A stretch of DNA of 64,000 nucleotides from a virus. The translations under genes were made by a program, and so were the position numbers. The notes beneath the pieces are model-generated. The model searched no databases and had not been told where the DNA came from. It saw nothing but the letters and a program-made list of their open reading frames with translations. Below are positions 1-64,000 of this stretch, in pieces (position 1 is the stretch's first letter; each line of letters starts with the position of its first letter). The stretch covers positions 32,001 through 96,000 of the IMG/VR virus record IMGVR_UViG_3300032308_002092, one strand, 5' to 3'.

Positions 1-2
1 GA

Positions 3-95
3 TTTGCTAACGACGCTTCTATCGAAGCTGGCGACACTGCTACTGAGCTCCTTGCTCTCCGCGGTCACCCAGATATGCTAGCAGTTGGCGAGTAA
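3..95 (+). CDS. 3' end of upstream head-region gene (partial)
   Basis: Open frame FANDASIEAG...LAVGE ending in TAA at 93-95; not in the ORF track because it is truncated by the window edge. Confidence 0.6.
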   Translation, partial: FANDASIEAGDTATELLALRGHPDMLAVGE

Positions 96-123
96 TCATC
101 AACCAAGGGAAAGGGGACTAGAT

Positions 124-846
124 ATGGATAACCTCCAGAAAAGCCTGACAGAGCTCATTGATGAGACACTGGCAGAAATCGAAGCCCTCAAGAAGTCTGA
201 ACGCTATTCCGCTCATGAGATCGACCTTGCTGATGAGAAGGCAAACGGTTCCATGGACGCTAAAGCGGTAGCTAAGGCTGAAGAGGACGACGAAGAAAAA
301 GAAGATGAAGGCAAAGAAGAGTCTGAAGAAGCTAAGAAGTCTGACGATGAAGACGAAGACGACGAAGACAGCGAAGACGACGAAGCCGACATGAAGAAAG
401 CTGAAGAAGCTTGCGCAAAAGCTCTCAAGAAATATGAGATGGCGAAAGCCGAAGCTGAGCACAAGAAGAAGATGCTTGCAATGAAAAAAGGCGAGTCGGC
501 TAAGAAGTCTGACGACAAAGATGAAGATGACAAGGACGAAGAGAAGGACCTTAAGAAGTCCATCGACGCCCGTGTTGCTCCGATCGAGTCGAAGCTTTCA
601 GAAGTCCTCTCAGCAGTCAAGAAGCTCTCCGAGACTCCGGTTCCAGCACGTGGTGCTAGCTACCGAGACGTGAAGCCTCTTGCAAAATCAATCGAAGTTG
701 AAACGCTCACAAAGGCTCAAGTCCTGAATGAGTTGGTCAGCTTGAAGAAATCAGGTAAGGAAGTTCTGTCGGAAGACGTTATTCAAGTAGAAGACGGTTC
801 TGCAGATCACCTAACTATGGCTCGTAAATACGGCATCAAGGCTTAA
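124..846 (+). CDS. Probable capsid scaffold protein
   Basis: Very acidic, Lys-rich coiled-coil protein immediately upstream of the MCP; ATG at 124 follows AGGGGA; repeated LKKS/LAKS motifs. Confidence 0.7.
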   Translation: MDNLQKSLTELIDETLAEIEALKKSERYSAHEIDLADEKANGSMDAKAVAKAEEDDEEKEDEGKEESEEAKKSDDEDEDDEDSEDDEADMKKAEEACAKALKKYEMAKAEAEHKKKMLAMKKGESAKKSDDKDEDDKDEEKDLKKSIDARVAPIESKLSEVLSAVKKLSETPVPARGASYRDVKPLAKSIEVETLTKAQVLNELVSLKKSGKEVLSEDVIQVEDGSADHLTMARKYGIKA

Positions 847-866
847 ACTTTAGAAAGGAGTATAAG

Positions 867-2315
867 ATGCTACAGGATTCTTTGAATCAAATCCTTGCTG
901 GAGTTGAGCAAGGGCTTATCAGTCAGGAAGAGGTCGAAAACCTCTCCAAGGCATTGTCTGCAGGCGCAGGCTATGCTGGTCGTCCAACAGACCTCACCCA
1001 CGGTGGAGTCCTTCAAACAGAGTCGCTCGAAGCTACCCTCAAAGTAGTTACGTTCGACATGAAGAACCTTAAGTTGTGGCCATCCATCTCGATGGATAAG
1101 GCTACTAACTTGTTCGAACAATACAACCGCATTACCGGCTACGGTTCTGACGCTTCACCTTACATCGGTGAAGGCGGAGCTGGACAAGAAGAAGACAGCA
1201 CCTACGTTCGTGACGGACAAAGGATTGCATTCTTCTCTGAGCGCCGTAAGGTTACACACCAGATGACTCTGGTTAAGACCACGGTTGGCGACGTCGTTGC
1301 CCAACAGAAAAAAGAAGGCACGATGAACCTCCTCAAGAAGGTTGAGCGCGAACTCTACTGGGGTCACGCACACTTCGTTTCTGCTACTGGTCAATTGACT
1401 GGCCTCGAGCAAGACCTTCCTCCAAACTCAATCGCAATGAGCGGTCTCTTCAAGCAGATCCTCAAGGGCGACAGGGACATTCAGTTCCGTTCGGGTGACT
1501 TCGATGGTTGGGGAGCTGAGCAGCAATCTGTTGTTCGCGATCTCCAAGGCCTTTCCTTCAGCCAAGACGACGTTGAGTCTCTCGCTGTAGCAATCATGGA
1601 GAACTTCGGTACTCCAGGTGAGCTCCACGCTGAGCCTGCAGTTATCTCTGCTTTCGTTAAGACCTTCTATCCTCAGTTCCGTTCTGAGCCAGGTCTTGCT
1701 AACCAGACTGTCGGCTATGACGTAGCTAAGGTTACGACTACTGCTGGTCCTATCGACCTCAAGCCTAGCTTGTTCCTCCGTCCACGTCAAGGCGTTCGCC
1801 CAGTTGGCGTGAATGCTAAGGCTCCATCAACCGCTGGCTTGTCCATCGCTGGTGCTGCTGCTGGTTCTGGATCTAAGCTTGCTGCTGGTACATACGCTTA
1901 CGCTATGACCTTCGTCAATGACTTCGGTGAGTCCGCTCCTATCTTCTCGGCTGGCGTTGCAGTTACTGCAGGCCAGAACGTTACGATCACTGTTACTGGT
2001 ACCATCCCTGCTGACGTCAAGTACGTCAAGATCTTCAGGGCTGCTTCTGGTGCAGCTGCTGCCACGGCTCAGTTCGTTACGAACCACCGCCTTGGTCAAG
2101 CAATCGTTGACGCTGGTGAGAAGAGACCTGGACTCGGCGAAATGTTCCTCTTGGACATGAAGCCAGAGTCGATGAGATTCAAGCAATTGATGCCACTGAG
2201 CTCAATGCCTCTCGCCGTAGTTACGACTGCAATCGAGTTCCTGGTAATCATGTACGGAAGCCTTTTCGTGTATGCTCCTAGGTTCTCAGGTATCCTGAGG
2301 AACGTCGGTAAGTAA
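867..2315 (+). CDS. Major capsid protein, SPO1/Twort(Herelleviridae)-like, with a beta-rich Ig-like insertion near the C-terminus
   Basis: LSKAL..G..G..L..ESLE..LK N-terminus typical of Twort/A511-like MCPs; strong AAGGAG RBS; biased codon usage; followed by a terminator. Confidence 0.85.
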   Translation: MLQDSLNQILAGVEQGLISQEEVENLSKALSAGAGYAGRPTDLTHGGVLQTESLEATLKVVTFDMKNLKLWPSISMDKATNLFEQYNRITGYGSDASPYIGEGGAGQEEDSTYVRDGQRIAFFSERRKVTHQMTLVKTTVGDVVAQQKKEGTMNLLKKVERELYWGHAHFVSATGQLTGLEQDLPPNSIAMSGLFKQILKGDRDIQFRSGDFDGWGAEQQSVVRDLQGLSFSQDDVESLAVAIMENFGTPGELHAEPAVISAFVKTFYPQFRSEPGLANQTVGYDVAKVTTTAGPIDLKPSLFLRPRQGVRPVGVNAKAPSTAGLSIAGAAAGSGSKLAAGTYAYAMTFVNDFGESAPIFSAGVAVTAGQNVTITVTGTIPADVKYVKIFRAASGAAAATAQFVTNHRLGQAIVDAGEKRPGLGEMFLLDMKPESMRFKQLMPLSSMPLAVVTTAIEFLVIMYGSLFVYAPRFSGILRNVGK

Positions 2316-2343
2316 TTGTAACGATTACTGAACCTCCTCTAGT

Positions 2344-2384
2344 AAGATGGGCTTATCCATAGTGGTAAGCCCATCTTTATTTTT
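2344..2384 (+). terminator. Rho-independent terminator after MCP
   Basis: AAGATGGGCTTA / TAAGCCCATCTT 12-bp stem followed by TATTTTT. Confidence 0.85.
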
Positions 2385-2437
2385 GCCTAAAATGGTTTCA
2401 CTAGCCCTCTAAATCCCCTCAGTACAATATCATTATC

Positions 2438-2575
2438 ATGAATCCCAAACCATTTTTTACAAACTACAGGCATGTCACTAGGCTGCTAAGGTCTCTAGCT
2501 AAACTAGAAGTTGTACATGCTGATAGCATCCAAAACGGTCTGGTATTTAAGGTAGCGGGTCGAACACACGGGTGA
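2438..2575 (+). CDS. Small hypothetical protein (45 aa)
   Basis: ORF MNPKPFFTNYRHV... read by eye just downstream of a TACAAT box. Confidence 0.35.
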   Translation: MNPKPFFTNYRHVTRLLRSLAKLEVVHADSIQNGLVFKVAGRTHG

Positions 2576-2587
2576 ACGGGAGACTAC

Positions 2588-3028
2588 TTGAACATATTCG
2601 TAACCAGTAACTGCCCTAAGCGCAACGCTAGGCTCCTGGACAACAAGAGGCTGGTCAAGATGGTGCTAGAGACCACCCAGCTGCTCAGCAACACCTTGTG
2701 GCACCACTATGGCTCTGGACCATACAAAACAACCCATTTAAACCATCCCTGCAGCGTGTGGTTGCGTCAGTCTGGCGGCAACTACTGGTGGACTGTTCGC
2801 CTACTGGAGGAGATGTGTGCAGAGTATACCCGAAGGTACTGCAAGGTACACAAGTGCCAAGGCTTACTGCCTATGTTTCAGTCGGCCACCGTCGATGAAC
2901 AGCCCATGACTCCTTTCGTGAATTGTACCGATTTCAAGGACTTACCCACCTTCGCTGCGTACCGTAAGGCGATGCGAACCAAGTGGGCGAACGACAAACT
3001 CCCTCCCAGATGGACTTCCCGAACCTAG
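2588..3028 (+). CDS. Pyrimidine-dimer DNA glycosylase (DenV-like family)
   Basis: MNIF...DNKRLVKMVLETTQLLS and YKTTHLNHPCSVW...EYTRRY.KVHK motifs. Confidence 0.8.
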   Translation: MNIFVTSNCPKRNARLLDNKRLVKMVLETTQLLSNTLWHHYGSGPYKTTHLNHPCSVWLRQSGGNYWWTVRLLEEMCAEYTRRYCKVHKCQGLLPMFQSATVDEQPMTPFVNCTDFKDLPTFAAYRKAMRTKWANDKLPPRWTSRT

Positions 3029-3046
3029 TCTTCGGGTATAACTCCG

Positions 3047-3055
3047 TGGTATAAT
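3047..3055 (+). promoter_or_regulatory. Extended -10 type (TGGTATAAT) putative late promoter
   Basis: Same or similar box at 12192, 16105, 21508 and 58588(-) upstream of structural-type genes. Confidence 0.6.
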
Positions 3056-3087
3056 GTCTAGTGAATACCTCACCATGGAGAAATTAA

Positions 3088-3420
3088 ATGAGGGCGTCCA
3101 ATATACTCTCTGGCGCACAGAGAACTTCCGAAGTAAGCTTGGTTTGGAAAGAGATAAACTCTGGTGGCGGAGCCAGCCAGATAGAAGTACCTAGGCACAC
3201 AGCTATTCGAGTGCGTGCGACTGCTGGCACCGCTATTTCATTGGATGGCATCCTCGCTGCCACCATGATCAATGGCGAGATCTTGGTCTTCAACTCTGGC
3301 CTTGGTGAAAACTACGGCAGGGTTAGCGACCCAAAGAACACCGTGACGCTGGCTTGGACTGGCACGTGCTTCATTCAACTGGGCATGGAGTCACAAGAGC
3401 AATGGCAGGATGATATCTAA
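3088..3420 (+). CDS. Hypothetical virion-region protein (beta-rich)
   Basis: ORF with GGAG RBS in the late cluster. Confidence 0.6.
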   Translation: MRASNILSGAQRTSEVSLVWKEINSGGGASQIEVPRHTAIRVRATAGTAISLDGILAATMINGEILVFNSGLGENYGRVSDPKNTVTLAWTGTCFIQLGMESQEQWQDDI

Positions 3421-4433
3421 TGTCTAAGGCAATTAGGGAGCTGCTGCTCCGCAAGACAGACAACCCAAACCTCCGCTTCTTGATCCAGTCTGCGTCCGAT
3501 AAAGCCATCCAAGACATGGTTGTCGAGTCACTGGAGAAGATGGCGTCTTACGCAGGTAAGAAGGCCATCAAGATGAACGCGGCCGTCAGGGACTTCCTAA
3601 ACAACTCCCTAGCAGAGACACAAGCAGGCGAGCCGAGTCCTATGGAGCATCTCCGAGACGCACTTGGTCATCACGCTTCCCACTACACTGCGGCTAGGCA
3701 AAACGGCAACCAAGCGCTTGCCGATGAGCACGCGAAGCAGTTCCTCAAGCTGGGCCACCTAGCCCACAAGTTAGACTCTGGCTCTAAGACTATTGCTAAC
3801 TTCGAGCACCACGATGACATGGACTACAAGATCGGCATGCTGGATGCTGCCAAGTTCGATGCGCCCGACCTTCAGGCGTGGCAAGCTACTAGTCCACAAC
3901 ACTTCGCGAACCGCCACAAATCCTCTGGAGTTGATCTCCCTGGCTGGCGCGCATACCAAAAGCAAGACGGCGTTCGCAGCCGAGGCGACGGCGTCAACGA
4001 GCCCAACAAGTTCAGCTTCGCTTGGCTCGCGAACAACCCTCACCCAGACCACAAAGATATCGGTAAGCACATGATGATGGGTCACGACGAGTCTGGCTAC
4101 CCCATGGAGCAAGTACAAGTCAACGGCAAGCATATCCCAGTGGGTGTCGTAGAGTACAACCCTAAAGATTTTAAGCCTAACCCAAATGGCTCTGGCGATA
4201 AAGTTCACTCGCCACATCCATTTGATTACCATCCGATAGTCCAGCACTTCGATGAGTCGCCAGAAGAGCACGCACCTAAGGCAGAGCAGTACAAGAACAA
4301 GCTCGCTCTGTTCCACGGCGGATCACACGGTCTAGCCCTAGCAACTAAAGGCGCGGAACTCGCTCAACCAGACCACGGCAAAGAACCTGGACTAGTGGTG
4401 CATCCTAAGGTGAAGGTAGAGAACAATGCCTAA
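3420..4433 (+). CDS. Probable internal head protein
   Basis: His/Lys-rich hydrophilic protein; LEK motif about 40 aa from the N-terminus. Confidence 0.55.
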   Translation: MSKAIRELLLRKTDNPNLRFLIQSASDKAIQDMVVESLEKMASYAGKKAIKMNAAVRDFLNNSLAETQAGEPSPMEHLRDALGHHASHYTAARQNGNQALADEHAKQFLKLGHLAHKLDSGSKTIANFEHHDDMDYKIGMLDAAKFDAPDLQAWQATSPQHFANRHKSSGVDLPGWRAYQKQDGVRSRGDGVNEPNKFSFAWLANNPHPDHKDIGKHMMMGHDESGYPMEQVQVNGKHIPVGVVEYNPKDFKPNPNGSGDKVHSPHPFDYHPIVQHFDESPEEHAPKAEQYKNKLALFHGGSHGLALATKGAELAQPDHGKEPGLVVHPKVKVENNA

Positions 4434-6984
4434 GGGAGTAATCAAGACCAAGTCGCAAGAGAAGAAGTGGGACAAGGCCAAGGAAGCAGCTGCCGACCAA
4501 GGTAAGTCACAGCGCTGGCCGTTAATCATGCACATTTTCAAACAAATGGGCGGTCTCAACAAAGAAGACAACGACCGCAACGCCAAGATCGAGGCGGCAC
4601 TAGCGGCACAGGGTCGTAAGACTACTATCCCACAGGAAGCCCACGACGTTTTACACTCTTGGTGGTCCACAAATAAAGATCAAGTGCTCTCACCTGAGAT
4701 GAAGCAGCGAATGGCTGACATCAAGGCTCCAAAAGAGAAAAGAGCACAGTTCAAGATCGTCAAGTCCAAGCAAGAAATTCTAGATCTCCAGAAGTCACTA
4801 GAGTACCTCAAGACAGCTGTGTCCTCTGATCTGTTCAAGGCAAAGTCTACGAGACCAGAGTGGTCGCCGTCTAGGCAATATTCGGCCCAAGACACGGCAG
4901 CCATGCAACCACACCTCGACGCGGGTCACTCGCTACAGGAAGCTGCACACCTATCTGGGGTAGATCCGACTAGGTCTGGCCACTCGCACCAAGTGTCCGA
5001 GCTCTCCCCAGCGATGATGCAGCGTGCCAAAGCAGCTGCGCTAGACTGGGTCTCCAAGACGAAGCAACGTGAGGCACTCGAAGCCAAACCAGAGCACAAC
5101 CCAGAGAAGTTCGTATCCGGTAAGGCAGCAGAGATAGGACAGTCAGCTTCTGCAGCGGCTAAGTCGTACGCCGACTCGCTCAAGGAGCACAAAGCCTCTA
5201 TCTCACACATGCCTCCAGATGAGCAACTGAAGTCTATCCAGAAATTCAAGTCAGACTGGCACGCTTCCCCAGCGGCTAAAATGGCACACGTAGATGCAGC
5301 TAAGTCCCACGCTGATTTCACCTCGCAGGCTAAGGAAGCTAGATCTAAGGAACTGTACGAGCAGAGGAAGAACATCCTCATGGGTGGTCAAGGCCTTGAC
5401 TCACCCATGTCGACCCATACCGACTCAGCTATGGACCGCGACGAAGATGTCTTGTCGCAAGAAGACCTAGAGGATATCCATGGTGGCGACAGTCATCTGG
5501 GAAAAACTAGGCCCAACATCGAATTTGCAGATATTTTAGAAAAGATTTCTAAAAAGCAAAGCATGCAGATGTTGGGCAACGATCCTAAGGCCAAAGAGAT
5601 TGCCGACTTCATCTCAGATAAAAAACTACGAGACGATACGGGAAACTGGCTTATTCGTAACTATAGAAAAGATCCCAGTATTTGGAACGATGAAAATAAG
5701 AAAGCGATAGAACATTTTTCTGGTATGGGCCATGCAGATGAGGTAAATAAGGTTAGGTTTAGCAAAGACCACGACTTCAACTCAGGCATACAGATGTGGA
5801 AAGATGCAGAGAAGAAGTACCAAGATAAACATGCTGAATCAGGTCACCTTATAGAGCCGGACAGCAACACTAAAAAGATAGTTGATCTCGGCAACGGTTG
5901 GGGTTGGCACGACCTTGGTAAGGGCTCTTGTAGCAAAGAGGCTAAGGCCATGGGTCACTGTGGCAATGAGCCATCTGAAGTTGAGGGTGATCGAGTACTG
6001 TCGCTTAGGCACGACAAGAAGATAGGCGATAAAACTTATCATGAGCCACATCTTACCTTTATTGAAAATGGCGGCACCTTAGGTGAGATGAAAGGTAGGG
6101 CAAATGAGAAACCAAACCCAAGGTATCACCAAGCTATAGCAGAGTTACTCAAGAACCCAAGGATACATACCCTGATGGGTGGCGGTTATGCAGAAGAAAG
6201 CAACTTTGGCCTAAAAGACATGGATCCAAAGTTGGTCCAAGAGATAAAAGCTAAGAACCCTAGTTTAGAAGAAGGTATTACTAAAGAAAATATAGATAAA
6301 ATGCCCAAAAAATACATCGAGAATGTGTTGCAATCCCCACATGCCACTCTAGCTCATGTGGATAAAGCTATGAACGATGAAAATGACTATGTTAGAGCAG
6401 CAGCTGTGCGCTCACCACTCGCTACTTCAGCTCATGTAGATAAAGCTATGAACGATAAAGATTGGGGTGTTAGATTCGCTGCTCTAGAGTCCCCTCATGC
6501 TACTGCAGCTCACGTAGATAAAGCCATGAATGATGATCACGAGAATGTCAGATTGGCCGCACTTAGATCGCCTCATTTCACCTCAGCTCACGTGGATAAG
6601 GCTATGGATGATGAGAGCCCTGATGTTAGAGGTACCGCAGTGAGATCCCCACATGTTACTCCAGCTCACGTAGATAAAGCTATGGATGATGAACATTGGT
6701 ATGTCAGAGAAGCAGCATTTAGCTCTCAACACGCCACTCCAGCCCACATAGATAAAGCCATTAACGATAAGAGTTACGATGTTACAGCTGCTGCACTTAA
6801 TCATAATGCAACTACCCAAGCTCACATAGATAAAGCCATGAATCACAAGGACCCTGATATTAGAGCGCTGGCGGTAAATTCTCGCCATGCTACTCCAGCC
6901 CACATAGATAAGGCTATGAACGATAAAGACCCTGGCGTAAGGGAAATTGCTAGAGAAGTAAAACAAGGAAGGATGGCTCAATAA
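4426..6984 (+). CDS. Large modular head-associated protein with a PcfJ-like domain and C-terminal LRV/HEAT-like repeats
   Basis: EAKAMGHCG...SLR...PHLT...EMKGRANEKP segment; about nine 24-aa repeats containing AH[VI]DKAM[ND]D. Confidence 0.6.
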   Translation: MPKGVIKTKSQEKKWDKAKEAAADQGKSQRWPLIMHIFKQMGGLNKEDNDRNAKIEAALAAQGRKTTIPQEAHDVLHSWWSTNKDQVLSPEMKQRMADIKAPKEKRAQFKIVKSKQEILDLQKSLEYLKTAVSSDLFKAKSTRPEWSPSRQYSAQDTAAMQPHLDAGHSLQEAAHLSGVDPTRSGHSHQVSELSPAMMQRAKAAALDWVSKTKQREALEAKPEHNPEKFVSGKAAEIGQSASAAAKSYADSLKEHKASISHMPPDEQLKSIQKFKSDWHASPAAKMAHVDAAKSHADFTSQAKEARSKELYEQRKNILMGGQGLDSPMSTHTDSAMDRDEDVLSQEDLEDIHGGDSHLGKTRPNIEFADILEKISKKQSMQMLGNDPKAKEIADFISDKKLRDDTGNWLIRNYRKDPSIWNDENKKAIEHFSGMGHADEVNKVRFSKDHDFNSGIQMWKDAEKKYQDKHAESGHLIEPDSNTKKIVDLGNGWGWHDLGKGSCSKEAKAMGHCGNEPSEVEGDRVLSLRHDKKIGDKTYHEPHLTFIENGGTLGEMKGRANEKPNPRYHQAIAELLKNPRIHTLMGGGYAEESNFGLKDMDPKLVQEIKAKNPSLEEGITKENIDKMPKKYIENVLQSPHATLAHVDKAMNDENDYVRAAAVRSPLATSAHVDKAMNDKDWGVRFAALESPHATAAHVDKAMNDDHENVRLAALRSPHFTSAHVDKAMDDESPDVRGTAVRSPHVTPAHVDKAMDDEHWYVREAAFSSQHATPAHIDKAINDKSYDVTAAALNHNATTQAHIDKAMNHKDPDIRALAVNSRHATPAHIDKAMNDKDPGVREIAREVKQGRMAQ
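6330..6950 (+). repeat. Tandem ~72-nt coding repeats (LRV/HEAT-like)
   Basis: gctca[ct]gt.gataaagc.atg recurs every 72 nt. Confidence 0.85.
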
Positions 6985-7649
6985 TGGCCGATGATCACAA
7001 GAAAGTCCTAGACTACATCCTCGCCTCCCACTCACCTACGATTGGCGGGACCATACATCGTATGCGCGAGAAGTACCCCCATCTGAAAGACCAGGATCCG
7101 GGTGATCTCTACGAAGCTGCGACCAACGCGGCCATGACCGCTATCCACGGCCACGACCCAGACCGCGGCGCTAAGCTGTCGACCTACATGAGTCAGAAGA
7201 TCGCCAACGCCTTGCTTCAGCGCTTTCAACCTAGAGACGTAGCTGCAACCGACAGGGCAATGGCATCTGCAACTAGACCCGCGCAACAGCGTGACGTCGA
7301 CAGCGTAAGATCCACTGCGCCTTCTGCCTCCCGCGGCGAGATCGAGTCTGCTGGCGGTTCGGTGTCAGAAGACGGAGCTACCTCGGGTGTCTCAATCATA
7401 CGTAATACGGCAGCTGACTTTGCGGCTAGGAATCCCCACATACGGGCAGAGCTAGAGCGCAAGACAAAGAACTACGAGGCACAGCAAGCGAAGAAGCAGC
7501 CAGTGGTGCAAGAAGCGCCACCAGAGCTGCCCAAGCCTAAACCAGAGCAGCCGAAGATGATCGTCCGCAGGAAGCAAGTAGAGTCTTCACTGCAGCCAGA
7601 GCACCTAGATAGAATGAAGCGAATCGATGGGAAGAAGGTAACAGAGTAA
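6984..7649 (+). CDS. Protein with an N-terminal sigma-70 region-2-like segment
   Basis: DLYEAA..A.M.AI...DPDRGAKLSTYM..KI resembles sigma region 2.2-2.4. Confidence 0.55.
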   Translation: MADDHKKVLDYILASHSPTIGGTIHRMREKYPHLKDQDPGDLYEAATNAAMTAIHGHDPDRGAKLSTYMSQKIANALLQRFQPRDVAATDRAMASATRPAQQRDVDSVRSTAPSASRGEIESAGGSVSEDGATSGVSIIRNTAADFAARNPHIRAELERKTKNYEAQQAKKQPVVQEAPPELPKPKPEQPKMIVRRKQVESSLQPEHLDRMKRIDGKKVTE

Positions 7650-8470
7650 TGTCAAAGACCAATACACCAGATATCCCAATATACCCATTTCAAGCAACTG
7701 AGCTCGACAACTCGGTCGATCGCTATGGCGAGATACCCACAGTACAGACCATGAGAGATGTCTATTTGTTTGGCGTACCCCTCAAGTCCTCACTCACCGG
7801 ACAAGAAGTCAACGACACGATGATACAGACTTTCATCAATGCTGCTATTGGGCAACTCGAGATGGATCTGAATATCACCATCACGCCAACTACTTTCGAT
7901 GAGCGCCACGACTGGATTAGGCAGCAGTGGACCCACTCGTTTGGATGGCTGAAGCCAAACCACAGACCTATCATCAACGTGTCTGAGATGTCAATCGTGT
8001 TTTCGAATGACGAGCAGCGCTCAGTAACATTTCCCAATGAATTCATCTATGTTAACTCGCAAGATGCCGCGATACAGGTAGTCCCAGCGATCGGTACGTC
8101 AATGCAAGGCTTCCTAGTCTCAGTGTTCGCTGGTTCCCAGATGTGGGCACTATACAGTCAAAACCTAGGTTCGTTCCCCGGAGCAATTAGAGTTGTGTAT
8201 AAGGCGGGCTTCGAGAAGGACAAAATTCCATACATGATCTCCTCACTTATTGGGTTGATCGCTTCGTATAAACTACTTACGAACATAGGTCCGTTGATCT
8301 TCCCATTTGGGTCGTACTCGATAGGCGCAGACGGCTTGTCACAGTCGATCTCAAGCCCGGGTCCGCAGTTCTTGGCACAAAGGATCAACGACCTAAAAGA
8401 TCAGATAGAGCAAGAGATGCAGATAGCAAGACACTACTTCCTGGCTTCGCCACAGATAGATTGGTTGTAA
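7649..8470 (+). CDS. Head-tail adaptor / neck protein
   Basis: Y.AGF motif and SYSIGADGLSQSIS C-terminal motif typical of myovirus neck proteins. Confidence 0.65.
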   Translation: MSKTNTPDIPIYPFQATELDNSVDRYGEIPTVQTMRDVYLFGVPLKSSLTGQEVNDTMIQTFINAAIGQLEMDLNITITPTTFDERHDWIRQQWTHSFGWLKPNHRPIINVSEMSIVFSNDEQRSVTFPNEFIYVNSQDAAIQVVPAIGTSMQGFLVSVFAGSQMWALYSQNLGSFPGAIRVVYKAGFEKDKIPYMISSLIGLIASYKLLTNIGPLIFPFGSYSIGADGLSQSISSPGPQFLAQRINDLKDQIEQEMQIARHYFLASPQIDWL

Positions 8471-8472
8471 CA

Positions 8473-9435
8473 ATGAAGATAAAAGCACTACACAAAGGCA
8501 AGTGGCACGACGTCAAAGATATCACCAAGTGTGACGATGGCGTAGAGTATCAACTAGAGGGTATCAACGGCAAGACCTATGCCAAGGACATCAAGGACCT
8601 TGACCTAGATAAAGGTGAAGTCACTAACCCAGATGGGTCAGTAACTCGTTTCCCCGGCAAGGAGCAGCTTAAGAAGCCCTTGGCTAAGGGTATAAATCTA
8701 ATGGACAAATGGGCATTACTGAAGGCTCGTCTCAACCACAAGAACGCCTTCCAAGACATGGATATATTTACCGATGATGACGAAGAAGCCGATGACGACC
8801 GAGCTGACGGTTCCACAGACGCTGATAGCGCTGGAAGCATACCGGGAGGACCTGGAGGCCAAGAACGAGCTGGATACGACCAAGATCCTAATTCGCCTGG
8901 AGGTGATCAGGCAGGAGTTCCGCAGGAAGATCCACGTGGACTCCTACGAGATGATGGACGGGGAGGAGCTGATCAGGAAGCAGATCGACCGGTCCAGGAT
9001 AATGAAGGACTTCAGCAACCTGATGCCGCCTCAGAGGAAGGCCCTGGTGAACCTACTGATAACGCTGAACAGTCTGGAGATCTTCCGCCACTAGAAGGTG
9101 AAGAACTACAAGAAGCCTTGAAAGAGATCGGCTACTCTGACACCGAGATAGCATACATCCTACACGGCCATTCGCCTGCGATTCCCTCACCTGAGGAGCT
9201 TAAGGCGCAGCAATCACAGCAGAACATGTCTCAAGACCAAGAGGGTCACCACCTCACACTAGACCAACGCACTGAGGAACACGACGTAGACCTAGATCAC
9301 AAGAAGAAGATGCACGAGCTAGAGCTAGAGTACGCTAAGCGTGAGAAAGAGCTTAAACTGAAGCATCTGGAAGAGGAACTAGCCATAAGGCGCGATAAGA
9401 TGAAGAGTAAGGATTCTTCTGGAGGTGCTAAGTGA
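8473..9435 (+). CDS. Acidic low-complexity head-region protein with C-terminal coiled coil
   Basis: ORF; LDKG, LAKG and LLKA motifs. Confidence 0.55.
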   Translation: MKIKALHKGKWHDVKDITKCDDGVEYQLEGINGKTYAKDIKDLDLDKGEVTNPDGSVTRFPGKEQLKKPLAKGINLMDKWALLKARLNHKNAFQDMDIFTDDDEEADDDRADGSTDADSAGSIPGGPGGQERAGYDQDPNSPGGDQAGVPQEDPRGLLRDDGRGGADQEADRPVQDNEGLQQPDAASEEGPGEPTDNAEQSGDLPPLEGEELQEALKEIGYSDTEIAYILHGHSPAIPSPEELKAQQSQQNMSQDQEGHHLTLDQRTEEHDVDLDHKKKMHELELEYAKREKELKLKHLEEELAIRRDKMKSKDSSGGAK

Positions 9436-10652
9436 GCGAAGAGATCAAGAAATCTAAGAACGGCCAATGGGTGCTAGAGAAATCCTACTCCGACGAGGAA
9501 AGAAAGAGAAGAAACCGCGCTAGGTTCTTTGCGTCGCAAGCAGAAGAGATGAAGCAGCAGAAAGAAGAAGACAAAGAGGCTGACAGAAAAGCAAACTTGT
9601 CTAATCCGTTTACGGGTCGTATCGACTCATTCAAGCCTGAAGATCCAAAAGCCGATTGGAAGAGCCGAATAGAAGATATCAGCAACAACCCTCTCTCAAC
9701 CAAGCCGGGCGTGGACTCCTCTAGTATGCAGCTGTCCCCTCAAGTTGCTTTTCAGCAAAAGAAAAAAGCCATGGCTCAAGCAGAGGCTAATACCAAGGCT
9801 GTTCAAGATGCGAATCACCAAAAGCACATGGGTGAGATACTAGCGGGCAGGAAGCAGCCAGTGACCATGTGGGAGAAAGCCGCTCTAGTTGCGCACATGA
9901 AGCAAAAACACGCAGAGATGTCTGCACCAAAGTCGAGTCCACAGTCGGTTAAGTCAGGCTCGCAACCAGTAAAGCCTAGTGGCATGATAGTAAGAAGAAA
10001 AGAAGACATGAATAAATCAGACATGAGTAAAGCAGACTACGAGATGGATATGTCAAACCTCATCGAGCTACTACATCATATCAAAGAGCTAAAGGCCAAC
10101 CTACAAGAAGGCGATGAGCTCCCAGACTGGGTCTCAGCTAAGTTGACCCTTGCTACCGACTACCTCTCCCGCATTGCTCACTATGTCGACGGCAAGAAGG
10201 AGATGGATAGCCCGCTCAACAAGATCGCACAGCTAGAGAAAGCACTCAAGGACCTCAAGAAAGAAGATGCTTACTGGCAGAACAAGAAGCCAGTGAACCA
10301 GATCGACCGCGAGAACCAGAAGGCGGTACAGCAGTATCGCCAACAAAAGATGGGTGTTGGTCAAGGCTCTGGACCAGATGTCCAAGTAGGCTCTGCACCT
10401 AGACTTACAGGTGTAGCTAAAGAGTACCAAATGGGTACTACTAAATCCAATAAGCCCATCATGTCGTGGCCAGAGCATGTAGCTCACAATGACTTTAATG
10501 AGGCAGATCACGGCGAAGCTTTCGCTGCACACAAGAAAATTAGGGACGAGCTACGCGCTGACCGAGGTGCTAATCCTAAGTTGGCAGATCACCACCACAA
10601 CGCTGCCGAGTATCACTCCAAGATGCAAGCGAAGCTGAGGTCTGGTAGATGA
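9432..10652 (+). CDS. Probable internal head protein
   Basis: N-terminal KNGQWVLEKS; ELPDWVSAKLTLATDYL module resembling those seen in large-myovirus head proteins. Confidence 0.55.
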   Translation: MSEEIKKSKNGQWVLEKSYSDEERKRRNRARFFASQAEEMKQQKEEDKEADRKANLSNPFTGRIDSFKPEDPKADWKSRIEDISNNPLSTKPGVDSSSMQLSPQVAFQQKKKAMAQAEANTKAVQDANHQKHMGEILAGRKQPVTMWEKAALVAHMKQKHAEMSAPKSSPQSVKSGSQPVKPSGMIVRRKEDMNKSDMSKADYEMDMSNLIELLHHIKELKANLQEGDELPDWVSAKLTLATDYLSRIAHYVDGKKEMDSPLNKIAQLEKALKDLKKEDAYWQNKKPVNQIDRENQKAVQQYRQQKMGVGQGSGPDVQVGSAPRLTGVAKEYQMGTTKSNKPIMSWPEHVAHNDFNEADHGEAFAAHKKIRDELRADRGANPKLADHHHNAAEYHSKMQAKLRSGR

Positions 10653-11311
10653 GCAGATGCTGGGAAGGATACAAGCCCACTCCGGGTAAGAAGCCTTACT
10701 CAGAAGGCTCTTGCATAGAGAAGACAGACTTCGAGCCCGACAGCCAATATGTAAAAGTGTCGGGTCACGATGGGTGGCATAAAATTCTAGATATTAAAGA
10801 CACCAACATCCCAGCGCACAAGCCTGGCGGCGGCAACAACTATACGGTGCAGTGCGTTAAAACAGGCAAAAAGCAAGTAGTGCATCAGTCTAAGGTTTCT
10901 TCTCATTCTTTTGGCGACGACATAGAAGAGCTGAGTAAGTCTGCTGTTGTTTGTTTTTACAGTGATGGATCCGTAGACTACGTTGCAGCTCATGATTTTA
11001 GCGAAGCAGCTGAGTCAGCGTTAATTAAACACCTAGAGTCACTAGGTTACACTGAAGACCTATCTAAGGGTCTCAAAGCAGAGCACAAGTCATCTAAGGG
11101 CGGCATGACTGCTGCTGGTGTTGCGGCTTATCGTCGCGAGAACCCAGGCTCTAAGCTTCAAACTGCGGTTGGAGAGAAGAACCCAACTGGTAAGCGAGCA
11201 AAGCGCAGACGTTCGTTCTGTGCAAGGATGTCTGGTAACGATGGCCCTATGAAGGATGACAAGGGTAGACCAACTAGGAAGGCTCTGGCGCTCAGAAGAT
11301 GGAGATGCTGA
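10649..11311 (+). CDS. Modular head protein with a CWEGYK motif and a DUF6321-like C-terminal domain
   Basis: GGMTAAGVAAYRRENPGSKL...RRRSFCARMSG...ALRRWRC. Confidence 0.6.
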   Translation: MSRCWEGYKPTPGKKPYSEGSCIEKTDFEPDSQYVKVSGHDGWHKILDIKDTNIPAHKPGGGNNYTVQCVKTGKKQVVHQSKVSSHSFGDDIEELSKSAVVCFYSDGSVDYVAAHDFSEAAESALIKHLESLGYTEDLSKGLKAEHKSSKGGMTAAGVAAYRRENPGSKLQTAVGEKNPTGKRAKRRRSFCARMSGNDGPMKDDKGRPTRKALALRRWRC

Positions 11312-11736
11312 TGAGCTTAATCTCTTTTGCTAAAAATGGTCAGTGGCGCCTCAACAAATCAAGCGGTATCTCGCTGGACAAGATCAACCACTTCGAGGGA
11401 TCCGACCTTGCTCCCGCAGAGCATCACTACTCAGTGAACAAAGACGGCAACTCCATCGGTAGAGCTATAGTCTTCGACAAAGACCCTAAGTCTATACACG
11501 AAGCGGGTAGGACAGGTCCATCACTAAAAGATATTCGCCTCAAGCCAGAGCATCAGGGGCAAGGCCACAGCAAGCAGATCATAGACCAACTGACCGCAAT
11601 TCACGGTCCTCTTTCTTCCGACTCCAGGGGTAATATCTCTGCTGCGGGCAGCAAGATGTTCGACGCCTACGGTACAAAACACAAAGACAGCAATGGAACT
11701 AGTTTTCACGTGCTAGGAGACCATGATGCCAAGTAA
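11311..11736 (+). CDS. GNAT-like acetyltransferase with N-terminal KNGQW tag
   Basis: PEHQGQGHSK resembles the acetyl-CoA-binding motif A; N-terminal FAKNGQWRLNKS. Confidence 0.55.
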   Translation: MSLISFAKNGQWRLNKSSGISLDKINHFEGSDLAPAEHHYSVNKDGNSIGRAIVFDKDPKSIHEAGRTGPSLKDIRLKPEHQGQGHSKQIIDQLTAIHGPLSSDSRGNISAAGSKMFDAYGTKHKDSNGTSFHVLGDHDAK

Positions 11737-12181
11737 GAAAGAACTGATCGCCGAGCACGAGAAACTAATCCCTGTGCTCCGAGAAGGTACAAAAGAAGAG
11801 CGCGAGAAGGAAGCCGACGAGCAGGAAGGCGAGCTCGCTGATATGAAGAAAGAGCAGCTGGTCTTTGCTAAAAACGGTCAATGGAGTTTAGTCAAGATGT
11901 CGAACTACGGTCCAAAAGGCGCTGGTCTCTATGACCCAGTGGTCAACTCTAAGCGTAAAGAGAACAACACGGGTCAATCTGTGGAAGATGCAGGCCGCAA
12001 CAAAAATGTCAAGGAATACACCAATATCCAAGGCACCGCCCAAGCACAGGCCAAAGCCCTTGCAGCCAAGCAAGCTAAACTTAACGCCAAGCAACCGGTG
12101 AAGACAGAGATCCCACCTGAGCTCAAGGCTAGGCTAGAGGCTGAGGCCAACAAGCCAAAAGAAAAAGAAAAGAAATCTTGA
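11723..12181 (+). CDS. Probable internal head protein
   Basis: FAKNGQWSLVKM motif; basic C-terminus. Confidence 0.55.
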   Translation: MMPSKKELIAEHEKLIPVLREGTKEEREKEADEQEGELADMKKEQLVFAKNGQWSLVKMSNYGPKGAGLYDPVVNSKRKENNTGQSVEDAGRNKNVKEYTNIQGTAQAQAKALAAKQAKLNAKQPVKTEIPPELKARLEAEANKPKEKEKKS

Positions 12182-12191
12182 CTCAAACGTC

Positions 12192-12200
12192 TGATATAAT
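12192..12200 (+). promoter_or_regulatory. Putative late promoter TGATATAAT
   Basis: TGn-TATAAT upstream of the fibre gene cluster. Confidence 0.55.
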
Positions 12201-12259
12201 TTAGGTACATTTGGGTGTTACAAGGGTAGCACCGTCAGGAAAATCGAGCATCGGAGTAT

Positions 12260-12844
12260 GTGATGTTGGAAAAACGCTTTTATGCGGTTCCTCCACAACT
12301 GTTAACCACCAATGGTAGCGTCAACGGTTTCATAACTATCGCAAATGCTTCGATTTTACTTAAAGTCAAGCAAATCGTTAACGTCACCGATACCCTTGGT
12401 AATCATAGAACTTATGAAGTAAAACGAGTAGACTTCCCGGATATCGTGTTCCTCGGGCCAATTGGCAAACCTATAGGCACTTACGATGATATGTCTGCCT
12501 ATACTACTGTCAATGGTGCCTTCCTTTTTGCTGATGAGCAGCAACGTACTAAAATTGCAGAGCAAGAGATACCTCGTGCAGTGTATGCTGAAGAGCCTAC
12601 TGTGGCAATTAGATCAACACTAGTTGATACTAGTGGGCGCAGTTATGGTACAGCGATTAATCCTATAAATATAACGGGTTCCGTATCGACAAGCGGTGGC
12701 TTGGTGTTCGACGATATTCAGTTAACTAGAGATAGCGATGGCGATATCACTAAGGCCGTGTATCGACTAGCCACTGTGCCTGTTCTAACTTACGACTTAT
12801 TTTACGACTCCAACAAAGATCTAATAGAGGTGATTAAATCATGA
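12260..12844 (+). CDS. Virion structural protein (fibre/collar cluster)
   Basis: ORF; position; beta-rich. Confidence 0.55.
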   Translation: MMLEKRFYAVPPQLLTTNGSVNGFITIANASILLKVKQIVNVTDTLGNHRTYEVKRVDFPDIVFLGPIGKPIGTYDDMSAYTTVNGAFLFADEQQRTKIAEQEIPRAVYAEEPTVAIRSTLVDTSGRSYGTAINPINITGSVSTSGGLVFDDIQLTRDSDGDITKAVYRLATVPVLTYDLFYDSNKDLIEVIKS

Positions 12845-13056
12845 CAGTAAAAGATAAGACCAAGATCGAGTTTAATGTGTTCAACCCGACGCAGCCATTT
12901 GACTTGGTGAAGGTTTTTAATGAAAATCGTATCGTTACTCATCAGTATACCCCAGCCGGAAGTAAGCGTGTGCAGTATGATACTTTCTCAAACACTTGGA
13001 TAGTAGAAGACCCACAGATAGTCGTAGATAATGATGGTAACGTTGTTGTTATTTAA
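12841..13056 (+). CDS. Small virion-region protein
   Basis: ORF coupled to the previous gene by ATGA overlap. Confidence 0.55.
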   Translation: MTVKDKTKIEFNVFNPTQPFDLVKVFNENRIVTHQYTPAGSKRVQYDTFSNTWIVEDPQIVVDNDGNVVVI

Positions 13057-13076
13057 GGTATAGGCGGTAAACAACA

Positions 13077-14030
13077 ATGTCAAAGCATAACGCCTTAGAT
13101 TATAGCGATCTACATTCGCCGTCATCGCAGCAGATAGAGAACACATCAGGTGTTACGCTGCTAAGAGGTACTGTTGTAAGACTAACAGGCTTTGGCATAC
13201 AGTTCCCAACCGTAAACGTCGCCAACCCATTGGTGTCTTCTAATTTTGGCATTGCACAATCAGATATTCTCCCTGGCGACGTAGGCTTTGTCACTTGTAT
13301 TGGTCTAATGCGAGAGCTAGATACATCTGCTTTTGTTGTAGGAACACCGCTATACTCCACAACCGCTGGTGTGCTTTCATCCGTAGCACTAGGACCCATA
13401 GTCGCTAGTGTTTTAAAGCAAGACGCCATAGATGGTGTACTTTACGTAGTTGCTGCTGTCGATCTAACGAGCGGAGGTGCCGTACCATGGGACGTAAACG
13501 GTAACGGAGGCACCAACCCTGCCTCTAATTTCATCGGCACCACAGATTATCAAGGTCTTTCAGTAAGAACAAACAACATCGAAGCTGCTAGATTTACAGA
13601 GCAACAGCGTTTTGGCCTAGGTACTGCAACACCGGGCCTTCATTTTGAGCAGAGATCGCACTCATCTACTAACGCCTCGGGTCTTCAGACCGAGACGTTC
13701 TATCTCGAGACGAACTCTAACCTGCCGCAGACTGCTTACTCCCTGACACTCGCGAACCCTGAAGTCATGCGTTTTACATTTGAAGCTACTGCTAGAGCCA
13801 TCGATGGGTCTGGACGAGCGTTGTTTACTAGAACTGGGCTAGCATATAGAGAGTCATCAAACGTGCAGCTGCAGGGTGGTACTTGGGAAACCGACAACAC
13901 TATAAAGTCCAATAACGCTTATTCCGTGAGTTATCAGTTGGGTGTCTCGTCGATTACTTTTCGTGTTAAATCAGCAGTATCCAGTGAGACGCGGTGGACC
14001 GGAAGGGTTATAGTACAGCGCGTGGTATGA
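13077..14030 (+). CDS. Fibre/decoration protein
   Basis: W..NGN.GT...NFIGTTD...L..RTNN.E motif common in fibre proteins; C-terminal domain similar to that of the next gene. Confidence 0.65.
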   Translation: MSKHNALDYSDLHSPSSQQIENTSGVTLLRGTVVRLTGFGIQFPTVNVANPLVSSNFGIAQSDILPGDVGFVTCIGLMRELDTSAFVVGTPLYSTTAGVLSSVALGPIVASVLKQDAIDGVLYVVAAVDLTSGGAVPWDVNGNGGTNPASNFIGTTDYQGLSVRTNNIEAARFTEQQRFGLGTATPGLHFEQRSHSSTNASGLQTETFYLETNSNLPQTAYSLTLANPEVMRFTFEATARAIDGSGRALFTRTGLAYRESSNVQLQGGTWETDNTIKSNNAYSVSYQLGVSSITFRVKSAVSSETRWTGRVIVQRVV

Positions 14031-14066
14031 TACTAGTACCAGTTTTAATTAAAAAGAGGTGTGTAT

Positions 14067-16079
14067 ATGGCTATTATAACAGGTAGAATTACAGTAAACG
14101 AAAAGCAGATTCTCGAAGTAGATGCTGTCCCCTCCTCTGGCGGCGGTACATCGGCGGAAATCGGTTCGTTGGCCATGTTTACGACCGGCTCTGTGGGTAC
14201 GGTCTACATAAAGACTGGAGCTGCAGATACAGCATGGGACCAGGTCTCAACATCTACCGCTTCCGGTACCATCGAAGCGGGTGTAGCTGGGCGCCTAGCT
14301 CTATATCCAGCTTCTGGCAATACACTTAACGATCAATATACTCAAAACTCTCAGCTTATTGACGTTAATATCGCGCCGCAAGGCACTAGAAGTGCTGCTA
14401 TAGCCTACACCATCCCCAATCCTGGAGATGCGGTAACTGCTGCCTCCTTTGTATTGACCGAAGGTGCTACAACTATTAATGGCGCCTTAACTCTAACTAG
14501 TCCTCTAGCGATGTCAGGCCAAGGCATTACTGGACTTGCGAATCCGATCAGTGCGCAAGATGCTTCGACTAAGTTTTATGTCGACTCCGTTGCGCAAGGT
14601 TTAACTTGGAAAAACTCTGTTCGCGCTTCTACAACTGCAGCAATCACGCTTTCGGGTGCTCAGACGATTGACGGCGTGTCGGTAATTGCTGGAGATCGAG
14701 TACTAGTTAAAAACCAAGGATCTGCAATCGCAAACGGTATATACGTCGCAGCCGCTGGCGCTTGGTCTCGCTCTTTGGATATGGATGGTGGTACAGAAGC
14801 TATTGGTGCCGCTGTATTCGTAGAAGAAGGTACTACAAACGGAGATACAGCGTGGGTCCAGGTAACTGATGCTCCTGCGACTATCGGTACCGATCCGCTT
14901 GTTTTTACTCAGTTTGCCGGTGCTGGTACTTATACCGCGGGCAACGGCTTGTCTTTGACAGGTACTCAGTTCGCTGTAAACCTTGCTTCCGCATCTGGCT
15001 TGACCTTTACCTCTGGCGCTCTAGACCATCTACTAGATGGTTCTACGCTATCTAAGTCCGCTTCTGGACTTCGCGTTGCTCTTCTTGGAATTACAAATGC
15101 GGAAGTCTCAGCATCAGCCGCGATTGCAAGATCTAAGCTTGCTTCTGGAACCGCTGACCATGTCTTGATCAATGATGGCTCAGGCGTGATGAGCTCAGAA
15201 GCCCAGCTCGCACTTACACGTGGCGGTACTAACGCCTCGCTTACTGCTGTAGATGGTGGAATCGTTTACTCTGGTGCATCTGCTCTAGCGATCTCAGCTG
15301 CTGGTACTTCTGGTCAAGCTCTCATCTCTGGAGGCGCTGGCGCCCCTACATGGTTCTCTGGCACTGGCGTGGTCAAAGCGACTTCTGGTGTTCTGTCTGT
15401 CGGCAATGTATCCCTTACGACAGAAGTTTCTGGTATCCTGCCAGTCGCAAATGGCGGCACCAACTCCAGTACGGCTCTAAACAGCAACCGTTTCATGGTC
15501 TCAAGCGGTGGTGCAATCGTTGAATCGGCTGCTATCACTGCTGGTCACGTAATCTATGCAAACACAAATGGACTTCCAGCGGGTTCTGCTAACCACTTCT
15601 GGGACAACGCGAACTCTAGGCTTGGTATTGGTATTGCCGCTCCTACTCAGACACTACATGTAGTAGGAAATACTTTATTTGGAACCGGTTCTGCATTCCT
15701 TCACCAAGCGGTTTCTGGCATTACTTGGCGCGAGCAGCAGGCTACAGTTGATACCGTTAATGCTACTGTTGTCTCACTTGATACTTTTACGGTACCCACT
15801 GATACAGTTGTTCTAGTAGAGTTCCGTGTGATCGGTCGTAGAACTGGCGGTATCGGCGGTACCGTTGGTGATTCATCTACGTACGTCAGAACAGCCCGTG
15901 TCCGCAACGTAGGTGGAACGCTTACAATTCTAAATCTGCAGTCTGACTACACGTCCGAAAGCGTCCCTGCAACTAACTGCACAATCGATGTTTCCGGTGC
16001 TGACCTACGCTGCCGTGTAACAGGCCCTGCTACAGCAGACTATACCTGGTTCTCACACGCTAAGATTCTAAACGGATAA
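14067..16079 (+). CDS. Long fibre protein
   Basis: DASTKFYVD and LSGAQTIDGV...GDRVLVKNQ...NGIY modules; Ala/Gly/Thr/Ser-rich. Confidence 0.75.
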   Translation: MAIITGRITVNEKQILEVDAVPSSGGGTSAEIGSLAMFTTGSVGTVYIKTGAADTAWDQVSTSTASGTIEAGVAGRLALYPASGNTLNDQYTQNSQLIDVNIAPQGTRSAAIAYTIPNPGDAVTAASFVLTEGATTINGALTLTSPLAMSGQGITGLANPISAQDASTKFYVDSVAQGLTWKNSVRASTTAAITLSGAQTIDGVSVIAGDRVLVKNQGSAIANGIYVAAAGAWSRSLDMDGGTEAIGAAVFVEEGTTNGDTAWVQVTDAPATIGTDPLVFTQFAGAGTYTAGNGLSLTGTQFAVNLASASGLTFTSGALDHLLDGSTLSKSASGLRVALLGITNAEVSASAAIARSKLASGTADHVLINDGSGVMSSEAQLALTRGGTNASLTAVDGGIVYSGASALAISAAGTSGQALISGGAGAPTWFSGTGVVKATSGVLSVGNVSLTTEVSGILPVANGGTNSSTALNSNRFMVSSGGAIVESAAITAGHVIYANTNGLPAGSANHFWDNANSRLGIGIAAPTQTLHVVGNTLFGTGSAFLHQAVSGITWREQQATVDTVNATVVSLDTFTVPTDTVVLVEFRVIGRRTGGIGGTVGDSSTYVRTARVRNVGGTLTILNLQSDYTSESVPATNCTIDVSGADLRCRVTGPATADYTWFSHAKILNG

Positions 16080-16091
16080 GTCGTGGACTGA

Positions 16092-16131
16092 GTGCAACTT
16101 ACTGTGGTATAATACTTACAGTAAGTTGCAC
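16092..16131 (+). promoter_or_regulatory. Perfect 14-bp hairpin with a TGGTATAAT box in its loop (combined terminator/promoter)
   Basis: GTGCAACTTACTGT-ggtataatactt-ACAGTAAGTTGCAC. Confidence 0.6.
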
Positions 16132-16157
16132 CATTATTTCGCGATAGGTTTAAGTAA

Positions 16158-16592
16158 ATGGCCATATTAGGACAAATTACAGTAAACGAAATCTCAGTAG
16201 CAGAGCTAGACCAAAGCCCGCTAGTAGATCCCATTTCTCTACCAATCGGCTCGCTCGGCATAGATACCGTTACGGGTATCGTGTATTCTAAGATTGGCCC
16301 ACTAGATTCAGACTGGACGGAGCTTGGTTCTGCTGGCGCAGTTACTAGAGTTGGCTCCACTAATGACCGTAGAATCGCAATATGGGATGGTGACGACCTT
16401 GATACTATAAAAAACAGTAAGGCCGAGGTTCAAATCGGCGGAGCTATACAAGCGCAGTCATTCGTAGGTAGAAAAGAAATCGACGACATCGTTTTGATAC
16501 CAAGTAAGCATTATGTGATAAGCTCTGGTATAACTATCATGCCAACAGGGTCAGTAACTATCGATGTCGATAGTGAGTTAATAATAATATAA
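16158..16592 (+). CDS. Fibre-associated protein (N-terminus paralogous to 14067)
   Basis: MAILGQITVNE vs MAIITGRITVNE. Confidence 0.6.
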   Translation: MAILGQITVNEISVAELDQSPLVDPISLPIGSLGIDTVTGIVYSKIGPLDSDWTELGSAGAVTRVGSTNDRRIAIWDGDDLDTIKNSKAEVQIGGAIQAQSFVGRKEIDDIVLIPSKHYVISSGITIMPTGSVTIDVDSELIII

Positions 16593-16601
16593 GGAGGCCG
16601 T

Positions 16602-18059
16602 ATGGCCACAACACCCCCAGGAGCACTAGGTTTTGCGCAACTAAGCACATCTCCATCTGCGCCACCTGCTGGTTACTGTATCATTTATTCAAAAACAGAC
16701 AATATCTTGTACCTTCAAGATTCTGCTGGGATAGAAGTTGCATTGGGTTCCGCAAGTGGAATCACGGCTCTAACTGGTGAGGCTACAGCTACTGGACCAG
16801 GATCAGCAGCAATAACTCTATCAAACTCTGCGGTGATCGGAAAGGTCCTTACAGGATTCGTTTCTGGACCTAATAGTGTAGTCTTAGCTACAGATTCTAT
16901 TCTACAAGCGGTTCAGAAACTACAAGGGCAGATATCAGCTACTTCTGGTGCGGCGATCACCTCTCTTACAGGCGATGTAACGGGAACTGGGCCAGGAGCC
17001 ACAGCCGCAACCGTTGCTTTTGTAGGCGGTAAATCTGCAGCCAGCGTAGCTACTTCAGTAGATGATACGCAGGATGCAACTTCAATCAATACTGCTTCAA
17101 GAATAGTTAAGCGAGATGCTTCAGGTAACTTTGCCGCAAATGTGATCACAGCTTCTCTTACTGGTGACGTTACTGGTAACGTTACTGGTAACGTTACAGG
17201 ATCAGCTGGGTCTTTTACAGGAGCCCTAGCAGGCGATGTAACTGGGCTTCAGGGATCTACGGCCATTGCATCATCTGTAGTCACCGGTAAATTGCTTACG
17301 GGTTTAGTTGCTGGTGCTAATACACCCATCGTCGCTACTGATAGTTTACTAACAGCTTTTGCTAATCTCCAGGCTCAAGTGACTGCAACCTCTGGTGCTG
17401 CAATCACGGCTCTCTCTGGAGACGTGGTCGCAACAGGACCAGGCTCGGTTGCTTCTACTATCCAGGCGAACGTTGTTAGTAACAGCAAATTATCACAAAT
17501 GCCAACCCTTACCTTTAAGGGTAACAATACTGGATCTACTGCAGACCCACTTGATTTGACTGTATCTCAAGTTACCTCTGTTTTAAACAACGCCGCTCTA
17601 CCCGTGCAGATCGGTACATCTAACTTTGCTGGTGCTTCTCAGTATCTTGCTCTAGCAGACCACGTTCATAGCCATGGTAATCAAACTGTGGGCACGTTGC
17701 ACGCGGCCGCAACTGGATCAGTGAATGGCTTCATGTCTTCCGCTGACAAGACTAAGCTGGATGCGTCAACTAGCGATAACACTGTTTCAACTATTGTGCA
17801 AAGAAGTGCGGCAGGTCTGGTTGAACTCACGACCCAGCAACTGAACGGATCAACATCTGGTAATGTGCAGCTGAAAGCAGCAGATACCACGACATCCTAT
17901 GTTTTAAAATTTCCATCAGTACAAGGTCCTGCAGGTACTTATCTATCCAACGATGGAGCGGGTAACCTATCCTGGTCAACCGCTGTGGTTAATATTGACG
18001 GTGGTAGATCTGATTCTGTATTTGTAATTGGGGCCAACATTGTTGGCGGAACGCCTTAA
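16602..18059 (+). CDS. Fibre protein with LTGDVTG repeats
   Basis: Repeated ITxLTGDV and ATDS.L.A..KLQ motifs. Confidence 0.7.
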   Translation: MATTPPGALGFAQLSTSPSAPPAGYCIIYSKTDNILYLQDSAGIEVALGSASGITALTGEATATGPGSAAITLSNSAVIGKVLTGFVSGPNSVVLATDSILQAVQKLQGQISATSGAAITSLTGDVTGTGPGATAATVAFVGGKSAASVATSVDDTQDATSINTASRIVKRDASGNFAANVITASLTGDVTGNVTGNVTGSAGSFTGALAGDVTGLQGSTAIASSVVTGKLLTGLVAGANTPIVATDSLLTAFANLQAQVTATSGAAITALSGDVVATGPGSVASTIQANVVSNSKLSQMPTLTFKGNNTGSTADPLDLTVSQVTSVLNNAALPVQIGTSNFAGASQYLALADHVHSHGNQTVGTLHAAATGSVNGFMSSADKTKLDASTSDNTVSTIVQRSAAGLVELTTQQLNGSTSGNVQLKAADTTTSYVLKFPSVQGPAGTYLSNDGAGNLSWSTAVVNIDGGRSDSVFVIGANIVGGTP

Positions 18060-18068
18060 GGAGAAAAT

Positions 18069-19292
18069 ATGCCCGCAGTAAGCGTAATACAACTGAGAAG
18101 AGCGACGGCAGCTCAATGGTCTAGTGCTAACCCAATCTTAGCCATTGGTGAGCTTGGATACGAGACAGACACCAACACCTACAAAGTGGGTGATGGCTCA
18201 ACTGCTTGGTCTTCATTATCCTATGGTGGGTTGGTTGGTCCGCAGCAAACAGAGGTGTTGGAAAGCTACGGCGATGGCTCTGATGGTGACGTAACTGTCT
18301 CATCAGGTGTTACTACCTTAGTTAGGGACACTTACTATAACAATCTAACTATCTCTGGTACTGGAAGTATTTTTACAAACGGTTGGAGAATATTCGTAAA
18401 AGGCACCCTAGATATATCGGCTGCCCCTGCCGGCGCGATAAACTGGAACGGAAACAACGGAAGCAACGCAACTACTTCGGCTGGCGCAAGCGGCGGCGCT
18501 GCTGTTACTGGAATAACAGTTGGAAGTACTTCAGGGGGCGGCACAGGAGCAAGCACGGGAAGTAACGCTGCTGGAGGAACAGGCACTTCGGTTTCATCAA
18601 TCGGATTGGGTAACGGCGGTGCGGGAGGAGGCGGCGGCGCTGGCGGTGCTGGTGCTGCTGGTGGTGCAAACGCTGGCGGAGCATCTACTGTGGGTGGTGC
18701 GATTACTGCAAGTTTTCCAATTAGACGCTATGAAACTGAGCTTATTAGAGGAACGGCCTTGATACCTGGCGGCAACGCCGGCCGAGGTGGATCTGGTGCA
18801 GGATCCGATAGCTCTGCAGGTGGCCGTAACGCTGGCGCTGGTGGAGGAGGAGCTAGTGGAGGAGTTGTTGCTGTCTGGGCAAAAACTATAAATCGAGGCG
18901 CTTCTACTGCTGTTGGTGCAATTAGAGCAAACGGCGGTAACGGTGGTAACGCAGCAAACGCTGCTGCTGGTATCACTGGTGGTGGCGGTGGTGGTGGTGG
19001 CGGCGGTGGCGGTTGGGTGTTCATTCAATACGATTCTCTTACAGGCACTTCTGCCACTAACGCAGTTACTGCAAATGGCGGTACAGGCGGCAACGGTGGC
19101 AACGGTTTGGGCGTCGGTGCAGCCGGAGGAACTGGTGGCCAAGGTGGTTCGGGCGGAAGAGTTACTCTACTAAACGTAAGAACGTCTACTGGCTCTGAGC
19201 TTGTAGGAACAGCAGGATCTGCCGGTAGTGGACCTTCAGGGTTAACAGGTGGTTCCGGCGGAGCTGGAAACTTAGCACAGGTGAATTTATAA
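18069..19292 (+). CDS. Gly-rich fibre/receptor-binding protein with Mtd_N-like N-terminus
   Basis: IQLRRATAAQW...NP.LA.GE.GYETDT..YKVGDG; poly-Gly domain. Confidence 0.7.
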   Translation: MPAVSVIQLRRATAAQWSSANPILAIGELGYETDTNTYKVGDGSTAWSSLSYGGLVGPQQTEVLESYGDGSDGDVTVSSGVTTLVRDTYYNNLTISGTGSIFTNGWRIFVKGTLDISAAPAGAINWNGNNGSNATTSAGASGGAAVTGITVGSTSGGGTGASTGSNAAGGTGTSVSSIGLGNGGAGGGGGAGGAGAAGGANAGGASTVGGAITASFPIRRYETELIRGTALIPGGNAGRGGSGAGSDSSAGGRNAGAGGGGASGGVVAVWAKTINRGASTAVGAIRANGGNGGNAANAAAGITGGGGGGGGGGGGWVFIQYDSLTGTSATNAVTANGGTGGNGGNGLGVGAAGGTGGQGGSGGRVTLLNVRTSTGSELVGTAGSAGSGPSGLTGGSGGAGNLAQVNL

Positions 19293-19293
19293 T

Positions 19294-20523
19294 ATGGCAC
19301 AGAAAATTCAACTCAGGCAAGGAACAGCAGCTAGCTGGACTAGCACTGACCCCGTGCTGGCAGACGCAGAGATAGGCGTAGAGACAGATACTGGCAGATT
19401 TAAGTTTGGCAATGGTACCGACACGTGGTCGGTTAGAAGCTATGCTGATGTTCAAGGAGGAAACCAAACATTCCCCTATCGCTCATTCGGCGATGGCTCT
19501 GATGGTGATGTGGTTGTTAACTCTGGGACCACGACTCTGGTTAGAGATATGTACTACAACAATCTAACCGTGTCTAGTACTGGAAAAATTACTACACAGG
19601 GTTTTAAGGTGTTCGTCAAGGGGGTTTTAGACCTTTCTAATGCAGGTGCTAGCGCTATAAACGCAGATGGAGCCGCTGGAGCAAATGCCACCGGATCTGC
19701 CGGTGGTGTAACGCCGAGTGCGTATGCAGCTGGATCTTCTGCTGCACAAGGCCAGGGAACATCAGGATCTACAGGTGTGACCGGCACGGGCGTGGCTTCA
19801 GCCACACCTACTGCGATCACTGGTAACGGTGGTATTTCTAACACCGCAGGAAATGGTGGTGCTGGAACAAACGCCGGCGCAACCGGCGGAGGTGGCGCTT
19901 CGCCAACCTCCAACGATATAAATATTTATGCCACTAATTTATTTAGAGGCGTCACGCTGCTAGGCGGAGGCTGCGGCGGTAGAGGAGGGGCTTCTGGCGG
20001 GGGAGACGGAGTCAACACTGGTGGCGGTGGCGGTGGCGGAGGAAACGGCGGCGGCGTTCTTGCCTTGTACGCTAATATCATAGTGACATCGTCGTCTACT
20101 TCTCAGTCGTGCATATCTGCGTTGGGCGGCAACGGCGGCAATGGTGGATCTACTTCTGCAGGGGTCACCGGCGGCGGTGGAGCTGGCAGTGGTGGCGGTG
20201 GTGGTTGGATATACTTAGTGTACAACAGAAAGTACGGCCCAACTATCACAAACATGCTGAATGCTTCCGGTGGTGTAGGTGGCGCAGGCGGCAACAGCTT
20301 TGGCACCCTGACGTCAGGTCTGCCTGCTGGTGGCGGTGGCGCTGGTGACGGCGGGTATGCTGGCCGCATAACCACATATCAAGTCCCAACCGCTGTAGGT
20401 AGAAGCTTATTTGCGGTTACTAATAACATCTACAATCCTAAGGTTGACATAAGCAACAGTGCTCAAACAGACGGCATTGGAAAGAATGGCGGCGAAAGCG
20501 GCCTATTATATGGAGATTTTTAA
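19294..20523 (+). CDS. Gly-rich fibre/receptor-binding protein, paralogue of 18069
   Basis: Same N-terminal domain and GDGSDGDV...LVRD.YYNNLT motif. Confidence 0.7.
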   Translation: MAQKIQLRQGTAASWTSTDPVLADAEIGVETDTGRFKFGNGTDTWSVRSYADVQGGNQTFPYRSFGDGSDGDVVVNSGTTTLVRDMYYNNLTVSSTGKITTQGFKVFVKGVLDLSNAGASAINADGAAGANATGSAGGVTPSAYAAGSSAAQGQGTSGSTGVTGTGVASATPTAITGNGGISNTAGNGGAGTNAGATGGGGASPTSNDINIYATNLFRGVTLLGGGCGGRGGASGGGDGVNTGGGGGGGGNGGGVLALYANIIVTSSSTSQSCISALGGNGGNGGSTSAGVTGGGGAGSGGGGGWIYLVYNRKYGPTITNMLNASGGVGGAGGNSFGTLTSGLPAGGGGAGDGGYAGRITTYQVPTAVGRSLFAVTNNIYNPKVDISNSAQTDGIGKNGGESGLLYGDF

Positions 20524-20526
20524 TAC

Positions 20527-20730
20527 ATGAAGCTACAAGTGATATGTCAAGAGTGTGGTAAAAAAATAATTGAAGTTCATAAAGAAGTCATCTCAAATGA
20601 AGATGTTTCCCTTTATGAAAAATCCTGCAGCTGCGAAGAGCATGGTGGCAACACATATGTCTATGATGAGGAAACTGGAGAACTACTCAGCTCCACAATA
20701 GTTGTTAAAGCATTTAGGGTTGCAGATTGA
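20527..20730 (+). CDS. Small Cys/His protein, possible fibre assembly factor
   Basis: CxxC...CxCxxH; follows fibre genes. Confidence 0.5.
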   Translation: MKLQVICQECGKKIIEVHKEVISNEDVSLYEKSCSCEEHGGNTYVYDEETGELLSSTIVVKAFRVAD

Positions 20731-20731
20731 T

Positions 20732-21046
20732 ATGGGACTCAACATACCACCACATTTGGCTATAATAGGTGCTGCTAAAGTAGCTAAGGCGAAAAGTGAA
20801 TTTAATAAGCTGGTCGATGAAGTTGCTGGTGAAAATATTATTGCACAGATTACGGCGGCAGGAAAGACTAAACTAATAGCAGATGCGCTTAGAGATGTTG
20901 CTTACTACGGTAGTCAAGGCAGCTTGTGGGAAGTCTATGTAGCAGTCGAGAAGGTCCAGCTGACACCTGAGATGTCTCCCTTTCTTACTGAAGAAAGACG
21001 ACAGAACTTCAAGAATCGAATAATATCTATTATAAGCTCATTGTAA
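20732..21046 (+). CDS. Hypothetical protein, possible fibre chaperone
   Basis: ORF; position after fibre genes. Confidence 0.5.
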   Translation: MGLNIPPHLAIIGAAKVAKAKSEFNKLVDEVAGENIIAQITAAGKTKLIADALRDVAYYGSQGSLWEVYVAVEKVQLTPEMSPFLTEERRQNFKNRIISIISSL

Positions 21047-21058
21047 GGCAGACTCTTT

Positions 21059-21505
21059 ATGATGGTGGGTTTCAGTTACTCCAACAAGATACTCTCCAGA
21101 ATAATCAGAAAAGCCACCCGCTCCGAGTGCTCCCACTGCTATATCCTAGACCCTGATGCTGGACTGGTATTCCACGCTCAAGGCATGACTGTGCATGCAT
21201 TATCCTACGAGAACTTCAAAAAGCAGAACGTCATTGTCTGGGAATCTGGTGAGACTGGAATTCCTTTCTCTCACACTGATTGGAACTGGCTGCGCAACCA
21301 GCTCGGCAAACCTTATGGCACTGCCACACTTATTGGCCATGCCATACCCTTGCTTTTTAATACACCAAATCCATTCAACGACTCTGACTACTCCTTCACT
21401 TGCTCTGAGCTAGTAGCTAGGTGGGCTGGCATAAAGAACGCTGAAAGAGCCAGGCCAGATCAGCTCCTAGTCTACCTCAGAGATGGCAAGCCTTTAGATC
21501 TATAG
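21059..21505 (+). CDS. Permuted papain-like (NlpC/P60, YiiX-like) amidase
   Basis: SH near the N-terminus, LGKPY, and CSELV catalytic Cys motif. Confidence 0.7.
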   Translation: MMVGFSYSNKILSRIIRKATRSECSHCYILDPDAGLVFHAQGMTVHALSYENFKKQNVIVWESGETGIPFSHTDWNWLRNQLGKPYGTATLIGHAIPLLFNTPNPFNDSDYSFTCSELVARWAGIKNAERARPDQLLVYLRDGKPLDL

Positions 21506-21566
21506 TGTGATACAATAGGTATGTCTAGTCACCCACGGGTGTCGCTTGTTGCGTCTAGGAGCTGCC

Positions 21567-21983
21567 ATGTCAGAATCAAATATCGAGTTAATTCGATTAC
21601 TTGTAGAGCAAGTTAAACAGAACTCCAATAAACTCGATGACATGAAGGAAGCCTACTACGAGCTTAAAAACGCAGTAGATTCTCACCAAGACATGGATGA
21701 GAAGATGCACAAAGACGTCTGCCAGTTCATGGAAAGCACAAATAAAAAATTAGACGAGTATAATCGGCAACTTGAGATTCACATAGCAGGTACGGTTGAG
21801 AATAGAAATGAGATAGCTGAGTTTAAAGCCACCCTTAAGCCACTGATCGATGACTTCGTAGAAGACAGCATTATCAAGAGAGCTAATAAAAAGTCTATGA
21901 TCAAGTGGACTAAGGTGGCTGGCTTTGTTGGTGCTGTGGCTGGTGCCGCAGCCGGGATACTTAAGCTGCTGGGCTTAATCTAG
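21567..21983 (+). CDS. Coiled-coil protein with C-terminal TM helix (holin-like?)
   Basis: Heptad pattern; hydrophobic C-terminus; GGAG RBS. Confidence 0.45.
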   Translation: MSESNIELIRLLVEQVKQNSNKLDDMKEAYYELKNAVDSHQDMDEKMHKDVCQFMESTNKKLDEYNRQLEIHIAGTVENRNEIAEFKATLKPLIDDFVEDSIIKRANKKSMIKWTKVAGFVGAVAGAAAGILKLLGLI

Positions 21984-22274
21984 ATCTTCTGGGATCTCTT
22001 TCGCGCATTGCTCCATCGCCATCAGAAACTCTATTTGCACGTTCCCTCCAGCTTGGATCTTGTCTTCGAGGCTATAGATCTTTTGCTCCGCGCAGAAGCA
22101 TAGATCTTGTGGTGCTCCCATACCAATACACTGAGCGATAAACACCGAGTGCAAAGGCTCAGTAAACTTGCCTGCAGTATTAATGTGATCCCCAGCCCAG
22201 AAGCCTGCAGCAGCTACAAGCCCAGCTGCAACGCCTGCTCCAACTATAATTCCAAATACTTTCAACTTACTCAT
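21975..22274 (-). CDS. Membrane-anchored Cys-containing protein
   Basis: N-terminal TM, C.C motif; start MSKLKVF. Confidence 0.5.
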   Translation of the reverse strand: MSKLKVFGIIVGAGVAAGLVAAAGFWAGDHINTAGKFTEPLHSVFIAQCIGMGAPQDLCFCAEQKIYSLEDKIQAGGNVQIEFLMAMEQCAKEIPEDLD

Positions 22275-22284
22275 TCTTTTCTCC

Positions 22285-22482
22285 TTATTCCTTAAAATCC
22301 CACGAATTGTCTTTTTCAAAATGTAGATTTCCTGCAAATGATACATGAACTTTGGGGACGGCGCTAGGTTCCCATTCGACATCAAGGCTGACCATAAAAG
22401 GTATTTCTTGACCATTTACAAACATCTGTCTTGCGCGACCCATGCTGTCCGTGACTATTCTAATTTCCGGCAACTTACTCAT
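22285..22482 (-). CDS. Hypothetical protein
   Basis: ORF with GGAG RBS. Confidence 0.5.
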   Translation of the reverse strand: MSKLPEIRIVTDSMGRARQMFVNGQEIPFMVSLDVEWEPSAVPKVHVSFAGNLHFEKDNSWDFKE

Positions 22483-22663
22483 TCTTTTCTCCTTGGTTGC
22501 TCAATACATTGTTCAATGTAAACATCGCGCCCGCGATCTGAGTTAGACGCGTGTCGATCTCCCTCATACGACCTTGAATTGCTTCTCTCTCGAGAACAAG
22601 CTGTTCTGCTTCTTTCCCGAGTTTCTCAAGCTCTTCTGCGAGTCTTTGCTCTACGCTACTCAC
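22475..22663 (-). CDS. Small coiled-coil protein
   Basis: ORF overlapping neighbouring genes. Confidence 0.5.
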   Translation of the reverse strand: MSSVEQRLAEELEKLGKEAEQLVLEREAIQGRMREIDTRLTQIAGAMFTLNNVLSNQGEKNE

Positions 22664-22956
22664 CGCTTAGAAACCTCGTATTTAGTTGGTGATCCAACTT
22701 TGGGTTGGTTCTTCAGAGTCGCGATAGAGGTAATCGACCGCAGAGTCGATGCGCCGCTGTCGCTAACGCGGTTGACCATAAAAAGTACGTTGCTGGTGTT
22801 GCCATACTTGTCGGTAAGCTTTAGGCGAACAGTCGAGCCTTTGATGAAGGTCTCAGACTTGTTTGTGCTAACTACCCCCGAGTCTACCAATCGGTTAAGT
22901 GTAACCGTGATGCATGTGTCTGTGCTAGAAGCCCTAGTAAAAAGTACTTGTGTCAT
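22660..22956 (-). CDS. Hypothetical protein
   Basis: ORF with GAGGAG RBS. Confidence 0.5.
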   Translation of the reverse strand: MTQVLFTRASSTDTCITVTLNRLVDSGVVSTNKSETFIKGSTVRLKLTDKYGNTSNVLFMVNRVSDSGASTLRSITSIATLKNQPKVGSPTKYEVSKR

Positions 22957-22987
22957 GTGTTCTCCTCTGTTTATGACCTGTTTAAAA

Positions 22988-23106
22988 GTGGTGCTGCCGC
23001 TTATCCCTACACCGTTTTCGACCTAAGTTCCATACGCGACAATCGGCTGGCACCAGTTGGGTACCGTGGAACCTGAATAACCTGCCAGGGTTGTTCATTG
23101 GTCGAT
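22988..23106. ncRNA. Candidate structured RNA (multibranch with possible pseudoknot), unclassified
   Basis: Nested complementary segments TCGACC/GGTCGA, GTTCCA/TGGAAC, TGAATAACC/GGTTGTTCA, and CTGGCA/TGCCAG. Confidence 0.45.
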
Positions 23107-23110
23107 GTAT

Positions 23111-23962
23111 TTATACCTCAGATATAATTCGCCTAAGTTCTTGGATAGCGCTCTGAGCTTCTTCCTTGTTGTTCCAAAAGCGGGATAGTCCGCTTGGGTG
23201 AGGCATGTGATGTCTCTTGCACTGATACATACTCAGTACGTCCCTAGCTGTATCTCCAACTGTTACCAGTAGATCTGGGTCTAGTTCTTTCAACTCGAAG
23301 CCTAGTCTGAAGAAGCCTTGCTCCATCTGCTTCTTGCTTAGGGATTTGTTTAGCGTGGTTTTCTCGTTGCATACGTTCAAGAAAACTACGTGGATGTCCA
23401 AGCCGTTTACCCACTCTCTTACTTTCCTACCGGACTTCGTGTCTGGATGGAAGGCTGAGTTGTCTGGGGAGTTGTTGCTTGGGTTTGAGCCAACGAACAC
23501 CACTCGGGGTAGTCTGGGTTTGTAGGTTAGTTCTGTGTAGCCTTCTGGCGTGGCATGCTCGCTTATGTATAGGTCTCTCATCTCTTTTAGAGATCCGAAG
23601 TCCTTGTACTTCTCTTTCACGACAACCTTCTCTATACCTGCCTGGTAGATCGCTCGCATACATGTCACACACGGAGACATAGTGCAGACCAGGTACTTAC
23701 CCTCTGTGGAGATGCCTTGCTTGGCGCACGACGCCAGCATATTGATCTCGCTGTGGACGATGTATCTGTATTTGTCTGGCCTTTTGCTTGGGAGACGGTG
23801 GTCACATGCGCCTCTTACGAAACCGTTGCAGGCAGATGCTAGTGCCATACCGCTCTTGCTGTCAACTATGACGCACCCAACTTGAGTTTCTTCGTCGTGA
23901 GACCTTAGTGCCGCGACCTCAGCTAACCGCATGAGCTGCTCTGTCTTAGAGATCCTCTTCAT
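23111..23962 (-). CDS. dCMP deaminase fused to a uracil-DNA-glycosylase-family domain
   Basis: HSE.N and SPCVTC zinc motifs; C-terminal VFVGSNPS...HPSG. Confidence 0.75.
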   Translation of the reverse strand: MKRISKTEQLMRLAEVAALRSHDEETQVGCVIVDSKSGMALASACNGFVRGACDHRLPSKRPDKYRYIVHSEINMLASCAKQGISTEGKYLVCTMSPCVTCMRAIYQAGIEKVVVKEKYKDFGSLKEMRDLYISEHATPEGYTELTYKPRLPRVVFVGSNPSNNSPDNSAFHPDTKSGRKVREWVNGLDIHVVFLNVCNEKTTLNKSLSKKQMEQGFFRLGFELKELDPDLLVTVGDTARDVLSMYQCKRHHMPHPSGLSRFWNNKEEAQSAIQELRRIISEV

Positions 23963-24152
23963 CGTCAGTCTCCCTAGCCTCAGACATGCTTTCTACGTAT
24001 GGCGTGAACTTGTACTCTACTGGTTTGTATTTAACGCCCTTGACTTTCTGCTTGACCAAGCCCCTAACTGGGCAAGTGAACTCGACTTCGGTCCAGAATT
24101 CCTCTAGAACCTCTGCCTTCCTCTCCCCAGTGTGCTTCTTCTTTCTGCTCAC
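23946..24152 (-). CDS. Hypothetical protein
   Basis: ORF overlapping neighbouring genes. Confidence 0.5.
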   Translation of the reverse strand: MSRKKKHTGERKAEVLEEFWTEVEFTCPVRGLVKQKVKGVKYKPVEYKFTPYVESMSEARETDDEEDL

Positions 24153-24718
24153 TTGCTTCTCCGAATATAGTCTTCTAGCTCTGGGTACTCTACTTTCAGT
24201 ATGTCTTCTACCGCTTTCTGGTAGGTTTTGATCTGATGTGGCGCATGCTTCTGCTGATAGAAATCACACCATGTCTCTAGGTCAGCGTACATCACCCCCA
24301 ACCAGTAGGTAGATATGGTTGAGGTCATGGTGGCTACGAACCGGTTGCATCCGTCCTTTACGTACATGTCCCTATTGATGTTCCCGGCGTCTATGGTTGA
24401 TTTGATTGAATCAGCCATGTCTTGCCTAGACTCAACCTCTATCGGTGCGATCTCGTCAATCTCTGGATGATATACCTCTTGAGAGTACGTCTGATCTGTG
24501 ATGGATCTGATGTTGCCCATGGCTAGGGTTACGAAGTAGGGCGCTTTTACTTTGAAGTAGACGGTTGGCACCCTAAGTAGGTGTGGGCCAACTTGACCAC
24601 GTCGCATCTGCTGGACGATGAGGCTTAGCTGCTTGCCGTTGGGTGCGCAAGAAAGTAGCTCTACGAAGCCTTTGTCCAAGCAAGGAATCATTTGGTGTCT
24701 TTCTTGTGTCTGAGCCAA
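24149..24718 (-). CDS. Degenerate ThyX-like protein
   Basis: IPCLDKGFVEL, FKVKAP.FV and HAPHQIKTY resemble ThyX, but the RHR..S motif is absent. Confidence 0.5.
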   Translation of the reverse strand: MAQTQERHQMIPCLDKGFVELLSCAPNGKQLSLIVQQMRRGQVGPHLLRVPTVYFKVKAPYFVTLAMGNIRSITDQTYSQEVYHPEIDEIAPIEVESRQDMADSIKSTIDAGNINRDMYVKDGCNRFVATMTSTISTYWLGVMYADLETWCDFYQQKHAPHQIKTYQKAVEDILKVEYPELEDYIRRSK

Positions 24719-25458
24719 GTCGGAGATTTCCTCTTCTCTACGATCCTCTCGATCGCAAGTAGAGCCGCATAGAAATTTCTACCACTGTAGCCAAAACGCT
24801 TACCATCATAGAGATCGGTGACTGCGCAAATATCGTTACCGAACTGGGTCTGCGCTCTAGTCATCGCGTTGACACCCTGGTTCCAGGCGGTGATGGTTAG
24901 TGGCCAGTACTCGATCTCTTTGTGCTTGATCTGCATCAGCCTTGCTGCGGCCTTGGTACTGATCCTAGGGTCTTTAAGCTGCTTGTAGTTCTTGAGACCC
25001 AGCGACTTAACCCAGAACGGCATGATTTGAAATAGACCAGCGGCTCTAACCTTAGATACCGCCTTGGGGTTGTACGAAGATTCTACGTGGGGAAGAAGCG
25101 CAATCTCTATTGGCAGGTTTGCTGCTTCTACCTCTTCGTGAACCATATCGCCCAAGCCGCTTTCGTAGCGAACCATACCCGCTTCAAACTTAGAAGAGAT
25201 GCCGCGCTGCACCTTCACGTCTGGATCTGGGTACTTCTTCTTGACTTTGACTAAAACCTTCTTCTTGGCTTTCTTGTCCTCTGGGTAGTTGATGACCTCT
25301 AGGATCTCCATAGTCGAGGTGTCTACTACTAGACCTTTGTTCACGTCGTACTCGGTGTAGACCTTCTCCCAGAAGTCAATCCTAGGGACTAGGCACTCTG
25401 GTTCTGTCGCTAGTGCGGTTTGTGTCAACAGGGTCAGCGCCAATATCTTAAGTCTCAC
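24688..25458 (-). CDS. Exported lytic transglycosylase (SLT/MltD-like)
   Basis: Signal peptide; LPHVESSYNP.A.S...AAGLFQIMP; AWNQG. Confidence 0.85.
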   Translation of the reverse strand: MRLKILALTLLTQTALATEPECLVPRIDFWEKVYTEYDVNKGLVVDTSTMEILEVINYPEDKKAKKKVLVKVKKKYPDPDVKVQRGISSKFEAGMVRYESGLGDMVHEEVEAANLPIEIALLPHVESSYNPKAVSKVRAAGLFQIMPFWVKSLGLKNYKQLKDPRISTKAAARLMQIKHKEIEYWPLTITAWNQGVNAMTRAQTQFGNDICAVTDLYDGKRFGYSGRNFYAALLAIERIVEKRKSPTWLRHKKDTK

Positions 25459-25816
25459 TCTCTACTCCGGCTACGCAAGTGAATGGTTCTTTGTCTGAGA
25501 GAAGAGTCTCTTCCATGATGATGTCAGTGGATCTCTCGATGATGTAGTCTGTGGTCTTGGCGTCTAACCACTCTATCTTGGTCTTGAGTTCTTTGTTGAG
25601 TATGTAGACCTTAGCGTGGTGCATCTCTTTGGTCCACAAATCAGCGACGTACTCGACCATCTCCATGAAATCAAACGGACCCCTGAGCCCAGAGATAACG
25701 CAGTGCTGCTTGTCTCTGTCGCCAGAAGACACAGACACAGCGAAGGTCTTGTCCGTTAGTCTAGATAGGTCCATGTGTTCTATTTGCGGCACGAAGCCAT
25801 GAGATGAGTCAGTCAT
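25448..25816 (-). CDS. Hypothetical protein
   Basis: ORF with GGAGG RBS and upstream CCGA motif. Confidence 0.6.
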   Translation of the reverse strand: MTDSSHGFVPQIEHMDLSRLTDKTFAVSVSSGDRDKQHCVISGLRGPFDFMEMVEYVADLWTKEMHHAKVYILNKELKTKIEWLDAKTTDYIIERSTDIIMEETLLSDKEPFTCVAGVESET

Positions 25817-25840
25817 ACGATCCTCCGTGATTGATATCAG

Positions 25841-25848
25841 ATCGGGAT
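25841..25848 (-). promoter_or_regulatory. CCGA promoter-like motif (ATCCCGAT), representative copy
   Basis: Near-identical motif upstream of about 13 minus-strand genes (see findings). Confidence 0.65.
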
Positions 25849-25850
25849 GA

Positions 25851-26438
25851 TCAGGAGTCGAAGCCTATGACGAAGCGCATGCGTGGCTTGCCTTGCCCTA
25901 GGAACTCACACTCAGCCTTGATGGCTTCGTACGCATCCTTAACTGGCTCCACGGTCAGAGTGTCGTAGTCGAAGTAGTGATCTCTTCCCGTCTCTGGGAT
26001 GTAGATGGGTGACTTGTTTTTGCTTCTTATTTTTTCTAGCTTGTCTATTCTTCTGAAGAGATTAGCTGCCGCATCGAAGTCATCTAAGGCGGACTCCCAC
26101 ATCGTGTGCTCGTATTTCTTGATGGCTCTCTCCATCTCTCTGATGTTACACCAAGTAATTGAGTGATACTCATTCTCATCTAGCCACTCTAGGGTTTCTT
26201 TGGTCGCATCCTTGGGTACACCTCTACCATCAGCTATTGGCTTATGGAACATAGATCTAACGCCAGCTAGTATACCAAAGAACTCGTAGTTGCGACCCGA
26301 TATGCAGTCGATCTCGTCGTTAGCGTAGTTGTATGGATCCTTGTAGCTGTCGTACGAGATATATGGTCTTTTGAGCCATAGTTTCCAAGGCTCTCCAGGG
26401 TACTTGATTTCGCACAAGATGTGAATATCGCAGCCCAA
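25851..26438 (-). CDS. Conserved phage protein (MGCDIH...RNY..F..LAGVR...GFDS family)
   Basis: Characteristic N- and C-terminal motifs. Confidence 0.65.
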   Translation of the reverse strand: MGCDIHILCEIKYPGEPWKLWLKRPYISYDSYKDPYNYANDEIDCISGRNYEFFGILAGVRSMFHKPIADGRGVPKDATKETLEWLDENEYHSITWCNIREMERAIKKYEHTMWESALDDFDAAANLFRRIDKLEKIRSKNKSPIYIPETGRDHYFDYDTLTVEPVKDAYEAIKAECEFLGQGKPRMRFVIGFDS

Positions 26439-26443
26439 TTTAC

Positions 26444-26896
26444 CTACTCCTCTATCAGCTTCTCTATCTCGTAGTCAGCCATGACCCTTGATATAAGGTC
26501 TTCCGATAGACCAGAGTAGCTACTTGGTACATTGACGTTCACCACGCCATATATTGCCTTAAGCTTATTCTTGTATTTGATGTCCTTCAGGAGGAACTCT
26601 AGATCTTCCGTGGATAGATCGCCAGATTTTAGTAACTGTTTTAGTTGCTCTGCTTGTTGCTCTGGGTCGTACGGACCGAACGTGTTGTTGATAATGCCAC
26701 TAGTGTTTGGTCCAAGCGTCCAAGAGCCTGATGAGAATGTGCCAGCTTGATTAGACATGGTGTGAGTAGTCGTAGTGTTAGGCACAATTTTGCCTTGTAT
26801 AGTGTGAGTAGTCGTAGTGTATGGTGAGCCAACTGTTACCGGCACATCACTTGGCACTTGATACTCTTGTCCGTTAATTGTTACTTTTTTACTCAT
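26444..26896 (-). CDS. Hypothetical protein
   Basis: ORF; duplicated TTTTHT segment. Confidence 0.55.
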   Translation of the reverse strand: MSKKVTINGQEYQVPSDVPVTVGSPYTTTTHTIQGKIVPNTTTTHTMSNQAGTFSSGSWTLGPNTSGIINNTFGPYDPEQQAEQLKQLLKSGDLSTEDLEFLLKDIKYKNKLKAIYGVVNVNVPSSYSGLSEDLISRVMADYEIEKLIEE

Positions 26897-27636
26897 TCTA
26901 CGTACCCTATCATCTTCTTTACGGTTTCTATTGTACTTTCGTAGATATGGAGGGAGTGGGCGATGTGCGTGAAGGTACCTTTCTGGAGGTCGGGGTAGGT
27001 ATCTTTAAGCTCTAGCAACATGTCATCCATTAGTCCCATGAAGAACGGCCAGTCAAATGCAGTTCCTTTGACCAGATCGTTAGCGCGCATCACTATCGAT
27101 AAGTTCAGACGATTATCTCGAATCAACCAGTTGCCATGAGTAGTGCAAGTAAAGTCGCGCACGCCCTTATAGAAGTGCTCTGGTCTACTGAACCTCATGA
27201 GTGCCTGACGGGTGTCTTTGTCTGCTTTGAGGGCTTCTACGCACCATTGCCACGGGGTCCTCATTACACCCTCGAACTCAGGATTGCCGTGGTCTGCCAA
27301 ACCCTTGATCAGATAACCGTACGCTGAGTTCACGGTACCATTTGGGTTACCCAGCTTACCCCAGAACTTAGAGATCTTCTCGAAGTCCTCTACCTTGTTA
27401 CTCATGCTGTAGTAGAGGTTTTTCTCTTTCTGGGTGTAGCTCGCGATTACTTTGTTGCGCTCCAGATCCCTAGTCACCAGCGGCTCTGAGTCTGGGTATA
27501 GGATCTCAATTACTGCGTCGGTAACTTCATGTATCTTCTGCCCCCTAGGTGAGCAGACAAACTCTGGCTCCAGCAGTACACCCTCTAGAAGCTTGACGTA
27601 CGCTTCACTCGGGGTTTTGTACGTATGCGCTCTCAT
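26893..27636 (-). CDS. Thymidylate-synthase-family enzyme, probable dCMP hydroxymethylase-like
   Basis: DTRQA, DFTC, MRAND...G...D and SLHIYE motifs; Asp at the base-specificity position. Confidence 0.75.
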   Translation of the reverse strand: MRAHTYKTPSEAYVKLLEGVLLEPEFVCSPRGQKIHEVTDAVIEILYPDSEPLVTRDLERNKVIASYTQKEKNLYYSMSNKVEDFEKISKFWGKLGNPNGTVNSAYGYLIKGLADHGNPEFEGVMRTPWQWCVEALKADKDTRQALMRFSRPEHFYKGVRDFTCTTHGNWLIRDNRLNLSIVMRANDLVKGTAFDWPFFMGLMDDMLLELKDTYPDLQKGTFTHIAHSLHIYESTIETVKKMIGYVE

Positions 27637-27659
27637 GCGGCTACTCCGGCTGCTTTGGA

Positions 27660-27947
27660 TTATTTAGAGATATAGCATTGGCTTCTGAATACGCCATCGC
27701 CATTTGGGTCCTTGTATACAACGAGCATGGCAGTTGGATATTCGGCAACTCCAGTGATAAACTCACCGTACCGATATCCAGTAAACCCACATACGCCGCT
27801 GTCGCTGCAGCCACCAATGCTCATCACGAGTACTCCATAGCTTTCTTCTTCAATCGTAGAGCACTTTTTTCGCTCGCTGGTCGTTGCGCAGCCAGCCAGT
27901 AGGATTGTAGATAGAAAACTCAATGCAAACTTATTCATAAGTCTCAC
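27660..27947 (-). CDS. Small lipoprotein
   Basis: LAGC lipobox. Confidence 0.55.
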   Translation of the reverse strand: MRLMNKFALSFLSTILLAGCATTSERKKCSTIEEESYGVLVMSIGGCSDSGVCGFTGYRYGEFITGVAEYPTAMLVVYKDPNGDGVFRSQCYISK

Positions 27948-27954
27948 TCCTTTG

Positions 27955-28365
27955 TTACTCCTCTAATTCGAATTGTACTTTCTCAAATTGCGAATGCCAG
28001 CGCGCATACCCGCGGGCGTTACTGGTAAGCTTCTTCATCAGAGCACCAACTCGGAACTGCAGGTGGGTATGCAAGAAGCTAGACTCCAGCACCGGTCTTC
28101 CAGTTGGTCCGCCAATGGTGTCTGGTTTGAAGTTTTGTAGTGCCACTACTAGCTCAGTAAGTAGGTGCTGGCGGATGTCCCCTAGGGTCATACCGGTGTT
28201 ACCCAACATGATGTTGTCCCTTGTCTTCGGGTTGTTCCTAGCCTCGTTGAAGTTCTTCACCACGTGTCTTTGGATGAAGGAGTCTACCATCCACTCGTAC
28301 TTTTTAATGTCTTCGTTCGTGATCTTACGCTTAGTCAATTGTGGCCTCGTTTTCTGTGTCGTCAA
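27955..28365 (-). CDS. Short sigma-factor region-2-like protein
   Basis: DIRQHLLTELVVALQNFKP...ESSFLHTHLQFR weakly resembles sigma region 2. Confidence 0.4.
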   Translation of the reverse strand: MTTQKTRPQLTKRKITNEDIKKYEWMVDSFIQRHVVKNFNEARNNPKTRDNIMLGNTGMTLGDIRQHLLTELVVALQNFKPDTIGGPTGRPVLESSFLHTHLQFRVGALMKKLTSNARGYARWHSQFEKVQFELEE

Positions 28366-28624
28366 TAACTAGAGTTTGTGGGAAAGCTACTGGGTCGTTT
28401 AAAAAGGGAGTTTGTGGGGCAACCTCTGGATCATTTGGAATGAGAGTCAGTGGGATACGATTTGCATTTTGTGCAACAACCTCTACTAAGTCAACTCCTT
28501 CGCGTGATTTTAAAATTATTACGTGCTCAGTGTTTTTACCGTCGTGTACCAGGTCCATCATGTTCATTATGGTTCTAATATCGTCTATAGTGGCCTTGTC
28601 GTTAAGTCTGATTTTGTAGCTCAT
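28331..28624 (-). CDS. Hypothetical protein
   Basis: ORF with AGGAG RBS. Confidence 0.55.
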   Translation of the reverse strand: MSYKIRLNDKATIDDIRTIMNMMDLVHDGKNTEHVIILKSREGVDLVEVVAQNANRIPLTLIPNDPEVAPQTPFLNDPVAFPQTLVIDDTENEATID

Positions 28625-28634
28625 GTTCTACTCC

Positions 28635-28916
28635 TTATTTGTTTAGGCCTAAGTCTTTTTCCATCTCTTCTTGTGTGTATAGGTTTTCTCTGATTATCTT
28701 CACAATGGCTTGCGATACTCTGTTGCAAACCACCTCTGTATAGTCGGATAGTATCTTGGGAATAGCCTGTTCTACGGGTAGTTGCCTTAATCTATTGGAT
28801 ATATCAAGAGGATATTGATAGTGAATTTGCGACCTCAATTCCCCAGATAGTGAAATAAATTCTTGTACTATGGCGGTCTCTAGGTGCGACTTACCCTTCT
28901 TCAGCATTAGCGTCAT
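28635..28916 (-). CDS. Hypothetical protein
   Basis: ORF with AGGAG RBS. Confidence 0.55.
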   Translation of the reverse strand: MTLMLKKGKSHLETAIVQEFISLSGELRSQIHYQYPLDISNRLRQLPVEQAIPKILSDYTEVVCNRVSQAIVKIIRENLYTQEEMEKDLGLNK

Positions 28917-28926
28917 ATCTTCTCCT

Positions 28927-29271
28927 TTATTTTTCTTCGTATCTTCGGATGTTTACTTTTCTTTGGGTGGCCAAACTAACCATGTTCTCTGTTCCTCTAC
29001 CGCCTGGAAAGGCTACCACTAGGTCTGGCTTACCTTCGTCTAGCATCTGTAGGTTGCGATACGGACCTGCGGATTTCCCAAAGCGAGCCCAATCTGCGGG
29101 GAAGGTGAGTGTTTGTACTCGGTTCTTCCTCGCCCACTCCCTCGCGCAAGCGTCTGCTCCAGTGGCTCCGCCTTCTATGACCACAGTGATGTCTGACCTA
29201 TACTCGTCTAGGACTTCATCCACCGCCGCCTGGTCCCAGTAGTTTCTGCCACCACATACCAGTATTCTCAT
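28927..29271 (-). CDS. SLOG-family (DUF2493/YspA-like) protein
   Basis: MRILVCGGR, GGATGAD, AGPYRN, AFPGGRGT. Confidence 0.85.
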   Translation of the reverse strand: MRILVCGGRNYWDQAAVDEVLDEYRSDITVVIEGGATGADACAREWARKNRVQTLTFPADWARFGKSAGPYRNLQMLDEGKPDLVVAFPGGRGTENMVSLATQRKVNIRRYEEK

Positions 29272-29272
29272 A

Positions 29273-29605
29273 TCAGCTACCCGGGAACGGGGTCATGGTG
29301 CCGTCTTCTAGGTACTTTGTGGGATCCTTCCAGATGCTCATGAGACCGGTAGATCCGTCGTACTGGGTCGGGAAGTAGATCTTGTCGTTATCGAAGGCGA
29401 TGAAGTTAGGGCACTCTGGACTTCCGTAACCCGTGTGGTACGGTGTGTCTAGGATAGTGCTGTCCTTGTTGATGATTTGTCGTAACTTCACGTCTTCTAA
29501 GCTAGCCCAACCGCTGCGACCTTCGGTGTCGTGCCATATGATAGTGCCGGTTTCCCAGTCGAAACCTTCTTCAGTAAGTTCTTTTCGTAGTGTTGGGTTT
29601 CGCAT
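29273..29605 (-). CDS. Hypothetical protein
   Basis: ORF; GYG...YDG motif. Confidence 0.55.
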   Translation of the reverse strand: MRNPTLRKELTEEGFDWETGTIIWHDTEGRSGWASLEDVKLRQIINKDSTILDTPYHTGYGSPECPNFIAFDNDKIYFPTQYDGSTGLMSIWKDPTKYLEDGTMTPFPGS

Positions 29606-29616
29606 TTAGTTTCCCC

Positions 29617-29967
29617 TCACATCGTACAGTTGTCACATATTTGATCTGCTTTGTCTTCTTTACTCTTGGAGGTCTTCTCCCCATAGATTAGATCGGATAT
29701 GAGGATCTCTAGCTTGTTGCACTTGAAGTAATGTCTAGTCACGAATACCGTGCCGAAGCCGTTCATGCCGATATCTTTGGTGCATCTTTCCATAAAAGTA
29801 CCAAGCAGGTCTGGTGTGAAATACATATTGAACCGAAGGCGGGTAGAGACGTGATCCCACTTGCTGTCTTTCTCTGGAGGAAAGTGGTATGCCACAAAAG
29901 AAGTGGCCGAAGGAATGGAGACAAAAATAGCAACTGCAGATACGAAGCCTAAGATGAACTGTTTCAT
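29617..29967 (-). CDS. Membrane-anchored hypothetical protein
   Basis: N-terminal hydrophobic segment; CCGA motif upstream at ~30000. Confidence 0.55.
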   Translation of the reverse strand: MKQFILGFVSAVAIFVSIPSATSFVAYHFPPEKDSKWDHVSTRLRFNMYFTPDLLGTFMERCTKDIGMNGFGTVFVTRHYFKCNKLEILISDLIYGEKTSKSKEDKADQICDNCTM

Positions 29968-29980
29968 GGTTTAGTGTTCC

Positions 29981-30187
29981 TTATTTATCTATGTTAATTT
30001 CGGGTATCTTGTGAGGACCTTTGCGGATACAGGCTTGCACTTCCGAGTATAGCTCGTAGTTCTTCGAGCACCAGAATTCCTTATTTTCTTTTCCAATAGC
30101 GCCAACGATAAGCATGCCAGATATGAGTCCAACTAAAAGAAATACGACCGCTATAAGGGTATAAGTCATTCCGTCCTGGTGGTTCAT
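29981..30187 (-). CDS. Small membrane protein (similar to 35143)
   Basis: TM followed by C..C...P. Confidence 0.5.
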   Translation of the reverse strand: MNHQDGMTYTLIAVVFLLVGLISGMLIVGAIGKENKEFWCSKNYELYSEVQACIRKGPHKIPEINIDK

Positions 30188-30324
30188 CTAAGCGTCTCCC
30201 TTATTGCTACATATAGATAAGCTATTACCATAGCCCCAACTAAGGTGTATAAAAATAGATCCATCGGCTTAGCATCTAGTACACAAGCCTCTACGAAGTT
30301 TCTGATCGTACACTCTGTTTTCAT
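30184..30324 (-). CDS. Small membrane protein (46 aa)
   Basis: MKTECTIRNF... read by eye; ATGA overlap with the next gene. Confidence 0.45.
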   Translation of the reverse strand: MKTECTIRNFVEACVLDAKPMDLFLYTLVGAMVIAYLYVAIRETLR

Positions 30325-30331
30325 TGGTCCC

Positions 30332-30547
30332 TCACAAAGGTCTTTTGGAAATTAGCTTGTCAAGTCTTTCACACGATTCCTGTGCTCTGTCTAAAGAACC
30401 CTGGATCCGCCCAAGGCTTTGCAGTAGCGACTCGACGTCCTCCCACTTAACCCAGTCGCCTTGGGGACGTTCATCGATGCTTTCCATGCGCCAGTTGATA
30501 TCGTACCGCTTAATTTCAATCATTGTCGTTAACCCACAACCTACCAC
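30332..30547 (-). CDS. Hypothetical protein
   Basis: ORF; GDWVKWED motif. Confidence 0.5.
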   Translation of the reverse strand: MVGCGLTTMIEIKRYDINWRMESIDERPQGDWVKWEDVESLLQSLGRIQGSLDRAQESCERLDKLISKRPL

Positions 30548-30812
30548 TCTCAGGAATCATGACGGAGCCATTAGGCTGCGTACCTACTCTAAGGGTGGCC
30601 TTCAGCCAAAGGTTCTGCGCCTCGGGATCTGATGTTAAGAATGGTACGAAGTAATCAGCAACTCGGATAAACTCAGGCACCAGCTCCCAGTCGTCTGCCA
30701 TGACATCAATATAGTCGTCGTCGCTCGAATCAAACCACGCGTCTTTCGCCCAGCTTTTCCTTCTAGCTCTGCGGCCTTCGCGAATCTCTGGTAGTATTTC
30801 TTCAAGTTTCAT
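30516..30812 (-). CDS. DUF2829/Tad2-like protein
   Basis: LEEILPEI..G..ARR.SW...DVMADDWEL. Confidence 0.5.
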   Translation of the reverse strand: MKLEEILPEIREGRRARRKSWAKDAWFDSSDDDYIDVMADDWELVPEFIRVADYFVPFLTSDPEAQNLWLKATLRVGTQPNGSVMIPESGRLWVNDND

Positions 30813-31204
30813 TCATCCACCTCCACTTCAATTTCATACGGTGTGTCGATGAGCCAGCGGAGAACATAAGGACCGAGTGCTTCATCCGCCTCTTTGCGGG
30901 AACGGAACAGCTCACGGCTTATATGTATACCCCTGGAATCTGAGCAAAAAGCTGGCGCCATCTTAACCGTCTTGCGTTCCTTTGGCCGTTCTTTGCCGAG
31001 GTATTCTACGAGGTCTCTATTTACAGACTCATTACCATATACCTGATGAGTACCGTCTAAAGTCCATGAGAATTTGCCAGATTTAACAATATATCCAGTT
31101 ACGGGATACTGTGTGCCGAAGTCATTAGGGACGCAATCACTAACCACAACCTCAGCCAACCTGCCATCACGTGTCTTGTACCAGCCGCTTTGCTCAACTT
31201 TCAT
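30809..31204 (-). CDS. Hypothetical protein (YKTRDGR family, similar to 58960)
   Basis: YKTRDGRLA...W..DG. Confidence 0.55.
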   Translation of the reverse strand: MKVEQSGWYKTRDGRLAEVVVSDCVPNDFGTQYPVTGYIVKSGKFSWTLDGTHQVYGNESVNRDLVEYLGKERPKERKTVKMAPAFCSDSRGIHISRELFRSRKEADEALGPYVLRWLIDTPYEIEVEVDE

Positions 31205-31557
31205 TTCTGCTCCCTCTCACTTCCCGGAACCATCACGCTGCCCTCTGGTTGCTGGCCGATGGGGAGTGTATTTCGAAAATATGTTGGGTATGTCCCAGTT
31301 TCATAAACATAAAGTTGACTGACAGTTGGAACCAGATAATCAGCAACCCGGACGGGCTCCGACTCCAGTTCCCAGTCATCTGCTAGGATATCGTCGTGGA
31401 GAGGTAGGTACATACGACCGTCCTCCGAAATCAGTTGGTCAGGGAACTCAGGATTTATGCATATGTAGCAGTCCCAGTCTACCTCGCCGGGCCAGCTGTT
31501 TCTTCTGGCCTTCTGGCCTTTACGAATCTCTGGTAGTATCTCTTCTAGCTTTGCCAT
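31201..31557 (-). CDS. DUF2829/Tad2-like protein, paralogue of 30516
   Basis: LEEILPEIRKG.KARR.SW...DILADDWEL. Confidence 0.5.
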   Translation of the reverse strand: MAKLEEILPEIRKGQKARRNSWPGEVDWDCYICINPEFPDQLISEDGRMYLPLHDDILADDWELESEPVRVADYLVPTVSQLYVYETGTYPTYFRNTLPIGQQPEGSVMVPGSEREQK

Positions 31558-31570
31558 CTTGTCCCCACTC

Positions 31571-31960
31571 TCACTTTCTAAAAACGCGCTTGCCAGACTT
31601 GGGCGGCAGGATTCCCAGGTGCAGCCATGTAGGTGCGTCCAGTCTGTCCTCTGCATACAAGTCGAACTGCTCCAATAGACGGTTGTCGTCCTTCGTCACC
31701 ATTGCATACAGCTTGCCATCCTTGTCAGCGATGTCGATGGCAGCAGCCTTGCAGTGCGCTGAGTTCTTCGAGCCGCCAATCTTGACGTTGTATGCAGGGC
31801 TACGGTATCCACTGTTGACCGTGAACGGCATGCCCAATAGGTCACGCAGCTTGTTGACCTGGACAAGCAGCTTGATAGCGTTCATATAGTCATCATGGTC
31901 CAGCTCAGTCAGGTCCTGGCCGCCAAAGTACTCTTCAGCTGATATTTTTATTTTACTCAT
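31571..31960 (-). CDS. Peptidase M15A (possible endolysin)
   Basis: SGYRS..YN..IGG...SAH....A.D...WLH. Confidence 0.85.
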   Translation of the reverse strand: MSKIKISAEEYFGGQDLTELDHDDYMNAIKLLVQVNKLRDLLGMPFTVNSGYRSPAYNVKIGGSKNSAHCKAAAIDIADKDGKLYAMVTKDDNRLLEQFDLYAEDRLDAPTWLHLGILPPKSGKRVFRK

Positions 31961-32267
31961 TTTTTTAAGACATCCTTCGTAATAGAAATTACTGTTAAAG
32001 CGGCTGAGACCAATAAACAAAAACCCACTAATCCCAGACCACCTACGATTAAAACAGTTACAGGATGAACATTGAGAATGCATCCGTCAATAAAGTTATG
32101 GACAGTACAGCCTACGTTTTCCATACACCCACCTCTGATGTGATTCTAATCTTGCTCATTTCTTTTTTCTTCCTATCTAGTTCTTCAATTTTTCTTTCCA
32201 GAAATTTAACTTTACGCCTGGGCTCGATAACGCCGGTAATCAGTAGCACGATTGTTAGTGTTCTAAT

Positions 32268-32486
32268 TCATCGACCTCCCCTTGTTTCACCGCACGCCGG
32301 TAGCCTGGTGCCTATCACCCGCCACTCTCCCTGACCATCCGCCCAATTACCAGCGTAAAACTCTTCTATTGAGACGTAGTAGTCCAACCAGACCCACCAC
32401 CCAGCGACTCGGGTTGGGAGGTAGGCGAACCGCTCAACCTCTCGCACACCCCTATTCTCGTACTGCTTAGCGGCCTTCCATTTCAT
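32268..32486 (-). CDS. Hypothetical protein
   Basis: ORF; FAYLPT...WVWL motif. Confidence 0.5.
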   Translation of the reverse strand: MKWKAAKQYENRGVREVERFAYLPTRVAGWWVWLDYYVSIEEFYAGNWADGQGEWRVIGTRLPACGETRGGR

Positions 32487-32540
32487 TTCCTAAACACCTT
32501 TCTAGTTTCTGTAAAATCAATAGGGCCAACATACCCACTC

Positions 32541-32987
32541 CTATTTGTGGAATTTCTCAACGACGCTGCGTATCAGCAGCTCTCTCGTTTTACGTGGTAG
32601 ATTTTGTACAAACAGTATCTCTATCGCGTAGTTGATCAACTCTTTCTCACAGCCTTTAACCCTGCTGCGGGTTCTAGTCATCTTGGTTGTCTTAGGGTCA
32701 CCTAGAACATCCAGTAGTTGGTTGGTCATCACGTGTGCTATTAGCTCTATGGTAAGAGAGTAGTCGATTTGGGAAGGAGCATTTATCCCAGGGTGGGAGC
32801 ATCGTATACAGTTTGTTATCAAGTCATTTAGCATCTCGTACTCAAACTCTTGTATCGGCTGTATTGCTATGTTTTGATGTGGTGCGTTGTAGGTTCTTTT
32901 GCTCGCACCTAGCTTAAACACCTTGATGTGTGGGTGGTGGGTATTGTTGCTGTTGAGTGCAGAGATGATTCTGTCGTAGTGGTTCAT
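32541..32987 (-). CDS. Hypothetical protein
   Basis: ORF coupled by ATGA overlap. Confidence 0.55.
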   Translation of the reverse strand: MNHYDRIISALNSNNTHHPHIKVFKLGASKRTYNAPHQNIAIQPIQEFEYEMLNDLITNCIRCSHPGINAPSQIDYSLTIELIAHVMTNQLLDVLGDPKTTKMTRTRSRVKGCEKELINYAIEILFVQNLPRKTRELLIRSVVEKFHK

Positions 32988-33634
32988 ACTAACTCCATCG
33001 AGTAGATAGGTTCTTTGTCGTTGGCTCTAGCTTTGAGTACCTTGAGCCAAACTATAGATTCTGAGTTGCCCCTTAGCGCTTCCTCGACGTGATCTCTGAA
33101 GTCTTCCACGAAGTCAATCGCCCTTATGTCTTGATTAATGATCCAACTTTGGCAAATGCCCATGACTTCACTCTTTACGCGGTCGCTTCTTCTAGCGCGT
33201 ATCTTCCTATCGCTGAAGATTCCAGCTATATTCTTAAGGTGATTACTCTCTTTGTTGGTGTAGACTTCTTTGCACATCAGGTGCCTGGCGTGTCTCTGAA
33301 TCGCATCTTGGTCTGTTACCAAGCGGATCCTAAAACTAAGGGTATCTACACTCAGCTTGCCGGTAGTGAGATCGAGCCTTATCTCGCTCGGCGTATCTAC
33401 GAACTCCACTTCCGCGTGGGTTAAGTGGGTTCTGCGTATCTTCTTTGCCAAGAGGTCCTTGGCATCGAGCACGTAGTCCCACCCGCCAAAAACCATATCC
33501 TTGGTCTCTAGCGTAACAACTTCTAGGTCGCCTAAAACCTCTAGCGTATGTCTGTTAGGGATGTAGGGTAGGATTCGCTTGGATATCTCATCCATCTCTT
33601 CGTAAACTGGATCGCGCCAAAGTGATCTGGTCAT
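32984..33634 (-). CDS. Hypothetical protein
   Basis: ORF with AGGAGG RBS and CCGA motif. Confidence 0.6.
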   Translation of the reverse strand: MTRSLWRDPVYEEMDEISKRILPYIPNRHTLEVLGDLEVVTLETKDMVFGGWDYVLDAKDLLAKKIRRTHLTHAEVEFVDTPSEIRLDLTTGKLSVDTLSFRIRLVTDQDAIQRHARHLMCKEVYTNKESNHLKNIAGIFSDRKIRARRSDRVKSEVMGICQSWIINQDIRAIDFVEDFRDHVEEALRGNSESIVWLKVLKARANDKEPIYSMELV

Positions 33635-33679
33635 AACAACCTCCTTGGTATTTTTATATATTCGGGAATCAAAACAGAG

Positions 33680-35086
33680 TTACTTGCCTGGGATCTTTAC
33701 TGTTTTAGACCAGGTGCGTTCTACGAACGGATGTTTTTCAGTACCGTCCTTCTCGATAACCCAAAGCACTTCTGGGAATCTTTGGTTTGGTCTTAGCCAG
33801 CTTTCTACACCTACGTCGCTGAAGTGTCCGTCAGTAAAAACTAGTGTCAAATCCGGGCTAGTCTTCAACACGTTCTTGAGTGTGTCTTCTAAGTCTGTGC
33901 CGCCCATCTTAACGTTGTTTCGTATGGTCTCTTGCCCTACTCGATCGCCCATCTTGTACGGTTGACTGTGGTACTCTTTATCAGAGAAGAGGTGTAGCGA
34001 GCACTTACGCGCGCCTGCTTTTAGGAACTCATCTACCACTTGTAGGAAGTTATTGAGCGTCTCTACGCTGATACTGCCGCTCGTATCGCACACTATGCGC
34101 AGCTTCGGCAACGGACCTTCCTTACTACCAGGGATCAGGTTTGGAAACCGCCTGCTCTTCCTAGTCCACGAATACCTACGGTCCTGCCCAGAAGCAGATT
34201 TCTTGATCGCAGCAAGTATGAGGGCTTTGTAGTTTAGTTCTGCTCGCCTAGACTTGATCTCTTCTAGCAGCTTGCTGACCATAGCGGGTAGTCTGTCATG
34301 ACCAGTAGATGACTTGATCATGGCTCGCTTCACCAGATCTTCCATGGCATCCAGCATCTCGTCTTCTTCTGCGTTGGCTTCCCAGCCGTGGCTGTCGAAC
34401 TCTTTTGGTATGCCCTTACCTTTACCCTTACCTTTGCTTTGGCCATCCCCATCACCATCTTCGCCGTCTTCGCCATCTTCTGGCTCTTTGTAGCGATCTT
34501 TTAGGCGTAGGAAGTACTGCTCCATGGTCTCGTTCTCTGGCCAAGGTGTCTTTTTGCCTTTGTCGTCTTCGTCGTGGAAGTTCTTGGCCAGCATGGCGTG
34601 ACCGGGACATAGTTCGTTTTGGCAAGCAGCGCCTTGCTGTAATTCTTCTATTGGCGGGCATTCCTTGCAGCCAGCCGGTAAGTCTCTGATGTAGTTGTTT
34701 ATTGCGAGATCTGCAGCGATATTTAGCAACTTACGGTTGTGGTTAGATATCTTGAAGAACGGCACACGTGTCAAATGTTTGTGCACTAAGTGAAACAACT
34801 CATGAAGTAGAACAGCTCTTCTATTTTCTTGACTTAGTTTCTTCACAAAAAACATAGGGTTAATGAGAAGCATATACTTCTTCTGATCAGCGCTAAAAGT
34901 AACACCAGCTGTATCTAGTTGAAAACTATAGGTAATGTCCATGCTTTGTAGCATAGAGCAATAGAAGGTGTTGTCCTTATAAATTTCATACAAAGCAGTC
35001 GCCAAAGCCTGAGAGCGTTCAGCCTCAGTTGTCGTGTCTTTAGCGGCTTTATCTGTAGATTTAAAAATAGTAGCAGGTGCGTTCAT
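33680..35086 (-). CDS. DUF2201-type metallopeptidase + vWA-like domain protein
   Basis: HELFH, N.AAD.AIN; DTSGS MIDAS, GGTD and FTDG motifs. Confidence 0.85.
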   Translation of the reverse strand: MNAPATIFKSTDKAAKDTTTEAERSQALATALYEIYKDNTFYCSMLQSMDITYSFQLDTAGVTFSADQKKYMLLINPMFFVKKLSQENRRAVLLHELFHLVHKHLTRVPFFKISNHNRKLLNIAADLAINNYIRDLPAGCKECPPIEELQQGAACQNELCPGHAMLAKNFHDEDDKGKKTPWPENETMEQYFLRLKDRYKEPEDGEDGEDGDGDGQSKGKGKGKGIPKEFDSHGWEANAEEDEMLDAMEDLVKRAMIKSSTGHDRLPAMVSKLLEEIKSRRAELNYKALILAAIKKSASGQDRRYSWTRKSRRFPNLIPGSKEGPLPKLRIVCDTSGSISVETLNNFLQVVDEFLKAGARKCSLHLFSDKEYHSQPYKMGDRVGQETIRNNVKMGGTDLEDTLKNVLKTSPDLTLVFTDGHFSDVGVESWLRPNQRFPEVLWVIEKDGTEKHPFVERTWSKTVKIPGK

Positions 35087-35142
35087 GCTATCCTCCTTGT
35101 TGTTTATATTAGGATCGGGATATTACCTTGGACCGGTAGGGA

Positions 35143-35349
35143 CTATTGTCTTTCCCAAGGCTTTTCTGTCATGCACTCTGCGTGCCTAGGTGTGTCGCCA
35201 AATAACGCTCTGCAGAACGCAAAGGAGTGTTCGTACGTAGCTCGCACTCTACCTAGGTAGTATGAAGCAACTATGAGCATTATCAGTATAGATATGACGA
35301 ATATCATGTCTTTGTCGCTTCTTCGACTATCTATCACTCTGTTGCTCAT
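35143..35349 (-). CDS. Small membrane protein
   Basis: TM segment. Confidence 0.5.
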   Translation of the reverse strand: MSNRVIDSRRSDKDMIFVISILIMLIVASYYLGRVRATYEHSFAFCRALFGDTPRHAECMTEKPWERQ

Positions 35350-35579
35350 AGGAACGTCCTCTTGAGCATGGCAGTCACATCCATGCCTTTCTCTCTACTA
35401 GCGGCTTCAGCAGCAGCCTTAAAGCGGTTCAGCAGTATGGCGGCAACTGCAACTGGGTCTGAGCCGTCTTGTATGGCGTTGGTTACCATTATATCGATGC
35501 TGTCGCTGAATAGCTTTAATCTAAGCGTCTCTGGATCCCGCTTGATCTTCTCCATGCCTAGATCTATTACGTCGGACAT
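35346..35579 (-). CDS. Hypothetical protein
   Basis: ORF with CCGA motif upstream. Confidence 0.55.
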   Translation of the reverse strand: MSDVIDLGMEKIKRDPETLRLKLFSDSIDIMVTNAIQDGSDPVAVAAILLNRFKAAAEAASREKGMDVTAMLKRTFL

Positions 35580-35881
35580 GTTTCTTCCTTGTCCTTTTCT
35601 GACCTTCTATAGGATCGGGATGGGGTCATTGCGAGCTTCTTCTCGTACCAAGTGGGAGGCGTTGGTGGTCTTTCTTGTGCGACTTTAGCGTGGGGCTCTA
35701 GGGGTGTTTCGTCGAACTTTTGGGGAAAGAGGGTCTTTTCTATGGCGTCCTCTTGGGCCTCTAACTGCTTCTCTTCTTGCTTCTTCTGTTTCGGAGTCTT
35801 TCGGTTAGATTTAATTTCCTTGTCTTTATCGTGTCTTCCGCGTTGCCTATGCCCAACTGGTATCCTGGGACCTGCGACCAT
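35567..35881 (-). CDS. Basic hypothetical protein
   Basis: ORF downstream of a TATAAT box. Confidence 0.45.
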   Translation of the reverse strand: MVAGPRIPVGHRQRGRHDKDKEIKSNRKTPKQKKQEEKQLEAQEDAIEKTLFPQKFDETPLEPHAKVAQERPPTPPTWYEKKLAMTPSRSYRRSEKDKEETCPT

Positions 35882-35950
35882 CCAGCACCCCTTATAGTAG
35901 TTACGCTTTAAATGTAACTACTATCATTATAATACGTGATGCTTGTAGGT

Positions 35951-36793
35951 CTATTTGGAGAGATCTTCTATTATTTTAGCGAGTAAGCTAGGATCTCTGT
36001 CTGAGATCCACCTAAGGTTCTTCCATGAGAAGAAATTATAGTAGTTCTGGCCTATCCCCGGGGTAGCCTGGTGCTCCAGCGGGGACGAGTGGGCTGGCTT
36101 AGAGGAAGTCAGCTGGGTAAATATGCGAATGTCGTTCGCTAGATCAGAGGAACCACCCTCTACGCGATCGTAGCTTACTCGGGCACATCTCGCTGCAGAT
36201 CGAATCAAGTTTGCGCCTAGGTCAGAGTTAGAGCGCTCCTCATCGGTGACGAAAGGTAAGTGCCACTCGTCCTCGCTCAGAGGCTTAGCGACACTGCTAC
36301 GTAGCGCCTCCTTCATGCACCTAGCCAGCTCTCTGATCTCTGGTTGGGCATCTGGGTGATCTCGTAGTCCGAAGAAGTTCTCGTAGGAGGTTCCGGTGCA
36401 GATAACCTTGATGTTGAGGTACGGTTCTAGTACGCGGTTAGAAATTTGTTTGTGCACCATCATGGAGCTCAGCATCTTGGCCGACTCCACGGCTCTATCT
36501 CTAGCTATAAGCCATACTATCTTCGCGTAGTGGATCTGGTCTTCGGTGAGTTCTTCGTTGGCCTGCATACCCTTCTGGTTCTTACCCCAGTGAACTGGCA
36601 TAGCTGGGTCGTCCATGACTTTTTGTATCATCTTCTCGATGGGTATGGCACGAGACGAGGCAGCGTTCCTGGAGAATACGCGGTGCGTCATAAATTCGGC
36701 ATGGATAAACCGCGGATATTCAAGAACAAACGTGGTGACTCTCTCGTTGAGGTCGTTTACAGAATCCTCTATTACGTTAGCGCTTATCGTCAT
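35951..36793 (-). CDS. thyX: FAD-dependent thymidylate synthase
   Basis: EFMTHRVFSRNAASSRAIP, HKQ..NR.LEP, AQPEI, ARCARVSY, HSSPLEH. Confidence 0.85.
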   Translation of the reverse strand: MTISANVIEDSVNDLNERVTTFVLEYPRFIHAEFMTHRVFSRNAASSRAIPIEKMIQKVMDDPAMPVHWGKNQKGMQANEELTEDQIHYAKIVWLIARDRAVESAKMLSSMMVHKQISNRVLEPYLNIKVICTGTSYENFFGLRDHPDAQPEIRELARCMKEALRSSVAKPLSEDEWHLPFVTDEERSNSDLGANLIRSAARCARVSYDRVEGGSSDLANDIRIFTQLTSSKPAHSSPLEHQATPGIGQNYYNFFSWKNLRWISDRDPSLLAKIIEDLSK

Positions 36794-37073
36794 TGAATGC
36801 TCCATCATTGAAAGTGTCTCTGAGTCTGTCGAACGCGTGTGCCTTAAGGATGGTAATGGGGTCTGCACCTAGCACTGACAGTAGTTCGTCGATGGCTTTG
36901 TGCTCGTCACCGGGACTGTAGTCGGCAGAGTCTACCCACTCTATGTCATGCATAACATTTGCGAGTGCGTCGATAACTTTCTGCACGGCCAACCTGCGCA
37001 CATCTCTATCTCTGTTCTCGATAGCTAGGTCTTGCAGCTTGTGATAGAAGTAATCGTATGCTCCGCCGCTCAT
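36777..37073 (-). CDS. Conserved phage protein (MSGG.YDY...HDIEW.DS.D family)
   Basis: Characteristic motifs. Confidence 0.6.
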   Translation of the reverse strand: MSGGAYDYFYHKLQDLAIENRDRDVRRLAVQKVIDALANVMHDIEWVDSADYSPGDEHKAIDELLSVLGADPITILKAHAFDRLRDTFNDGAFNDDKR

Positions 37074-37079
37074 AGTCGC

Positions 37080-37382
37080 TTACTCCTTGTACTCTTTGAT
37101 CTTGGCCTTAATCTCTTCTACGGCTTCTTCAGCATCCTTCAGGGAGTCCTTGACATCTACGTCATCAGGGTACTTGCGTGCTTGTTGGCGCCAGAAGATG
37201 AGCTCTTCCTGCGCTGCGCGTAGCTGGGCCTTAAGCTCGTTTAGCGAGACCCTCTTCTCTAGAGCGTCGACTTGCGCCGCCTTAGCGTACCTGCTATCCA
37301 CCCAAGTGATTCCGCCAAACACAGTACCTGCCACTGCTACAATCGCAGTGAATAGCGTTAAGTATCCTTTTGCCTTGTCCAT
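37080..37382 (-). CDS. Membrane-anchored coiled-coil protein
   Basis: N-terminal TM plus coiled coil. Confidence 0.55.
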   Translation of the reverse strand: MDKAKGYLTLFTAIVAVAGTVFGGITWVDSRYAKAAQVDALEKRVSLNELKAQLRAAQEELIFWRQQARKYPDDVDVKDSLKDAEEAVEEIKAKIKEYKE

Positions 37383-37398
37383 AACGTATCTCCTTTAG

Positions 37399-37722
37399 TT
37401 AAAATTCTGAAGGCGTACCAACTGCGGTGCCGATACCATCGCCTTCGTCTTCGTTAAAAGTGTTGTCGCCATCGCCGTTCTCGTAGCCGTACATACTTCC
37501 AAAACCTTCTCCGTCGCCATCAGTAGAGCCAGTTAAGGGTCGTTTTGGAGATAATCTGATGATTGGGGAATCGTACTGATGGCCGCTACCCAACCCACCG
37601 CCAAAGACATACCCATATCGCTCTCCGTAGCCAGCGCCGTTGCCGTCTTGTGGGTATCCGTACTGACGATACCCATACCCGTTTATGGGTAGCACCTTCT
37701 CATTATCTTCGGTTTTACTCAT
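37399..37722 (-). CDS. Gly/Asp/Tyr-rich mini-protein, array member 8 (ends PSEF)
   Basis: LPINGYG...PSEF; alternative TTG start at 37743. Confidence 0.7.
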   Translation of the reverse strand: MSKTEDNEKVLPINGYGYRQYGYPQDGNGAGYGERYGYVFGGGLGSGHQYDSPIIRLSPKRPLTGSTDGDGEGFGSMYGYENGDGDNTFNEDEGDGIGTAVGTPSEF

Positions 37723-37736
37723 ATATTTATACTCAC

Positions 37737-38003
37737 TCACCAATCCGATGGGTTAAAATCGTCTCCATCGCCGCCACCATCCCCATCACCATCACCGCCG
37801 TCTCCGTCACCGAAGCCGTTTCCAAACGGATTGCCGTGCCCGTAGCCACAGTCATCGAAGCCGCGATTGCCATGGCCACAACCGTCACCACTCATGCTTC
37901 CATAGTCGTGGCCATAGCCGCAGCCAATGCCGTCACCCCCTATGTTTCCATAGGCTCCATCACCATAGCCATCTATATCGAACTCTTCCGTTAATACTTC
38001 CAT
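37737..38003 (-). CDS. Gly/Asp/Tyr-rich mini-protein, member 7 (PSDW)
   Basis: FDIDGYG...PSDW. Confidence 0.75.
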   Translation of the reverse strand: MEVLTEEFDIDGYGDGAYGNIGGDGIGCGYGHDYGSMSGDGCGHGNRGFDDCGYGHGNPFGNGFGDGDGGDGDGDGGGDGDDFNPSDW

Positions 38004-38006
38004 TAC

Positions 38007-38231
38007 TCACCACTCTGATGGCGGTATTTCTTCATCGCCGATACCGAAGCCATCTCCGTCGAATAGTCCATATACATCGCTACCGCTACCGTCCCCACCA
38101 CCAATGACATCCCCATATCGCGCTCCGTACCCATCGCCGTCGCCACGGCCATGGCCTGTACCGCCGCCGCGTTTATTGGTGTAAGGGTCTGCGTAACCGT
38201 AACCAATGCCATCTATCTCCAACTTATCCAT
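38007..38231 (-). CDS. Gly/Asp/Tyr-rich mini-protein, member 6 (PSEW)
   Basis: LEIDGIG...PSEW. Confidence 0.75.
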   Translation of the reverse strand: MDKLEIDGIGYGYADPYTNKRGGGTGHGRGDGDGYGARYGDVIGGGDGSGSDVYGLFDGDGFGIGDEEIPPSEW

Positions 38232-38237
38232 GTCACC

Positions 38238-38483
38238 TCACCAGTCCGATGGAGAGTAACCGTTGCCATCGCTATAACCATGCCCATCGCCGTCGCTTTC
38301 TCCGATATCGCCCCATCCTTCTCCGTCGCCGTTGCTATAACCGCATCCGTAGCCGTTGCCGTAACCTTCATCGTCAAAGGCGTCATACCATTCATGGTTG
38401 AGTTCTCCGTAACCGATGCCGTCGCCGTATGCGCCACTATCGCCATGGCCAAAACCGTCTATTGCCAACAGATATACTTCCAT
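38238..38483 (-). CDS. Gly/Asp/Tyr-rich mini-protein, member 5 (PSDW)
   Basis: LAIDGFG...PSDW. Confidence 0.75.
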   Translation of the reverse strand: MEVYLLAIDGFGHGDSGAYGDGIGYGELNHEWYDAFDDEGYGNGYGCGYSNGDGEGWGDIGESDGDGHGYSDGNGYSPSDW

Positions 38484-38487
38484 CTAC

Positions 38488-38733
38488 TTACCGCTCCGAG
38501 GGGTTGGTATTGAAATGGAGGTTACTGGCTGCGCCTTGGTAGCCGTATTCTTTATCGTACCCTCCGCCATCTAGCGCATGCTTCCAGTACGCGTCATCGT
38601 GGTAAGGGTGGCCACAACCGTCGCCATTGGATGCGAGAATATATCCTTCACCGTCTCCTCTGTTGTCACCGTTGTGCCAGCCATCGACTCCATCACCGTA
38701 CCCATCTATTTTTATCTCGTCTATTGTGGTCAT
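38488..38733 (-). CDS. Gly/Asp/Tyr-rich mini-protein, member 4 (PSER)
   Basis: IKIDGYG...PSER. Confidence 0.75.
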   Translation of the reverse strand: MTTIDEIKIDGYGDGVDGWHNGDNRGDGEGYILASNGDGCGHPYHDDAYWKHALDGGGYDKEYGYQGAASNLHFNTNPSER

Positions 38734-38737
38734 CTGC

Positions 38738-38977
38738 TCACCGGTCTGAGGGGTTTAAGTGGGTGTGGTCTTCATCGTCTTCTATCCCCACACCATCGCA
38801 CCAACCTCCGTAGCTATCTCCATATCCCAAACTGTAGCCGGCATGAATCCGTATGCCGCAGCCGTGGCCGTCGCCATTAAAATCACCACCTTCTCTACAC
38901 GTGCCAAAGCCTTCGCCATTCAAGCGGTTATCTTCCGTACCCCAACCATTTATGTCTATCTTCTCTGCTACGATCAT
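38738..38977 (-). CDS. Gly/Asp/Tyr-rich mini-protein, member 3 (PSDR)
   Basis: IDINGWG...PSDR. Confidence 0.75.
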   Translation of the reverse strand: MIVAEKIDINGWGTEDNRLNGEGFGTCREGGDFNGDGHGCGIRIHAGYSLGYGDSYGGWCDGVGIEDDEDHTHLNPSDR

Positions 38978-38980
38978 TGC

Positions 38981-39199
38981 TCACCAGTCCGACGGGTCGT
39001 TAAGGAAGTAGTCTATCTCGCCAGAAGGCTCCAAATGACCGCTGTCTTGGCTGCCATCTTTGTACATAAAGTAGTAACCGAAGCCATCTCCGTTGAATAG
39101 TCCGTATATATCGCCGTAGCCAACGCCGTCGCCCACTTCGATCGTAGAAGACCAGCCGTCACCATAGCCATCTATTTCTAGGGTGTGCGTAGTTACCAA
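38981..39199 (-). CDS. Gly/Asp/Tyr-rich mini-protein, member 2 (PSDW)
   Basis: LEIDGYG...PSDW; TTG start overlapping the previous stop. Confidence 0.7.
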   Translation of the reverse strand: MVTTHTLEIDGYGDGWSSTIEVGDGVGYGDIYGLFNGDGFGYYFMYKDGSQDSGHLEPSGEIDYFLNDPSDW

Positions 39200-39462
39200 T
39201 CTGAGGGGTATCCTTCTGTTGAGCAGTAGCCTGTTATCTTTATAGGTGAACCGCTCCCGTCTCCAGTATGACTACCCCAACCATTAGAATAATCGTGGCC
39301 GCCACCATCGCCGTCGTCGTCTGTGTCAAAGTTAGTTGAGAACTGACCATAGTAGTGGCAGTACCCTTGTCCGTTGCCATTTTCAAACAACTTGTATCCG
39401 ATAAAGGATGCTGCGTCCTCTGATCCAATGCCAGTTATGGTTAGCGGTTCTGCCAACTCCAT
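39193..39462 (-). CDS. Gly/Asp/Tyr-rich mini-protein, member 1 (PSDW)
   Basis: LTITGIG...PSDW. Confidence 0.75.
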   Translation of the reverse strand: MELAEPLTITGIGSEDAASFIGYKLFENGNGQGYCHYYGQFSTNFDTDDDGDGGGHDYSNGWGSHTGDGSGSPIKITGYCSTEGYPSDW

Positions 39463-39855
39463 CTACTCAGCTTCCTGGTCCTTGGGTTGAGACTTCTTGG
39501 CGTGCTTGTTGCAAGTGTGTCTGATCCAGTAGCCTTCGTCTGGACCCACGTCCTCGCCAGTGCCGCACACTGAACATATGTTTCCAGTGATGATCTCGTA
39601 GGTGTCGGTTATACTGGTTATAACTTTGTCTACGTTGTCGCCATAGTCGTGCGTGTAGTAACACCGCAGTGTTCCAAACTTCTCTTTGATCTGAGAGAAC
39701 CTGATCCTGGGGAATAGCGAGACTAGTGTACCCACGTAGTTCTCGATTACTTGGTCCCAACCCTCAGGGGTCTCGATTGTCCTACCGCGTAGGTATTGAG
39801 AGAACTGCTCTGGGTACTTGTCGAATAGTTTTTTAGTAATGTCTTGGCTGCTCAT
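39463..39855 (-). CDS. Conserved phage protein (QIKEKFG.LR family, CxxC)
   Basis: QIKEKFGTLRCY...CSVCG...W....C..H. Confidence 0.7.
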   Translation of the reverse strand: MSSQDITKKLFDKYPEQFSQYLRGRTIETPEGWDQVIENYVGTLVSLFPRIRFSQIKEKFGTLRCYYTHDYGDNVDKVITSITDTYEIITGNICSVCGTGEDVGPDEGYWIRHTCNKHAKKSQPKDQEAE

Positions 39856-39862
39856 TTTATCC

Positions 39863-40108
39863 TCACTCATACTCGTTGTGGAAACGGACTTCTTTGAGAA
39901 GAGGTCCCTGACCAAAGGCGTGGCCAAACTCGTCCACCTTGGTCACATTGATCGAGTCTGTATCCATGTGTTGCCAAACGACTACGTAAGCATGGAACGA
40001 CTCTGTCTGCGTAGGGTCTTGGAACAAGCCCAGGACCTTGTGCTTGCCATCAATCAGATAAGTCTTGCTTGCGTCGATTCTCTGTGATCTCTTTGATGAT
40101 GCGTACAT
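39863..40108 (-). CDS. Hypothetical protein
   Basis: ORF; start uncertain. Confidence 0.45.
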   Translation of the reverse strand: MYASSKRSQRIDASKTYLIDGKHKVLGLFQDPTQTESFHAYVVVWQHMDTDSINVTKVDEFGHAFGQGPLLKEVRFHNEYE

Positions 40109-40277
40109 TCTCTCTCCTTTTCTCGTCTTCGTTGATTATCTCTAACACTCTTTTGTTGTACTCTTCGGCCATAGACCTTATCTTTCGTATCCTATTTATA
40201 AGGTCTTCAGCTTCCTTATCCAAGGGAGATTTCCCTTTTGACTCTCGGTATGCCCTTAGGTCTATTACTTTAGTCAC
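40050..40277 (-). CDS. Small coiled-coil protein
   Basis: KVIDLRAYR N-terminus. Confidence 0.5.
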   Translation of the reverse strand: MTKVIDLRAYRESKGKSPLDKEAEDLINRIRKIRSMAEEYNKRVLEIINEDEKRRENVRIIKEITENRRKQDLSD

Positions 40278-40939
40278 TTGCTTTCTTCTTTATCGATCTC
40301 TATGTTGGTCTTCTCTTTTAGGAATAGCCACTTAGAGATGTAGCTACTAGTTTCGACCGTGGATAGGTTGCGCAGCTCTTGGAGTTGCTTGATCTGGTTG
40401 CTACTTGCACCGGCGTTGTAGGCTACCAGAGCAAGGCTGGTTTGGCCATTGAAGATCTCGAGTAGGTGTCTGAATCTACAAGCGCCGATCAACAGGTTAA
40501 TCTCAGCTATATCGAGATCGCTTGGGTCTAGCTTTTCGATGCCGCAAGCTTTAGCGAACTCAGGGGCATACTGAGGCATGAGTTGTGTCAACCCGGTAGC
40601 ACCTACGTGTGACTTGGCTTTAGAGTCGAACTTAGACTCGATAGCGATAAGCGTCACGAACTGCTTCCTTGCTTCTTGGTTGTCGAAGATCTCCATAGCC
40701 ACAGATACGATCTGCCTAGCGATCACTTGCCGCCTAACGTCAGTCATCTGCGCGTTGACTATCTTCATCTGCATTAGAACGTAGTTGCCCAACTCCACAG
40801 AGTTAGCTTCTGCGCCAGGCTGTGGTGAAGCCTGAGGTTCATTTATTTCAACGACACCTTGCACTTTGTTGTTTGAGCAAGCCGTGCTCAAAAGTACTGC
40901 GGCTACAAACATGCCGACTTTAGATCTATAGTTCTTCAT
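40274..40939 (-). CDS. Lipoprotein lytic transglycosylase (SLT)
   Basis: LSTAC lipobox; IESKF...A.S..GATGLTQLMP; AYNAG. Confidence 0.85.
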   Translation of the reverse strand: MKNYRSKVGMFVAAVLLSTACSNNKVQGVVEINEPQASPQPGAEANSVELGNYVLMQMKIVNAQMTDVRRQVIARQIVSVAMEIFDNQEARKQFVTLIAIESKFDSKAKSHVGATGLTQLMPQYAPEFAKACGIEKLDPSDLDIAEINLLIGACRFRHLLEIFNGQTSLALVAYNAGASSNQIKQLQELRNLSTVETSSYISKWLFLKEKTNIEIDKEESK

Positions 40940-40960
40940 ATACTCTCCTAGTAGTAACAT

Positions 40961-41455
40961 CTACTGTTTATTATCGGATCGGGATTTCCCGCCTAGATGT
41001 AGTAGCTGCCTTTCAATCATGTTTGTTTCCATCTTTTTATGGTCTAACGATAGGTTTCTAAGGTTGCGAATATCCACATACAAGATCTGCTTCTCGCCTA
41101 CGTTTGAGGGGTGTCCATACTTTATATGGACCGCTAAGTAAGTCTTTGTGCGTGGTATTTTTGTTATGAAGTTCATCTGGCCTATGGTTAAAGACCTGGT
41201 TCTGCGCTTGCCCTTTTTAGCCTTATCTATTTGATTAGATAGGTATTTAGTGAAACCACGATGCATTTCACATAACCACTCTTCAATCTTCACTGGGTCT
41301 TTGTGAAGAGATAGCGACAGCATGTCAAAAACAAAGTCTCGCATAACTACGTCTGTTGGTATTTCCTTGATGTCGTACTCTTTTAACCCAATGCTTACGT
41401 ACGAGAAACCCATGAACCTATGGATAGATTTTTCTATGTAGTTTGAGTTACTCAT
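40961..41455 (-). CDS. Hypothetical protein
   Basis: ORF. Confidence 0.5.
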   Translation of the reverse strand: MSNSNYIEKSIHRFMGFSYVSIGLKEYDIKEIPTDVVMRDFVFDMLSLSLHKDPVKIEEWLCEMHRGFTKYLSNQIDKAKKGKRRTRSLTIGQMNFITKIPRTKTYLAVHIKYGHPSNVGEKQILYVDIRNLRNLSLDHKKMETNMIERQLLHLGGKSRSDNKQ

Positions 41456-41471
41456 AGCTACACTCGCTTAG

Positions 41472-42596
41472 TTACTTGGCCTTGTTGAGCTTGATGTTAG
41501 CTTTCAGAACTTCTACGAGCTGAGGGTGCTTGGCTGCGAGGTCTTTGAAGAAGGTAGCTACGTTAGTTCCCTTACCGCTTTGGCCGCAGCTTCGAAGTAG
41601 GTCGATCGCCAAATCGCTTGGGATGATGCTGGCTACTTCGACCATCAAGTCTTCGCTGATCTCATTCTCTTTAGGCTCGCGTCCACCGTAGTTCTTGGAG
41701 ATAGACTCAATGGTTACTGAGATGTAGTCGCCCTTGTAGTTACTTGGGTTGCTCTGCTCTTTCAGCTTCTTGAGCGAAGCGGATTTGCTAGTGAGCAGAT
41801 CTTGCGCTGTAACTGGAGCTTCAGTGTGAACATACTTCCAGAACTCGCTGCCAATGCCTTTACCCAAGATGCTGATGCACAGCTGTCGGTGCATGGTTCT
41901 ATCTTCTAGACCACCCGACTTGTGAGCTGCGTTCAGCCTACTCCATGTACGAGGAGAGATGTATACTGAGTCCTTGCCCAAGGAGCTAGGCTCTTTGTAG
42001 ATCCAAGCGCCAGACTTCACGAAGTTTTGGATATGGTCGCAGAACTTGTTTGTCTCCATGAAATCAACGAAGCCGTTGTGATCATAGTCGATATCGAAGT
42101 GAACGAATCTGTCTTTAAGCGCTGTGTCTGCGGAGTTCGTATCGTACTCTGAGGACTCTGGGTTGTTAGATGTAGCGATTACCCAACCACTCGGTAGCTT
42201 ATAGTTAGGGCCGACGCCTCGACTAGCGTCAGTGAGCTGCATCAAGCAGTTCATTACCGCAGACGTAGATCTGAGCGACTCGTCGAGAAAGATGAGTCCC
42301 TCTGAGTCTTTACCTCGTGGCCAGAACTCCGGAACATAGTGCGTCGTGACCTTACTACCATCTTCCAGTCTTTCCTGTTGCGGTAAGCCGATGAAGTCAG
42401 GTGCTTCCAAGAACGCACAGCGAAGCATCAAGAAACCGAAGTCAGGGTTTCGCTTTCTTTGCTTCTCAACCCACTGCATGACCTGCTCAGTCTTGGAAAG
42501 ACCGGCATGGCCAATGAAGGATGGGTTCAAGGTGTATCCTTGCTTGCGGGCATTGAGGGCTAGATCGAGAACATCTGAAATTTTACTAGGTTTCAT
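41472..42596 (-). CDS. AAA+ ATPase (MoxR/dynein-related, DUF2201-associated type)
   Basis: Walker A variant GHAGLSKT, IFLDE, ALKDRF, SPRTW. Confidence 0.8.
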   Translation of the reverse strand: MKPSKISDVLDLALNARKQGYTLNPSFIGHAGLSKTEQVMQWVEKQRKRNPDFGFLMLRCAFLEAPDFIGLPQQERLEDGSKVTTHYVPEFWPRGKDSEGLIFLDESLRSTSAVMNCLMQLTDASRGVGPNYKLPSGWVIATSNNPESSEYDTNSADTALKDRFVHFDIDYDHNGFVDFMETNKFCDHIQNFVKSGAWIYKEPSSLGKDSVYISPRTWSRLNAAHKSGGLEDRTMHRQLCISILGKGIGSEFWKYVHTEAPVTAQDLLTSKSASLKKLKEQSNPSNYKGDYISVTIESISKNYGGREPKENEISEDLMVEVASIIPSDLAIDLLRSCGQSGKGTNVATFFKDLAAKHPQLVEVLKANIKLNKAK

Positions 42597-42636
42597 TTAA
42601 ACTCCTATTGTTGTTATGGTCGATATTATTTCGGGA

Positions 42637-42915
42637 TCACATGAACTCTATGGAACTCTCGGGGTAACCTGGATCTGCGTCCATAGTTATTTTGTTTGCC
42701 ATGTCCATGGCCATATCTGCACTTTGTTTTGCAACATCTGCTTCTTTTTCATGACCTTGTTCTCTCATAATCTTTTCCGTAAGTTTGTACATCCTGTAGG
42801 CGTACTGCAAACTAGTTATGAGCGCTATGACTTCGTTATCGGTTAGGTTTAACGAGATGTATCCCTTGCTAAACTCATCATCATTAAAAAGTGAAGGCCT
42901 ACCTTTTTCGTCCAT
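42637..42915 (-). CDS. Hypothetical protein
   Basis: ORF with GGAGG RBS. Confidence 0.55.
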   Translation of the reverse strand: MDEKGRPSLFNDDEFSKGYISLNLTDNEVIALITSLQYAYRMYKLTEKIMREQGHEKEADVAKQSADMAMDMANKITMDADPGYPESSIEFM

Positions 42916-42932
42916 GATTCCTCCACGGTTGC

Positions 42933-43178
42933 TTAATCTTCTTTTACCATCGTCTTCAGGAAATCAGGTAGTGCTGATACGTCTAGTTTTTTCTTACTTT
43001 TGGTTTTCTTAGGCTTGAACTCAGAGAAGAAGTGGGCACCCTCGTCTAGATCCATAAGTGAGACCTGCTTAGTCATGTAAGATATTTTCTGCTTAAAGTC
43101 GGGCTTAATAGCCTCTAGTTTCTCTACCTTACCGCCTCTGGCCAGGTATTGCTCTATGGTCTCTTTCATTCGTTCCAT
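42933..43178 (-). CDS. SutA-like putative RNA-polymerase-binding protein
   Basis: IEQYLARGGKVEKL resembles the SutA core motif. Confidence 0.45.
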   Translation of the reverse strand: MERMKETIEQYLARGGKVEKLEAIKPDFKQKISYMTKQVSLMDLDEGAHFFSEFKPKKTKSKKKLDVSALPDFLKTMVKED

Positions 43179-43238
43179 CCTTGTCTGTTGGGTATAAGAA
43201 CCTTGTCATCGTTCATCAGAAATAAGATCGGAGATTAT

Positions 43239-44015
43239 ATGGCAGCTGATAAGTCAGAATCACTAGAAGTGGTAAACTCTGGAATAGATTGGCAACTTAG
43301 GCGCATATACTGGGGGTCGTTAGACAAATCAGACTCCGAAGATAAAAGTGAGTTCTGCTGGGCTACAGTAGAGCACATGGTTAGAGCCATGCACAAGATG
43401 TATCAGATCAACAACAAGCCTATCGAGCTCCACTTCAACTCACCCGGTGGCGATGTCTATGATATGCTTAGGCTTATGGATGAGATTGAATCCGCTCCCT
43501 GTCAGATAAGGTTCATAGGATCGGGGATCATCGCTTCGGCCGCTACGTGGATCATGTGCGTAAGCGACCACAGATCACTGCACAAGAACACCGTAGTTAT
43601 GCTACACGACGGCCACGAAGGCTTCATCGGTAGCCATACCGACACGCAGATCGCCGCTAGCCACAACCGCCAACTGCAAGACCGACTGTATGAAGTTTTT
43701 GCAGCCAACTCTAGGATGCCTACCGTGTTCTGGCAAGACCTCATGCAGCGCGATTTATACCTTAGAGCAGACGAAGCCAAGATGCTAGGGCTGTGCGACG
43801 AAGTCATTGAGCCACGTAAGCGTGGTGGTGTTCGCAAATCCAGACAAGCGATCCTATCTAACCACCCTGATCCTTCTGAGTTGCAGAAGCTCACCAAAGA
43901 GCTGTATAAGCGCATTGATCGCAGGAAGCCATCTAAGTTGGATATCTCGTACAAGCAAGAAGAAGTGGAAGAAGCTCTGGTTGAGACCCACGTCGATGCG
44001 CCCGTAGAAGGCTGA
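43239..44015 (+). CDS. ClpP-like serine protease
   Basis: NSPGGDV, IASAA (catalytic Ser), MLH, and A.EA...GL.D. Confidence 0.8.
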   Translation: MAADKSESLEVVNSGIDWQLRRIYWGSLDKSDSEDKSEFCWATVEHMVRAMHKMYQINNKPIELHFNSPGGDVYDMLRLMDEIESAPCQIRFIGSGIIASAATWIMCVSDHRSLHKNTVVMLHDGHEGFIGSHTDTQIAASHNRQLQDRLYEVFAANSRMPTVFWQDLMQRDLYLRADEAKMLGLCDEVIEPRKRGGVRKSRQAILSNHPDPSELQKLTKELYKRIDRRKPSKLDISYKQEEVEEALVETHVDAPVEG

Positions 44016-44020
44016 TCAGC

Positions 44021-44193
44021 CTATTTCTTGGTTTCTTTATTGATGTGGTGTAAGGTTTTAGCCTTTTCTTCGTTCCATTGCGTAGTGAACATCGTACGCT
44101 CGATCTCAACTATCCTGGCTGTTAGACCGTCTATCTTCTTTTGCAGATCTTCTACAGTTGGTTTTTTAACCTTACTAGCCTTAGTTTTATCAG
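44021..44193 (-). CDS. Small coiled-coil protein
   Basis: Start MTDKTK overlapping the previous stop (ATGA). Confidence 0.45.
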
Positions 44194-45164
44194 TCATCGA
44201 AGCCGACTTTGCTTGGCTTAGTGAAGTTGTTTTTAACTTTCTTGTTGTGCTCGACAATATCTTTGACAATCTTTGCGACTGATTCGTCCTTGATTCTATG
44301 TCTGATTACGATTTCAGTTATGTGGGCTGCTGATAGGAAGTTCGCATTGCTGTCCAGTATAGCTTTCTTCTCTTCATCTGAGGCTTCTCTCTTGGCCACG
44401 AATTCAAATAGTCTAAGTCTTTCTTCTGCTTTGGGTGGTTGAAGTTCTAGCATGAGGTCGAAGCGACCAGGTCTGTCACTTAGGCTTGCCAACAGCCTTT
44501 CTGGGGTGTTGGTTGTGGCGACTATGAACGTAGGTAGCTTGAAGGTGTCGCCCATGCCATCGAGTAGGTTCAGCAACCCCGCGTCGACTGACCTAGCTCC
44601 TTCAGAGTCAGTGTTTCCGCCACCGATGTCTTCCATCACGAAGATAAGCCTAGTAGCAGACGCTGAATACTTAGAGTCTGTAGCAAGGAACTCCTGCATA
44701 TCATCTGCGTCTATCTTAGATGTAGGCCATATGATCACCACAGTGCCCTTGTCTTCTTCCACGGCTTGCTCACAGAACATGGAGATAGTTGCGGTCTTGC
44801 CATATCCAGGAGCGGAGTAAAGTAGCACACCTCTTTTGGGCTTTATGTTAAGTTCTTCGTACACAGCTAACTTAGAGAAGAAGCTGTTCGCCTCCTTCAG
44901 GATAGAGCTCGTGTTGACCAGATCTACCAGAAGTCGCTTACTGATGAGGTCGATCTGAGACAGCTCTACCTTGCCGCCTTTGTTAACGGCTTGCCAAATG
45001 CCTGGTTTTATCGAGTACTTTGGCGCTGCGCTCTTCTTTTGGTACTTGAATTGCCATAGTTTATCTTGGTATTGTAGCGCTAGGTCTGATTCACCTATAG
45101 CGTCGCCTTCACTTAGGGAATTGAGGTCTACTACTCTATGGACCTTAAATGCCTTTTTTCTCAT
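44190..45164 (-). CDS. AAA+ ATPase (classical clade)
   Basis: PGYGKT, MEDI, LLNLLDG, ATTN, DRPGRFD. Confidence 0.85.
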   Translation of the reverse strand: MRKKAFKVHRVVDLNSLSEGDAIGESDLALQYQDKLWQFKYQKKSAAPKYSIKPGIWQAVNKGGKVELSQIDLISKRLLVDLVNTSSILKEANSFFSKLAVYEELNIKPKRGVLLYSAPGYGKTATISMFCEQAVEEDKGTVVIIWPTSKIDADDMQEFLATDSKYSASATRLIFVMEDIGGGNTDSEGARSVDAGLLNLLDGMGDTFKLPTFIVATTNTPERLLASLSDRPGRFDLMLELQPPKAEERLRLFEFVAKREASDEEKKAILDSNANFLSAAHITEIVIRHRIKDESVAKIVKDIVEHNKKVKNNFTKPSKVGFDD

Positions 45165-45544
45165 CTGTAATCACCTTTTTCCCTATTTATGTGCTTAGTT
45201 TTAGACTTAGCCCTGTATATGTATTTGTTTGTTTGATCTCTCTTGTCGTCGTGTCTAATCACTTCCCAGCCTTCTCCATCGCTGCTGAATATATGGAGGC
45301 TGTCTGAGTCTGGCTTTGTGATGGCTATCGAAGATCTGCTTAAGACGGTGTCGTTTACGTTTAGCTCGCCGACTGGTTCGAAGCCGAGATCGAAGCCGAA
45401 GCTGTTGGTGAGCTTACGGTCGCCGTTCTCTAGGGTGTGCGCATGGTTCGGCTTATCATCGCTGTGTCTAGAGCGAACATTGACTCTGATGAATCTATTG
45501 TTTCCTTTTTGCTTCACCCTTATCCAATTATTCGACATACTCAA
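45161..45544 (-). CDS. Hypothetical protein
   Basis: ORF. Confidence 0.5.
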   Translation of the reverse strand: MSMSNNWIRVKQKGNNRFIRVNVRSRHSDDKPNHAHTLENGDRKLTNSFGFDLGFEPVGELNVNDTVLSRSSIAITKPDSDSLHIFSSDGEGWEVIRHDDKRDQTNKYIYRAKSKTKHINREKGDYR

Positions 45545-45842
45545 ACTCCCTCATCCCGGCTGGAGTTAGGACAGATATCTTGGCTTTTAGATCGGGCAGG
45601 ATAGCCCACTCGTAGTGTAGGAGGCCTATGGTGCCACCTTCTTTAGAGGCGTTTTCTATGGCTATTAGGAACGCGTCTTCGTGCTCAGAGTCGCGCTTGC
45701 CGTGTAGCTTCTCGTCCATTGCTTTCTTTGTGAACACACCATCTTCTATTAAGCGAAGTATGATGCTCTCAAGGGGTACTGTCCTCGTCACTAGGCGCAG
45801 GCACTCTAGCTTCCTCAGAATCAGTGGGGATGTTACACTCAC
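45528..45842 (-). CDS. Hypothetical protein
   Basis: ORF. Confidence 0.5.
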   Translation of the reverse strand: MSVTSPLILRKLECLRLVTRTVPLESIILRLIEDGVFTKKAMDEKLHGKRDSEHEDAFLIAIENASKEGGTIGLLHYEWAILPDLKAKISVLTPAGMREFEYVE

Positions 45843-46011
45843 TTGGAACCTCCAGATCTACATATAGATATGCGAAAGAAGATAGCCAATTCTCTGCGAA
45901 CCTTACGGCCTCTATCTGGTCTAGGACCGAGAACTCTACCAAGAGTAGCTTCTCGTGCTTAAGCCGCCAGACGTTGCCTATCTTTCTCTCTAATTTAAGC
46001 TTCTTACGCAT
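45769..46011 (-). CDS. Hypothetical protein
   Basis: ORF. Confidence 0.45.
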   Translation of the reverse strand: MRKKLKLERKIGNVWRLKHEKLLLVEFSVLDQIEAVRFAENWLSSFAYLYVDLEVPSECNIPTDSEEARVPAPSDEDSTP

Positions 46012-46077
46012 TGGTTACCATGGTCCTAAGTTTAGATCACTAAGTCTATAGTACCACTTGTTTGACCAATCAGTCAA

Positions 46078-46965
46078 TTACATGTCGTCTGGGTGTCTTA
46101 TACCTAGAAAGGACTGAAAAACAGGGAACCTAGGCTTGTCTTTCTTGCCTGCTTCTTGACTTTTAACCTTGGCTATCTGGCCGAGGTACTTGTCGCGGTT
46201 GCTCCATATCTGTTTGCGTAGGGCGTCGTCGAAACCGGTCCCACATTTGAAGATAACGCCATCCTCGGATTGTAGGATCAGACTCCCTAATGTCTCCATC
46301 GGTACCATATTCTCTTTGTGGGAGGATCTCTTCGTGTGACCTAGCTCATCTAAAGTAGCCTCATTCGCGTTGTGTAATCTCTCTTCAAAGCCGATGATCT
46401 TAGCCTCGAAGTCCGTGAACTGCTTGACCTTACCCAGCAGACCTTCCTTAAGGGTAGACCTACCGTTCTTGTATCGACCACTTGGTTTTCTAACCATGAC
46501 GCCTTCGTAGCCCTCAGATAAGGACTTGGCCTCATACTCTAGCAGCTCATCTACGGAGTGTATCAGCTTATGCTCGACTATCTTGATCCTGGGTAACCCT
46601 AGTCGCCTAACGAACTCGCTGGCTTTGTGATATCTGCTCTCGAAGGGTTCGTTCAGGTCGTTGCCGATGAGGTCGAAGATATGGTAGCTGAAGTCCGGGA
46701 TACCAGACTCTGACATGACTCCAGATGAAGATGAGTGGAAGGTGTTGCCAACGGTTAGCTCACCGTCGAAGTTCAGATCATACTCACAGATCTCTTCTAG
46801 GAATTGTCTGATGTATCCGTTTGGAATAGGTTTGAACTTACGAGATAGTACTTGCTTGTTTAGGACTAGGCACCTTATGCCGTCCAATTTAGGAGATGCG
46901 AGAACAGGGAAGAGTAGAGAACTTACGTCCTCTACTGTATCTGCTAACATAGGTTTTGTTATCAT
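46078..46965 (-). CDS. lig: ATP-dependent DNA ligase
   Basis: KLDGIR, FDGEL, FD, EGYEGVMVR, K.K, GTGF, PRFP. Confidence 0.92.
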   Translation of the reverse strand: MITKPMLADTVEDVSSLLFPVLASPKLDGIRCLVLNKQVLSRKFKPIPNGYIRQFLEEICEYDLNFDGELTVGNTFHSSSSGVMSESGIPDFSYHIFDLIGNDLNEPFESRYHKASEFVRRLGLPRIKIVEHKLIHSVDELLEYEAKSLSEGYEGVMVRKPSGRYKNGRSTLKEGLLGKVKQFTDFEAKIIGFEERLHNANEATLDELGHTKRSSHKENMVPMETLGSLILQSEDGVIFKCGTGFDDALRKQIWSNRDKYLGQIAKVKSQEAGKKDKPRFPVFQSFLGIRHPDDM

Positions 46966-47006
46966 TAGACACCTCGTTTGATATACGAGATGGGATCGGA
47001 AAGATC

Positions 47007-47735
47007 TTACTTAGTCTCTTCTTGAATTACTTCTAGTGGCACCATAGAACCAAAACCAGGGGTTCTGGTGTCAAGGTAGGAAACTACACCAGTGACTTCG
47101 CCCTTGGCGTTGATCATCGGCGACCCTGAACTACCGGGTGCTACGCCGATAGTAGTGTCAGTACTTACGCCGCTGAATACGCATGCCTCTACATCGCCGA
47201 AGATGGTCTCAATGGTTTTCCAAGAGAACACTTCTCCTTTGCAGTCTTCTTTGCTTTTCTGCATCGGTATCTCTACTTTACCCTTACCCACGATCATTCC
47301 GCTAGTGACGGACAAAGCGCGTCCAGCTGGGAACCCTACGACCCATGCTTCTTCTCTGGCTTGCTTATCTTGGGATAGCTTAAACGCTGGAGCATCACTC
47401 GGTAGCTTGTCCATGATGCAGAGATCACCCTTACCAGATAGCTTAAACTCTGAGAGAGTAAAGCCAACGCCATCGCTGTTGACAGCGGACTTACCCAGGG
47501 GAACCACTTGCTTGATCTTAAAGACGTCGCAGATATGTCCAGCGGTAACCAAGGTTGGCTCGCCGCCAATTTCCATGGCAAAAGCACTGCCAACGAATTG
47601 TCCGTTGATCTCAACTCGGTAAACTTTGTCTTCTGATCTCTCAGCGATTGAGATTGGGTCTAGCTTAGCAGAGCTAACCGATAGTGCCGTGATAGCTGCG
47701 ATAAACGCGCCCACTAGTAGGGAGATTGGGTCCAT
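47007..47735 (-). CDS. Exported trypsin-like serine protease
   Basis: Signal/TM; TAGHIC, DLC, PGSSGSP. Confidence 0.85.
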   Translation of the reverse strand: MDPISLLVGAFIAAITALSVSSAKLDPISIAERSEDKVYRVEINGQFVGSAFAMEIGGEPTLVTAGHICDVFKIKQVVPLGKSAVNSDGVGFTLSEFKLSGKGDLCIMDKLPSDAPAFKLSQDKQAREEAWVVGFPAGRALSVTSGMIVGKGKVEIPMQKSKEDCKGEVFSWKTIETIFGDVEACVFSGVSTDTTIGVAPGSSGSPMINAKGEVTGVVSYLDTRTPGFGSMVPLEVIQEETK

Positions 47736-47902
47736 GAATCACTCCTTTAGAGGGAGCACCACTTACCTACGAACGTGTAGCTGGGTCCTGCCCTTAGTTT
47801 ATAGACCATTGCCTCAGCCACAGCCATACTTAATTATACTACGTATTTTGTCCGACTGGTCAATAAGCTGATGAATAGAGTGGCTAAATAGATAAACACT
47901 TA

Positions 47903-48250
47903 TTATCGCTCACCTATTTGGTCTTCTAGCTGCTCTAGGAATTGATAGTTGAATAGGACTTTGTCTGAGTTTTGCCTTATGGCCTTAAAAAGGTCATCTT
48001 GGAAGACATCTTCTTTTCCTTCGTGGAGGGCTTTACAAAGTGCACCCCTGAACGTGTCTTGGGTGTCTACGTTGGGGTTTTGCTCGAAGTTATCTGCTGC
48101 TTTTTGTAGGTAGTCTGGTAGATGTAGGTCAAAATGTAGCCAAAAGTCAAGAACACCCTTGGCATCAGATGGGTCGATCTTCAGGTTCGTAAGCTTGTGT
48201 ACATTTACTTCGCTGCTCATTTCTTGATCTCCATTCTTTATTCTCATCAA
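47903..48250 (-). CDS. Hypothetical protein
   Basis: ORF; start uncertain. Confidence 0.55.
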   Translation of the reverse strand: MMRIKNGDQEMSSEVNVHKLTNLKIDPSDAKGVLDFWLHFDLHLPDYLQKAADNFEQNPNVDTQDTFRGALCKALHEGKEDVFQDDLFKAIRQNSDKVLFNYQFLEQLEDQIGER

Positions 48251-48496
48251 GGGTTATACGATGATTGACCGTCCAGACAGTCGAACGTAGTTGCATCAAA
48301 TACTTACGCAAAGCCCCTTGCTTGAGGTACAATTATCCTTACCACTGCTCATCAACGGAGGCTGCAATGAATTTCTGTATTCCACAATCCAATCAGCATA
48401 TTGGCGTTCGCCTTACATATATTATGGGCTACTACCAAGCCACCTCTGTTTAGTACAAATTAACATCTCCCATGAGAACAAAGGACGCGGAAAGCT

Positions 48497-49486
48497 ATGC
48501 TTACCGATAAGCGACTTGTCTATAGACCGTTTCACTACCCACAGGCCTTCGAGTACTTCACGAAGCAGCAACAGGCACACTGGCTACCTACTGAAGTCAA
48601 GATGTCGGGCGACATAAAAGACTACAACGAGAATCTAACTGAAGCCGAGAAATCAGTGGTCATCAAGATCCTTCGTTTATTCACCAGCATTGAAGTGGAT
48701 GCTGAAGACTATTGGAACCAGGTATCCAAGTGGTTTGGCGGTCACCCAGAGATAGCTCAGATGGCAGCCTCGAACGCTTCGATGGAGGCAATTCATATTT
48801 GGGCCTATGACTACTTGAACACGAGCCTTAACTTGCCTCTGTCAGAGTACGAAGCATTCCTCAAAGATCCAGCGATGATGGCCAAGAAGGAGCGTCTGGG
48901 GCAAGTTTTGGGCAAGGTCAAGACACTTGAGGATAAGGCTGTTAGTTTAGCTGTCTTCTCTGCCTTCACTGAAGGGGTGTCTCTGTTCTCAAGCTTCGCG
49001 GTGCTTATGAGCTTCTCCAAGGCCAACAAGCTAAAGGGCGTAGCTAACGTCGTGGCATGGTCCGTGCGTGATGAGTCGCTCCATAGCGATGCTGGCTGCT
49101 GGCTGTTTCGTACCTTGGTAGAAGAGAGGCCACATCTGCTCACGGACGACGTCAAAGAGCGCGTCATCGACGCCGCTCGTGTAGCAGTGTCGTTAGAGGA
49201 CGACTACATTGATGCCGTGTTCTCTAATGGCGAGATAGAGCACATCTCTAGCAAAGACCTCAAAGCCTACATTAGGTTTAGGGCCAACACGAAGCTGAAT
49301 GACCTTGGCCTCAAGAAGAACTGGAAATCAATTGATATGGAAGCCGTCAAGCGCATCACATCTTGGTTTGATGTAATGGTTTCCGGTAACGAGCACGCAG
49401 ACTTTTTCGCTGTTAAAAGCACTGCGTACTCCAAGGGCAACGTAAACTGGGATACTCTGGACTTCGACGCGGAGAAATACAAATGA
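48497..49486 (+). CDS. nrdB: Ribonucleotide reductase class I beta subunit
   Basis: E..H..AY, EG..LFSSF, RDESLH, DFF...TAY. Confidence 0.93.
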   Translation: MLTDKRLVYRPFHYPQAFEYFTKQQQAHWLPTEVKMSGDIKDYNENLTEAEKSVVIKILRLFTSIEVDAEDYWNQVSKWFGGHPEIAQMAASNASMEAIHIWAYDYLNTSLNLPLSEYEAFLKDPAMMAKKERLGQVLGKVKTLEDKAVSLAVFSAFTEGVSLFSSFAVLMSFSKANKLKGVANVVAWSVRDESLHSDAGCWLFRTLVEERPHLLTDDVKERVIDAARVAVSLEDDYIDAVFSNGEIEHISSKDLKAYIRFRANTKLNDLGLKKNWKSIDMEAVKRITSWFDVMVSGNEHADFFAVKSTAYSKGNVNWDTLDFDAEKYK

Positions 49487-51174
49487 AAACCCTAGAAGAA
49501 CTTAAAGCAGAAGGTTCCGCCCCAAGCTGGCTCAATGACCCAGGGCTTCAGACTTTGCGTGGCGGGTATCTACAGAAAGATGAGACGCCAAAGGAAATGT
49601 GGCTCAGAGTGTCTAACGCCTCTGCCGACAGACTAGGTAAGCCTGAGCTTGCTCCTCGATTCTTTGAGCTGTTCTGGAATGGATGGCTTTGTGGTAGCAC
49701 CCCCGTCCTGGCTAATATGGGGACCCAACGTGGTCTACCCATCTCTTGCTTCGCGAACCACGTACCAGACACCACTACAGGTATCTGGCAAGGCGCCCAT
49801 GAGATCGCTATGTTGAGTAAGTTCGGCGGAGGCGTAGCTTCGTACTGGGGCGACGTCAGAGCTAAAGGCTCGCCTATATCTACTGGTGGTACTACGGAAG
49901 GCATAGTCCCCTTCCTAAAGGTATACGACTCTACTATCGTGGGTGTCAGCCAAGGCTCTACTAGACGTGGCAGCATGGCGGTTTACCTACCATGGGACCA
50001 CGGCGACGCCCTGGACTTCCTCAGGATTCGCCGCCCAGAGGGAGACGTCAATCGTCAGTGCTTGAACCTACACCATGGTATTTGCTTAGACGACAACTTC
50101 TTTGACCTGCTAGCAGCAGGGGATAAGAAGGCGCGTGAGTTTGCCTCAGAACTATACAAAGCTCGTTTAGAAACCGGTGAGCCTTACGTCTTCTTCACCG
50201 ACAACGTGGCTAGGAACAGACCACAAGCCTACAAAGATCTAGGGCTAGAGGTTAAGACCAGTAATTTGTGCTCAGAGATAATGCTCTATACCGATCCAGA
50301 GCACACCTTCGTATGCTGCTTGTCGTCCATGAACCTCACCAGATGGGAAGAATGGAAGAACACCGACGCGGTCTACTTGGCTACGTGGTTCCTAGAAGGC
50401 GTCATGTCGGAGTTCATCGCTAAGGCAGAAGGTCTTCCAGGCATGGAAGCTGCGGTTAGGCACGCCAAGAAGGGCAGAGCTTTAGGTCTTGGCGTACTAG
50501 GCTTTCACTCTATGCTGCAAGACAAAGGACTAGCGTTCGGCGACTTCGGAGCTAATATCTTGAACAAAGCTATCTTCAAGAAGATGCGTGAGGAAGCCAC
50601 TAGAGCAAGTCAAGAAATGGCCAAGGAGTACGGTAAGCCAGAGTGGTGCAAGACTACGGACCAAAGGCACACTCACCTACTTGCAGTCGCGCCAACTGCG
50701 TCGAACAGCGTAATTTCTGGCGACTGCAGCCCTGGGATAGAGCCGTTCAACGCCAACGTGTTCGTGAAGAAGACTGCCAAAGGTACGTTCATCACCTACA
50801 ACCATAGTCTAAAGAAGCTACTGGCAGACAAAGGTAAGGACACCGAAGAAGTATGGCGACAGATATCTGGGGACTCTGGTTCCGTTAGGAGTTTGGAGTT
50901 CTTATCTGAGCAAGAGAAGGCTACGTTTCATACCGCTTTTGAGATCGACCAAAGAGATGTAGTAGATCTAGCAGCGGACAGACAGAAGTATATCGATCAA
51001 GGTGCTTCGAATAACTTATTCTTTGCAGCAGACGTAGATCCAAACTACTTCCACGCGGTTCACTTGAGAGCATACAAGAAAGGTATAAACACCTTGTATT
51101 ATTGCAGAAGCAGCTCGGTTCTGAGAGCGGATATCAGCTCAAGAGATGGAGATTGTAAGGCCTGTGAGGGATGA
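49483..51174 (+). CDS. nrdA: Ribonucleotide reductase class I alpha subunit (short, no ATP cone)
   Basis: STPV, ISCF, SNLCSEI, APTASNS, TLYY, C-terminal CKACEG. Confidence 0.93.
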   Translation: MKTLEELKAEGSAPSWLNDPGLQTLRGGYLQKDETPKEMWLRVSNASADRLGKPELAPRFFELFWNGWLCGSTPVLANMGTQRGLPISCFANHVPDTTTGIWQGAHEIAMLSKFGGGVASYWGDVRAKGSPISTGGTTEGIVPFLKVYDSTIVGVSQGSTRRGSMAVYLPWDHGDALDFLRIRRPEGDVNRQCLNLHHGICLDDNFFDLLAAGDKKAREFASELYKARLETGEPYVFFTDNVARNRPQAYKDLGLEVKTSNLCSEIMLYTDPEHTFVCCLSSMNLTRWEEWKNTDAVYLATWFLEGVMSEFIAKAEGLPGMEAAVRHAKKGRALGLGVLGFHSMLQDKGLAFGDFGANILNKAIFKKMREEATRASQEMAKEYGKPEWCKTTDQRHTHLLAVAPTASNSVISGDCSPGIEPFNANVFVKKTAKGTFITYNHSLKKLLADKGKDTEEVWRQISGDSGSVRSLEFLSEQEKATFHTAFEIDQRDVVDLAADRQKYIDQGASNNLFFAADVDPNYFHAVHLRAYKKGINTLYYCRSSSVLRADISSRDGDCKACEG

Positions 51175-51928
51175 AATAAAAGTTAAAATTTGCACAAAAT
51201 GTAATCAAAGCAAGTCTGTTTCTATGTTTTCTAAAAATAACGTAAAGCAAGATAATTTAATGCCTTCTTGCAAGGACTGCAATAGGAAGTATTATGTTGA
51301 TAACAAAGAAAAAATTAAAGAAAGAGTTGCTAATTATTACGAAAAGAACAAAAAGGAAATAATTAACAAACAGAATGAGAAATTAAAACTAAATGAAAAT
51401 AGGCAGAAGTATAGAGATTATCAGCGAACATATCAGAGAGAATACCGTCGACTTAATAAAAAGACTCTCAAAAAGAAGCCACTAAGCGATCGACAAAAGG
51501 CGATGCGCCGCCAGAATTTTATAGAGTGGGCTATACGCAATAAGGATGCGCTACGCTCATATAAAAGAAAAAGGCTGTCTAGCAGCTTGTTATTTCAATT
51601 AAGAAACAGACTGTCTTCTAGACTAAGGCATATCCTATGTGGAAACACCCATAAGAGTAAAAGTACTGAAAAAATAATAGGATGTACAATGGATTTTTTA
51701 TTTCAGTATCTGGGTGTCGACAGTTTGGGAAATATTACAGATCTACATTTAGATCATATATGTCCTTGCTCACAAGCACAAGATCAAGAAGAATTACTTA
51801 AACTGCAACACTATTTAAACTTACGGCTAATTAAGGCTTCAGAAAATCTAAGTAAGTCTGATAAAAGAACCCCTGAAGCAGAAGAGAAGTGTCTTCAACT
51901 GCTAAGTAGGGAGTGGATAAACGCATAA
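51146..51928 (+). mobile_element. HNH-like homing endonuclease gene inserted at the nrdA 3' end
   Basis: AT-rich; CxxC..CxxC N-terminus; HLDHICP...HYLNL.......NLSKSD. Confidence 0.75.
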
Positions 51929-51994
51929 CACAATGGTGTTGACAATACCAAAACTCGCTTATATGACTCAGACTGCAAAGCGTGTGAGGGGTGA
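51929..51994 (+). pseudogene. Orphan copy of the nrdA C-terminus
   Basis: Reads HNGVDNTKTRLYDSDCKACEG-stop, duplicating the DCKACEG end of nrdA. Confidence 0.75.
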
Positions 51995-51995
51995 G

Positions 51996-52295
51996 CTACC
52001 CACCGTAGTAGAACGGTGAGTCGGGTAGGTAACTGAGTAGGTGTATGGTTTTATTGAGTCCAGTGTACGAATCGACTATAGTTTTTGTTCCCCATCGGTT
52101 TATATTACCTCTGTTGATAATAATCTTGCCAAGTTCTTTACCGTTAGAGTCGATGACTATCAGCAACACGTGTGTATCGAAATTAACAATACCGGGTAAA
52201 ATGAAGTTGATCTGACTTGAATCCAAAGATAGGTTGCCACTGTAAGCGTTTTCTTGTTTTACTACGTATTTTCCTAGATAAACTGTCTCTTTCAT
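51996..52295 (-). CDS. Hypothetical protein
   Basis: ORF with AGGAG RBS. Confidence 0.55.
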   Translation of the reverse strand: MKETVYLGKYVVKQENAYSGNLSLDSSQINFILPGIVNFDTHVLLIVIDSNGKELGKIIINRGNINRWGTKTIVDSYTGLNKTIHLLSYLPDSPFYYGG

Positions 52296-52308
52296 GCGTT
52301 CTCCTTTA

Positions 52309-52917
52309 TTACTTCTTGGTTCTCTCGATATACGCTTCGATCTCACTTAGTGGCACCGGGGTGAAGTTCCAGGCATCGACACCCACGTGGATCTGCTGTC
52401 CGCGGAATCTTTGTGCGTTGTGGGTATGTCCATGGATCAGATACTGCCCGTGCTGCTCTGGTCTACGGTCTAGGTACCTAAGGTCGTTCCTAGAGCTTGT
52501 CATCCTAAAGAGCTGTTTGAACCAGCCCACCGCTTTCTGCTTCTTACTGGGGGCGAACGGGTAGTGCTTGATCTGTACGTCTTCGCCTGCTATGTTTAGC
52601 CATAGGTCCTCAAGCACATACTCAAAGCCGAAGCTGAGCATCTTTCGAGGTGAGAAGTCGTGGTTACCACGAACTAGTATCTTCCTGCCGTTTAGCCTAT
52701 CCATTATCTTAGTGCAAGAGATTATGTTCTTTACGAAGAAGCAGTCTCCGACCCACACGCAGATGTCTTCTGGTCCGACTACGGAATTGTAGTTCTTGAT
52801 CAGAGTCTCGTGCATCTCAGTGAGATCCGCAAACGGTCGGTTGCAGAGTCGAATCACGTTCTTGTGGAAGAAGTGTGGGTCTGACCAGAAGAATACTCTA
52901 GCATTTCCAAGATTCAT
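52309..52917 (-). CDS. Calcineurin-like metallophosphoesterase
   Basis: SDPHF.H, VGD, GNHD, HGHTH, VGVD. Confidence 0.88.
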   Translation of the reverse strand: MNLGNARVFFWSDPHFFHKNVIRLCNRPFADLTEMHETLIKNYNSVVGPEDICVWVGDCFFVKNIISCTKIMDRLNGRKILVRGNHDFSPRKMLSFGFEYVLEDLWLNIAGEDVQIKHYPFAPSKKQKAVGWFKQLFRMTSSRNDLRYLDRRPEQHGQYLIHGHTHNAQRFRGQQIHVGVDAWNFTPVPLSEIEAYIERTKK

Positions 52918-52982
52918 GTGACCCTCCGTATTTTGTTATTATGATCGGGTATAACTACCTAGTAACCCAAGGAGGATATACT

Positions 52983-53249
52983 ATGCCTATCGTAGCTGCT
53001 AGTCTTAAAGCCAAGATGGAAACTAGGATTCTAAACGAATTGAAGAAAGCATTCTCAGCCGATGGCGCAGCTAGTCCAGATGCGCAGAAGAACTGGGCAG
53101 CTATCGCTAAAGCGGTATCCGCTAGTGCAGAGGACATCTGCGCTATGTTGCTCACAGAGGCTCAGGTTGCGCCGGGTATCCCGGTCGCGACTGCAGGCTC
53201 ACCGGCTGCCCAAACTGGAGCAACAACTTCCCCGGGAAAGCTACTTTAG
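52983..53249 (+). CDS. Putative baseplate spike-tip-like virion protein
   Basis: C-terminal V.PGIPVATAGSPAAQTGATT..G motif; lone + strand gene with GGTATAAC and AGGAGG upstream. Confidence 0.45.
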   Translation: MPIVAASLKAKMETRILNELKKAFSADGAASPDAQKNWAAIAKAVSASAEDICAMLLTEAQVAPGIPVATAGSPAAQTGATTSPGKLL

Positions 53250-53477
53250 TCTATAAGACCTAATCACGTTCTTGTTGTTCTTCTTTCTCTCTTCTTCGAC
53301 CTTCTTGCGAGTATCTTGGTTCTTCTGTTCGATCTCATCGAACGCGGTTACCTCTATCTTAGGCTTGTTCTTTAGCTTCTCTTGAGTTAGGTTCTTGAAT
53401 ATAGAGACAACGTTCTCTTCAGGTGCTTGCTCTGTGGTCTCTTCGCTAAGGTCTTCTACTAGTTCTTTTTCGTTCAT
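53241..53477 (-). CDS. Hypothetical protein
   Basis: ORF ending N..V.RSYRLK. Confidence 0.55.
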   Translation of the reverse strand: MNEKELVEDLSEETTEQAPEENVVSIFKNLTQEKLKNKPKIEVTAFDEIEQKNQDTRKKVEEERKKNNKNVIRSYRLK

Positions 53478-53519
53478 CTCTGTCTCCTAAGTCTTATCTA
53501 TTATAAGCCAGCCCCTCAG

Positions 53520-53849
53520 TTACTTCCAGTTCCTTCCTTGAAAGGAGTTGGTCTGACGTTGCTCATCTAAATCAGTAGGTTGCGCGTAAATGGCCGCAAT
53601 GTAGTGGCTTAGATCGCCATGCTCTTGCACACTAGTGTACCACTTAGATACCGAGTAGTCTAGTAAATGAGCCGTGATATCATCAGCTTTTGAGTCAATG
53701 CTGTACCAGTGATGGCCATCTTTGATATACCTAGTGGACTCTGTGACCCTAGAGTTACGGTCAGTAAAGAATAGCACCACGCAGGTACTAGACTTCACAT
53801 GGGAAGAGATCTCTTGGTTGCCTATAGTAATAAGACTCTTGATCATCAT
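53520..53849 (-). CDS. Hypothetical protein
   Basis: Start MMIKS with GGAGG RBS and CCGA motif. Confidence 0.55.
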   Translation of the reverse strand: MMIKSLITIGNQEISSHVKSSTCVVLFFTDRNSRVTESTRYIKDGHHWYSIDSKADDITAHLLDYSVSKWYTSVQEHGDLSHYIAAIYAQPTDLDEQRQTNSFQGRNWK

Positions 53850-53889
53850 GTCTAACCCTCCCGTTTCATAAGATATATTATATCGGGAA

Positions 53890-54186
53890 TTACGCTTCGG
53901 ATGGATACTCACTATCGTCGCCGTCACCGCGACCATCGCTATTTCCGGTATTGCCATCGCCGTCGGTGTGGCCATAATTAGTGCCAAAGCCGTAGCCATC
54001 CCCGTGGGTAAGTATGAACTGCTCGTCTGCATCTCTGTGACCAGACGCATACCCATCCCCTTCTAGGCAGAAGAAGTAGAAACAATGGTGCTGATCATTT
54101 CCATAGCCGTTTCCACTCATATATTTACTCATATACATAGAGTGGGGTGATCCGCTACCATCTATTTCTAGCTTGCCTGTGATCAT
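53890..54186 (-). CDS. Orphan ninth Gly/Asp/Tyr-rich mini-protein (ends PSEA)
   Basis: LEIDGSG...GDGYG...PSEA. Confidence 0.7.
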   Translation of the reverse strand: MITGKLEIDGSGSPHSMYMSKYMSGNGYGNDQHHCFYFFCLEGDGYASGHRDADEQFILTHGDGYGFGTNYGHTDGDGNTGNSDGRGDGDDSEYPSEA

Positions 54187-54677
54187 TTATCATACTTCCT
54201 AAACCTAGGTTTAGTGAATAATTCTTTGACACAGTAGTCCCATTTGTCTTTTGCCATATTGATCTTGTTTCGATCGATGTAGGTGCTGATCAAACAACTA
54301 TCGTCATCGTGGTCCTGGTCTATAGCGTGGCCTAGCTCGTGGTACATGGTCATCCTAAGATCGGGCGTCTGCGGGTCGATCACTATAGATCTGATCACGC
54401 CATACTGTGGGGTAGCTTTGTCTTTGAATGAGTTAGATTCCCTCATCCACCCCCACCTACTACGGTGGACACCGATAGTGTTGTCTTCTAAGTCGCCCCA
54501 TCGAATACTAGTTATGGTCTCTTTGGCTACGTTGCACTCTTTGCGGTAGTCGGTATTCTCGCAATCTGCAAAGAACTGCTCTACGTATGGTCTGAGATCA
54601 GGGTCTATGTCCATGTCGTCGACCAACGTAGAGCCGCAAGAGGATAGTAGTGGCAGCAAAACAAGTAGCTTTTTCAC
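54183..54677 (-). CDS. Lipoprotein zinc metallopeptidase (HExGH)
   Basis: LSSC lipobox; YHELGHAI...H. Confidence 0.7.
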   Translation of the reverse strand: MKKLLVLLPLLSSCGSTLVDDMDIDPDLRPYVEQFFADCENTDYRKECNVAKETITSIRWGDLEDNTIGVHRSRWGWMRESNSFKDKATPQYGVIRSIVIDPQTPDLRMTMYHELGHAIDQDHDDDSCLISTYIDRNKINMAKDKWDYCVKELFTKPRFRKYDK

Positions 54678-54700
54678 GCGAACACCTCACTGACACTGCT

Positions 54701-55819
54701 TCACTTTACTTGGAACTTATACTCATCTTGAGTTACAAGTCGGAACGTAGACCCGCCGTCTACAGAGATCTCAAGAGCGAGAGCGATCTGTGTTGCTGGG
54801 CCTTGGAAGTAATCGATCGAGAAGGAATGCCATCCTGGTAATGCCCATGCGGTACCGTTCTTGGATTGCGGAGGATGTAGACCGTCGTTGTCGATGATCG
54901 TGATCTCGCAATCGCCAAGGCGGAATCTTGCACCGTCGTCGCTGGTCAATCTGAAAACACACTTGTCGTCTTTGCAAGCAGGTAGCTCGATGAATCCTCG
55001 GTATTGGATGCCGTACCATGTTGTCTTCGTAAATGCCGGCGTAAAGGTGCCTGGGTAGCCCAAGCTTGACTGCCTGTTGAATATAGACAGATCGTTGACC
55101 TTAACCGAGGAGACGGGCGTCATGGAGCTGTAGTTGGGTATCGAAGGCGTGTTGACTGCAAGGTCGTATACGTTGCCCTTGAGACCGAATGACCAGCAGC
55201 CGCCAGCGCAGCCATCGTTGATCACAGTCGTGCCGTTAGCGCAAGTGATAGTGGTCTGACCCAGCGAGTTAGTGCCTAGCGTACAGCCGACGCCATCTTT
55301 TCCGTCTTTACCATCCTTACCAGCAACACCTGTGTTACCAGTATCGCCTTTGTCACCCTTAGGGCCTTGGAGGAGTTTGTAAGCAGTCGAGTCGGTACAG
55401 CGAACCCATCCGTCTGACGTGACTGTGCAAGACGTTCCGTTAGTTCCATTGGTTCCGTTAGTTCCATTAGCACCCTTGTCGCCTTTATCTCCCTTATCTC
55501 CTTTGTCACCCTTAACGGAGACAAACTCAAATGCCAATCCATTAGGACACTTAACCTTAACCATGCCGCTCTCTACTTTGGAGATGCACTGGTTACAGTC
55601 TTTTGAGTTAGGAAAGGCAGGTGGCAGAGCAACTGTTTGACCGCCAGTACATGTAAGCGATGCGCCATCTGGTGTGACTGTGCAAAGCCCGAGTTCTTGG
55701 TCCTGCATGTCTACTGAGCCTTGTGGTGCTTCCTCACCCGGAAGAGGGACAGTCATTGTGGGCTCGCCACCACATGCGGAAATCAACAACGGAACTATAA
55801 AAACAAACCTCTTAAGCAT
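54701..55819 (-). CDS. Lipoprotein with collagen-like repeats and C-terminal PA14 domain
   Basis: ISAC lipobox; (GDK)n/(GTN)n repeats; F.L.SDDG...IDNDGLH...DYFQGP. Confidence 0.8.
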   Translation of the reverse strand: MLKRFVFIVPLLISACGGEPTMTVPLPGEEAPQGSVDMQDQELGLCTVTPDGASLTCTGGQTVALPPAFPNSKDCNQCISKVESGMVKVKCPNGLAFEFVSVKGDKGDKGDKGDKGANGTNGTNGTNGTSCTVTSDGWVRCTDSTAYKLLQGPKGDKGDTGNTGVAGKDGKDGKDGVGCTLGTNSLGQTTITCANGTTVINDGCAGGCWSFGLKGNVYDLAVNTPSIPNYSSMTPVSSVKVNDLSIFNRQSSLGYPGTFTPAFTKTTWYGIQYRGFIELPACKDDKCVFRLTSDDGARFRLGDCEITIIDNDGLHPPQSKNGTAWALPGWHSFSIDYFQGPATQIALALEISVDGGSTFRLVTQDEYKFQVK

Positions 55820-55832
55820 ACTCTCTCCTTGT

Positions 55833-56414
55833 TTAGAAATTAAATCCACCGGTTACATAGAAGCTTTGTTGTAAAGTAAAAGCAGCACCAAGCGACAAAG
55901 AACTGAAGTCCCTGATATACATAAGCCCGACATCTGGCTCGTACTTGGCTTTAGCGGTTGCGGTACAGCACGAGTCAACCGTGGCATATGGTTGAGTCTT
56001 AGACATACCGAGCAAGAACATCAGTCTGTTTGGGTCAGACACAGTTACCTTCTTGATCTCGGTGCGGATGCGGACGCGTTCGATGTAACGCACTGGAGCT
56101 TCCTTCCTAGATCCAGAAGTATCGCCAACGTTGATATTGAAACGGTTCACGTTGATGTTGTTAACATCTGTTTGAACACCGTCTTTGTCACAGCAAGGAT
56201 CTACCTTATCTACGACCTTAATCTCAGGCTTAGCAACCACTGGCTTGACAACCGCAGGCTTAGTAACTACAATGGTCTTCTTTGGCTTAGGCTTTGTCGC
56301 TTTTTTAAGCGGACACGGAGCCTCTGTTTTAGCTTTCTGCTCTGTTGCTTCGCAGACAGAACCCAAAGCAATACTGGGTAAAACCATTAGATACAAAATA
56401 CCAAGACGCTTCAT
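55833..56414 (-). CDS. Exported protein with C-terminal amphipathic beta strands ending in Phe
   Basis: Signal peptide; ends FYVTGGFNF. Confidence 0.55.
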   Translation of the reverse strand: MKRLGILYLMVLPSIALGSVCEATEQKAKTEAPCPLKKATKPKPKKTIVVTKPAVVKPVVAKPEIKVVDKVDPCCDKDGVQTDVNNINVNRFNINVGDTSGSRKEAPVRYIERVRIRTEIKKVTVSDPNRLMFLLGMSKTQPYATVDSCCTATAKAKYEPDVGLMYIRDFSSLSLGAAFTLQQSFYVTGGFNF

Positions 56415-56424
56415 ACTATCTCCT

Positions 56425-56700
56425 TTACTTGATTTTCCTAAGACGCAACCTAGTACCTGATGGATTGATTCTCTCGTCTTTCGTTAGCGCACTAGACACA
56501 GCAGAGCTGCAGTACTGTGCAAGCTCTTCCTCGCTAGAGTTCTTCTTCGTTGTCAGCTCGCCTGACTTAAAGACATCAAACAGCTTTTGTGCCACTTGGC
56601 TTTTAAAGCTCTTGTTCTTTAAGAGCTCTTCGTCAATACTAAGCTTGAGCTCTTCTGCTAGCTGGCATACGATTTGATAAATAGCTTCTTTTTGCGACAT
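56425..56700 (-). CDS. Hypothetical protein, paralogue of the N-terminal part of 63313
   Basis: M.Q.EA...F.SGE...L..Y.SS.V.....K...IN. Confidence 0.6.
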   Translation of the reverse strand: MSQKEAIYQIVCQLAEELKLSIDEELLKNKSFKSQVAQKLFDVFKSGELTTKKNSSEEELAQYCSSAVSSALTKDERINPSGTRLRLRKIK

Positions 56701-56733
56701 GGCAATCTCCTTTGAGGAATGATAAGATCGGAA

Positions 56734-57021
56734 TCATTCGATGTTGTACCCTAGTTCCTTCGCTCGCTTTACGGAAAGGGTTCCTCTCTCTTCTCCAGGT
56801 CGCTTGGTTCGATCTACGCCGTAGCGTTCGAAGTTAACCCACTTGCCATCTAGCTCAGCTAACTGATAAACGATCTGCTGATCGTCGATGAACGAGTGGC
56901 CAACGCCATGCTGTTTAACCAGAGCCTCTACGGTTTCTTTGTATTCCTCGAAGAACCGCTTAACCTCTGCTTTCTTGCGGTCTAGCTCGACTAATTTAAG
57001 ATGCAGTTGTGTTAGTGACAT
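56734..57021 (-). CDS. Hypothetical protein
   Basis: ORF with AGGAG RBS. Confidence 0.55.
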   Translation of the reverse strand: MSLTQLHLKLVELDRKKAEVKRFFEEYKETVEALVKQHGVGHSFIDDQQIVYQLAELDGKWVNFERYGVDRTKRPGEERGTLSVKRAKELGYNIE

Positions 57022-57412
57022 GATCTTCTCCTTTTAGTAGTGTTTCTATAGCTTTCTCGGTCTCGTAGATGTCTATGAACTTCTGGAAGTCTTTTCTGTA
57101 GATTGCAGAGTCGTGCAAGATGAACCAGGAGTATCCCATTGAGCGATCCGAGGATAGCTTGAAAGGACTACCCAAGCACTTGCGTGCGATTCTAACTGTG
57201 CTCAACCAATCTGCGGTAATATTCCTGCACATCCTACCAGCATCTGAGTACTCGCGAAGGGTACAGTTAGATCTAGATCTAATAGTGTTTCTTTTAGCCG
57301 AGGCCTTGTTCTTGACAACTGCATAGCGAAGCATGGTGATGATGTGTTCGCATGTTGTGTCATTATAGAGATTACGCAGATTACAGGGCTGCAAACCGCA
57401 AGACTTGTGCAT
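56996..57412 (-). CDS. Hypothetical protein
   Basis: ORF with GGAGG RBS and CCGA motif. Confidence 0.55.
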   Translation of the reverse strand: MHKSCGLQPCNLRNLYNDTTCEHIITMLRYAVVKNKASAKRNTIRSRSNCTLREYSDAGRMCRNITADWLSTVRIARKCLGSPFKLSSDRSMGYSWFILHDSAIYRKDFQKFIDIYETEKAIETLLKGEDHVTNTTAS

Positions 57413-57452
57413 AACACCTCCGATAGATACTGATGTCTATCGGATCGGGATC

Positions 57453-58028
57453 TTAATCTTTGATTACTGAGAGGTGTCGTGGCTTGGCTAGCTTGGTGGG
57501 CTCTGGCTTCACTTTGGCTTTAGTGGGTTCTTGCTTTGGCTTGGGCTGAACACGTGGCTTAGTTCCATCCATCACGGACATCGCTTGCTTTAGCTGTGCA
57601 GCTATGACCTCTGACATCTTGGTTGGCTCGCCGTTGAACTGAATCATTGGGTTGTACCCGGAATCGACTGCACGCTGAAGGTGCTCTAATCTCTCTACGT
57701 TAAGATTCATCAGCCTATCTCTAAGGTCGTTCTTATAGAGCGCATGCGAAGCATTTTTGTTAGGTTGCTCTATCTGAGCTAAAAGTTCTTTCATCTCGCT
57801 GTGGCTCTTGTTGGCTGCCTTCATATGTATCTGTGCAGCCTTGGGAACCTCTAGCTCTGCTAGGTGCTCTTTGTAAAAAGCTAGGATGTTGGTCATCATC
57901 CTTAGTACGTATCTGTGCTTGCTTATCTTGCTAGATAGGTAGTACCAGGCTGTGAGAAAACCTAAAGCAAATGAACCAGAGATTAGTAGTGTAACGGCTA
58001 CGGCGGTCTTATCCATGGTTGTGTCCAA
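57453..58028 (-). CDS. Membrane-anchored hypothetical protein
   Basis: N-terminal TM. Confidence 0.55.
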   Translation of the reverse strand: MDTTMDKTAVAVTLLISGSFALGFLTAWYYLSSKISKHRYVLRMMTNILAFYKEHLAELEVPKAAQIHMKAANKSHSEMKELLAQIEQPNKNASHALYKNDLRDRLMNLNVERLEHLQRAVDSGYNPMIQFNGEPTKMSEVIAAQLKQAMSVMDGTKPRVQPKPKQEPTKAKVKPEPTKLAKPRHLSVIKD

Positions 58029-58036
58029 TCACAACT

Positions 58037-58561
58037 TCAATCGTTGTTCTGCTCATCTTCTTGAACCTTAGAGTACACTAGTGCTGCTAACTCAGCTGTT
58101 GTTAAGCCTGTTTTCTTAAGTCTATCCCTGAATTCTTTTAGCTTCTTGGGGTCGGCATTGTGGCGACCTCTGTTCGCCTTCTCTGGGATATGTCTTGTGT
58201 TATCAGCAGCGTACCCATTTGAGTTTTTCTTACGATCTGGGCTCAGCTTTTCTCCCGCTTTCTTCTCTGCGTTCTCGAAGCTACTTGCCAACTTAGCATT
58301 AGACTCTGATTTGCCTTTGGACTTTGGCGTCGCGGTGCCGTTGCCGTGGTTCTCACGGCGGCGCGCCTGTTGCGCCTTATTCTGGGCCCTTTCCGGGTGT
58401 CCCACTGTCTGCCTGGCTGAGTTGAGCTTCTTCCTACATGCCCCGCATCTGACACCAGGTCCACCACCTGGGACGTCGGTATTGCATCTAACGCACTTAG
58501 ATTTCTCAAGTATTTCGTTTGCCATCTTGTTTATTTTCTCTGAGAGATCTAAGTCGTCCAC
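58037..58561 (-). CDS. Basic zinc-finger / HNH-like protein under a late-type promoter
   Basis: CxxC..CxxC; LSPDRKKNSNGY...N.......NRG; TGGTATAAT at 58588-58596. Confidence 0.55.
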   Translation of the reverse strand: MDDLDLSEKINKMANEILEKSKCVRCNTDVPGGGPGVRCGACRKKLNSARQTVGHPERAQNKAQQARRRENHGNGTATPKSKGKSESNAKLASSFENAEKKAGEKLSPDRKKNSNGYAADNTRHIPEKANRGRHNADPKKLKEFRDRLKKTGLTTAELAALVYSKVQEDEQNND

Positions 58562-58610
58562 GTGAAACCTCCGATAATAGCTATACTATTATACCACCGA
58601 CACTGCCTCG

Positions 58611-58793
58611 TCAGTCTTGCTCTAAATGCTTGTATTTATTGAGAGTATAAGTTAGGCGCTTCATGATCTCTGTTATCACGGTCTTGAACTCTGAACTAGA
58701 AGATACATCCGCCAATACGTCATAGTATAGGTCAGATTGGTTCTCTATGTGCTTCATCGCTTCTTTCTTTAGTTCTTGCTTTGTTGCGTTCAT
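58611..58793 (-). CDS. Hypothetical protein
   Basis: ORF. Confidence 0.5.
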   Translation of the reverse strand: MNATKQELKKEAMKHIENQSDLYYDVLADVSSSSEFKTVITEIMKRLTYTLNKYKHLEQD

Positions 58794-58956
58794 TCATTAT
58801 CCTCGCGTATAGGTAGTACTCTAAGTATAGAACTCTGTCGAAGTTGTAGCCAAAGGTGTTCTCAAATATCGTCTCTGGCTCTATCAGCTCGAGATCTTTT
58901 AGCATGATGATTAGGGCCATTAATAGGCTTCTGGGTTCGTCTCTATTTAGAACCAT
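58732..58956 (-). CDS. Hypothetical protein
   Basis: ORF. Confidence 0.45.
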   Translation of the reverse strand: MVLNRDEPRSLLMALIIMLKDLELIEPETIFENTFGYNFDRVLYLEYYLYARIMNERNKARTKERSDEAHREPI

Positions 58957-58959
58957 TGG

Positions 58960-59235
58960 TTATCCAAGTTTCATGGACAGATCATCTACTGACTTAAATG
59001 GGATTATACTTCTCTGATCTTGGTCCCAGGTGCATTCGTACACGCGACCGTTGCGAGTCACTACGCCCACCATGAAGCCATTGTCCTCTATATCGGTTAC
59101 TATAGCAATTCGATCGTCTTTCGTGTACCACATGCCTAGCAAATCAAACTCGTCAGGCTCGGTCGGCATGTCTTCAATCACTACATCTAATTCGACTAAC
59201 TTCAGGTGTGAGTACTTCGTGTCTCTCAGATTCAT
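58960..59235 (-). CDS. Hypothetical protein (related to 30809)
   Basis: WYTKDDRIA...G......W. Confidence 0.5.
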   Translation of the reverse strand: MNLRDTKYSHLKLVELDVVIEDMPTEPDEFDLLGMWYTKDDRIAIVTDIEDNGFMVGVVTRNGRVYECTWDQDQRSIIPFKSVDDLSMKLG

Positions 59236-59419
59236 CTAAAACTCCTAGTGGTTTACAAACGTCTTCTAGGAGAAACAACCCACGATACAACATCGACCAT
59301 CCGGTCTCGGTACGGAACTTAAACCAGACGAAGTCATTGACCTCTCCGCCTAGTGGTAGCACTATCTGCTTACCATTCAACTCATAGAGAGACATCGGCT
59401 CCAACATTAAGCCGCTCAT
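59174..59419 (-). CDS. Hypothetical protein
   Basis: ORF with GGAGG RBS. Confidence 0.45.
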   Translation of the reverse strand: MSGLMLEPMSLYELNGKQIVLPLGGEVNDFVWFKFRTETGWSMLYRGLFLLEDVCKPLGVLDESERHEVLTPEVSRIRCSD

Positions 59420-59870
59420 ACTCCCTCCTCTTCCTCTCGTTGACTATAGCCATGGTTGCTAACTTGTCTGCCATCTCGTTGTACTGGTCACCAGAGTGAC
59501 CCTTAACCCACTTAAACACCAGATCTCTTTGATCTATCATCGATAGGATTTTTACCCAGATATCTTTATGGGCTATTGGATTTCCGTTGGCGGTCTTCCA
59601 GTTTCTCTTGATCCACCCGTCGGTCCAACCTTTGTTTATAGAGTTCACGATGTACTGCGAGTCGGTGTAGACCGTAGTTTTAGTCTTAGGGTCGACACGC
59701 TTTAGGCCTTCGTGTACCGCAGAAAGTTCGCAAAAGTTGTTGGTAGTGTTCTCTGAAACGTATCCGCAGTGTTGAGCCACTTGCCCACTAGGGTAGATTA
59801 TTACACAACCCCACGAGCCCTCTCCGGGATTCGGAGAGCAGGCGCCGTCGGTGTAAAGCAGTATCGTCAT
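59382..59870 (-). CDS. rnhA: Ribonuclease HI
   Basis: YTDGAC..NPG.G, TTNN..EL, TDSQY, WVKGHSG...NE.AD.LA. Confidence 0.93.
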   Translation of the reverse strand: MTILLYTDGACSPNPGEGSWGCVIIYPSGQVAQHCGYVSENTTNNFCELSAVHEGLKRVDPKTKTTVYTDSQYIVNSINKGWTDGWIKRNWKTANGNPIAHKDIWVKILSMIDQRDLVFKWVKGHSGDQYNEMADKLATMAIVNERKRREYERLNVGADVSL

Positions 59871-60082
59871 ACTTGTTTTGCTTTGATGTAACCTAAGAGC
59901 ATCTTGTCATACTCGCTTAGGTTAAAGGTTACCTTGATCTTTTGAGAGATGAGCATTAACTCGTACGCTAATCTCTCTTGCTCTCTTTGTCTTTGCAGTC
60001 TTTCGCCACTGTACTCGTTGTCGTAGTTACCATAATACTCAGGCTCTTCGTACGTGCCGTAGCCTTGGTAAGTACTATACAT
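59867..60082 (-). CDS. Hypothetical protein
   Basis: ORF. Confidence 0.5.
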   Translation of the reverse strand: MYSTYQGYGTYEEPEYYGNYDNEYSGERLQRQREQERLAYELMLISQKIKVTFNLSEYDKMLLGYIKAKQV

Positions 60083-60521
60083 TTTGCTTAGCCAGTGGTT
60101 TGTAAGAGAACTTATCTTTCCACGCTAGTCGTTGAGCTTCCGACCATGGTCCGCCACCTTCTTCGATGATCTTGGCTCTTTGCGCAAGCCATCGATCGCC
60201 ATCCGAGGACTTATTGACTTGCTTTATGAACGGAGAGTCCTCAATTGGGACTAGGTAACCTTCCTTACCCTTCCTTAGAGTGATCTCTAGCGATTCGCTT
60301 GTTTCCACGAAGAGCCTTAGATCTTCTAGACTGCACTCATAGTAGGTACTGCCACCAGCTTGGTGACCTAGTCTGATCTTAGTCACAGAGGCGTTCTCGT
60401 CTGCAATCTCTTCGATGTCATCCATGCACAGAAAAAGAGTATTCTTGGTTGTATGTAACTTAGATGTCATAAATAGAATGTTACCGGTAACTTCGTATCC
60501 GCTTTTCAAAACTTTCTCCAA
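60075..60521 (-). CDS. Hypothetical protein
   Basis: ORF; CCGA motif upstream. Confidence 0.5.
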   Translation of the reverse strand: MEKVLKSGYEVTGNILFMTSKLHTTKNTLFLCMDDIEEIADENASVTKIRLGHQAGGSTYYECSLEDLRLFVETSESLEITLRKGKEGYLVPIEDSPFIKQVNKSSDGDRWLAQRAKIIEEGGGPWSEAQRLAWKDKFSYKPLAKQNV

Positions 60522-60565
60522 TGCTGTTACTATTCGGTCTGGATGATATGATATCGGAATCGATA

Positions 60566-60910
60566 CTAATCTGGTGGTAGTTTGACTTTATACGCCGTAT
60601 ATGTGATCGTTGGGAACCTGTAGGGGAACAAGAAACTCGAGAAGAAAGGATCTTGAGAATGGTCGCGGACTTTAAACGGTACTGGCTCGACAATGAAGCC
60701 ATTGTCATTGAGGTCTTCTAAGCAACCGTCGTAGTAAGACAGACCCTCTTTTCCTGACCATGTTAGAGACTTGTCCCGGGGAAATATTACTGGTGTCTTG
60801 CCCTCCAATAGGACAGTCTCTACGTCTTTGAGTAGCTTCTCTCTAACTTCTTTATTTCGCTCTAACCTATTATTTTCAATCTGACTTTTAATCTTCTGAG
60901 CAAGATTCAT
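60566..60910 (-). CDS. Hypothetical protein
   Basis: ORF with AGGAGGT RBS. Confidence 0.6.
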   Translation of the reverse strand: MNLAQKIKSQIENNRLERNKEVREKLLKDVETVLLEGKTPVIFPRDKSLTWSGKEGLSYYDGCLEDLNDNGFIVEPVPFKVRDHSQDPFFSSFLFPYRFPTITYTAYKVKLPPD

Positions 60911-60973
60911 ATTTACCTCCTTCTTTCTTGCTGTAGGTAAAATAAGCTACCTATGAATTTGTAAACCCCCACC

Positions 60974-61174
60974 TTAATCTTTTGTATCTTTGCCTCTGAA
61001 GATATCTCTGTAGTACTTAATGTCCTGCAGCTGACGCATGCGGTTAATATCATCTGCCATCCTGCGTCTGTCTTGCTCTTCGGAAGAGCCGTAGCTGCCG
61101 CGACCTAGGAATATAGGTATCATGCCAATCAATATAAAAACTGCCAACAATATAAAAAATACGTCCGTGCTCAT
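60974..61174 (-). CDS. Small membrane protein
   Basis: N-terminal TM. Confidence 0.55.
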   Translation of the reverse strand: MSTDVFFILLAVFILIGMIPIFLGRGSYGSSEEQDRRRMADDINRMRQLQDIKYYRDIFRGKDTKD

Positions 61175-61184
61175 TAATCCTCTA

Positions 61185-61373
61185 ATTGAGATGGGTGAAG
61201 GGTGGGAACCGCGTAGCCCAAGCTTCGAACTTGAAGGTACCGTTCCCTCTACGCAACTTAGGCGCGCGTAGCCTATCTAAGAACAACCCGGGGTTTTAAG
61301 TCCTTCGATTCTTAGGGACAGCCTATGCTTTCTTCTCCCCTCACATATTTGGGGCTTGCACGGACGCATCCGT
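61185..61373. ncRNA. Candidate structured RNA, unclassified
   Basis: ~190-nt intergenic region with stems GGGAAC/GTTCCC, CAAG/CTTG, CTACGC/GCGTAG, CTAAGAA/TTCTTAG, CCCC/GGGG, ACGGA/TCCGT. Confidence 0.45.
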
Positions 61374-61879
61374 CAAAGAGTCTTAAAGAGATTCTTATTG
61401 GATTTATACTCGTAAAAGAAATCATTAAGTAATTTCTCAACACCCCCTGCTTCACGTATTTCACTTAGTGTTAGTGTATATGTTCTCATTATGTGAGGTG
61501 CTGGACCTTCATTATGGTCTATGAAGAAGTAACAATGTATTAACTCATGATAAACTATTTGTTTAACCTCCTCCTCAGAGAGGTTTAGAGCATCAACAAA
61601 GCTTACTATTATTAACGGCATTATGTATATGCCCATCACGCCTATGGCTTGACACGTGCCTACTGCGGTTTTGTCCGGCATATTTCCAAAGACTATTTGC
61701 GGTCTCTCTTTAGTAGAGCAGCTTAAGCCGTGACTATCGCATGTGGTGATAAAGCGGTCTACCAAGTCTTCTAGAAAGACATCAGATTTTCTTGGCCCAT
61801 CATACCTAGTGGTGCAGCAAGATGCTAAGATAGAGTAGAGTATGATAAGTATTTTTATTCGATAGTGCAGTCTATACAA
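61373..61879 (-). CDS. Lipoprotein-like zinc metallopeptidase (HExxH)
   Basis: LASC; YHELIHC....H......IM. Confidence 0.65.
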   Translation of the reverse strand: MYRLHYRIKILIILYSILASCCTTRYDGPRKSDVFLEDLVDRFITTCDSHGLSCSTKERPQIVFGNMPDKTAVGTCQAIGVMGIYIMPLIIVSFVDALNLSEEEVKQIVYHELIHCYFFIDHNEGPAPHIMRTYTLTLSEIREAGGVEKLLNDFFYEYKSNKNLFKTL

Positions 61880-62231
61880 GGAGCGTCCTTCTTATTATCT
61901 CGTCTGTTATTAGTTTTGCTGCCTCTTTGTGTATCACAGAGTTGTCGCGTGGCACAGTGGTTACCCTATCTATGGACCCACTGGAACTCAATAGCAACAC
62001 ATTCACCTGATCTCCATTGGAGCTTAGTTGTATTACTTTAGCGTAATGGTTTCCGTAGCTGCAGTAAACAAACGGAGAATCTCCATAGCCTTCGCACAAC
62101 CAGAAGTGCCAGTCGTCGCGAAGAAGAGAATTAGGAGGCATAGACACGTCAGGTTTGGTCTTAGGACGAGTGAACACTATTGTGTCTTCACCGTCTAGTC
62201 CTTTGATTGTCTTAATCGATGAATTTGCCAT
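61872..62231 (-). CDS. Hypothetical protein
   Basis: ORF. Confidence 0.5.
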   Translation of the reverse strand: MANSSIKTIKGLDGEDTIVFTRPKTKPDVSMPPNSLLRDDWHFWLCEGYGDSPFVYCSYGNHYAKVIQLSSNGDQVNVLLLSSSGSIDRVTTVPRDNSVIHKEAAKLITDEIIRRTLLV

Positions 62232-62391
62232 CTTTTATACAATGCCCCCTGAAGTAGTAGCCTTGTTTATCTAGGCACTCTTTTCTGTCTTGATCGATAC
62301 ACGACTTCACCATAAATAGAAACATCACAGAAACTAAGATCGTCAGCGCCAAGCTGTATGCAAACCTTGTCACGTAATTGTCCTTATCCAT
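62212..62391 (-). CDS. Small membrane protein (59 aa)
   Basis: MDKDNYVTRFAYSLALTILV... read by eye. Confidence 0.45.
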   Translation of the reverse strand: MDKDNYVTRFAYSLALTILVSVMFLFMVKSCIDQDRKECLDKQGYYFRGHCIKDGKFID

Positions 62392-62394
62392 AGC

Positions 62395-63183
62395 CTACTC
62401 TTGTTGTGCTTTATTGAGATGGTCGGCAGCTGCTCTAGTCCACTCCACGTAGATTTGATCAGGGTACAGTCTGCCGAACCACGTTATGTCGCAGCCCGGA
62501 GTCCAGAAGTACCAGTTCCAGGTAGGGTGGTCGTTTAGCGCGTTGTTCCTAGCTGCTTTAGATCTGTTTGCTTCTTCTTGTAGCTTTTGCAGATCACCTT
62601 TTAGGTAGTAAAGTACTGCGTCTTCCATGCCTCTTATTGTTTCAAAGGCTTTGAGAACGTGTTTCTCCCATAGTTTACCAACGCCGTGTTGTCTATTGAG
62701 CATCAGCGTAGCATAAACTAAGTTCAACTGGTAGTGCTTGTAGACTGTAAGTGCCTCAATCAAAGCAAGTGGGCCTCTCAACCAATTGAGCAAGAAGTAC
62801 CATATGATGCGCCAGCCAGCAAAGTGCATCTTTAGCTTAAGGGTTGGGATACAGGCTATCAGCTGAGCAAACCCCAGTACTCCCAGCTTGTTTCGGCCAT
62901 CTGTGGACGACGGTGTTATCAGCCCACCAGTTTTAACTACGTATCTAAGCATAAGGATGTGGTCGATGGTTGACCCGCCAAGCATAGCACCTAGGAACAT
63001 GTCCCTGCTAGATGAGTTTGGGTAATCCTTTTGCGCTATTGCCGCTTCTGGGTTGCGCCAGACTCTGCCGTCTCGGTCAATGCACTGAGACACGTATAGA
63101 GATGCTTCGTAGTCGCCAACATGAGAAAACATCCCTGCGTATAGGGTGCTGTCGCCATGTACTTCTTTGTATTTTGGGTTCAT
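62395..63183 (-). CDS. Hypothetical protein
   Basis: ORF with AGGAGG RBS; GD....G and SRDM.LG motifs. Confidence 0.6.
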   Translation of the reverse strand: MNPKYKEVHGDSTLYAGMFSHVGDYEASLYVSQCIDRDGRVWRNPEAAIAQKDYPNSSSRDMFLGAMLGGSTIDHILMLRYVVKTGGLITPSSTDGRNKLGVLGFAQLIACIPTLKLKMHFAGWRIIWYFLLNWLRGPLALIEALTVYKHYQLNLVYATLMLNRQHGVGKLWEKHVLKAFETIRGMEDAVLYYLKGDLQKLQEEANRSKAARNNALNDHPTWNWYFWTPGCDITWFGRLYPDQIYVEWTRAAADHLNKAQQE

Positions 63184-63252
63184 ATATCCTCCTACTCAGG
63201 GTTATACCGAGAGGGTGGGGTGGTGTGGGCGCGCCGTAGCAGTGTCAGGTGT

Positions 63253-63312
63253 AGACTCGTCAGTCGCGTATACAACGCGAGACCAAGAGCGTGGCTACTC
63301 TTGGTTTCGTCT
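63253..63312 (-). ncRNA. Type II hammerhead ribozyme (downstream copy), GUC cleavage site
   Basis: Minus strand: AGAC-GAAA-CCAAGAG-loop-CUCUUGG-UC-UCGCGU-loop-ACGCGA-CUGACGA-GUCU; complete core, three stems. Confidence 0.9.
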
Positions 63313-63819
63313 TTAGCCAACCAAAGCCCTAAGGTGCTCTGGGATTGAGGAGAGGTCGAGTTGCTTTGCTTTGTTTTGGCGAGGGGTCTTAGCTGGCTTG
63401 CTAGCTACCATCTCAGCCCTAACATTAGCAATGAAGTTTTTCACTTCAACGATCTTAGTTTCTTCTGCGCCTGAAGCAATAAGATTCTTGAGTACCTCAG
63501 TTGCTTGCTTGATCTGTGGGTTAGTACGGCTACCAGGGTTTTTAGCTTCATACTTGCCGCCGCCGTTGATCTGAGGTGCCTTATTGAACCAGTTAGCTAC
63601 GACGCTAGAAGCGTAAGACCTGAGTGCTTTGTCGTCATCTAGCTTACCAGCCGAGCGCTGTGCCAAGACGACTTCGCCAGAAATGAAGCCTTCAAGCATA
63701 AGGCTAACGATCTCACGACGTTGCTCTTCAGTTACGTACGAAGAAATGGGGGCACTACTATTAAAACTAGAACCAAGGACCTGCTTAGTATACGTTACGA
63801 CCGCTTCATTTTGTTTCAT
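63313..63819 (-). CDS. Hypothetical protein (168 aa) flanked by hammerhead ribozymes
   Basis: Start MKQNEAV with AGGAG RBS; paralogue at 56425; C-terminal LDLSSIPEHL. Confidence 0.7.
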   Translation of the reverse strand: MKQNEAVVTYTKQVLGSSFNSSAPISSYVTEEQRREIVSLMLEGFISGEVVLAQRSAGKLDDDKALRSYASSVVANWFNKAPQINGGGKYEAKNPGSRTNPQIKQATEVLKNLIASGAEETKIVEVKNFIANVRAEMVASKPAKTPRQNKAKQLDLSSIPEHLRALVG

Positions 63820-63843
63820 GGTAAAACTCCTATATAGAAACAT

Positions 63844-63900
63844 TGACTCATCAGTGCTGGAACCTACCAGCAGATACCCTTGGTATCGGGTATTTCGTCA
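63844..63900 (-). ncRNA. Type II hammerhead ribozyme (upstream copy), AUC cleavage site
   Basis: Minus strand: UGAC-GAAA-UACCC-loop-GGGUA-UC-UGCUGG-loop-CCAGCA-CUGAUGA-GUCA; complete core, three stems. Confidence 0.9.
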
Positions 63901-63999
63901 TTAGTCTATTGCTGCGTAGTCATCTGGGAAGAAGGTTTCTTCTTCCATCTGACGGCTATTGAAGTCTAGCTGCTCATACACATCGTCTTCATAGTCGGA
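63901..63999 (-). CDS. 3' end of an acidic hypothetical protein (partial)
   Basis: SDYEDDVYEQLDF...YAAID-TAA. Confidence 0.55.
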   Translation of the reverse strand, partial: SDYEDDVYEQLDFNSRQMEEETFFPDDYAAID

Positions 64000-64000
64000 C

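Follow-up and report, generated by a model that had tools for sequence, protein, structure and literature searches.

What are the eight consecutive small open reading frames (ORFs) at 37399-39462 of this uncultured phage, and with what could their products work? A sequence-only reading of the window, i.e., the whole 64,000-nucleotide stretch of DNA that was analysed, had described a run of 72-107-aa ORFs with fixed ends and hypervariable interiors, and our analysis confirms that they encode real mini-proteins that are related to one another, constant at the ends and fast-changing in between. The features concerned, in window positions unless stated otherwise, are as follows.

39463-39927, minus strand: upstream gene of the same operon, about 128-154 aa, 77% identical to its ortholog in the related phage L010
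39193-39462, minus strand: copy 1, 89 aa, starting M-E-L-A-E-P-L-T-I-T-G-I-G and ending Y-P-S-D-W; 49% identical to its L010 ortholog
38981-39199, minus strand: copy 2, 72 aa, with a TTG start overlapping the last codons of copy 1; ending D-P-S-D-W
38738-38977, minus strand: copy 3, 79 aa, starting 3 nt past the stop of copy 2; ending N-P-S-D-R
38488-38733, minus strand: copy 4, 81 aa, 49% identical to its ortholog d5; ending N-P-S-E-R
38238-38483, minus strand: copy 5, 81 aa, net charge -18; ending S-P-S-D-W
38007-38231, minus strand: copy 6, 74 aa; ending P-P-S-E-W
37737-38003, minus strand: copy 7, 88 aa, 35% Gly, net charge -19; ending N-P-S-D-W
37399-37722, minus strand: copy 8, the last of the array, 107 aa, 59% identical to its ortholog d9; ending T-P-S-E-F
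37080-37382, minus strand: downstream gene of the same operon, 100 aa, 89% identical to its L010 ortholog
53890-54186, minus strand: solitary (ninth) copy, 98 aa; ending Y-P-S-E-A
41472-42596: MoxR-like ATPase gene, about 2 kb from the array, also flanking the region in the related phage
33680-35086: DUF2201 VWA/metallopeptidase gene, about 2.3 kb from the array, likewise flanking the region in the related phage
85-21983, plus strand: structural block, outside which the mini-protein genes lie
L009:2409-2744 (genome 98409-98744), minus strand: DUF6948 Sm-like gene, the only DUF6948 gene of the genome

The array genes are tightly packed. The ATG of copy 1 abuts the stop of the 154-aa upstream gene, the spacing within the array ranges from an overlap up to 14 nt, gene ends of the form ...TGG TGA G resemble ribosome-binding sites for the following gene, and an AAGGAG ribosome site for the next gene lies directly after copy 8, the start of which was placed at the ATG matching its ortholog. 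A scan for minus-strand promoter-like or terminator-like sites inside the array found none. The arrangement is best explained by real genes of one operon that are probably co-transcribed and translationally chained. The 100-aa downstream protein has, as read by eye, a hydrophobic segment at its N-terminus and after it a charged stretch of coiled-coil-like character, and a search for related loci with this flanking gene as query found no relative. The start of the solitary copy overlaps (ATGA) the stop of a lipoprotein-like HELGH zincin gene at 54183-54677. Two relatives of this copy, of the PSEA/PTEA type, stand in tandem on the JGI contig L015; Metallophos genes occur near both this pair and the solitary copy, and are not homologous to each other. 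A sequencing-run search listed no RNA run and a single DNA run that holds the stretch, which may be the source sample.

A phage sequence of tandem, GGY-rich structure also recalls a non-coding repeat RNA, e.g., VIPR-like guide RNAs built of GGY/NN units, since the VIPR vrRNAs are themselves tandem 5-nt YNNGG units, forming a non-coding RNA beside a RAMP (Vipr) gene (bioRxiv 10.64898/2026.04.26.720920). Here, however, GGY recurs at multiples of six (lags 6, 12, 18, etc.) and keeps to codon frame 0, with a 5.1-fold autocorrelation peak at lag 6 and only 0.49-fold at lag 5. The third base of the Gly codons is as free as elsewhere in the genome (24% GGR in the copies, 25% genome-wide), the amino-acid motifs survive synonymous change, and the starts and stops that bound the ORFs are kept in the related phage, which carries a syntenic nine-copy array. 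Rfam at gathering thresholds gave no match in the window. The guide-RNA candidate thus fails on the period and codon tests, and the probability that the stretch is non-coding RNA is practically negligible.

The solitary copy had been taken as the sole relative outside the array; in fact the 151-kb genome carries 16 copies, i.e., the eight of the array, the solitary one and seven more at genome 97933-100668, just outside the window. Motifs were counted over 25 copies, 16 from this phage and nine from its relative. The N-terminal motif hydrophobic-x-I-[DNT]-G-x-G is matched in 22 of them, the remaining three being variants, while the C-terminal Pro-Ser-Asp/Glu-Trp has Pro in 23, Ser and Asp/Glu in all 25, and the final Trp in 17. 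Four codons are used for each of the Pro, Ser and Asp/Glu positions, so the motif is kept through free synonymous change. A profile built from nine copies recovers the copies in the genome at E 1e-13 to 5e-25, and two copies left out of the model (L009:2170-2388 and 1933-2163) score 5e-14 and 2e-9. Taken together, the profile E-values, the held-out scores and the few matches of the wider profile search given below show a resemblance that exceeds chance, and the 16 copies form one family, even though the best in-genome match of each copy reaches at most 49% identity. All 16 are acidic (pI 4.1-4.6) with 19-35% Gly at alternate positions, and the residue between glycines at 179 G-X-G sites is Asp in 56, Tyr in 32 and Asn in 11. 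The dominance of Gly, Asp and Tyr noticed earlier therefore holds, while the supposed richness in His and Cys does not, as these residues are modest in number (0-6 and 0-5 per protein, respectively). By eye, no signal-like hydrophobic N-terminal stretch is visible in the mini-proteins.

The family still cannot be assigned to a known one by searches of Pfam, PHROGs and the PDB, as the sequence-only reading had stated. Nothing below E 0.07 was found for any of the nine window copies in Pfam and PHROGs, and a PDB sequence profile returned nothing beyond a G-patch (E 0.22) and RG-rich S10 tails, both matched through their composition. Copy 5 searched by tblastn against 50,697 phage records with the low-complexity filter on had no match, and pattern scans of IMG/VR and JGI (M-D-K-L-E-I-D-G; N-P-S-D-W-stop) returned 0, 42 and 10 stretches without a family member among them. 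The profile search of 1.84 billion representatives gave only 22 matches, and all short ones came from this phage clade. AlphaFold2 modelled copy 5 from a 27-row alignment at pLDDT 45 with no fold and no secondary structure, and the ESM pLDDT was 0.38. We consider these models best explained by mini-proteins that are intrinsically disordered, strongly acidic (Gly-X)n proteins.

Predicted disorder also bears on the proposal that the two ends close a Ca2+-binding beta-roll, or more generally that these proteins bind Ca2+ or another metal through Asp-Gly-Asp-Gly-type loops and fold only when loaded, which would be compatible with the main reading given below. Asp is indeed the commonest residue between glycines (56 of 179 sites), D-x-D-x-D-G strings occur in some copies, and the profile has weak matches to thrombospondin-type-3-like Ca-binding repeat proteins (P0015 and P0018). 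These weak matches are nevertheless composition-driven, Pfam gave no RTX/HemolysinCabind or EF-hand match, no secretion signal is visible while free Ca2+ in the bacterial cytoplasm is low, and AlphaFold2 shows no solenoid. Metal binding is improbable on this balance. An RTX beta-roll of GGxGxDxUx nonapeptides was rejected as a candidate, with no HemolysinCabind match at E up to 1, a Gly period of two residues that differs from the RTX pattern and no beta-roll in the AlphaFold2 model, and the closed roll is not supported.

A candidate for the common partner that had been postulated to read the ends is the Sm-like protein encoded at L009:2409-2744. Its two Pfam matches to DUF6948 (E 8.5e-5 and 1e-5) both lie below the curated Pfam cut-off (23 vs 27 bits), and tblastn relates it to Barba gp018 at 3e-10. 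An AlphaFold2 model at pLDDT 84.7 gave a fold search with top PDB rows that are nearly all Sm/LSm at Z up to 8.2, a Z of 8 being in the range that the fold-search tool calls common, and the BFVD search of the same model returned DUF6948 proteins. The model thus shows a predicted Sm/LSm barrel for the single DUF6948 gene, although an Sm-like (SH3-like) barrel alone does not prove function. Two family members, the copies held out of the profile, lie directly downstream of this gene on the same strand, and five more lie within 2 kb upstream.

The same neighbourhood recurs elsewhere. In all 14 phage loci a (Gly-Tyr/Asp/Asn)n ORF comes after a DUF6948 homologue, and so does a Gly-X ORF in 25 of the 30 assessable prokaryotic loci (33 genome loci surveyed), i.e., in 39 of 44 assessable loci combined. 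Among the phages, the pair is present in 10 of 10 IMG/VR loci and in the Rheinheimera phage Barba1A (gp018/gp017), the Manatee Spring isolate ctOK67, the Rhodobacter phage RcapNL (gp47/gp46) and the Eggerthella phage PMBT5 (gp37/gp38), and holds in phage or prophage-like loci assigned to roughly 15 phyla. In the metagenomic fusions P0049 and P0050, an N-domain, (GYGDG)n and DUF6948 follow one another in one chain. The DUF6948/Gly-X gene pair is thus widely conserved and also occurs fused. The Gly-X ORFs in four cultured-phage records carry no functional annotation, three being labelled "hypothetical protein" and one mislabelled "lamprin", and our literature search found no paper on the pairing or on mini-protein arrays.

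The pairs of other phages (DUF6948, Pfam PF22253) resemble the one here in their two-gene layout, composition and N-terminal hydrophobic-x-hydrophobic-Asp/Thr-Gly start, and many partners open with a similar motif, e.g., L-V-T-L-D-G-Y-G or V-A-I-N-G-Y-G. In the cultured phages, however, the partner is single and near-pure (GYGDG)n, whereas the window-type copies belong to a 16-fold amplified set of more complex sequence, have the fixed PS[DE]W end and mostly lie away from the Sm-like gene. Homology of these complex copies to the pure partners rests on position and the N-terminal motif, because the profile scores are bias-dominated. The 16 copies are best explained by an ancient amplification, specific to this lineage, of the Gly-X ORF that trails DUF6948 genes in phages and prophages of many bacterial phyla.

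Our main reading is therefore that the array encodes amplified, disordered, acidic (Gly-X)n partners or tails of the DUF6948 Sm-like protein. As a whole it is the best explanation that we have, at a tentative probability of about 45%. The idea of a common partner gains in it a candidate, with two family members directly behind its gene and Gly-X ORFs in 39 of 44 loci elsewhere. The nine window copies, at a distance of 12-27 kb from the Sm-like gene, have no such gene in their vicinity and are tied to the DUF6948 module only by homology to the two adjoining copies. Sixteen partners for one Sm-like gene are also an odd ratio that counts against this reading, and since only this clade has the PSDW end, what that end reads may not be DUF6948.

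A diversified library of decoys or inhibitors against host defences had been suggested earlier. In a version of this idea that is independent of the Sm-like protein, and that the distance of most copies from its gene would suit, the acidic mini-proteins would mimic nucleic acids and be aimed at host defence or host nucleic-acid enzymes, with the fixed ends docking on a host partner. The ends could, for instance, resemble the tail of SSB, which is acidic and finishes in an aromatic residue. Such a role would agree with small, strongly negatively charged proteins encoded in an early or middle operon, and with the rapid divergence of the array: its orthologs in this phage and L010 are 34-59% identical, while the flanking genes, including the 100-aa downstream gene used as a flank in this comparison, are 77-89% identical, and copy number differs between the relatives (8 vs 9). 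Silent sites between the two phages are saturated at this protein identity. Fast divergence is expected, though, for any disordered repeat, and the fast-changing cores fit relaxed constraint on such a sequence, so a diversified library is not required. Core variation could arise from this weak constraint together with slippage of the GGN-NAY hexamer, and an arms race need not be invoked. Furthermore, no anti-defence or DNA-mimic family was matched in Pfam, PHROGs or the PDB profile. The DNA mimics Ocr, ArdA and Ugi are folded proteins, unlike the mini-proteins, which have no predicted fold, and both the adjacency to the Sm-like gene and the fusion proteins point to a partner within the phage. 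We regard host-directed decoys as unlikely, if still the foremost of the alternatives.

Alternatively, the mini-proteins could be substrates or cargo in a peptide-processing module together with the products of two genes on either side of the array, a MoxR-like ATPase and a DUF2201 VWA/metallopeptidase, which have the same flanking position in the related phage. Several unrelated genes lie within the roughly 2 kb and 2.3 kb that separate them from the array, however, and the other two copy-bearing loci are without such neighbours, which leaves this proposal with a small probability. Among the cultured phages, no relative of the DUF2201 protein was found at 1e-10.

In having a variable, Gly-rich core between conserved ends, the mini-proteins also resemble the precursors of RiPPs or class II bacteriocins, where the variable core would stand between a short leader and a fixed follower, and the N-terminal motif is loosely like a double-glycine leader. 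The putative leader has only 8-13 residues, however, and the consistent neighbour across the 39 loci is an Sm-like protein, not a maturase. Radical_SAM, YcaO and Peptidase_C39 were searched for in the genome, which is 91% complete, and none was found while the positive controls were detected, so the earlier suggestion of RiPP-like precursors is very improbable. Just as improbable are capsid-targeted internal proteins injected with the DNA, as in phage T4, where many divergent small proteins likewise share a short fixed N-terminal motif, the capsid targeting sequence. Against this, the genes here lie outside the structural block, no N-G-Q-W string or other capsid-targeting sign is visible in the nine window copies, and the products are extremely acidic repeat proteins. 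The RiPP, beta-roll, capsid-cargo and guide-RNA readings thus found no support.

If the mini-proteins are partners of the Sm-like protein, they could act as detachable low-complexity tails or partners of its oligomer, with one or both fixed ends, namely the strand-like N-terminal hydrophobic-x-Ile-Asp-Gly-x-Gly and the C-terminal Pro-Ser-Asp/Glu-Trp, docking on it or on some other partner that the copies share. The Gly-X core, acidic and studded with Tyr, may behave as a multivalent nucleic-acid-like element that would either modulate the binding of nucleic acids, as Hfq does with its acidic tip, or form an assembly in the early phase of infection. Hfq of Acinetobacter has an Sm core and a disordered C-terminal domain of GGFGGQ repeats with an acidic tip, and RNA regulation is affected by the number of repeats as well as by the tip (PMC11617691). 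The likeness, an Sm fold that works with a long Gly/aromatic low-complexity stretch ending in acidic residues, is a functional analogy only. Unlike in Hfq, the repeat protein here has a gene of its own, amplified 16-fold, and in the rare fusions it forms the N-terminal part; its Gly-X repeat, with Asp/Tyr, is acidic over the whole length, and the Sm-like protein is not Hfq but a DUF6948 protein known here from a predicted monomer fold.

More broadly, phages of many bacterial phyla could possess a two-part system in which an Sm-like ring protein and separately encoded, exchangeable acidic Gly-Tyr/Asp tails serve, early in infection, to form or adjust an assembly of RNA and protein (a condensate or a chaperone complex), here with 16 tail versions that share docking ends. 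This extended proposal is considerably less probable than the main reading and should be taken as speculative. The eukaryotic SmB, SmD1, SmD3 and LSm4 combine an Sm barrel with tails of Arg-Gly dipeptides, in which Gly alternates with one other residue; these tails are basic, covalent and read by Tudor domains after methylation, whereas the phage mini-proteins are acidic and encoded in trans. Should the proposal hold, it would be the prokaryotic-virus counterpart of the repeat-tailed Sm/LSm proteins, except that the tail comes in trans. Were the pair to function as a unit, this would amount to a new and common early phage function made from a disordered protein and an RNA-chaperone fold, and the 16-copy version with fixed ends would show which parts the partner reads. 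The simple module is present in the cultured phages Rheinheimera Barba, Rhodobacter RcapNL and Eggerthella PMBT5, and is thus directly testable.

The genome from which the window (bases 32001-96000) derives is a 151,207-bp IMG/VR virus record, 91% complete by CheckV, whose major capsid protein shares only ~30% identity with SPO1-like phage counterparts; no close cultured phage was found at the DNA level, and ARAGORN detected no tRNA or tmRNA genes in the whole 151-kb genome. A profile built from the nine window copies of a family of small, acidic, glycine-rich ORFs revealed additional copies beyond the window, bringing the total for this phage to 16 at three places. The best in-genome match of any copy is at most 49% identical, which indicates that the amplification is old.

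Copies of the family and genes near them
Window 39462 to 37399, minus strand: array 1, eight consecutive ORFs of 89, 72, 79, 81, 81, 74, 88 and 107 aa in order
Window 53890-54186: solitary ninth copy, 98 aa
Genome 97933-100668 (L009:1933-4668, a part of the same genome outside the window): second locus, seven copies, five upstream and two directly downstream of a DUF6948 gene
Genome 97933-98388, outside the window: the two downstream copies of the second locus
Genome 99156-100668, outside the window: the five upstream copies of the second locus, the group interrupted by a MORN-like gene
L009:3600-3896: this MORN-like gene, 98 aa, within the group of copies upstream of the Sm-like (DUF6948) gene
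Window 39433-39441, 38453-38461 and 54163-54171: examples of the N-terminal motif
Window 41472-42596: MoxR-like AAA+ ATPase
Window 33680-35086: DUF2201 protein, metallopeptidase and VWA-like

The array ORFs are genuine genes on four lines of evidence. GGY recurs in the array at lags of 6, 12 and 18, not 5, and occupies codon positions 1-3 of the proposed frame, while the third base of glycine codons is as unconstrained as genome-wide (GGR 24% in the copies vs. 25% in the genome). Across 25 copies, the C-terminal Pro is encoded by CCA, CCT, CCC or CCG, Ser by all four TCN codons and Asp/Glu by four codons, thus it is the peptide that is conserved. A related phage, known from five Logan contigs of which the longest (L010) has 29 kb, carries a syntenic nine-copy array with identical ORF boundaries. 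The remaining long frames over the array arise incidentally from the hexamer repeat. A VIPR-like guide RNA was rejected on the period of 6 instead of 5, the locking to the codon frame and the free third bases. For the invariant Ile of the N-terminal motif, 20 of 22 copies, which are not independent of one another, use ATA, vs. 25% of Ile codons genome-wide, and codon choice is free at the adjacent Leu, Asp and Gly; the bias could be due to RNA-level selection, on a binding site or for a translation ramp.

The array is organised as one operon. The first base of copy 1 immediately follows the upstream gene's stop, the spacing between copies ranges from an overlap to a gap of 14 nt, and a consensus scan of the minus strand inside the array found no promoter-like or terminator-like site. 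The shared end of the copies, ...TGG TGA G, looks like a ribosome-binding site for the following copy, and this role, besides coding, may help to retain the final Trp. It cannot account for Pro-Ser-Asp/Glu, which both the final array copy and the solitary one retain as well.

The copies had been called hypervariable in the sequence-only reading, and relative to their flanks they are: array orthologs share 34-59% identity with the related phage vs. 77-89% protein identity for the flanking genes, and the copy number is eight here vs. nine there. Drift and slippage are expected of a disordered repeat protein, so fast change is not taken as proof of diversifying selection. An independent decoy library has low to moderate odds.

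All 16 copies are acidic, at pI 4.1-4.6 and with net charges between -7 and -19, and contain 19-35% Gly, 7-18% aromatic residues and few Lys/Arg; the residue between glycines is chiefly Asp (56) or Tyr (32), then Ser, Cys or Asn. AlphaFold2 with a 27-sequence alignment gave a mean pLDDT of 45 without secondary structure, and the ESM Atlas model has a pLDDT of 0.38. Searches of Pfam and PHROGs and a profile search of PDB yielded no significant match for the copies. A profile search among 1.84 billion representatives gave 22 matches, every short one from this phage clade; the four examined of the seven long ones were Asp/Gly-rich or Ala/Gly/Pro-rich repeat proteins, two being thrombospondin-type-3-like. 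Of the rival roles, an RTX-like beta-roll is disfavoured for want of a match and for its wrong period, and a RiPP or bacteriocin precursor because no radical-SAM, YcaO or C39 gene was found in the 91%-complete genome; metal binding is given low to moderate odds. Packaging as capsid cargo is at variance with the location of the genes outside the structural block.

The MoxR-like ATPase and DUF2201 genes flank an 8-kb block holding array 1, and contigs L010 and L011, which are related, show the same order. It is possible that the array 1 copies are substrates of this bracketing pair; however, such neighbours are absent at the other two loci with copies. The solitary copy has its start in an ATGA overlap with the stop of the gene at 54183-54677, which encodes 164 aa with an H-E-L-G-H zincin motif and a lipoprotein-type signal; a collagen-repeat/PA14-like protein (54701-55849) is encoded upstream of that gene. 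Two tandem 85-aa copies of the PSEA/PTEA-ending subtype, to which the solitary copy also belongs, occur on a JGI contig (L015:27-544, 3300084705). Behind them lie genes for a DUF7220 membrane protein and a Metallophos protein, the latter without homology to the Metallophos gene near the solitary copy. The related phage also has a SIR2-family gene (L010:4396-4977) between the coiled-coil gene and ThyX, absent there in the window.

The single DUF6948-like gene of the genome (L009:2409-2744, minus strand) encodes a protein modelled by AlphaFold2 with 16 aligned homologues at pLDDT 84.7. The top Foldseek and VIA-align ranks of this predicted model are almost exclusively Sm/LSm (Z up to 8.2, probability 1.0), and its BFVD matches are DUF6948 proteins. 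Directly behind the gene are two true family members ending in Y-P-S-D-W and N-P-S-D-R, with scores of 5e-14 and 2e-9 when the model is built without them. A DUF6948 homologue immediately followed by a (Gly-Tyr/Asp/Asn)n ORF occurs in four cultured or complete phages (Rheinheimera phage Barba1A, Manatee Spring isolate ctOK67, Rhodobacter phage RcapNL and Eggerthella phage PMBT5), in 10/10 IMG/VR loci and in 25/33 loci of genome assemblies placed in some 15 phyla; of the eight exceptions, three are too short to judge, leaving 44 assessable loci overall. Many partner ORFs start with hydrophobic-x-hydrophobic-Asp/Asn-Gly-x-Gly like the window copies, while the PS[DE]W end is peculiar to this phage's clade. 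At one of the ten IMG/VR loci (L076:2042-4973, IMGVR_UViG_3300021180_000001), the Sm-like gene is directly followed by an independent array of at least seven Gly-X mini-genes, most beginning M-[RK]-L-x-[ST]-[LF]-[DE] and most finishing in C-D. Amplified arrays with fixed ends specific to a clade thus arose more than once. In the JGI metagenome proteins P0049 and P0050, a TIGR02996-labelled N-terminal domain, 50-70 residues of (GYGDG)n and DUF6948 form one chain.

Beyond the family, its operon layout, predicted disorder, conserved gene pair and fusion, which are established here, we propose that the mini-proteins would work as trans-supplied tails in physical association with the Sm-like protein. 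Docking would be through one fixed end or both, with the acidic core, rich in Tyr, as the working part. We put this partnership as a whole at somewhat below even odds (about 0.45), and any specific downstream effect, such as tuning of nucleic-acid binding or building of assemblies, is much less probable. The nearest studied analogue of the proposed Sm-like protein with tails is Hfq, and eukaryotic Sm proteins, which bear Arg-Gly tails, are a second. Hfq has a disordered C-terminal domain with an acidic tip, and in Acinetobacter its GGFGGQ repeats matter for RNA regulation (PMC11617691).

Literature searches returned no paper mentioning DUF6948 and no description of the gene pair. Our data add the association counted over the assessable loci, the fusion proteins joining (GYGDG)n to DUF6948, and the in-genome proof that array members fill the canonical position after the Sm-like gene, in what is the largest fixed-end version seen, with its conserved N-terminal motif and clade-specific C-terminal end.

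Follow-up and report, generated by a model that had tools for sequence, protein, structure and literature searches.

Paired type II hammerhead motifs around three paralogous genes of an uncultured phage

A small phage gene, P0001, is bracketed by two type II hammerhead motifs on its own strand, and its two paralogues in the same genome are bracketed in the same way. We consider it likely that these hammerheads are functional and punctuate an early polycistronic transcript, which would yield processed or insulated single-gene messages. The stretch analysed, here called the window, is 64,000 nt long and comprises bases 32001-96000 of a 151,207-bp IMG/VR virus record (IMGVR_UViG_3300032308_002092). 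A first-pass annotation of the window had described two minus-strand hammerheads with their predicted cuts, and our own reading and a descriptor scan agree with it to the base; the 592-nt interval with an AGGAG and a 168-aa ORF, and the TAA stop directly before the first base of each hammerhead, were reproduced as well (Table 1). The observation is thus confirmed and its interpretation is partly supported. The proposed excised mRNA cassette stands in so far as self-excision of a monocistronic RNA follows from hammerhead chemistry; the circle that was also envisaged found no support. The cassette is a further case of a known layout and not a new kind of element.

Table 1. Features of the cassette, hammerheads of the phage genome and hammerheads of related contigs. 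Positions are those of the window unless stated otherwise.
Feature	Position	Strand	Basis or remark
HHR-A, type II hammerhead, leader of the 168-aa gene	63844-63900	-	Read from sequence and descriptor scan
HHR-B, type II hammerhead, 3' of the 168-aa gene, 69 nt upstream of the next ORF	63253-63312	-	Sequence and descriptor scan
Predicted cleavage site A, after C17 at 63873	63872/63873	-	Counted from sequence
Predicted cleavage site B, after C17 at 63281	63280/63281	-	Counted from sequence
Predicted excised RNA, 592 nt	63281-63872	-	Derived from the two predicted cuts
AGGAG ribosome-binding site, 7 nt before ATG	63827-63831	-	Sequence
ORF P0001, 168 aa, of a phage-only, all-helical family without known function	63313-63819	-	ORF and family searches
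Upstream 71-aa ORF, 3' part; TAA abuts HHR-A	63901-64000	-	Start lies beyond the window end
Downstream 262-aa ORF, of which HHR-B would be the leader	62395-63183	-	No family match
CCGATA motif where stem III of HHR-A meets the loop	63884-63889	-	Recurs upstream of many early genes
Six hammerheads of the phage genome (genome positions)	95900-95844, 95312-95253, 104647-104591, 104113-104051, 108036-107980, 107080-107021	-	Descriptor scan
L025, P0001 orthologue (51% protein identity), both flanking ribozymes (contig positions)	771-835 and 1367-1422		Different stems
L030, single cassette-3 gene with a ribozyme on either side			
L021 and L026, first paralogue preceded and second paralogue followed by a ribozyme			2.7-kb multi-gene block enclosed
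L024, three leader ribozymes			
L027 and L019, one leader ribozyme each			

Six hammerheads around three paralogous genes

In the sense of the gene, HHR-A runs UGAC, GAAA, a 6-bp stem III (AUACCC/GGGUAU), C17, a 6-bp stem I (UGCUGG/CCAGCA), CUGAUGA and GUCA, which gives a UGAC/GUCA stem II, an AUC cleavage triplet and a core of CUGAUGA and GAAA. HHR-B has the order AGAC, GAAA, a 9-bp stem III, GUC, a stem I of 5-6 bp, CUGACGA and GUCU, with an AGAC/GUCU stem II, a GUC triplet and the core CUGACGA. The core (CUGANGA, GAAA and an NUH triplet with an A15.1-U16.1 pair) is present in both elements and in all 17 copies compared below, whose triplets are AUC, GUC and, in L025a, GUA. The minimum-energy fold predicted for HHR-A is the three-way junction (z -2.8), and five of the six genome copies fold in this way; the exception is HHR-B, whose catalytic fold, at -19.6 kcal/mol, competes with a fold 3.6 kcal/mol more stable (predicted minimum -23.2 kcal/mol). 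The predicted 3' product of site A begins with U63872, and in the predicted fold of the 592-nt RNA this nucleotide pairs within the stem I hairpin, while the RNA ends with C17, one base past the stem III hairpin. From their sequences, we regard HHR-A and HHR-B as very likely to be real ribozymes.

Because a MAFFT alignment of the hammerheads was not structure-consistent, the scans used our own type II descriptors, with no covariance model. Applied to the whole genome, the descriptor finds six hammerheads, every one intergenic and on the minus (gene) strand, compared with a mean of 0.035 matches in 200 dinucleotide-preserving shuffles of the 151,207-bp sequence. Rfam, which the first-pass annotation had named as a check, recovered the elements in part. 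At the gathering score it gave no match in the window. In a 1-kb search at a relaxed threshold, HHR-A matched RF02276 (Hammerhead_II) with 26.1 bits (E 0.0078; gathering score 37), and HHR-B was absent from the output even then. The cassette-2 leader hammerhead, which lies elsewhere in the genome, reached 29.4 bits, also below gathering. Gathering and relaxed searches of the window, its 18-kb neighbourhood and 29 related loci returned weak type II matches only, and no twister, pistol, hatchet or HDV-like ribozyme. Clear hammerhead copies in relatives were likewise missed, and we therefore conclude that the RF02276 model fits this subclass poorly. Subclass and model have in common the core, a 6-bp stem I and the circular permutation in which stem II is open and the other two stems are closed. 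They differ in stem II, which has 4 bp here (NGAC/GUCN) and 2 bp in the model, and in the pseudoknot-forming 3' tail of the model, whose place is taken here by a Shine-Dalgarno leader; the copies score 26-29 bits against the gathering score of 37, with several unreported.

A pseudoknot between loop I and the 3' tail is typical of fast type II hammerheads. The best complementarity between these two segments amounts to 3.5 bp here, against 3.8 bp in swapped controls, and to 3.2 against 3.2 bp in 147 copies from a wider survey (see below). As this is not above controls, cleavage at cellular Mg2+ could be slow. That stem I is fixed at 6 bp and stem II at 4 bp may point to a tertiary contact of a different kind.

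The six hammerheads form three pairs, each around one paralogue, P0001 (168 aa), P0002 (148 aa) or P0003 (149 aa), with 37-44% identity among the three; an 88-aa ORF shares the third bracket. In the common geometry, a stop codon abuts the ribozyme, the predicted cut precedes the ATG by about 53 nt, and the Shine-Dalgarno site comes after stem II. The trailing ribozymes are each 17-70 nt upstream of the next gene, and a Shine-Dalgarno site and start codon occur within 8-65 nt 3' of every ribozyme, so that each trailing ribozyme doubles as the leader of the gene that follows. Leader (A-type) and trailing (B-type) copies are identical at 42 of 63 positions or fewer, and both hairpin stems differ throughout. 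The three leaders are 81-88% identical to each other and the genes that they precede are 56-64% identical. An exact search of IMG/VR for the conserved leader stem III gave no match outside the phage genome. In cassette 3, two paralogous 88-aa ORFs flank hammerhead 3B (L003:14083-14346 and L003:13737-14003, both minus strand, genome about 106.7-107.3 kb). The inner copy is missing in L030, where 3B lies directly 3' of the family gene, and the two-gene bracket of the phage therefore looks like a local duplication.

P0001 had no named match in Pfam, PHROGs, PDB sequences, the ESM Atlas or Foldseek searches of PDB and BFVD. Its AlphaFold2 model is confident (pLDDT 92), and a wide VIA-align search with it gave generic helical matches only (Z <=6). 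The family has about 600 members, none of them named and all viral or metagenomic; GenBank phages, searched by DNA and by protein, gave no match. Neighbouring genes encode an HNH endonuclease, a lysozyme and, two genes upstream, a member of the SAM-lyase family, which is consistent with an early region. The neighbourhood also holds arrays of small Gly/Asp-rich ORFs (70-110 aa; L003:4933-7668, minus strand, genome about 98-100.7 kb), whose ends are conserved (starting ...LxIDGxGYG and ending PSDW or PSDR) around variable GDG/GYG cores.

Conservation in relatives and occurrence in other phages

Contigs that carry the closest members of the P0001 family have hammerheads at the same junctions, with stems that are different in sequence yet paired (Table 1). 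Among 17 distinct copies from the phage and its relatives the cores are invariant, and each position in stems I and III, with few exceptions, has two to four standard pair types, as have the second and fourth positions of stem II. The first-pass annotation had argued for selection from the differing yet paired stems of the two window copies, and covariation of all three stems in the 17 copies bears this out: at the level of sequence comparison, covarying stems with invariant cores are direct evidence of selection for the fold. As to whether homologues of the gene are also doubly flanked, those in L025 and L030 are, but 16 IMG/VR loci with more distant P0001 homologues have no hammerhead of any type, and a type I/III descriptor run on all family loci found none. 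A P0001-family gene therefore does not need a ribozyme.

Two further observations concern the way in which these elements vary. The 24-nt leader between HHR-A and the ATG (window 63820-63843; L003:2820-2843, minus strand) is identical at 24 of 25 positions in the L025 orthologue, where the coding sequence is 63% and the ribozyme 69% identical. Stem I and stem III modules appear in varied combinations among the hammerheads of L003, L021, L024, L025 and L026. Stem I of 2B, for example, matches L024b and its stem III matches L025b/L026b, and 3B agrees with L026a in stem III but not in stem I. These mosaics suggest that ribozyme copies have undergone recombination or conversion.

IMG/VR was scanned for this hammerhead subclass with an exact pattern, which gave at least 120 loci, in 95 of which the descriptor finds a full type II hammerhead; 29 have two or more. 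They provide 52 same-strand neighbour pairs, 250-3380 nt apart and mostly around a single unrelated small ORF, none of the bracketed ORFs belonging to the P0001 family. Stem II has 4 bp in 114 of the 147 survey copies. In five loci (L032, L043, L055, L079 and L142), four to six type II hammerheads follow one another, one per gene junction, and the stop codons adjoin the 5' strand of stem II or overlap with it. Bracketing of genes by ribozymes is thus not unusual, and IMG/VR contigs often carry hammerheads in series around unrelated genes.

[quoted passage not shown] Comparable prophage arrays were cleaved in vitro and in E. coli, and processing of long phage transcripts was proposed; circular or spliced products were considered and sought, and none was detected (PMC3088659). 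A 2019 review (PMC6765202) presents the same mRNA-processing hypothesis and still lists the function of phage hammerheads as unresolved. The arrays of Perreault et al. and those described here are alike in that same-sense intergenic hammerheads, type II among others, bracket one gene or a short block of phage DNA, and in their position in an early region with anti-restriction genes, represented here by the SAM-lyase gene. They are unlike in that the three brackets here each contain a paralogue of one protein family, whereas the earlier paper stresses that gene identities vary. The present copies also score below the Rfam type II threshold and have no evident loop I/tail pseudoknot, and they are known from sequence alone, whereas the earlier copies were assayed for cleavage. 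The value of the phage is therefore as a comparative case, offering three ribozyme-bracketed paralogues, orthologous brackets with covarying stems and a motif tied to the leader ribozymes only. Although the phage is uncultured, which limits direct testing, the cassette would lend itself to experiments on whether punctuation by ribozymes serves to stabilise phage messages, to insulate them or to time them.

Proposed processing of the transcript and alternative readings

Hammerhead cleavage leaves 5'-OH and 2',3'-cyclic phosphate ends, and in the type II form the cut is flanked by two closed hairpins, stem III and stem I. Since the cores are intact, the stems covary and the double flank is conserved in L025 and L030, self-excision would follow from this chemistry. 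We propose that the six hammerheads punctuate the first ~15 kb of the minus-strand, putatively early, polycistronic transcript, each folding soon after it is transcribed and cutting itself. The upstream fragment would then end in the stem III hairpin and C17 with a 2',3'-cyclic phosphate, and the downstream fragment would start with a 5'-OH, base-paired in the stem I hairpin, 15-25 nt ahead of the Shine-Dalgarno site; the 4-bp stem II, split between the two products, should dissociate. In this way the 168-aa gene would be freed as a 592-nt monocistronic mRNA with a hairpin at both ends, as would its two paralogues. Hairpin-closed ends of this kind should resist end-dependent RNases, and we infer that the freed mRNA would be stable and translated irrespective of its neighbours; where the host has RNase J1, however, decay can be promoted and not blocked by a 5'-OH end, for which glmS is the precedent. 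Points against such punctuation are the sub-threshold Rfam scores, the competing fold of HHR-B, the lack of a loop I/tail signal and the ribozyme-free distant homologues.

Synthetic ribozyme insulators of the RiboJ type place a hammerhead and a hairpin in the 5' UTR and self-cleave just upstream of the ribosome-binding site. The phage elements are similar in that the cut would give a defined, hairpin-capped 5'-OH leader independent of the upstream sequence, and differ in being natural type II hammerheads located at both ends of the gene, with a putative effect on expression.

The first-pass annotation had gone further, suggesting that the ends of the 592-nt RNA might be joined by host RtcB, or by a chimeric hammerhead working in reverse, into an exonuclease-proof, translatable circle. 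The end chemistry would suit both RtcB and hammerhead ligation, a chimeric stem II (with stem III from B and stem I from A) of 3-4 bp can be formed in all three cassettes, and in cassette 1 a 6-bp helix is predicted between nt 25-30 and 553-558 of the excised RNA. However, the chimeric stem II is possible because a GAC/GUC stem II is common to 123 of the 147 hammerheads of the subclass, and for nothing more. Its mean length in the 52 neighbour pairs is 2.94 bp, against 3.02 bp in random inter-locus pairs and 2.69 bp in the opposite, 'splice' chimera; 16 of the 52 pairs allow only 1 bp, and both chimeras of L024 are mismatched at the second (central) pair. Neighbours are no more compatible than random pairs, and the chimera lends the circle no support. 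The 6-bp helix would compete with the chimeric stem II, and neither cassette 2 nor the L025 orthologue has it; more generally, the pairing predicted between the two ends of an excised RNA is weak, and is kept neither between cassettes nor in L025. The whole phage record contains no RtcB or Rnl2-type ligase family, which extends to the genome the earlier, correct remark that the window has no rtcB; an enzyme of the host might still provide the activity. Moreover, L021 and L026 bracket a multi-gene block of 2.7 kb, the ORF has a stop codon and so would gain nothing from rolling-circle translation, and the search for circular or spliced products of similar arrays was negative (PMC3088659). Nothing in our analysis shows that the excised piece becomes a circle, and we hold such an outcome to be very unlikely; if true, the 592-nt RNA and its two paralogous counterparts would be exonuclease-proof early messages of a DNA phage. 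The comparison with retrozymes and viroid-like circular RNAs fares no better. These are also units delimited by two same-sense hammerheads with 5'-OH and 2',3'-cyclic phosphate ends, but the flanking ribozymes here are not near-identical repeats of each other, the pairing of the ends is not conserved, and the unit encodes a protein with its own Shine-Dalgarno site and stop codon within a dsDNA phage operon, with no evidence from folding of the excised RNA of circles, reverse transcription or rod-like pairing.

Cleavage might instead limit or time expression, by shortening the life of one product or uncoupling the downstream genes. Such attenuation would draw on the targeting of 5'-OH ends by RNase J1-type enzymes, a precedent from glmS that is summarised in the 2019 review (PMC6765202), and the competing fold of HHR-B, together with a stop codon that abuts stem II, would let ribosomes or folding kinetics modulate the reaction. 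We nevertheless think it unlikely: hairpins of 5-9 bp close both product ends, the opposite of an exposed entry site, and the same design stands before dozens of unrelated genes, which fits a generic processing signal better than gene-specific repression. The distant homologues that lack hammerheads and the mosaic stem I/III modules among relatives could also be seen as the mark of relics or selfish passengers, spread by gene duplication or recombination and of no use to the phage. Neutral relics would decay, however, and here positions are kept at orthologous junctions, 17 of 17 cores are intact, compensatory changes occur in every helix and stem lengths are fixed, stem II at 4 bp in most survey copies as given above. 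We therefore give this reading hardly any credence, and continue to favour punctuation of the transcript by functional ribozymes.

A motif in the leader ribozymes

The hexamer CCGATA, at the stem III/loop junction of HHR-A, lies on the gene strand within 80 nt upstream of a Shine-Dalgarno site and start codon in 13 of 19 cases, against a background of 21%, the highest value among 174 composition-matched hexamers. Of 12 leader hammerheads, 8 have the related YCCGAW in stem III, and in seven of these it ends exactly 11 nt before the predicted cut; none of five pure trailers has it. YCCGAWA also occurs 31-57 nt upstream of many early-gene starts on the minus strand (examples at genome positions 104858, 104045, 98781, 89443, 85886, 74634, 72977 and 62003).

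One reading of this distribution is that the motif in stem III is a DNA-level phage promoter element, coupled to the leader ribozyme. Local transcripts, lacking the 5' half of the ribozyme, would then stay uncut, and read-through transcripts would be trimmed to nearly the same 5' end. The enrichment before Shine-Dalgarno sites and starts, the confinement of the motif to leaders as against pure trailers, its fixed spacing to the cut and the greater identity of the leader ribozymes (81-88%) than of the genes (56-64%) all speak for a promoter. The enrichment is modest in relatives, however, four leader hammerheads have no motif, the motif is not a sigma-70-type site, and it could equally be a site at which a protein binds the RNA; a scan of the neighbourhood for sigma-70 promoters and terminators gave no excess over shuffles. 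Promoter coupling seems to us decidedly unlikely to be the explanation of the layout. More broadly, the distribution of the motif, the high identity of the leader ribozymes and the 24 of 25 positions shared with the L025 leader suggest that the leader ribozymes contain a promoter or a signal for protein binding, which we offer as a lead and not as a result.

A conserved noncoding element of ~60 nt occurs in four related phages upstream of the first ribozyme-led paralogue (L003:15200-15290, minus strand, equivalent to genome 108200-108290 and outside the window; L021:9710-9800; L024:547-640; L026:1661-1760). It has two CCCGAW motifs, which flank a short GGG/CCC hairpin, and an invariant GCAGAGGCTAG block, and may be an early regulatory region or a small RNA.
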